Source: a virus (lineage: Duplodnaviria; Caudoviricetes). From it: a stretch of DNA of 25,859 bases. This document shows positions 1 through 25,859 of this stretch, in pieces; the stretch's first letter is position 1; every line of letters starts with the position of its first letter. The notes under the pieces were generated by a model. It searched no databases and had not been told where the DNA came from. It saw nothing but the letters and a program-made list of their open reading frames with translations. The position numbers were made by a program, and so were the translations under genes. The stretch is from IMG/VR virus record IMGVR_UViG_3300025168_000582, positions 1 through 25,859 of that record; one strand, given 5' to 3'.

Positions 1-1
1 A

Positions 2-112
2 GCTAAGGCATTGCAAGATAATCTATCCATAGCTATAAAAGTAGGCTTAGGGTTTATTGTTATTATGGCTGGTTTGTTAGGTGCAGCTATTTATATTAAA
101 GGATACTACTAG
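2..112 (+). CDS. 3' end of a membrane-anchored hypothetical protein (partial)
   Basis: Hand translation AKALQDNLSIAIKVGLGFIVIMAGLLGAAIYIKGYY*, with a C-terminal hydrophobic helix and TAG at 110-112. Confidence 0.6.
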   Translation, partial: AKALQDNLSIAIKVGLGFIVIMAGLLGAAIYIKGYY

Positions 113-114
113 GC

Positions 115-282
115 ATGGAAAACTTAACTCAAAAACAGAAAGAAGAGATAGCTGAACTGGCTGCTGATAAAGCGTATGACAGATTCTATCTTGCCGTAGG
201 TAAATCAGTGACTAAGAAGCTAATGTGGGTTATAGGTGCAGGTGCATTTGCTGTTTGGTTATACTTTAATGGAGATATGTAA
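115..282 (+). CDS. Small single-TM phage protein (55 aa), not in the ORF track
   Basis: MENLTQKQKEEIAELAADKAYDRFYLAVGKSVTKKLMWVIGAGAFAVWLYFNGDM*. Its stop overlaps the next start (TAATG at 280-284). Confidence 0.75.
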   Translation: MENLTQKQKEEIAELAADKAYDRFYLAVGKSVTKKLMWVIGAGAFAVWLYFNGDM

Positions 283-539
283 TGCCAGATGCTAAACTAA
301 CTAAATTAGGACTAACAGCTTACAACAAACCTAAGCGTACACCTAGCCACCCTAAGAAGTCTCATGTAGTGGTAGCTAAAGAAGGTGGAGTAACAAAGAC
401 TATACGCTTTGGTCAACAGGGAGTTACTGGAGATAAGACTAAAACAAAACGATCTGACTCATTTAAAGCTAGGCATGGCAAGAACATAGCCAAAGGTAAG
501 ATGTCAGCGGCTTATTGGGCCAATCGTGAAAAATGGTGA
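282..539 (+). CDS. Small basic conserved phage hypothetical protein
   Basis: Lys/Arg-rich, with the RFGQQG...SFKARH...SAAYWA..KW pattern I recognise from aquatic phage hypotheticals. GGAG Shine-Dalgarno upstream. Confidence 0.75.
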   Translation: MPDAKLTKLGLTAYNKPKRTPSHPKKSHVVVAKEGGVTKTIRFGQQGVTGDKTKTKRSDSFKARHGKNIAKGKMSAAYWANREKW

Positions 540-552
540 GAGGTAGTACAAC

Positions 553-957
553 ATGGGCATATTAAGTAGTTTATTCAGTGGCGGTAGTGCTGTTGCACAG
601 CCTATAGAAGCCATTGGTAACATTATAGACAGTGTGTTTACATCAGATGAAGAGAGAGCACAAGGCGAACTACTTAAGCAGAAGTTAGCTATGCGGCCCT
701 CTATGATGCAAGCGGAGATTATGAAGGTACAGGCTAATCACAGGTCTACCTTTGTTGCAGGAGCTAGACCCTTTCTCATGTGGGTATGTGGCCTAGGTTT
801 CTTATTTGCATTTGTTATTAACCCTGTACTACAATGGATAGCACCAGAGCTAGGTAGCCCTGAGTTACCCTTAGACGCTATGCTTGAACTTACGTTAGCA
901 ATGCTTGGCCTTGCAGGTCTTAGAACAGTAGAAAAATTAAATGGTAAAGCCACATGA
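553..957 (+). CDS. Holin, 3TM/GTA-type
   Basis: FTSDEE...FVAGARPFLMWVCG...MLGLAGLRTVEK pattern with hydrophobic helices. GAGG Shine-Dalgarno. Confidence 0.85.
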   Translation: MGILSSLFSGGSAVAQPIEAIGNIIDSVFTSDEERAQGELLKQKLAMRPSMMQAEIMKVQANHRSTFVAGARPFLMWVCGLGFLFAFVINPVLQWIAPELGSPELPLDAMLELTLAMLGLAGLRTVEKLNGKAT

Positions 958-1604
958 AGACACATAAAGAGATGGTAAACAACGTACTTGTGAGGCTACG
1001 GGAACGTGAGGTTGACAGTGTTAATGAGAATAGTTACTCAAAGTTAATTAGTTTATTCATTAATGATGCTAAGGAGTTTGTTGAGTCAGCATGGAATTGG
1101 TCTGTTCTTAGGCAAACATTGACTGTAGTTACTCAAGATGGTGTATTTAACTATGTGCTTACTGACTCAGGTAATAACGTAGCTATACTAGACGTAGTTA
1201 ACTTAACATCTAATACGTTCTTAAAGTATAAAGACCCACACTGGTTTAACAATGTATTTCTTAACAACACACCAGCCGAAGGTAACCCTGACTACTACGT
1301 ATTTAATGGCGTGAGTGTAGCAGGTGACACACAGGTAGACTTGTACCCTATCCCTGATGGTGTGTACACTATCTACTTTAACGTAACTATGCGATCACAG
1401 GAGCTTGTGGCTGATGCAGATACAGTACGTGTACCTCACTTACCTGTACAAGCTTTAGCTTATGCTATGGCCCTAGAGGAGCGTGGTGAGGACGGAGGTA
1501 TGTCAGCAGTATCAGCTAAGGCTCTTGCTCAAAACTTCTTATCTGACGCTATTGCCTTAGACGCTAACAAGCACCCAGAGGAACTGATCTGGGAGGTCTA
1601 TTAA
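954..1604 (+). CDS. Head-tail adaptor / tail tubular protein A-like
   Basis: N-terminal VNNVLVRLRE..V helix, W-x-W motif and LYPIPDGVYTI. Size and position directly upstream of a nozzle-like gene fit. Confidence 0.7.
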   Translation: MKTHKEMVNNVLVRLREREVDSVNENSYSKLISLFINDAKEFVESAWNWSVLRQTLTVVTQDGVFNYVLTDSGNNVAILDVVNLTSNTFLKYKDPHWFNNVFLNNTPAEGNPDYYVFNGVSVAGDTQVDLYPIPDGVYTIYFNVTMRSQELVADADTVRVPHLPVQALAYAMALEERGEDGGMSAVSAKALAQNFLSDAIALDANKHPEELIWEVY

Positions 1605-1606
1605 CC

Positions 1607-3163
1607 ATGGCTAAACAATTAATGTCCTCCTCTATTGCTGCACCTGCATTCTATGGTTTAAACACCCAAGAGTCAGGTGTAACACTACAGGAAGGTTTTG
1701 CACTACAGGCAGACAACTGCGTCATAGATAAGTTTGGTCGATTAGGAGCACGTAAGGGCTGGCAGACTTTAAGTACAGGTAAGGATGGTTCAACAGGTGC
1801 TAATGCTAATGTTAATTTAATAGGGGTTTCTAACTTTAAAGATGTTGTAGGCGTTGATACGTTACTATCATTTAGTGTTAACAAGTTTTACAAAGGCCTT
1901 ACAAACCTAGTAACTTTAACCCCGTCTACCTCAGACACGATAGCCGCAGGTAACTGGCAATCAGCTACACTAAATGATAATCATTATTTCTTTCAACGTG
2001 GATACTTACCGCTAGTGTATACTAACTCTGGCAGTGCAGATACTTTTAAATCCGTAGCAACACACACAGGAACTACAGGTACGCCTCCTAGCGCCCACAC
2101 AGTATTAGCAGCCTACGGGCGTTTATGGGCTGCCGACACAGCCACTAATAAGAATACAGTTTACTTTACTGATGTTCTTAATGGTACTAAATGGAGTGGA
2201 GGCACTTCTGGTAACATTAATATATCTTCCGTACTTACACAAGGTATGGACGAGATTGTTGCCTTGGGCGCACATAACGGCTTCTTAGTTATATTTTGTA
2301 AGAACAACATTATTATCTATGGTGATGGTAATAACTTTCAAGCAGGTATGACTACCTCAAGTTTAACCTTAGTGGAAGTCATAGAGGGTGTAGGTTGTAT
2401 TGCTAGAGACAGTGTACAGAATACTGGTGAAGACATTTTGTTTTTAAGTACCACTGGTATACGTTCATTAAGTCGTACCATACAAGAGAAATCTCAGCCT
2501 ATGCGAGACATCTCTAAGAATGTACGTGATGATGTAATACAGGCCATTAACGCTGAGAACATTGATTTAATCAAGTCAGTCTACTCGCCTATTAATGCTT
2601 TTTACTTAATTACTTTTCCTACGTCACAACAGACCTTTTGTTTTGACACCAGAGCACCTTTACAGGATGGCAGCTTTAGAGCTACAATATGGCCCTCTGT
2701 ATCGCCTAAGGGTTTTTTGTCTGAAGGTTCTACATTATACTTTGCAGAAAACAATGGCATAGCAGAGTACAAAGGTTATCAAGACAACGGCTCTAAGTAC
2801 GAAATGGCGTACTACAGTAACTTCTTTGACTTAGGTATGGCTAATGTTTCTAAAATTGTAAAGAAGCTATCAGCAACTACAGTAGGAGCTACAGGACAAA
2901 CCTTTGCACTTAAGATTGGATATGATTATAGCCCAGTATATTATGGTTATACATTTACATTAGAAGTAGGTACTGTATACGAGTATGGTATTACTGAGTA
3001 CGGCATAGGTCAATACTCAGGCTCAGTCTTAATAAACGAACAAAAAGCATCAACACAAGGCGCAGGTGACATTATACAGATAGGATTTACTACTGATATT
3101 AATGGTGCTCCTATGTCATTACAGAAAATTTCACTATACGCCAAACAAGGTAAGGTACTTTAA
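1607..3163 (+). CDS. Tail nozzle / tail tubular protein B (P22 gp10-like stabilisation protein)
   Basis: FYGLNT..ADNCVID..GRL..RKG start, beta-propeller-like composition and GVGCIARDSV motif. Synteny with podoviral tail modules. Confidence 0.75.
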   Translation: MAKQLMSSSIAAPAFYGLNTQESGVTLQEGFALQADNCVIDKFGRLGARKGWQTLSTGKDGSTGANANVNLIGVSNFKDVVGVDTLLSFSVNKFYKGLTNLVTLTPSTSDTIAAGNWQSATLNDNHYFFQRGYLPLVYTNSGSADTFKSVATHTGTTGTPPSAHTVLAAYGRLWAADTATNKNTVYFTDVLNGTKWSGGTSGNINISSVLTQGMDEIVALGAHNGFLVIFCKNNIIIYGDGNNFQAGMTTSSLTLVEVIEGVGCIARDSVQNTGEDILFLSTTGIRSLSRTIQEKSQPMRDISKNVRDDVIQAINAENIDLIKSVYSPINAFYLITFPTSQQTFCFDTRAPLQDGSFRATIWPSVSPKGFLSEGSTLYFAENNGIAEYKGYQDNGSKYEMAYYSNFFDLGMANVSKIVKKLSATTVGATGQTFALKIGYDYSPVYYGYTFTLEVGTVYEYGITEYGIGQYSGSVLINEQKASTQGAGDIIQIGFTTDINGAPMSLQKISLYAKQGKVL

Positions 3164-3165
3164 AT

Positions 3166-3786
3166 ATGTCTAATTATACTAAAGCAACTAACTTTGCATC
3201 AAAGGACGCCTTACCCACAGGTAACGCACTCAAGACTGTCAGTGGTACTGAGATTGATGACGAGTTTACAAACATACAAACGTCTGTAGCTACTAAAGCT
3301 AACCTAAGTGCGCCTACGTTCACAGGTATACCAGCGGCTCCTACAGCAGCTACAGCGACTAACAGCACACAAATAGCCACCACAGCGTTCACACAGGCTG
3401 CTATAGTGGCTGGTGTTGCAGCTAAGGCACCCATAGATGCCCCTACGTTCACAGGCGTCCCTGCGGCTCCTACAGCGGCTGCTGGCACTAATACTACACA
3501 GTTGGCTACTACAGCCTTTGTACAGGCCGCTACGCCCACAGCAGCGACTATTAATGGTCTAGCATATCCTGTAGGCTCTGTGTACACATCAGTAGTTGCA
3601 ACTAACCCTAACAGCTTACTTGGCGTAGGTACTTGGGTAGCCTTTGGTGCTGGTCGTGTCTTAGTGGGTATTAATGCAAGTGACACTGCTTTTGATACAG
3701 TAGAAGAAACAGGCAGCATAGTTACAGGAACGGGAGGCGCAGGTCAGCCTTATATTGTCGTATACTTTTGGAAGAGGACAGCATAA
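3166..3786 (+). CDS. Short tail fibre/needle protein with fibre repeats and a gp10-C-like tip
   Basis: Two KA..APTFTG.PAAPTA...TN.TQ.ATTAF.QAA fibre repeats and a C-terminal YPVGSVY...GTW..FGAGRVLVG...QPYIVVYFWKRTA domain. Confidence 0.8.
   Translation: MSNYTKATNFASKDALPTGNALKTVSGTEIDDEFTNIQTSVATKANLSAPTFTGIPAAPTAATATNSTQIATTAFTQAAIVAGVAAKAPIDAPTFTGVPAAPTAAAGTNTTQLATTAFVQAATPTAATINGLAYPVGSVYTSVVATNPNSLLGVGTWVAFGAGRVLVGINASDTAFDTVEETGSIVTGTGGAGQPYIVVYFWKRTA
3295..3531 (+). repeat. Two diverged tail-fibre repeats (43-aa / 129-bp period)
   Basis: 3295-3402 KANLSAPTFTGIPAAPTAATATNSTQIATTAFTQAA versus 3424-3531 KAPIDAPTFTGVPAAPTAAAGTNTTQLATTAFVQAA. Confidence 0.9.
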
Positions 3787-5378
3787 TGCCGAGTATAGAT
3801 GACGGATATGGTAATAAGAATACGCAGTCACGTGCTAACGAATACAATGGAGGTAGAAATGCTAATGATCAAGGTAATGGTGATGGTAGAGCAGCAGCAG
3901 CAGCGGCACAACAAGAAGCAGCTAGGGTTGCATTAGGTCAACAACAAGAAGCTGCTAGACAACAAGCAGCGGCAGTAGAAGCACAACGTCAACAACGAGT
4001 AGCTCAGGAACGTGCTCAAGCTAACCTAGCTATAAGTCGTGCTCAGGAAATGCAAAAGTATTCTAATAACGTACCTGTAGATGATCGCAGCACTTATGGT
4101 GGTGGTATGTTACAAAGTACAGTAGGTGTTGCTGGCGGCCCTATGTCAAGAGCCGATGCAGCTATCATGGGTCAAAACTTTACGCCTCAGCTACCTAACA
4201 CTGCTGGTGGTTGGATGCAAATGGCGGGTTCTCCCTTCTTACCCTTTATACAGTCTTTTGCAGATCGGACTAGATACGGAATGAGTCCAGCTTCTCAAGC
4301 TATCTTTGATAGCTTAGACCCTACTCAGAAAGCTAACATAGGTTCATTACAAGATCAAGTTAATTATGCACGTAACATTGTAAAACAAAATCAAGCAGCA
4401 CCTAACAGTTACACTGGCCCTCAGAAGCCAAGTAACTTTAGTGACCAACAGTGGAATAGTATGACACAAGGACAGAAGCAGTTTATGAGTCCTGAGGGTG
4501 CTTTTGGAGGTCAGGCTGGCATGGGTAATGCAGGAGGAGGCGGTGGTATGTTACAAAGTACAGTAGGTGTTGTTGGCGGCCCTATGGCAGGAGGAGCAAG
4601 AGACTACCAGCCAACAGGAGGCACATTCAAGCCTATTACCTTTAGATCAGGCACAGGTAACCCAGACCCTTACGCTGGCTTAAGTGACATGGCACAGCAA
4701 GGTCAAGGAATGTTTAACGTAGCAGGTCAGGATGCACTACAAGCTGCTGATCAGTTTAATTATAACTTTGACCCACAGGCAGCAGGACAGCGCTTATTTG
4801 ATGAACGTTCCTCATTACTTGAGCCAGCCTTTGCACAGCAACGTGCTAAGAACTTAGAACAGATGCAAGGCTTGGGTCGTATAGGCCTACAGTTATCTGG
4901 TGAGGGCTTAGGTGCTGGTGAAGACTCAGGCATGATGAATCCTGATATGTTTGGTATGAACGCTGCACAGTCTCAGGCTTTAGCAGGGTTATCCGCACAA
5001 TCTACTCAAGATGCCTTTGGTCAAGAAGTCCAACGTGCGGGTCTTGACTTGAATCAGTTTAACACTAATCAAATGACTGACCAACAGCGTTATGCTAACC
5101 TTATGGGTACTGGTCAAGGTATGCTTACCGCTAGTATGCTTGAACCTCAAGTACGTAATCAGTTAATAGCACAACAGCAACAGCAGCAAGGCTTAGATCA
5201 GAACTACGAGCTAGGTAAATATGGCAATGAAACAGCACGTATTACAGGACAAGCTCAAGCTAACAACTACAACTATCAGCCAGACCCTTGGCTTTCAGGT
5301 CTTACTAGCTTAGGTTCTTCATTCTTAGGCACTACAGGTGGCAGTGGTTGGTTATCAGGCATATTTGGAGGTTCATAA
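3786..5378 (+). CDS. Putative internal virion / DNA ejection (pilot-like) protein
   Basis: Q/A/G-rich and low complexity, with a glycine-rich amphipathic C-terminus. Start moved to 3786 because of the TAATG overlap with the fibre gene. Confidence 0.6.
   Translation: MPSIDDGYGNKNTQSRANEYNGGRNANDQGNGDGRAAAAAAQQEAARVALGQQQEAARQQAAAVEAQRQQRVAQERAQANLAISRAQEMQKYSNNVPVDDRSTYGGGMLQSTVGVAGGPMSRADAAIMGQNFTPQLPNTAGGWMQMAGSPFLPFIQSFADRTRYGMSPASQAIFDSLDPTQKANIGSLQDQVNYARNIVKQNQAAPNSYTGPQKPSNFSDQQWNSMTQGQKQFMSPEGAFGGQAGMGNAGGGGGMLQSTVGVVGGPMAGGARDYQPTGGTFKPITFRSGTGNPDPYAGLSDMAQQGQGMFNVAGQDALQAADQFNYNFDPQAAGQRLFDERSSLLEPAFAQQRAKNLEQMQGLGRIGLQLSGEGLGAGEDSGMMNPDMFGMNAAQSQALAGLSAQSTQDAFGQEVQRAGLDLNQFNTNQMTDQQRYANLMGTGQGMLTASMLEPQVRNQLIAQQQQQQGLDQNYELGKYGNETARITGQAQANNYNYQPDPWLSGLTSLGSSFLGTTGGSGWLSGIFGGS
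4101..4586 (+). repeat. 45-bp in-frame direct repeat (4101-4145 and 4542-4586)
   Basis: ggtggtatgttacaaagtacagtaggtgttg(c/t)tggcggccctatg, 44/45 identical, with a 441-bp period. Confidence 0.95.
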
Positions 5379-5379
5379 C

Positions 5380-6873
5380 ATGGCACAACAAGGTTTATTC
5401 ACACAACTACCCTCAGTCGATGAATTGTTACAACAGCGTAACAAAAGAGCTACTGACCTACAACAGACATTAATGACTAATGCTGCACAGGGCGCACGTG
5501 ACCCTGCTAAAGCACGTGCCGTTAGTTTCTTAGGTTCTGCTTTAGGTCGTGCCTTAGGTGACTCTATGGGCGGTGAAGATAAAATAATGGCTGAACGTAA
5601 AGCTGATATTGAACAACAAACTGAAATGCAGGGTAAGTTTGGTCAATCTTTTACACAAGGAACTCCTGAGAATCAACTTAAATTAGCTAATGAATTAATT
5701 CAAATGGGCTATGTTGAAAAAGGAACAGAATTGTTTGAAGTAGGTCAAGCTGGCTTAAAAGCACAACAGGCTAAAAAAGCTGCCGATTTAGTAAAAGCAG
5801 AGGAACAGAAACTACGGGATAATGTAGCAGCTACCGCAGAGGCACAAGGATTAGCACAGTTAGCAGCTACAGTAAGAAATGGTGGTGACTTAGGAGAAGC
5901 ACAAAAAACTCTTGCTGAATACGAGCAGACACAAATTGTAGCAAGAGGTGGTCGGGCTGGTCGTGTACAGCTTGCACAGCAATATTCAAAAGGTCAGTCA
6001 TTTGTAGATCAAATAAAAGCAGGTAAGTTTGATAAAATGGATGGTGCTGAATTTATTGCAGTATTAAAAGGTAAACAAGCTAATAACAAAGCGTATAAAA
6101 GTAGTGGGGGTATAACTAAAATATACAGTGAGGACGAGCAAGGTAAAGTTTTAGACCCCGCTTCTAAAACATGGGTATACCCCTATGAATTAGGCCTAAG
6201 TGTTGCACCTAAGCTAACACAAGAAGTAATTCCCATGTTAGATACAATAACACGTGAGACTATGGGTGCTTTGTTAGGCGCAGAAGTGCTAAATTATGCC
6301 GACTTAAATCAAAAAGCTAACTCAGCTATAAACGGTATTTTTATTAATGATCAATCCATGGACATTTTTGATAAGGGTATTATATTAGGAAAGTTTGGTG
6401 AAATGCGTTTACAACTTGCTAAAGGATTAGAATCATTTGGAATGTCAAGTGAAAAAGCAATGGAAGTAACCGCTAATACCGAAGCGTATTTAGCGTATCG
6501 TGGTAACGCTGTGGCTAACATAATTCAAGCTTTTGGTGCTGGTACAGGTTTATCTGATCAGGACAGAAAGTACGCAACAGCAATGGCGGGTGGTCAAATT
6601 GAAATGACTGCTTTAGCTGTAAAGAAAATCTTAGAGATTGAGCGTAAGGGTTATGTTAATTTAATTAAAGAAAATAACAAGGTGGTTGATCGTTTAATTG
6701 GTCGTATTAAAGGTACTGATACAGAGAAGAAAGAAATGGCGTTGTCCTATTACCTTGAAGAACCTGCTGAACGTCTAAGCGGAAAAACAGAGAAACAATC
6801 AATAGTTGATAAATGGGTGCAACGTGCAGAACAAAGGCGCAGGCAGCAGACACAGCTAAGAATGGTGAAATAA
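5380..6873 (+). CDS. Putative internal virion / ejection protein
   Basis: Helical, Ala/Gln/Lys-rich, with a C-terminal FGAGTGLSDQDR motif. ATG at 5380 is preceded by GGAGG. Confidence 0.6.
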   Translation: MAQQGLFTQLPSVDELLQQRNKRATDLQQTLMTNAAQGARDPAKARAVSFLGSALGRALGDSMGGEDKIMAERKADIEQQTEMQGKFGQSFTQGTPENQLKLANELIQMGYVEKGTELFEVGQAGLKAQQAKKAADLVKAEEQKLRDNVAATAEAQGLAQLAATVRNGGDLGEAQKTLAEYEQTQIVARGGRAGRVQLAQQYSKGQSFVDQIKAGKFDKMDGAEFIAVLKGKQANNKAYKSSGGITKIYSEDEQGKVLDPASKTWVYPYELGLSVAPKLTQEVIPMLDTITRETMGALLGAEVLNYADLNQKANSAINGIFINDQSMDIFDKGIILGKFGEMRLQLAKGLESFGMSSEKAMEVTANTEAYLAYRGNAVANIIQAFGAGTGLSDQDRKYATAMAGGQIEMTALAVKKILEIERKGYVNLIKENNKVVDRLIGRIKGTDTEKKEMALSYYLEEPAERLSGKTEKQSIVDKWVQRAEQRRRQQTQLRMVK

Positions 6874-8681
6874 TGAGATATACAAGAGAACAGTTAGAGG
6901 AAATCTTAGATGATGCAATAAATTCTAACGCTCCTCCGAATGAAATTGAAGCCATTACCGAAGAATTAGAGAACTTAGAAGTCGAGGAACAAGCAACGGA
7001 AGTTGAGAAACCTAGGTACACTGCTCAACAGTATGACTATGGTGAGATGCAGGACGAAGCGGCTACCAATATCCAAAGTTCTTTTGCTAATGCTGGTAAA
7101 GTTATGGACACTAACCAGCAAGAGTTTCAAACAGCCGTACAGGATAAAGCAGAAGCCCTAAGGCCTCAGGTAGAAGCTGGTACTATGTCACCAGATCAAG
7201 CCGCTACTCAGTCACTGTTAGGTTCACGTGACCCTATTGAATCTCATTATTCACAGGATGCTAGGCCTCAGAGTGTGCAAGAGTTAGCTGTTGCAAACCT
7301 AGGTGAGGCTATCATTCCTGCTGCTGGTGACGTAATGATTGAAGGTGCTAAGATAGCTGGTAAAGTTCTTAGCAATGTAACACCTGATGTCATAGAGAAC
7401 CCTACAGTTAATGCTGTAATTGACATAGGTCAAGCCATAGCAGAACTACCTACAGTTCAAGAAATGATAGAGCTTGCTAAAGAGAATTACCCTAAGTATC
7501 TAGCAATGGCTAAAGAATATCCTCATTACGACAGGATGATAAAGAATGTATTTAGCATTGTTTCTTTAGGTACAAACACTAAAATTGAAGCTGGCATAGA
7601 TGCTGTAGGTAGTGGTTTGAAGTCGTCAGCGGTTAAAAGCACATGGAAGAATAGAAGGGAAAGTGTATCTAATATGCTTGAACCTATCCATCCTGAGACA
7701 AGTGACATGACTACTACTATGTATCCTACTCGTACAGAGGGTATGTTAAATAGTATCAAGCCTAATTACACTGAACAAGCTAACGAAATAATTGATATTA
7801 CGTCAACAGTTCCTAAATTAAAACCTAATGGTAGCTTTACTGATTCTCGTAATGCTATTTATGGCGAAATAACGAATACTGCTAAGAAGTTAAAATTAGA
7901 TATTGCTAAAGCAGGTAACCCTCAATTAACTGTTGATGTGGTACAACAACTACAAGATTCTATGGATAACTTCCCCGAAAGCATTGGTTTTGGTTTAGCA
8001 GGAGGCACACCTAAATTTGCTACTGATCTAATGACAACAGCTATTCGTTTAGTGAAAGAATCAGATGGTACTGCCGCAGGTTTATTAGAAGCTCGTAAAA
8101 AACTTGATATGTTTATTGAGAAGCATCAACCTAAAGCTTTAACTCAAGAGTACATAAACAGTAAAGCTAAAGCTGTGTCAGAAATAAGAACTATTATGAA
8201 TGACGCTGTGGCTCTTACAGTTCCTGATGTTAAAGTCAAGGATTTACTAGACAAGCAACATAAACTTTATAAGGCTTGGGACGTTACAGGCGATAAAGCT
8301 ATAAAGGAAGCTAGGACTTCTATAGGTCGCTTGTGGCAGAAGATTACTGAGGGTAGAATAGTTATACCTAAAACACCCATGGCTTTACGTTCTATGGTTG
8401 GAGGTATGACGTACTGGTTAGGGAGTGGTAACTTAGGTTTTGCGCTAGGCACTGTAGCCTCAGTTGCCACATCGACTATTGGTTATAATATGCTTAAATC
8501 TCCTTACTCAAGAGAAGGGTTAGGTATTATACTTACAGGTACTGCTAAGTTAATTGAAACAACTAAAGACACTGCTTTACTTAAGCAACTTAAGGCTGAT
8601 CGTTTGATTGTTATTGGTCTACTATCAGACCTTGAGAAAAACGCTGAACGTCCTCCACTTAAGGGTGCGGCTAATCAATAA
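6873..8681 (+). CDS. Putative internal virion / ejection protein
   Basis: Acidic N-terminus, helical body and a hydrophobic G/A-rich segment near the C-terminus. Start at 6873 from the TAATG overlap. Confidence 0.55.
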   Translation: MRYTREQLEEILDDAINSNAPPNEIEAITEELENLEVEEQATEVEKPRYTAQQYDYGEMQDEAATNIQSSFANAGKVMDTNQQEFQTAVQDKAEALRPQVEAGTMSPDQAATQSLLGSRDPIESHYSQDARPQSVQELAVANLGEAIIPAAGDVMIEGAKIAGKVLSNVTPDVIENPTVNAVIDIGQAIAELPTVQEMIELAKENYPKYLAMAKEYPHYDRMIKNVFSIVSLGTNTKIEAGIDAVGSGLKSSAVKSTWKNRRESVSNMLEPIHPETSDMTTTMYPTRTEGMLNSIKPNYTEQANEIIDITSTVPKLKPNGSFTDSRNAIYGEITNTAKKLKLDIAKAGNPQLTVDVVQQLQDSMDNFPESIGFGLAGGTPKFATDLMTTAIRLVKESDGTAAGLLEARKKLDMFIEKHQPKALTQEYINSKAKAVSEIRTIMNDAVALTVPDVKVKDLLDKQHKLYKAWDVTGDKAIKEARTSIGRLWQKITEGRIVIPKTPMALRSMVGGMTYWLGSGNLGFALGTVASVATSTIGYNMLKSPYSREGLGIILTGTAKLIETTKDTALLKQLKADRLIVIGLLSDLEKNAERPPLKGAANQ

Positions 8682-8690
8682 GCTACAGTT

Positions 8691-10667
8691 ATGGACAGTA
8701 GAAGGAACAATAGAATGTACAATACTTTAGATTGGTTAGGGTATAATATAGAAAGTCAAGGCCCAAGTGCTTCTGAGAATGAAGAAATGGGTTCATCTAT
8801 GCAAAACCTTGTACTTGCCCAAGCTGGTAGGATGGCGAGGGATGAAGTAAAAGAAGAGTGGGGAAAACTTAACACTTCCTTAAGCTCTCGTCAAGCCGAT
8901 ATTGACAAAGCTACCTCCGCTTATTCAAGTGGAGATCGTAGCGCACTTGATGTAGGCCTTACTGCTGCTAAAAACACTGTAGGAGGCGTAGGTGACGTAT
9001 TTGGTACAGCAATGTCTATACCCATCCCTGACGTAATAACAGAGCCTATGGGCGCTGCTATGCAAAAGATACCTACGTCAACTCCTGTGGATTCTTACCT
9101 ATCTGAAAAGTTTCCCGATGCTTACAGAATGGCAAGCAATGCTGTTGAAACTGGCTTAGGTCTATTTACAGGTGGTAAAGGAAAACAATTAGTTTCTGGC
9201 CCTACAATAAACCAAGTTGCCCGTAATACTGATACTAAGCTAAAAGGTTTCTATAGTGGTAATCCACTGGCTAAACTTACGGGTGTGGCTCAAGCAGGTG
9301 CTGTTGCAGTAGGTAGGTCAATTAAAGAACTTTTTACACCACAATCTTTAGCAACCTTAAGGCAGACAGGTATATCAGAAGGAATGTTACAACAAAACGT
9401 AAGGCACTTACAGGCTTTAGGTCTAGGTAATAAATTCAATGACTTTGATAAACTAGGCACACAGGTCACTAAATTAAAAGAACAGGCGGCTAACGCCAAA
9501 ACACCTGCTGGAGTTAAATCAGCAAAAGATAAACTAAAAATAGCTTACAATAAAAAGACTGCTTTAGGTAAAGAACTTAAACCGCATTTTAAAAATAAAG
9601 ACAAAATACTTAAGCTTGCTAAAGAAGCGCCTAGTTTTCAAGCAGGTTCCGAAGCTTACCAAGGTTTAATGGACAAACAAACAGGAACGAATAGTCCTTT
9701 AGTTAAAGAATTATTTGGCCCTCAGGTAATGTCCTTTGGAACATTAGGTGGTTCGGGTATGCAAGGTGTGTGGGATTCTGGCGTTACTCGTAATGCTCGT
9801 CCTCCTAGTGCTGCTATAGAAGATGCTTTTCAAAAGCATTTAGTAGAAGCTTGGGGATTAAAGGGAAATACCGATAATGTTCAAATATTAGTTAAGAACC
9901 CTGTTGATCACCACCCTAATATGGGCCATGAGTTAATAACTGATAAGGCAGACGTTAGTCGATTTTTAGGTGTATTGGCTAATGAATTAAAACCTAACCA
10001 TTTATTAGATACTCAGTTAATGGGAGATGTCATGCGTCTAAGAGGCGCCAAAAGTCCTACAAAAAGTGTACGTAAATATGTAAAGTATAATGATATGCTT
10101 GCTGATGGTAAATCTTTATCAAAAACACAACAAGAAAGTTTTGATGTTTTAAACAAACAGATTGATGATCTACCTCCTGCAAAATACGATGCCCAAGAAG
10201 GAGTATGGTATTTCTCAGGTAGTCATAAATCACAAGCAAAAGAACTAGGAGGTATGAACCATTGGGCTGCCTTATCAACTAGACAAAACTCTTATACACT
10301 CGCAGCTTCTGACGCTTCTGATATGTTAGGGGTTAAACCTGTAGGTGGTGCAGACTTACTCACTATTTTTCCTCCTTTGACAGGCTCGTTAGATGATTTA
10401 ATTAAAGACACAAAAAAACCTAAAGGTTATTCAGTTAATGACCCTAACTATGTCAACCCTATATTGAAAGGGTCTGAGGCACTTGAGGCTAAGTATGGTG
10501 TACCTCCTGTTAAACGATTTAATAATGTTAATGCCACAACACAGCAAAGGATGGACGTTATAGAAAGTGTTGCAGGTAAAGTAAAGCCTGAGGAAGCTGA
10601 TTATCGTCAATTAGGAGGTAACTACTCAGGTGCTGGCGCTTTTATAGATAACAAAGAAGACGAGTAA
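8691..10667 (+). CDS. Large hypothetical protein, possibly a virion/ejected protein (start may be 8715)
   Basis: Long open frame continuing the structural operon. AAGGA precedes the ATG at 8715. No domain recognised. Confidence 0.55.
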   Translation: MDSRRNNRMYNTLDWLGYNIESQGPSASENEEMGSSMQNLVLAQAGRMARDEVKEEWGKLNTSLSSRQADIDKATSAYSSGDRSALDVGLTAAKNTVGGVGDVFGTAMSIPIPDVITEPMGAAMQKIPTSTPVDSYLSEKFPDAYRMASNAVETGLGLFTGGKGKQLVSGPTINQVARNTDTKLKGFYSGNPLAKLTGVAQAGAVAVGRSIKELFTPQSLATLRQTGISEGMLQQNVRHLQALGLGNKFNDFDKLGTQVTKLKEQAANAKTPAGVKSAKDKLKIAYNKKTALGKELKPHFKNKDKILKLAKEAPSFQAGSEAYQGLMDKQTGTNSPLVKELFGPQVMSFGTLGGSGMQGVWDSGVTRNARPPSAAIEDAFQKHLVEAWGLKGNTDNVQILVKNPVDHHPNMGHELITDKADVSRFLGVLANELKPNHLLDTQLMGDVMRLRGAKSPTKSVRKYVKYNDMLADGKSLSKTQQESFDVLNKQIDDLPPAKYDAQEGVWYFSGSHKSQAKELGGMNHWAALSTRQNSYTLAASDASDMLGVKPVGGADLLTIFPPLTGSLDDLIKDTKKPKGYSVNDPNYVNPILKGSEALEAKYGVPPVKRFNNVNATTQQRMDVIESVAGKVKPEEADYRQLGGNYSGAGAFIDNKEDE

Positions 10668-10696
10668 AACCTAAGCACAAAAAAGCCCTACCTAAG
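10663..10696 (+). repeat. 34-bp direct repeat, copy 1 (left half of the terminator only)
   Basis: agtaaaacctaagcacaaaaaagccctacctaag, 33/34 identical to 11802-11835. Confidence 0.95.
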
Positions 10697-10705
10697 GAAA
10701 AAAGT

Positions 10706-11779
10706 ATGTCAGCCCGTAATCATAAAAGTTGGTTGAAAACACCACCAGTTGAATATATAAGTAGTGAATGTTACAATAGTCAAAAGATTTATGAAGCAGA
10801 AATAAAAGAAATTTTTGCTAAAGTCTGGATACCTATTATACATAAAAGTGAAATAAAAGAAATAGGTGATTATAGAACATCACAGATTGCATTTCGTAAT
10901 ATACTCATAGTAAATCATGGGGATAGAATTAGATCTTATATTAATTCAGGCATTACAGGTGTGTCGGGTAACACAAACCCTTACGAATTATTAATAAACG
11001 GAACGGAAGAACTATATTGTGAAACAAAACATGGTGGCATGGTATGGGTAACACTAGACCCTAATCCAAGTATGAGTGTCGATGAATGGACTTGTGGTGC
11101 ATTTGATTGTATTACAGATGCTATTGATACAGAAGAACTAGAAGTGTTTCATTACCATAAAGCAATTATTCCAACAAACTATAAACTATGGCACGATACT
11201 AATAGTGAATTTTATCACGACTTCATGCACTACTTTAATAGAGTAACAGGCTTTAATGATGAATATTTTGCTAGAAAGAATATTGCATTTGATAATGGTC
11301 ATGTTAATGTAAGTAGTTTCACAGTAAACTATGGTGAATATGAAGGGGCTGGAGATAGAAAAGCATTAAGTTTTCCAAATTTGCCGCCAAATCAATGGTA
11401 TATGGTAGACTTATTTCCGGGCTTTAACTTTAACCTACGTGGTAGTGCTTATCGTTCAGATAGTGTAACACCACTAGGCCCAAATAAGGTACTGATTGAA
11501 TTTCGTGGTTATGGTTTATTAAAAGACACACCAGAAGAACGTAAGCAACGTATTGACCATCATAACACAATATGGGGGCCATTTGGTCGTAACTTACATG
11601 AAGACTTGTTAGGAGTTACTGGACAAGGAGTAGCAATGGCAGTCGGCACTGAGAAAAGAAATATACTACATGGGCGCCATGAAAATGGAACTATCCATGA
11701 TGAAGTAGGTATGAGGCATTATTATTCTGAGTGGGGTAAATATTTAGGTGTAGACCCAATGAATCCATTGGCTGCATAA
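10706..11779 (+). CDS. msmA: Ring-hydroxylating oxygenase alpha subunit, MsmA-like (methanesulfonate monooxygenase), lacking the Rieske cluster motif
   Basis: Catalytic-domain motifs TNYKLWHDTNSEFYHDFMH, PLGPNKVLIEFRG, HNTIWGPFGRNLHEDLLGV and TIHDEVGMRH match my recollection of MsmA. No CxH...CxxH is present. Confidence 0.8.
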   Translation: MSARNHKSWLKTPPVEYISSECYNSQKIYEAEIKEIFAKVWIPIIHKSEIKEIGDYRTSQIAFRNILIVNHGDRIRSYINSGITGVSGNTNPYELLINGTEELYCETKHGGMVWVTLDPNPSMSVDEWTCGAFDCITDAIDTEELEVFHYHKAIIPTNYKLWHDTNSEFYHDFMHYFNRVTGFNDEYFARKNIAFDNGHVNVSSFTVNYGEYEGAGDRKALSFPNLPPNQWYMVDLFPGFNFNLRGSAYRSDSVTPLGPNKVLIEFRGYGLLKDTPEERKQRIDHHNTIWGPFGRNLHEDLLGVTGQGVAMAVGTEKRNILHGRHENGTIHDEVGMRHYYSEWGKYLGVDPMNPLAA

Positions 11780-11801
11780 AGTTTTTTTTAAAAATTCTTT
11801 A

Positions 11802-11835
11802 AGTAAAACTTAAGCACAAAAAAGCCCTACCTAAG
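11802..11835 (+). repeat. 34-bp direct repeat, copy 2
   Basis: agtaaaacttaagcacaaaaaagccctacctaag, which runs into the complete terminator. Confidence 0.95.
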
Positions 11836-11856
11836 TCTCCTTAAGTAGGGCTTTTT
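11818..11856. terminator. Bidirectional intrinsic terminator between the convergent arms
   Basis: aaaaaagccctac-ctaagtctccttaa-gtagggcttttt: a GC-rich stem with an A-tract before and a T-tract after. Confidence 0.92.
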
Positions 11857-11868
11857 AATGCCTAAGAT

Positions 11869-12090
11869 TTAATGAATGTCAAACCCTGTGTTAGTCTTCC
11901 ATGCAAAGTAATCCTCAGGTCTCATAATCTCCTTAAAGATAGTCTCAATAGCTACGATTAAACGTAACACTTCTGGTGCATCATCCTTATCTCCAAACTC
12001 CATCTCTTCCTTAAGATCACTGTGGAACTGCCCTAAGCAAATAACTGTAATCTGCTCTATGTCTACAAGGTCATTTAACTGTACACTCAT
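11869..12090 (-). CDS. Acidic hypothetical protein (73 aa)
   Basis: The MSVQLNDL start lies immediately after the nrdB stop, and the ORF ends just before the terminator. Confidence 0.7.
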   Translation of the reverse strand: MSVQLNDLVDIEQITVICLGQFHSDLKEEMEFGDKDDAPEVLRLIVAIETIFKEIMRPEDYFAWKTNTGFDIH

Positions 12091-12091
12091 G

Positions 12092-13045
12092 TTACCACCC
12101 CCAAGATTCACCAGACATTCCATCTGCGCTATAGTCCGTCACACGTCCCTCAAAGAAGTTCTTAAAGCTATCACCATTAAGTACCCAATCAAGCCACGGA
12201 AGAGGATTCTCCTGTACGTCCCAATTAGGCTTAAGACCTAGGTTAACTAATCGTCTGTCGGCAATGTATCTGATGTACTCTTTGACTTCACTAGCCGTAA
12301 GACCTTCCACACCTCCCAGTTCAAACGCCAGATCAATAACCTTGTCCTCAAGCTCGACAGCAGTCCTGTACATTTCATAGATAGATAGTTTAAACTTATC
12401 ATCAACAACCTCTGGATTCTCATTAATAAAAGTACGAAACAATTCTGTCATACCTGCGACATGAATAGTCTCGTCCCGTATACTCCACTCTACAATCTCA
12501 CACATACCCTTAAGCTTACCAAAGCGTTGGAAGTTCAAGAGCATTACAAAGGCTGAGAATAGACTCATGCCCTCATTACAAACAGTCTGCGCTAATGCTT
12601 TAGCTAATCCTGCTTTAGTGTCTGGGTCAAAGGTCTGCATAAACTCAAGCTTCTCAGCCATAGCGTCATACTCAAGGAACGCTGTGTACTCAGCCTCAGG
12701 GAAGCCTAGGGTATCGTTAAGCAAGGCGTAGGAGCGCATATGGATAGTCTCTCGCTGTGCAAACGATAACATCATCATACGTGCTTCATTGTTCTTGATG
12801 CGAGGTAGGAACACATCTACGTAAGAACCACCTACGATTACATCAGACTGTGTAAATAGCCTGAGTATCTGAGTGATAAAGTTCTTCTCTTCATTGCTAA
12901 TCTTACCTGACTTCCATTGTGTCACATCTTCCTGTAGGTCACACTCCCACTCACCCCAGTGTAACTTATCATGCTCAATAGATTGCTCCACAAAGCTTGA
13001 GTAGTTAAAGGGCTTATACGCTGGTGATACTGTTAGTAAACTCAT
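12092..13045 (-). CDS. nrdB: Ribonucleotide reductase class Ia beta subunit
   Basis: FTQSD, ETIHMRSY (radical Tyr), EGMSLF, RDETIH and C-terminal NFFEGRVTDYS. All di-iron ligands are present. Confidence 0.96.
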   Translation of the reverse strand: MSLLTVSPAYKPFNYSSFVEQSIEHDKLHWGEWECDLQEDVTQWKSGKISNEEKNFITQILRLFTQSDVIVGGSYVDVFLPRIKNNEARMMMLSFAQRETIHMRSYALLNDTLGFPEAEYTAFLEYDAMAEKLEFMQTFDPDTKAGLAKALAQTVCNEGMSLFSAFVMLLNFQRFGKLKGMCEIVEWSIRDETIHVAGMTELFRTFINENPEVVDDKFKLSIYEMYRTAVELEDKVIDLAFELGGVEGLTASEVKEYIRYIADRRLVNLGLKPNWDVQENPLPWLDWVLNGDSFKNFFEGRVTDYSADGMSGESWGW

Positions 13046-13048
13046 TTC

Positions 13049-14797
13049 TTATCCTTGGCAACTTAAACATTCATCATCGTCTTGTGCAAAGTCTGTTAGG
13101 GCTACACGTGTAGGCTTGAAGCTCACTGTGTCAGCCTTAGAACCTGCGCTAGTCCTTAGGTAATACAAACCCTTAAGCTTCTTATTGAAAGCTCTCAGGT
13201 GTACTTCATTCACATAGGCCTTATCAGTACCAGCAGGGAAGAACAGGTTAACACTCTGTCCTTGGCATATATAAGGCTGTCTACCTGCTGCATGATCAAT
13301 AACCCATCGTTGGTCAAGCTCAAAGGCAGTCTTATAGATTTCCTTATCCCATTCATCCATCCACTCTAAGTGCTGTACGCTGCCCTCGTTAAGTACAATA
13401 GACTTCCATTGTTCCGCTACCCACTCAGGGTCTTTGTTATGCGCCTTAAGCACTTTATCTAAATACTTGTTCTGTACTAGGTGAGCACCTACTCTAGTCC
13501 TGTGCGTAAAGGCATTAGACTTAAGAGGCTCTATACTAGCGGAGCAACCAGCAATAATACTACTGTTAGCATTAGGCGCTATAGCCAGTAAGTGACTGTT
13601 ACGCATTCCTGCCACGTCAGGGCAAGCCCCACGTTCCTCAGCTAAGTACACTGAGGCTGCTCTAGCCTGTGCTTTAATATGTGTAAACATATCAGTATTG
13701 ACTGTAGTAGCCATAGGAGACTCCCACGGGACGCCTAAGCGTTGTAAGGCGCTATGGAACCCCATTGCCCCTAGTCCTAGTGAACGCTCCTGTGTGGCAC
13801 TGTAGACAGCCTTACGTAGCTCCTTAGGTGCATGGAAGCAAAAGAAACTAATTACATTGTCAAGCATAGTAATTAAGTCAGCTACCATAGTGGTGTCTTT
13901 CCACTCTTGATAATACTCTAAGTTAACACTTGACAAACAACAAACTGCTGTACGTTCATCTGACGTAGGTAAGTGTATCTCGTTACACAGGTTAGACCCA
14001 TGTATCTCAAGCCCCTTCTCTTTCATAGATGGTGGCAAGTGTCGATTAGCTTCATCAATAAAGTTTAAGTAAGGCTCACCCGTCCTAAAGCGTGTCTCAA
14101 TTAAACGCTCCCATAGCTCACGTGCTGGTAGTAAGTCACGTACTGTCTTGTCATTAGGGTCTACTAAAGGCCAAGGGTCACCAGCCACTACAGCGTCCAT
14201 GAATCGGTCAGTAATGTTCACTGCATTGTGTAGGTTAAAAGCCTTACGATTAGGGTCACCTCCTGTCGGTACACGAATGTTAATAAACTCAATGATGTCT
14301 GGGTGACTAATGTCCATGTAGGCTGCATAAGAACCCTTACGAGTCTTACCTTGCCTGTAGGCTGTCATGTCACTGTCTACTGTTTTTAAGAAAGGTATTG
14401 GTGAAGGAGCCACATCACTAACGCTACGAATGTCGCTCCAATGGCCGCCCACTCCACCACCTTTAACACTAAGCCATCGTAGTTCTGTCGAGTGTCCGAT
14501 AAGACCATCAAGGTTATCAGGCACATAAGAGAGGAAACAGCTAATAGGTAATCCATTTATCTTTTCCCCCTCCTTAGGGGCATTGCTTAATATAGGGGAA
14601 CTGAACATAAACCAGCCCTTGCTGGCGTAGTCATAGATGCGTTGTGCTAGTTCATAGTCATGCTTACTGAATGCCGTAGCAGCACGTGCATAGGCATCTT
14701 GTGGGTCTTCGCCCTCACGACAGTAGTAGTCTTTAAGGAGCGTATAGGCCTGTTCCGACAGTAACTTGTTACGCTTATAATCAATTGCAATGCTCAT
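13049..14797 (-). CDS. nrdA: Ribonucleotide reductase class Ia alpha subunit, compact and without an ATP cone
   Basis: PISCF, SNLCNEI, AVCCLSSVN, APNANSSII, LYYLR and C-terminal CLSC. Confidence 0.96.
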   Translation of the reverse strand: MSIAIDYKRNKLLSEQAYTLLKDYYCREGEDPQDAYARAATAFSKHDYELAQRIYDYASKGWFMFSSPILSNAPKEGEKINGLPISCFLSYVPDNLDGLIGHSTELRWLSVKGGGVGGHWSDIRSVSDVAPSPIPFLKTVDSDMTAYRQGKTRKGSYAAYMDISHPDIIEFINIRVPTGGDPNRKAFNLHNAVNITDRFMDAVVAGDPWPLVDPNDKTVRDLLPARELWERLIETRFRTGEPYLNFIDEANRHLPPSMKEKGLEIHGSNLCNEIHLPTSDERTAVCCLSSVNLEYYQEWKDTTMVADLITMLDNVISFFCFHAPKELRKAVYSATQERSLGLGAMGFHSALQRLGVPWESPMATTVNTDMFTHIKAQARAASVYLAEERGACPDVAGMRNSHLLAIAPNANSSIIAGCSASIEPLKSNAFTHRTRVGAHLVQNKYLDKVLKAHNKDPEWVAEQWKSIVLNEGSVQHLEWMDEWDKEIYKTAFELDQRWVIDHAAGRQPYICQGQSVNLFFPAGTDKAYVNEVHLRAFNKKLKGLYYLRTSAGSKADTVSFKPTRVALTDFAQDDDECLSCQG

Positions 14798-15014
14798 TTA
14801 TCCACTCCGTTGTTTCTCTTATCCCTTTGAATCCAACGAGGGTGGCTCCAGTTTCAGTATTAATAACTGTAGGTACACTACGTACCTTGTAGTGAATTGC
14901 GGCATCAATATCTTTTCCAATGTCAACCTCTTCGTAATCAACCTCTTCATGGTTAAGAACTGTACTGACTGCTTTGCAAGGCTGACAACCCTCTGTGTAA
15001 AACTTAATTATCAT
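14781..15014 (-). CDS. Thioredoxin/glutaredoxin-like RNR reductant
   Basis: KFYTEGCQPCK (CxxC) and VRSVPT cis-Pro motif, adjacent to nrdA. Start placed at MIIKF after GGAG. Confidence 0.9.
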   Translation of the reverse strand: MIIKFYTEGCQPCKAVSTVLNHEEVDYEEVDIGKDIDAAIHYKVRSVPTVINTETGATLVGFKGIRETTEWINEHCN

Positions 15015-15195
15015 CCTTAGTGCTCCCATGTAATGCTTCGTCATAAATCTTACAAGAACTAATAGCATTACGCTCTGCTTCTGTATAAGTCTTACTCGCT
15101 GAACCTAGATCATATAAAGCCTGAGCCTTATCTAAACTGTCCACACAATCCTGCCTTAGTAGTTCTAACGCTAACCCTCGCACTTGACCTTTCAT
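15004..15195 (-). CDS. Hypothetical protein (63 aa)
   Basis: Fills the gap in the operon, and its start overlaps the lysozyme stop. Confidence 0.65.
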   Translation of the reverse strand: MKGQVRGLALELLRQDCVDSLDKAQALYDLGSASKTYTEAERNAISSCKIYDEALHGSTKDDN

Positions 15196-15635
15196 TAGTA
15201 TTCCTTCTGATATTCACCTGTACGAATCATGGCACAAATCTCAACTGCTCTTTTGCCTACCTGTTTGGCCCATCGACTGTCCATAAACTCGTCTGCTGCC
15301 TCGTCCCACTTATGGTTATAGGAAGCCTGTAGAGCCTTTTCAAACTTACGTAGCCTAGGCATACCTAGGTTAAAGCAAATGTCCACCAAGGCGTCATAAC
15401 GAGCAGGGGAGTGCATGATCAAGTCAATAGTCCATGGAAATGCCATTGATAGTTCTTCCTCTACACGCTCAATGTCATTAGCTAGTAAGTAGGCTATCTC
15501 CCGTTGACTTAAGCCTATGCCTCCATTAGGGTCTATGTTACGTCCTACGCCTATAGTAGTCTTATTGGCTGTGCATTTGTAAGCGTGTGTCTCTACACCC
15601 TCATGTGCTGTAATCATCTTAGCTAGTGGAGTCAT
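15195..15635 (-). CDS. Lysozyme / endolysin (GH24, T4-like)
   Basis: HEG.....YKCTANKTTIGVGRN, FNLG, DSRWAKQVGKRA. Confidence 0.9.
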   Translation of the reverse strand: MTPLAKMITAHEGVETHAYKCTANKTTIGVGRNIDPNGGIGLSQREIAYLLANDIERVEEELSMAFPWTIDLIMHSPARYDALVDICFNLGMPRLRKFEKALQASYNHKWDEAADEFMDSRWAKQVGKRAVEICAMIRTGEYQKEY

Positions 15636-15991
15636 TACTTGTTCCCGTCTATTGGTTCATTGGTGTGCCTAGGTGCTAGAGCAGTCTCTTGTTGTTCTGT
15701 AGCAACAGGGGTGTTCTCTTCAATCAGAAGGTCAAGGTAATGCCTTGCTTTCTTCAAGTCCTCAAGCCCATTCTTAGTACGCCACCTAACGACATACTTA
15801 ACTACGTTACCTTCACAGAAGAATAACCTGTTAGCCTGTATGAACTCTATAGGCTGAATCTTCATGTTCTGGTAGTGACTCCCGCCTACTTGAGACTCAA
15901 GTGCTTTAGGTTCTTCTTCGCTCATTACTGCCTCCATATCTCCAAAATCATCAAGAAAATTATACTTAGGCCAATCTATGATTTTACTCAT
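15635..15991 (-). CDS. DUF3310 protein (T7 gp1.7 nucleotide-kinase-like)
   Basis: QVGGSHY...IQPIEFI....FCEGNVVKYVVR...KNGLEDLKKARHYL. Confidence 0.88.
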   Translation of the reverse strand: MSKIIDWPKYNFLDDFGDMEAVMSEEEPKALESQVGGSHYQNMKIQPIEFIQANRLFFCEGNVVKYVVRWRTKNGLEDLKKARHYLDLLIEENTPVATEQQETALAPRHTNEPIDGNK

Positions 15992-16211
15992 TGTCTGAAT
16001 CCTCTTTTAGTTCATCTGCACTTACACAGTAATAAGAGGTAGTATTTCCTCCGTAGCTTAGGTCACTGTCGTGTCCTCCTAAGTCTTTAGCTATTTTTTT
16101 ACAATTCTTTTTATCGCCTGTTGCAACGATGTTAGTCATGGTAAAACCTTCTGATTCTTTACCACCTTCAATATATTGTTCTTTTATTACATGCCATTTA
16201 ACTTTAGTCAT
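15984..16211 (-). CDS. Hypothetical protein
   Basis: In-operon ORF. GGAGGA precedes the MTKVKW start. Confidence 0.65.
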   Translation of the reverse strand: MTKVKWHVIKEQYIEGGKESEGFTMTNIVATGDKKNCKKIAKDLGGHDSDLSYGGNTTSYYCVSADELKEDSDNE

Positions 16212-16371
16212 TATCTTCATCCTCCTCAGTAAACATATCTAAGTTTTTCATTACCAAGTCTTCGTAACGATCAACTAATGACTCGCTTGTAATGCCTAAC
16301 AGCTCACACAAGAAGTCAACGTCATACTTATTTAATATCTGTTCTTTTACTTCTTCAAAGGTGCTAGACAT
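16204..16371 (-). CDS. Small acidic hypothetical protein (55 aa), not in the ORF track
   Basis: MSSTFEEVKEQILNKYDVDFLCELLGITSESLVDRYEDLVMKNLDMFTEEDEDND*. GGAG upstream, and it fills the gap exactly. Confidence 0.75.
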   Translation of the reverse strand: MSSTFEEVKEQILNKYDVDFLCELLGITSESLVDRYEDLVMKNLDMFTEEDEDND

Positions 16372-16724
16372 TTTAAATGCTCCAGTAACTTATCAATAGA
16401 TTTCATGGTGAAGTGTGCCAGACCTTCTTTGTCACACCACTCACCTAGGTTCATCTTAGAGCCTTTCCTAAGGCGCTTACGTGAATCAGAGAATACAAAT
16501 ATCAATGGTCTATCAATCTCGTCCCTGATAGCTTTGTACTTCTGTGTGTCACCTACTCTAAAGAATCCCTTGCACTCTATCATAGCCCCTGTACGCTCAC
16601 ATATGAAGTCTGGTACGTACTTCTTATGTATCGTGTAAGGTAGCCTATAAGGTTCATACTGGAATCCCGTAGGGCCAACAGCGTCACTAAAGGCACTTTC
16701 AAGGCCTGATCTAAACTTAGTCAT
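16347..16724 (-). CDS. Endonuclease I / Holliday junction resolvase (T7 gp3-like)
   Basis: FRSGLE...YE....Y.....YVPDF......IECKG PD-(D/E)xK motif. AAGGAG precedes the ATG at 16724. Confidence 0.9.
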   Translation of the reverse strand: MTKFRSGLESAFSDAVGPTGFQYEPYRLPYTIHKKYVPDFICERTGAMIECKGFFRVGDTQKYKAIRDEIDRPLIFVFSDSRKRLRKGSKMNLGEWCDKEGLAHFTMKSIDKLLEHLKCLAPLKK

Positions 16725-16737
16725 AAGTCTCCTTAGC

Positions 16738-16875
16738 TTATTTTCTATGTATTTTTCTAAGGAGCTTGTCTTTTTGGTTCTGTATTTCACTACAGCACCT
16801 ACAAGCAGCTTTCTGTGTCTTACGTCCTTTCATGTTTATGTTCCCGCAAGGAAACCAGTGACCTTTACTAGACAT
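16738..16875 (-). CDS. Small basic Cys-rich protein (45 aa), not in the ORF track
   Basis: MSSKGHWFPCGNINMKGRKTQKAACRCCSEIQNQKDKLLRKIHRK*. GAGGA upstream, and it fills the exonuclease-endonuclease gap. Confidence 0.55.
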   Translation of the reverse strand: MSSKGHWFPCGNINMKGRKTQKAACRCCSEIQNQKDKLLRKIHRK

Positions 16876-17626
16876 TTAGTTCATCCTCTATGGTTAAGCG
16901 CCTAAAGCCGCCCCAATCACGCCTCATGTACAATAGGTTCCAACACACCTCTAGCCTGTCATGCCAATCCTCAGGGTGAGCCTCTTGCCACGCCTCTTGT
17001 ACCTTAGCTAACATCTTAGGCTTAGGTACATCAGCCAGAAGCTTCTCAGCTTTCTTAGGCCCGATACCTACGAGGCCTTGTATGTTGTCCGTAGAGTCTC
17101 CTGTGAGCATCTGTAGGCACATCTTGCGGTAGCCTTGGTCTTTACATATGTAGTACAAAGTCTCTTTGGTGAAGTTATAATGCCAACCTTCTACCATGTC
17201 AATGTCTTTGTCTATGTGTGCAATAACAAAGTGCTCCTTAGCATCTAAGGCTTGTTGCGCCCATATGGATACTACATCATCAGCCTCACAGTTATCAGAC
17301 TTAAAATGCCCTAGGCTATAAGCATACTCGTTGAGTTCCTTGCGCCTCTCTGTTACCTCAGGATTAGGGTCTTCCTCTTGCTCTTTAAGCTTACGATGGC
17401 CTTTGTAATCTTCTGTTATATCATAACGAAAGTTACCACTACCTTTTAAAGCTACAAATACTTTATCGCTACAAGTCTCCCATTGTATCTCTTCAATGGC
17501 CCTATCGTAATACTCCATAGCTTTTCTTAAGTCTATATCAGTCTTAAGAGCTATGCGATAGATGATAGAATCAGCATCAATAAAGCATTTGTCAAAGGGC
17601 TTGCTTTTACTATTCTTTATGTTCAT
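16868..17626 (-). CDS. 5'-3' exonuclease (T7 gp6-like)
   Basis: IDADS, NFR......YKGHR, EADD, IDKD and GDSTDNIQGLVGIGPKKA (H3TH). Confidence 0.93.
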   Translation of the reverse strand: MNIKNSKSKPFDKCFIDADSIIYRIALKTDIDLRKAMEYYDRAIEEIQWETCSDKVFVALKGSGNFRYDITEDYKGHRKLKEQEEDPNPEVTERRKELNEYAYSLGHFKSDNCEADDVVSIWAQQALDAKEHFVIAHIDKDIDMVEGWHYNFTKETLYYICKDQGYRKMCLQMLTGDSTDNIQGLVGIGPKKAEKLLADVPKPKMLAKVQEAWQEAHPEDWHDRLEVCWNLLYMRRDWGGFRRLTIEDELNV

Positions 17627-17629
17627 ACG

Positions 17630-17983
17630 TTACTCGCTTGTTAAGTTTAAGACCATCTGAGTGTTTTCTTTCTTTAGTCTTTTAGTTTGCTTATCTCTAG
17701 CAACTCTACTAAGCCTATTATGCTCAATACGATGGCAGTTAGAACATAACAGTAAACACTTTTTAGCTTCTTTTAACACTTGCTCCATCGGTTTTAGTAT
17801 GTTCCCTCCTACGTTAAACTCTTTCTGTGAAGGGTCTATGTGGTGATAGTCATAAATCTCAATGTGCTTTAGGTCACGTAAGTCACAGTGCTCACACTTA
17901 CCACCTTTAAGTTCAAAAAGCTCTAGTAGTCTGTTTCTTCTGTGCTCATAATCATATTCGTGTTTTCTGCCTTTGCGTTTCAT
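17630..17983 (-). CDS. HNH endonuclease (free-standing)
   Basis: GGKCEHC...DYHHIDPSQK...KCLLLCSNCHRIEH. Confidence 0.88.
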   Translation of the reverse strand: MKRKGRKHEYDYEHRRNRLLELFELKGGKCEHCDLRDLKHIEIYDYHHIDPSQKEFNVGGNILKPMEQVLKEAKKCLLLCSNCHRIEHNRLSRVARDKQTKRLKKENTQMVLNLTSE

Positions 17984-17991
17984 AGCTTCTC

Positions 17992-19716
17992 CTAGTGTGT
18001 CTCAGCCCATGAGTCACCTACTTTAAACTCACCAGCTAAAGAACACCTGAGCTTGAAGTGGATACCAGCAGCCTCAATACAACTAGCTGCTAGACTACCA
18101 AACTTACCTGCCTGATCTTCCCTAACTTCCACTTGAAACTCGTCATGGATATTACCAACAAACTTATAATCTATACCCCATAGTATAGCATATCTGTCAA
18201 GAATAATCAAGGCTTGTTTCATAATTAAACTACCTGCTGACTGTAAGCACGAATTAAGTGCTGCATGTTCTGACCTGATAAACACTTTACGTCCATCTAA
18301 GCCTGTTATGTAGCCCTTAGATGCTGACTGTGCAACATTTTCCTTAAGCTTTGCAAGTGCTGGTGTAGCCTTGAGGAAACTATCCTTAAGTCGTTTACCT
18401 ACTGCTCTACCGCCACCTGCAATACTGCCTATCTTCTCGTCACCTGCGCCATACAAGTAAGCGTATATGAAAGTCTTGGCCTGATTACGTGTATCAAGAC
18501 CAGCAGCTTTCTGGTTAGCTGTGTGTATATCTCCTGTAAGTATAGTGTTAGTATAGTCTGCATCATCCATGAAGTGGGCCAGCATTCTCAATTCTAAGCC
18601 AGAGGCGTCTATACCAACAAGCTTATAACCTTTAGGCACTATCCAACATGAGCGACACTCTGGCCCGTAAAGGCTACTAGAGCTAGGCACCTGCGCTAAA
18701 TTAGGCTTGCTGTGGGTCATACGCCCTGTCACAGCACCATTAGTATTAACGTAACCATGTACCCGCCCTGTGTCCTCATTAGCAGCCTCAAGCCAACTAC
18801 GTACCTGAGCTATGCGCTTACCTACTAACAGGTAGGAGGCAATCAACTCAGCCTCAGGTATGCCTTTGACATTCTTAAGTATGTCCTCAGACACGATAGG
18901 GTGGCCTGTCTCTGTAAAGGCCTTAGGCTTCCATCCAAAGTGCTTAAGGTAGCGGCCTATCTGTTGCCGTGAAGCAAGGTTAAAAACAGGCCAGTCAATA
19001 CGACTAAAAGGCCCACCTACTTCTTCCCATCTTTCACCGAGGAACTTGAGTCCAACGATGCTGTAGGTGCCGTCTTTCTTAAGCTTGGGAACAATCTCCT
19101 TAATGTACGTAGGTAAAGGTAAAAACACTTGTTGGACAACTTCCTCAAGTTCATATGACTTCTCCTGTAATTCCGCTACTAAATCCCTAGCCTTTGGCGA
19201 ATCCAAAAGCCAGCCGTTTCTAATTTGCTTCTGTATGATGCGTTGTACGTCATGCTCTAACTCAAGGCTATCAGGCTTAAAGTCCTCTAGCTCTTTAAGT
19301 AAAGCTTTGTACACCTCATGGTTTACGTTTACATCTTGCTCACAGTAAAGGAGCATATCGTGCGTGTAGTGAGTCCAATCACTATAGTCACCCTTAGGGT
19401 ATCCAAGCTTCTCGCCCCAGTGTCCTAGGCTATGTGCCTCGCGCTGCGGGTCTGCTAGTCTTGACATGACTAATGTGTCTGTAATCTTACAGGCGCTAAA
19501 GTCAGTGCCTAGTAACTTCTCACACGCTGGTATGTCGTAACCTATAATGTTATGCCCTATCACCTCCTGTGCTTGTGCTATTGCTATATTAAATGTAGGC
19601 CACTGGCCCTCTACGTATGAGCTTATGACGCCAGTGTCAATATCCTTAGTGATAATGCACCATACCTTTGTAGGCGCTAGGCCATTAGTCTCTATATCAA
19701 ATATTAATCTAGTCAT
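17992..19716 (-). CDS. DNA polymerase family A with 3'-5' exonuclease
   Basis: DIETNG, GHNIIGYD, TGRMTHSKPN, DASGLELR (motif A), RNQAKTFIYAYLYG (motif B) and IHDE (motif C). Confidence 0.96.
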   Translation of the reverse strand: MTRLIFDIETNGLAPTKVWCIITKDIDTGVISSYVEGQWPTFNIAIAQAQEVIGHNIIGYDIPACEKLLGTDFSACKITDTLVMSRLADPQREAHSLGHWGEKLGYPKGDYSDWTHYTHDMLLYCEQDVNVNHEVYKALLKELEDFKPDSLELEHDVQRIIQKQIRNGWLLDSPKARDLVAELQEKSYELEEVVQQVFLPLPTYIKEIVPKLKKDGTYSIVGLKFLGERWEEVGGPFSRIDWPVFNLASRQQIGRYLKHFGWKPKAFTETGHPIVSEDILKNVKGIPEAELIASYLLVGKRIAQVRSWLEAANEDTGRVHGYVNTNGAVTGRMTHSKPNLAQVPSSSSLYGPECRSCWIVPKGYKLVGIDASGLELRMLAHFMDDADYTNTILTGDIHTANQKAAGLDTRNQAKTFIYAYLYGAGDEKIGSIAGGGRAVGKRLKDSFLKATPALAKLKENVAQSASKGYITGLDGRKVFIRSEHAALNSCLQSAGSLIMKQALIILDRYAILWGIDYKFVGNIHDEFQVEVREDQAGKFGSLAASCIEAAGIHFKLRCSLAGEFKVGDSWAETH

Positions 19717-19719
19717 AGG

Positions 19720-20133
19720 TCACCTATAGTAAATATGTGACCCCAACTTAATTGTGGTGGTCATTTCATCTGCCCAGTACGGGTGTACATAGTCTGCATG
19801 GTAATGCGTAGCACCTTCGGTAATGTCAATAGACTTACCAGCTAATACGTGCTGTGCTAAAATAGTAGCTTCCAGCATTGCTTTACCATCTTGGGGCTTG
19901 TCAGACAAACCATCACAGAACCAACTGTACTGGCACTGGTATCTGATAGGGTTAATCATGTCCCACCCATGATACTTAGCTTGCTTTATAACCTCACAAG
20001 CTGTATCGGGATACCTACTGTCAGCCATACGATTTAACACGCTATGTGCTACACCTATCTGACCCGCTAATGGCTCACCTCTAGCCTCATGGTAGATGTT
20101 TAGGGCCATACATAACACTGCTGCGGTTACCAT
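19720..20133 (-). CDS. Cell wall hydrolase, SleB-like
   Basis: CMALNIYHEARGE...VLNR....YP...C.V, QYSW, GATHYHA.YV.PYW, H.YY. Confidence 0.9.
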   Translation of the reverse strand: MVTAAVLCMALNIYHEARGEPLAGQIGVAHSVLNRMADSRYPDTACEVIKQAKYHGWDMINPIRYQCQYSWFCDGLSDKPQDGKAMLEATILAQHVLAGKSIDITEGATHYHADYVHPYWADEMTTTIKLGSHIYYR

Positions 20134-20135
20134 GA

Positions 20136-21767
20136 TTAAAAGTCGTCATGTGCGTTAGCTGCCTTAGTCTCAGGTGCCTGAGTAGCTACCAAGCGACTGC
20201 TATGGTTCTCATAAAAGAGCCAGCCAGCTACCCCTGTACGTCCTGTACGTCTACACTTAACTAGTTGCACCTGAGTACAGTTACGTGCGTAATCATCGTC
20301 CGTCATTTTGTCCCTTGACAGGAGTATGGTATTGAAAGCAATCTGGTTGATTGAACCGCTGCCCTTCAAGTCATACTCGCCTACGTCATGGGCATCCTTA
20401 GCATGTGGCTTACGCATGTGGCTAACAATGATAATACTGACACCTGTATTCTTGGCAAGCTTAAGGCACTTATCCATAAACGCATCAATGGTTCCATTCT
20501 CATTACTGGTCACCGCTGCTTGCAGAGGGTCTAGTATTATTATATCACAATCTAAGCCTTTAACCAAGTATTGCATCTTAGCAAATAACTCGTCAGCCTC
20601 TAACGCACCCTGATGATCTAAGATGTGTAGCTTGTCACTGTTTGCCATCTCGTCATACTTCTCATGGTACAGATTGTAATCCCTGTCCTCATTAGGCACA
20701 TCTGCAATGTTAGTACCCATGTAAACCGATAGTAACTTCTCTACTGTCTCACCTACGCAAGCCTCTAGGAACACACAACCAATCTTCTTAGCACTCTCTA
20801 AGTACATACCATGCACTAGGTTATAAACCATAGTGGTCTTACCTATGGACGTTAAGGCGCCTATGACTGTCACCTCACCTGCTGCGATACCACCATTCAT
20901 CATGGCATTAAGACTACCAAAGCTTGCAGGTAGTGGCGTGACTTCTTCTGTACCTCGCTTAAGGAACTTATCCCACACGTCAGGGTCACCTAGGCTTACA
21001 ACACCCTCAGGCTTGTAGGCTTTAGCGTCCCACCAGCATTTAGTGTACTCACGTACCCTGTTGGCCTTGAGCATATCGCCAGCGTCCTTAAGGGGTAACG
21101 TACACACCTTAGCCTTACGAGGGCTAAACAAAGGTAATACATCAGCCGCAGCCTTGATACCTGCCTCGTCTGAGTCAAAGCATATGACTACCTTATCAAA
21201 TGTCTCAAGGTACTCAAGGCTGGCCTTAACGTCCTTGACTGCGCTGTTGGCACCTGAGCGAATGCTAACGGCAGGGAAGCCGCCATTCATTTCATACGCT
21301 GCCATGGCGTCTATCTCACCTTCTGTAATGGTTATGTACTTACCACCTGCTGCAAAGGATTGCTGACCAAACAAGCCAGCGCTGCCTAGGTCACCTGTGG
21401 CATAAAAATCCTTGGTTGCTACGTTACGCACCTTAGTGCCAACTACTTTGTTGCCCTCCTGATTGTGATATGGGTAATGGTGCTTACTAATGCTACCATC
21501 CTCACCATTCTCTACTGTGACGCCATAACGCTTGGCTGTATCCATGCTTATGCGTCTATCCTGTATAGCTGCTATTGTGCCTGTCATTTCTAAAGGCCTC
21601 GCTCTTGTCTTATTAGTATTGACTACTGACCCATCACCATGTATGTACGCATTACATGAGAAGCATACTTGGTGATTGTCTGAGTAAATTGCATTAGCAT
21701 CTGATGAACCACAAGAGGAACAAGGGCCATGCTTTACAAAGGTACTCTCTGTCTGTTCTTTACGCAT
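20136..21767 (-). CDS. Primase-helicase (T7 gp4-like)
   Basis: Zn finger CSSCGSSD..CFSC, TOPRIM ITEGEIDAM and FDSDEAG, Walker A ALTSIGKT, IILD, LKGSGSI.Q, and an acidic-aromatic tail HDDF. Confidence 0.95.
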   Translation of the reverse strand: MRKEQTESTFVKHGPCSSCGSSDANAIYSDNHQVCFSCNAYIHGDGSVVNTNKTRARPLEMTGTIAAIQDRRISMDTAKRYGVTVENGEDGSISKHHYPYHNQEGNKVVGTKVRNVATKDFYATGDLGSAGLFGQQSFAAGGKYITITEGEIDAMAAYEMNGGFPAVSIRSGANSAVKDVKASLEYLETFDKVVICFDSDEAGIKAAADVLPLFSPRKAKVCTLPLKDAGDMLKANRVREYTKCWWDAKAYKPEGVVSLGDPDVWDKFLKRGTEEVTPLPASFGSLNAMMNGGIAAGEVTVIGALTSIGKTTMVYNLVHGMYLESAKKIGCVFLEACVGETVEKLLSVYMGTNIADVPNEDRDYNLYHEKYDEMANSDKLHILDHQGALEADELFAKMQYLVKGLDCDIIILDPLQAAVTSNENGTIDAFMDKCLKLAKNTGVSIIIVSHMRKPHAKDAHDVGEYDLKGSGSINQIAFNTILLSRDKMTDDDYARNCTQVQLVKCRRTGRTGVAGWLFYENHSSRLVATQAPETKAANAHDDF

Positions 21768-21803
21768 ATAGCTCTGTAAGCTCCTGTGGTGCGTTGTAAG
21801 AGG

Positions 21804-21833
21804 CCTAGCCCTAAGGGGAATAGTAGGGCTAGG
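21804..21833. promoter_or_regulatory. Intergenic 10-bp-stem hairpin with no U-tract
   Basis: cctagcccta-aggggaatag-tagggctagg, between the SSB and primase-helicase genes. Confidence 0.6.
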
Positions 21834-21850
21834 GGTTAACTTAAGAGGCC

Positions 21851-22216
21851 TTAGAAGTCCTCGTCTGTGTTGCCCGTGGCAAGCTCCAGTACCTTGACTT
21901 TATCTAGGTAGGGGGTGATACCATGGACGGGGTGCTCGTCACCTAGGCTGTACTGTACACGCACTAATGAACCACGTGTAATGGCGCCCATGAACTCGTC
22001 ACCATTGGCCTCATATAAAGGCACGTTGAACTTAGAGGCGAACTTGCGCTGCTTCTGGCCCTCATACTCACGCATCTTAACGCCCTGCCCTTCTAGCTGC
22101 GTGATTGACGCATCATCTAGGGTGACTGTCAATGAATACTTACCAGTTGACTGCCCCTGATAAAGCTCATGCTCTGTTAGATTGACAAACGCTGCACTAC
22201 CATTAATTACTGACAT
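21851..22216 (-). CDS. Single-stranded DNA-binding protein (gp2.5/DUF2815-like)
   Basis: OB-fold-like pattern (GKYSLTVTL, RGSLVRV, YLDKVKVLEL), acidic tail ending TDEDF, and position upstream of the primase-helicase. Confidence 0.8.
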   Translation of the reverse strand: MSVINGSAAFVNLTEHELYQGQSTGKYSLTVTLDDASITQLEGQGVKMREYEGQKQRKFASKFNVPLYEANGDEFMGAITRGSLVRVQYSLGDEHPVHGITPYLDKVKVLELATGNTDEDF

Positions 22217-22343
22217 AAAATTATCCTTTCGGGTTTAGTGTTTTGACCATCATTGGCCTACTTAAGAACCTTATGGCTCTTTAGTATGTTCTTTAATTAA
22301 TCATTATGAATTAACTAAAAGAATTTCTTTTGTTCTTAGGTAT

Positions 22344-22372
22344 ATTATACCAAACTTGTTAACACGTGTAAA
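22344..22372 (-). promoter_or_regulatory. Sigma70-type promoter for the replication operon
   Basis: Minus strand TTTACA-N17-TATAAT with an extended -10 (TGg). Confidence 0.85.
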
Positions 22373-22375
22373 GCA

Positions 22376-22630
22376 CTAATATGTCCTTTCATCACAATTA
22401 AGGTCAATTAGGTCTGTGTACTCCTCCTCTAATAGTTGAGTAGTCTCAATGATCTTATGCAACCACTCAGGAATACGTGTGTATTCACCTGTCTTATAGT
22501 TGAAGTGATAGCCATAAAAGTCGTCAATTGTAAGCTCGTTAGCCTCGCTCATGTGCCATTGCACCTCGACCTCTATCATTACGTCTACGCTTAATACATC
22601 TATCTCAATGTTTATTGTTGAATTAGCCAT
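22376..22630 (-). CDS. Acidic hypothetical protein
   Basis: In-operon ORF with an AAGGAG Shine-Dalgarno. Confidence 0.7.
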   Translation of the reverse strand: MANSTINIEIDVLSVDVMIEVEVQWHMSEANELTIDDFYGYHFNYKTGEYTRIPEWLHKIIETTQLLEEEYTDLIDLNCDERTY

Positions 22631-22806
22631 GGGCTGTCTCCTTTAACTTCGTTTATGTTTATGTCTACTTCTAAGTCCACATTATAACTTGCTTCATTTG
22701 AGTATGTCAAGCACCGCCCACATAGATCAATAAATAGGTCTGTGGTTCTATCCTTACGACTTAACTCTATGTCATTCAATATGACGTTACAGGCCTTACA
22801 GCGCAT
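22612..22806 (-). CDS. Small zinc-ribbon protein
   Basis: MRCKAC...LCGRC (two CxxC). AGGAGG precedes the ATG at 22806. Confidence 0.7.
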   Translation of the reverse strand: MRCKACNVILNDIELSRKDRTTDLFIDLCGRCLTYSNEASYNVDLEVDININEVKGDSPWLIQQ

Positions 22807-22807
22807 C

Positions 22808-22999
22808 TTAAGCACCTCCTGTGCTTGTGATAGTCTCTAGGCCTTGTATGTCCTTAATGGCCTTTAGAGGCGACTTGAGGCGCTTTACTGGCTTACCTAC
22901 GTATACACTATACTTCCATAAGTGTAGACCAACAAAACATGGGCCGATTGTAACTTCATAACGTGTCTTTAATAACCGCTTACGTGTAATTGTTTTCAT
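22808..22999 (-). CDS. Basic hypothetical protein
   Basis: In-operon ORF with a purine-rich leader. Confidence 0.6.
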   Translation of the reverse strand: MKTITRKRLLKTRYEVTIGPCFVGLHLWKYSVYVGKPVKRLKSPLKAIKDIQGLETITSTGGA

Positions 23000-23072
23000 A
23001 ATATTGTACTCTCTTTTTTTACTTAGGTTATGCCTTACTCATGTAAGGCTTAGTGTTATGCTACTTGGTCAA

Positions 23073-23375
23073 TTAGTTAATGTCAAGCTTATGGCCTATC
23101 CATTGGTCAAATGTATAATAATCTAATGGGTAACCATATGCAACCCCTTTTACTTTAGGCGTGTAAGTCTCTATAACGCCTCCTAAGGCCTCTTCATTGC
23201 CATGCAATACCTTACTAGCACTTATAAGCTCGGCAAGCACAGGCGCTAATTTAGAGCGTCCTAGGCCTGTGGCGGCTTGTATATGCTCAATCGTTAAATA
23301 TGGCTCGCTCCAGTTCAATTCAAGTAGATTGTTATAGACTGTGATTGCTTTAGTGCTTAGTTTATTTTTACTCAT
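23073..23375 (-). CDS. Putative winged-HTH DNA-binding protein
   Basis: LTIEHIQAATGLGRSKLAPVLAELISASKV resembles an HTH. GAGG Shine-Dalgarno. Confidence 0.6.
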   Translation of the reverse strand: MSKNKLSTKAITVYNNLLELNWSEPYLTIEHIQAATGLGRSKLAPVLAELISASKVLHGNEEALGGVIETYTPKVKGVAYGYPLDYYTFDQWIGHKLDIN

Positions 23376-23395
23376 GTTAGTTACCTCTCTTAAGT

Positions 23396-23548
23396 TTAGT
23401 TAAAGGCCACGTGTGTAGCATATATGATACAGAAGACGCCTATAGAGCCGCCTAAGGCGCTTAAGCCTATGCTTAGGTACTTGTCTAGCCTTTCTTGTTT
23501 GCGTACCTCACAGGACGCCTGTAGGCGCTTGTGCTTGTAGTCTTTCAT
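23396..23548 (-). CDS. Small membrane protein (50 aa), not in the ORF track
   Basis: MKDYKHKRLQASCEVRKQERLDKYLSIGLSALGGSIGVFCIIYATHVAFN*. GAGG Shine-Dalgarno. Confidence 0.7.
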   Translation of the reverse strand: MKDYKHKRLQASCEVRKQERLDKYLSIGLSALGGSIGVFCIIYATHVAFN

Positions 23549-23552
23549 TGTG

Positions 23553-23705
23553 TTACCTCTTTTTTTTGTTACGTGCTTTATTTTTCTTTGCTTGGTCGCG
23601 TCTAAACTGTTTATTAGCTGGTGATTCTGTGAGGTATGCCCACAGAACCCATAATACTATGGGCCACATAATAAATGATACTAGACTGATAATAGCTTCT
23701 AACAT
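23553..23705 (-). CDS. Small membrane protein (50 aa), not in the ORF track
   Basis: MLEAIISLVSFIMWPIVLWVLWAYLTESPANKQFRRDQAKKNKARNKKKR*. AGGAG Shine-Dalgarno. Confidence 0.72.
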   Translation of the reverse strand: MLEAIISLVSFIMWPIVLWVLWAYLTESPANKQFRRDQAKKNKARNKKKR

Positions 23706-23727
23706 GGCTTGCGTCTCCTGTGTTTAG

Positions 23728-24129
23728 TTATTCAATACCATAGCCTGATATAGTACCATCATGTGACACTGTACACAAGCTTGCTTTGCTTACTTTGTCG
23801 CTTGTGCCTTTAATGACAAAATGAGGCGCTTTGTATGGGTTATATGAGACTACTGTAACCTTATGTATAGTATCTAAAGCGCCATAAACTGGCCCTAAAG
23901 AGCGACCTTTGTATGGCTTAAAGCCTATAGTATTCAATAGTAGGCCTTTAACGTATGCGTGTACGTTTTTTTGCCTATCTTTGAGCACTCTTTGGCGTCC
24001 CGCTTCATTGACCACGAAGTCTGCCCCTACTATATCCACGCTTTTCGCATGGCCTAACACAAGGCCACTAGAATCGCTTTTAATACTTATGAGGCCGTTA
24101 TGTAGATTCCTGTATACTGATACTTTCAT
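23728..24129 (-). CDS. Conserved phage early hypothetical protein
   Basis: VYRNLH...F.V..AGRQRVL....KNVHAYV.G...YNPYK pattern that I recognise from diverse phages. Confidence 0.8.
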   Translation of the reverse strand: MKVSVYRNLHNGLISIKSDSSGLVLGHAKSVDIVGADFVVNEAGRQRVLKDRQKNVHAYVKGLLLNTIGFKPYKGRSLGPVYGALDTIHKVTVVSYNPYKAPHFVIKGTSDKVSKASLCTVSHDGTISGYGIE

Positions 24130-24133
24130 TGTG

Positions 24134-24226
24134 TCACCTATCCATTAGTTTATAAAGTATATAACTTAGAACCACAGGCGCCATGAGAATAGCACCTATT
24201 AAGAGTAAATCATTAATTAGATACAT
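24134..24226 (-). CDS. Very small hydrophobic protein (30 aa), not in the ORF track
   Basis: MYLINDLLLIGAILMAPVVLSYILYKLMDR*. It starts 1 nt after the upstream stop and fills the gap. Confidence 0.55.
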   Translation of the reverse strand: MYLINDLLLIGAILMAPVVLSYILYKLMDR

Positions 24227-24227
24227 A

Positions 24228-24983
24228 TTAAGCCACCATCATGCTAGGGATAACCATAGCAGACTTAAATTTACTTGCGCCACTACCATGTACAGTTATG
24301 GCAACATTCTTTTTGGTTCCATCGCATAGGCCACAGTCTACGCATTGTAGGCCTTCACTATCTGCTAGGCATTCAATTTCACCATGGTCTAGGCTATCGC
24401 CTTCTAATGCTACCCTGAACGTGTGAGCGCCTAAGGCCTGATATTTACGTGCCTGTTTGGGCGTATCAGCGCTTACCATGCACAAGTCAATAAAACGCTT
24501 GTCAAAGCCCTTGTGCGCTATTTGGTGCGTGTAGCCTGTATGACCTAAACCTAAACCAGCTATTAAAGCCATTGTTTCATAAGGCGCTGCGCTAGGATCG
24601 CCATAGGCGCCTAAGCGTGTCTTTCTGTGTGCAAAATAGGCACCATGTAAAGCCATGTCAAACTGCGGGTAAATACCACGTTTAAAGCCTTTATAAACTG
24701 CGTTAGGCGCTTGAGCTACACGCACATAACAGGTAGTGCCACGATGGGGGCAATGACCGCACACGTTTTCATCGGCACCAGTTTTAATAGCTTCTACTGG
24801 GTTTGTATTCGCGTCTAGTATCCATGTCTGTACCATGTCGCCCGTCTTGTCATTAGTGGTTTGCATGGTGGCAATGACTACAATTTCAGCTCCTGTGAGC
24901 ATTGACGGGCCTTGATACATAATGTACCCACGTGATTTGGGTGCTTTAGTTTTAACCTTTATTTTGTTTGTGCCTAGTAACAT
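24228..24983 (-). CDS. Cys-rich conserved phage protein (GP88-like, possible Fe-S enzyme)
   Basis: NDKTG, CGHCPHRGTTCYV, RLGAYGDP, GYTH and C-terminal C..CVDCGLC. Confidence 0.6.
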   Translation of the reverse strand: MLLGTNKIKVKTKAPKSRGYIMYQGPSMLTGAEIVVIATMQTTNDKTGDMVQTWILDANTNPVEAIKTGADENVCGHCPHRGTTCYVRVAQAPNAVYKGFKRGIYPQFDMALHGAYFAHRKTRLGAYGDPSAAPYETMALIAGLGLGHTGYTHQIAHKGFDKRFIDLCMVSADTPKQARKYQALGAHTFRVALEGDSLDHGEIECLADSEGLQCVDCGLCDGTKKNVAITVHGSGASKFKSAMVIPSMMVA

Positions 24984-25025
24984 GGTGTAACCTCATTTAT
25001 TGTGGGTTAATATATCGTTTAGTCA

Positions 25026-25406
25026 TTATGTGCGCTCCCTCCAATCAGCCCAAGCTGCCATTTCATCATCATTGTAGTAGTGCCCATCATGGAAGCCACC
25101 ATTCGCCCATACCCACGTGACAAACTCAAGCTTGTGGTTTTGTGCCATGACTACATAATGATGTTCATCATGGAAGTCTGTATCTTTCCACGCCATTATT
25201 GAGACGCCCTTAGCTCTAGCAGTAGTAAACATATTACGTTGAGCCGACATGCTAGCCTCTAGCCATTCCTCATGCTTAAGGCCTTGTGCGTCCAATTGTG
25301 CGTCTCTGTGGATAGCGTCTTCGGCTTCCATGTTCTTAATATCGGCCTTTATACGTGCTAGTTTATCTTGTGCTTCCTTTATACAGTGTGTGTTGAATGT
25401 ATCCAT
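25026..25406 (-). CDS. First early hypothetical protein
   Basis: AAGGA precedes MDTFNTH. Coiled-coil-like N-terminus and an aromatic-rich C-terminal domain. Confidence 0.7.
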   Translation of the reverse strand: MDTFNTHCIKEAQDKLARIKADIKNMEAEDAIHRDAQLDAQGLKHEEWLEASMSAQRNMFTTARAKGVSIMAWKDTDFHDEHHYVVMAQNHKLEFVTWVWANGGFHDGHYYNDDEMAAWADWRERT

Positions 25407-25471
25407 GGTAGTGCTTCCTTTAAGTGTCAATATTTTGACTGTTGTGCTGCTGTTGCGTTGTTGTTGGGTTA

Positions 25472-25499
25472 AGTATACTTGATACTTAAAAACTCACAA
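25472..25499 (-). promoter_or_regulatory. Candidate early sigma70 promoter
   Basis: Minus strand TTGTGA-N16-TATACT upstream of the first early gene. Confidence 0.5.
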
Positions 25500-25725
25500 T
25501 AGACAGAACTAACCAGTCACAATATAAATAAAGTTTGACACAATACCCAAAAGTATGCTATTTACGCGCACACGCCCATAGATAGGCGCTGCAATAGGTG
25601 GCACAAGTATTGCATAAAGCAAGTATCGTGCCAATAACCTAGAATCAACGTAAAAACATTGGGCATATGTTAGCCTAAGTTTTACACTAAACACGCTTAA
25701 AAGAGCATATAGACGCCTTAATGGG

Positions 25726-25768
25726 CCTGTGGATAACTTATGTAACTTATGTACAGGTTATGCACAGG
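25726..25768. promoter_or_regulatory. Cluster of DnaA-box-like motifs
   Basis: tgtggataa at 25728-25736 (TTATCCACA on the - strand), ttatgcaca at 25758-25766, and degenerate ttatgtaca at 25747-25755. Confidence 0.6.
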
Positions 25769-25859
25769 TTACTAATGTCTCCATAGGCACCCACACTGGC
25801 ACACACTTGTCAACATCTGTGACTATTGTTACCTAATTAGTCACAAGTAGACTCCAGGA

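Follow-up and report, generated by a model that had tools for sequence, protein, structure and literature searches.

A phage-encoded MsmA catalytic subunit without its Rieske segment and a predicted split methanesulfonate monooxygenase in SAR116-type bacteria

The msmA locus and its product

The stretch analysed here (the window) is the whole 25,859-nucleotide IMG/VR record IMGVR_UViG_3300025168_000582, from a podovirus-like marine phage with a T7-like polymerase whose best matches are the pelagiphages HTVC103P and HTVC104P (49%). On its plus strand an intact frame of 357 aa (positions 10706 to 11779) encodes a Rieske-less MsmA alpha subunit, the catalytic, iron-site half of the usual protein. 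E168 and the iron ligands H171 and H175, roles assigned by alignment to solved oxygenases, lie at 11207 to 11230, and D300, the putative carboxylate ligand, at 11603 to 11605. Within the first of these segments, E168 would be the bridge to the Rieske histidine of the neighbouring subunit. E333 (11702 to 11704), an invariant acid which may be equivalent to NDO Glu410, is possibly a second contact to the neighbour's cluster. The chain ends in Leu-Ala-Ala (11768 to 11776), a possible ClpXP degron. In Pfam the ORF was matched by PF00848 (E 6e-6) and by no Rieske domain; PHROGs contained no family for it and NCBIfam matches were far under the cut-off. An AlphaFold2 model (pLDDT 93) was found by Foldseek to resemble Rieske oxygenase alpha subunits (E 3e-20, TM about 0.7), and the protein is therefore predicted to have the catalytic-domain fold of a Rieske non-heme iron oxygenase alpha subunit. 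Judged by its residues, it contains the 2-His-1-carboxylate iron motif and the bridging acid.

In place of the cluster-binding subdomain a 23-aa linker was found (residues 81-103; 10946 to 11014, plus strand), which is free of Cys and His. Between the conserved W41 motif and the GG strand this protein has 69 aa and all 57 canonical MsmA compared have 115 aa, so that about 46 aa are missing, including the CxH-x26-CxxH cluster motif. The version of this motif with the 26-residue spacer is given as the family signature of MsmA in a passage of PMC4433239, and since this defining motif is absent the phage protein is no canonical MsmA. Its catalytic domain nevertheless appears orthologous to MsmA, as indicated by trees and by the retention of 131 of the 143 canonical-conserved catalytic positions in Rieske-less copies. 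The deletion is no error of one contig: among the best 120 of 1,162 homologous clusters the E..H...H motif was present in 118, the Asp motif in 120 and the Rieske motif in none. Moreover, no beta subunit, ferredoxin or reductase gene was found among the window ORFs (24 scanned against PHROGs, the others read by eye), and the msmABCD operon context is missing around the phage gene in a window that spans the whole, about 71% complete, record. An earlier note, made from the sequence alone, had described this combination of intact frame, retained ligands, lost Rieske segment and missing partner genes, and it was reproduced here in every part.

The gene is a 1,139-bp insert bounded by 34-nt direct repeats that lie 1,139 bp apart. 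The left repeat (10663 to 10696, plus strand) is a duplicated left arm of a terminator and forms no hairpin alone, while the right repeat (11802 to 11835, plus strand; 97% identical) is the left arm of an intact hairpin. This strong hairpin (11799 to 11876; z -6.0 and -8.8), which a simple terminator scan did not flag, is likely a two-way terminator. It stands between the convergent virion (plus) and replication (minus) modules, with msmA as the last virion-strand gene just before it. A Shine-Dalgarno-like AAGGA (10694-10698) overlaps the end of the left repeat, 7 nt before the ATG. Eight IMG/VR contigs were found to carry the repeat; one of them shows full identity to the window along its length, and msmA is absent from the other seven. 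In three contigs without the gene (L387, L389 and L393) the upstream virion gene is 97% and NrdB 99% identical, and a single repeat copy is present. The msmA gene of this phage is thus a recent accessory insert, and it is dispensable in this phage group, since seven of the eight related contigs with the same terminator do without it. Its nearest relatives among the matches listed (81-84% identity) belong to large T4-like phages, which indicates that the gene moves between unrelated phage groups. The GC content of msmA is 35% (GC3 0.22) against 39% (GC3 0.25-0.30) in the neighbouring virion genes, a weak sign of foreign origin.

From the position of msmA only, late co-transcription with the virion genes is inferred. 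A promoter scan gave 8 candidates where 6.8 are expected by chance. Parts of msmA are present on contigs from two RNA runs of one sample; these were set aside as proof of msmA transcription because the rest of the phage is covered at similar depth. Directly across the terminator lie genes for the alpha and beta subunits of a class Ia ribonucleotide reductase (window 12092-14797), enzymes that are themselves iron-dependent; in L387, L389 and L393 about 245 extra bases separate the two. In L388, L390, L391 and L392 NrdB is 94-99% identical and the last virion genes upstream of the terminator are unrelated or highly diverged, which suggests that the terminator marks a recombination boundary. Another podovirus, L364 (4262-7101), has a V3-type copy at the same replication/virion junction, on the replication strand after ribonucleotide reductase.

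The Rieske-less form in phages and in SAR116-type bacteria

Homologues of the phage protein form 1,162 clusters, and at least 598 stretches with Rieske-less msmA were confirmed in IMG/VR (598 of 600 candidates). The product of phage HMO-2011, phage1322_61 (ADW08429.1), is 69% identical over the whole length, in line with the earlier note, which names an msmA in this SAR116 phage. Both proteins share the same deletion and an Ala-Ala end, and the HMO-2011 gene likewise stands alone in its phage genome. Unlike the HMO-2011 gene, the present copy groups in a sub-clade whose other members are from large T4-like phages, and it is a repeat-bounded insert in a podovirus with a T7-like polymerase. The system had been proposed as undescribed, which does not hold: according to a passage of Henriques and De Marco 2015 (PMC4433239), the HMO-2011 protein, many GOS and virome sequences and one of two IMCC1322 copies are without the motif. 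Rieske-less phage msmA is therefore a gene type already published. Viral msmA is stated to be under purifying selection in a passage of Kieft et al. (bioRxiv 2021.01.05.425418), and its role is termed speculative in part of PMC4928673. In the literature searched, neither activity nor iron binding is on record for any Rieske-less MsmA, host or phage.

The dN/dS ratio of the catalytic domain was 0.056 (70 independent pairs from 164 distinct phage genes). The same pairs gave 0.23 for the N-terminal part and 0.53 for the linker, which is under relaxed selection. Between this gene and its five nearest relatives it was about 0.09-0.12. The view of the protein as a streamlined subunit under purifying selection was thus upheld. 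The contrary case, of a deletion unique to this contig with dN/dS near 1, is at odds with the number of clusters and with a ratio of about 0.1. Moreover, E168, H171, H175, D300 and E333 are kept in all 141 phage copies, and the first three also in 19/19 host Rieske-less and 56/56 canonical copies. The counterpart of E168 bridges the neighbour's cluster to the iron, according to passages of PMC5033481 and PMC5407579. Compared with MsmABCD of the Methylosulfonomonas methylovora M2 type, the phage catalytic domain is 77% identical to the canonical majority residue, with ligands conserved; unlike that system, the phage protein has no CxH-x26-CxxH motif and no msmBCD beside its gene. Eight catalytic-domain positions differ consistently from canonical MsmA, and these are common to phage and host Rieske-less copies, between which no fixed catalytic-domain difference was found.

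No msmB, msmC, msmD or partner gene was found within 5-6 kb in 199 viral loci (80+80+39, some overlapping). In alignment-based scans of IMG/VR for the partner and MsmB, invariant motifs confirmed none of 42 candidates for an MsmA Rieske domain and none of 18 for MsmB. Phages carry only the Rieske-less half. On the T4-like phage contig L003 two different Rieske-less msmA lie side by side (4028-5134 and 5868-6482). In several large phages (L004, L005, L349, L354 and L374) the gene often adjoins Fe-S assembly genes (IscU/NifU, IscA-like), and in L349 a gene for an SdhB-like Fe-S protein is also near.

Further analysis was directed at bacterial loci, of which 80 of 162 genome matches were examined. 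The Rieske-less form was found in 22 of the 80, 17 times in chromosomal msm neighbourhoods and five times on binned phage contigs; the latter bacterial-bin matches (L083, L084, L090, L097 and L103) were scored as phage by gene content and left out of the cellular count. The typical order of the SAR116-type cluster is transporter genes, a gene of about 800 aa, msmB, msmC, a 280-aa ORF, Rieske-less msmA, LysR, TauE, PanB, FTHFS and FolD, the last few names being a reading of sequences and Pfam. Host Rieske-less copies therefore sit among genes for MSA transport, sulfite export and C1 metabolism. The earlier note had asked whether the deletion defines a viral clade under purifying selection: the selection is there, but the form is not phage-only, being a normal chromosomal gene in these clusters.

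The ~800-aa gene encodes an MsmA paralog in which the Rieske domain is intact and of the long-spacer type and the catalytic domain is eroded; fused to it is a ferredoxin-reductase domain, a GR-type FAD reductase (PF07992 and PF14759). In these fusion partners the CxH-x26-CxxH motif was present in 38/38 and the iron motifs in 0/38. Partners match the canonical majority residue at 83% in the cluster subdomain and 30% in the catalytic domain, against 6-7% and 77-79% in the Rieske-less copies. All 14 partners compared have lost or altered the counterpart of E168. Erosion is graded: in the partners of G106, G107 and G109 the iron helix can still be traced, with Lys in place of the bridging Glu, and other partners have lost the helix. 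From these sequences, bacteria with the Rieske-less form appear to possess a complementary partner in which the cluster is kept and the iron ligands are lost. No msmD was seen in the SAR116-type split clusters, and split-system hosts have no catalytic copy other than the Rieske-less form. Of 192 genomes in the SAR116 order, 17 gave a match; 14 have both halves (one only as contig-end pieces), one has an intact msmABCD (G182) and two have one half (in one of them a contig ends inside the partner gene). The Alphaproteobacteria, the order of G593 and the class of G594 were each sampled at 401 genomes, and within these samples no cellular Rieske-less copy was found beyond the centre genomes; a metagenome scan for the fusion partner (3 of 64 parts) was swamped by generic reductases. 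For a split methanesulfonate monooxygenase in SAR116 no published description was found in the literature searched, which covers few subscription journals and included passages of PMC12262181, PMC8547437 and PMC5068391.

Some variation was seen around these clusters. The 280-aa ORF (L087:6953-7792), which has no Pfam or PHROG match, is conserved beside msm genes in split and many canonical clusters, and it could be an assembly factor like NdmE. In G106 three ORFs of 962, 249 and 312 aa lie between msmC and the 280-aa ORF (L175:9912-14502); by eye they are a molybdopterin oxidoreductase with Fe-S and membrane subunits, and L176 and L177 have a gap of similar size. A dmsABC set near msmA is reported in a passage of PMC8547437. 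The partner of G003 is in two ORFs of 330 and 465 aa (L182:15189-17575), either a real split or an assembly error. The G002 bin contains two copies of each half (C16 and C45), which may be bin contamination.

The design of the SAR116 cluster, a Rieske-less oxygenase with a Rieske-reductase fusion, is shared with the N7-demethylase NdmCDE of caffeine breakdown in Pseudomonas putida CBB5, in which the Rieske-less iron oxygenase NdmC is completed by the Rieske domain of NdmD fused to a reductase, as described in a passage of PMC4408171. NdmCDE differs in its oxygenase subfamily and in that NdmD is an FMN protein, whereas the SAR116 partner is a whole dead alpha subunit with a GR-type FAD reductase. 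The SAR116 cluster, for its part, includes a beta subunit, and no GST-like NdmE was seen in it. We know of no phage half of NdmCDE. A second parallel is the Micromonas chlorophyllide a oxygenase, whose paralogs MpCAO1 and MpCAO2 divide the iron motif and the Rieske cluster between them and are both needed, as stated in part of bioRxiv 2025.02.10.637544; it differs from the SAR116 split in being eukaryotic, without a reductase fusion or a viral copy. Among phages, those with pmoC and amoC keep only the catalytic-metal subunit of a host C1/N oxygenase and express it late (a passage of PMC7674155). In those phages the subunit is normal, whereas in phage MsmA the subunit itself is cut down.

Repeated loss of the Rieske segment

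Trees were built from 298 columns without the deleted region and 65 rows, which were clustered subsets of the fetched sequences. A profile-free search revealed a second Rieske-less type (P0122). It is found on IMG/VR contigs that bear phage hallmark genes, and signatures of this type, a 5-aa insertion among them, recur in the intact MsmA of L280. This lineage is nested among intact proteins (support 99/100), and a single origin of the Rieske loss was rejected (p-AU 7e-6 under LG+G4 and 5e-6 under PMSF). The sequences thus indicate that the Rieske segment was lost at least twice, with phage lineages included each time. All bacterial relatives of the second phage lineage were intact MsmA, and no split partner for it was found in viral loci and sampled genomes. 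P0316 is an MsmA of 390 aa that has lost the Rieske ligands although the segment is deleted only in part; it may be an intermediate or a third independent loss.

In the first lineage, the Rieske-less copies of hosts group in a single shallow clade (95/97) nested within the phage copies. Monophyly of all its phage copies without the hosts was rejected (p 0.004 and 0.001). This is due to V3, a basal phage group that branches outside and may represent a Rieske loss of its own. For the main phage group alone monophyly was not rejected (p 0.16 and 0.06; 0.066 in another run). A placement of the Rieske-less lineage beside the SAR116 resident gene, as expected from in-place duplication, was not firmly rejected (p 0.04-0.21). 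Backbone bootstrap was moderate (51-71), the constrained searches were short and the PMSF guide tree was the free tree. With the N-terminal segment alone, part of the second lineage joins the first, and with catalytic segments alone the host copies are not kept together. The partner, in turn, is the resident gene, since it stands in the position of msmA and, in its Rieske domain, groups as sister to the intact SAR116 msmA of G182.

Taken from these trees, a phage-first origin of the host Rieske-less half is favoured but not proven, as the same picture is expected from a later replacement of the host allele by a phage allele or from unsampled hosts. In a fuller and tentative version of events, perhaps not the most probable one, the Rieske-less subunit would have arisen repeatedly in phages, where it served as a spare iron-site module for intact host MsmA; a phage copy would then have been domesticated by one SAR116 lineage, after which the resident msmA lost its iron site and was fused to a reductase. 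The phage gene is known and the host split is unpublished within the literature searched, which leaves the phage-first origin as the new, testable part.

Proposed electron supply and role of the phage subunit

Based on the complementary residues of the two halves, phage MsmA is probably a catalytic spare half of methanesulfonate monooxygenase that assembles with a host subunit supplying the cluster. Electrons would pass from NADH to the reductase FAD, then (by way of the MsmC ferredoxin) to the host Rieske cluster, and through E168 to the Fe of the phage subunit, where methanesulfonate would be split into formaldehyde and sulfite. The earlier note had suggested that electrons are drawn from host subunits; this fits, and to it can be added the complementary host partner and the invariance of the bridging acid across the phage copies. 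A Rieske-less chain would add no cluster, and the productive pairs in a mixed ring could therefore not exceed the number of host clusters. What the phage would contribute, probably at a late stage of infection, is fresh iron sites, a spare part for which each chain needs one iron rather than three, and the C-terminal Ala-Ala would make the subunit short-lived. Phage psbA and pmoC, too, have been proposed as spare parts.

Several points count against assembly of such a spare half with a host subunit. The pelagiphage polymerase matches are at only 49%, and this phage may infect a bacterium without the split system. The gene is dispensable, as seen from the related contigs without it. A three-fold ring cannot alternate two subunit types. 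Lastly, in the hosts of the second lineage a Rieske-less chain could lower activity.

It is unlikely, although not negligibly so, that the phage chain acts instead as a dominant-negative poison, entering host alpha rings so that the next subunit is without a cluster and the Ala-Ala tail delivers the complex to ClpXP, by which iron, NADH or sulfur would become available to the phage. An Ala-Ala end was found in 96 of 141 phage copies and in none of 75 bacterial copies, all of which end in Ala-Glu. Moreover, Ala-Ala or Val-Ala ends are also present in the independent second phage lineage, whose bacterial relatives have only intact MsmA. Terminal Ala-Ala is the key ClpXP signal in E. coli, necessary but not sufficient, according to a passage of PMC10862746, and the tail may limit the life of the protein or route mixed complexes to proteolysis. 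However, a poison subunit need not keep invariant iron ligands and a bridging acid in a domain with such a low dN/dS, and it is this same form that serves as the sole catalytic copy in split-system hosts. Ala-Ala alone is also insufficient as a degron, and about a third of phage copies are without it.

Direct reduction by a soluble Rieske ferredoxin (MsmC or another), docking at the site of the missing domain with no alpha partner, seems more doubtful still. Loss of the cluster subdomain could open a docking face, and several large phages with msmA also have Fe-S assembly genes nearby. Under this explanation, however, the highly conserved alpha-type Rieske domain that hosts keep on a catalytically dead paralog would be redundant. 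There is only a slight chance that the protein has a different substrate or chemistry, be it another sulfonate or a reductant-independent dioxygenase reaction. The eight positions unlike canonical MsmA would suit such a change, but they are common to host copies that sit among MSA transport, sulfite export and C1 genes. Since the same form is chromosomal in SAR116-type clusters, with no fixed catalytic difference, both a new substrate and a purely dominant-negative role are less likely. A decaying passenger gene, as a recent, dispensable insert might be, is highly improbable given an intact frame, a dN/dS of about 0.1 and over 1,100 clusters, and is refuted at the family level by dN/dS.

Assembly of the phage catalytic half with a cluster-bearing host subunit would offer a mechanism, open to testing, for a marine viral gene that is abundant and annotated msmA but has been set aside for missing its defining motif, and it comes with the prediction of a split methanesulfonate monooxygenase in SAR116. 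Surveys counting only long-spacer msmA would score the catalytically dead partner as the enzyme, and the gene that is actually catalytic would be overlooked. Should the phage-first order be correct, an abundant ocean bacterium would rely, for its main methanesulfonate enzyme, on a catalytic subunit that was born in phages and is still traded by them, a rare case of a viral auxiliary gene reshaping the architecture of a host enzyme.
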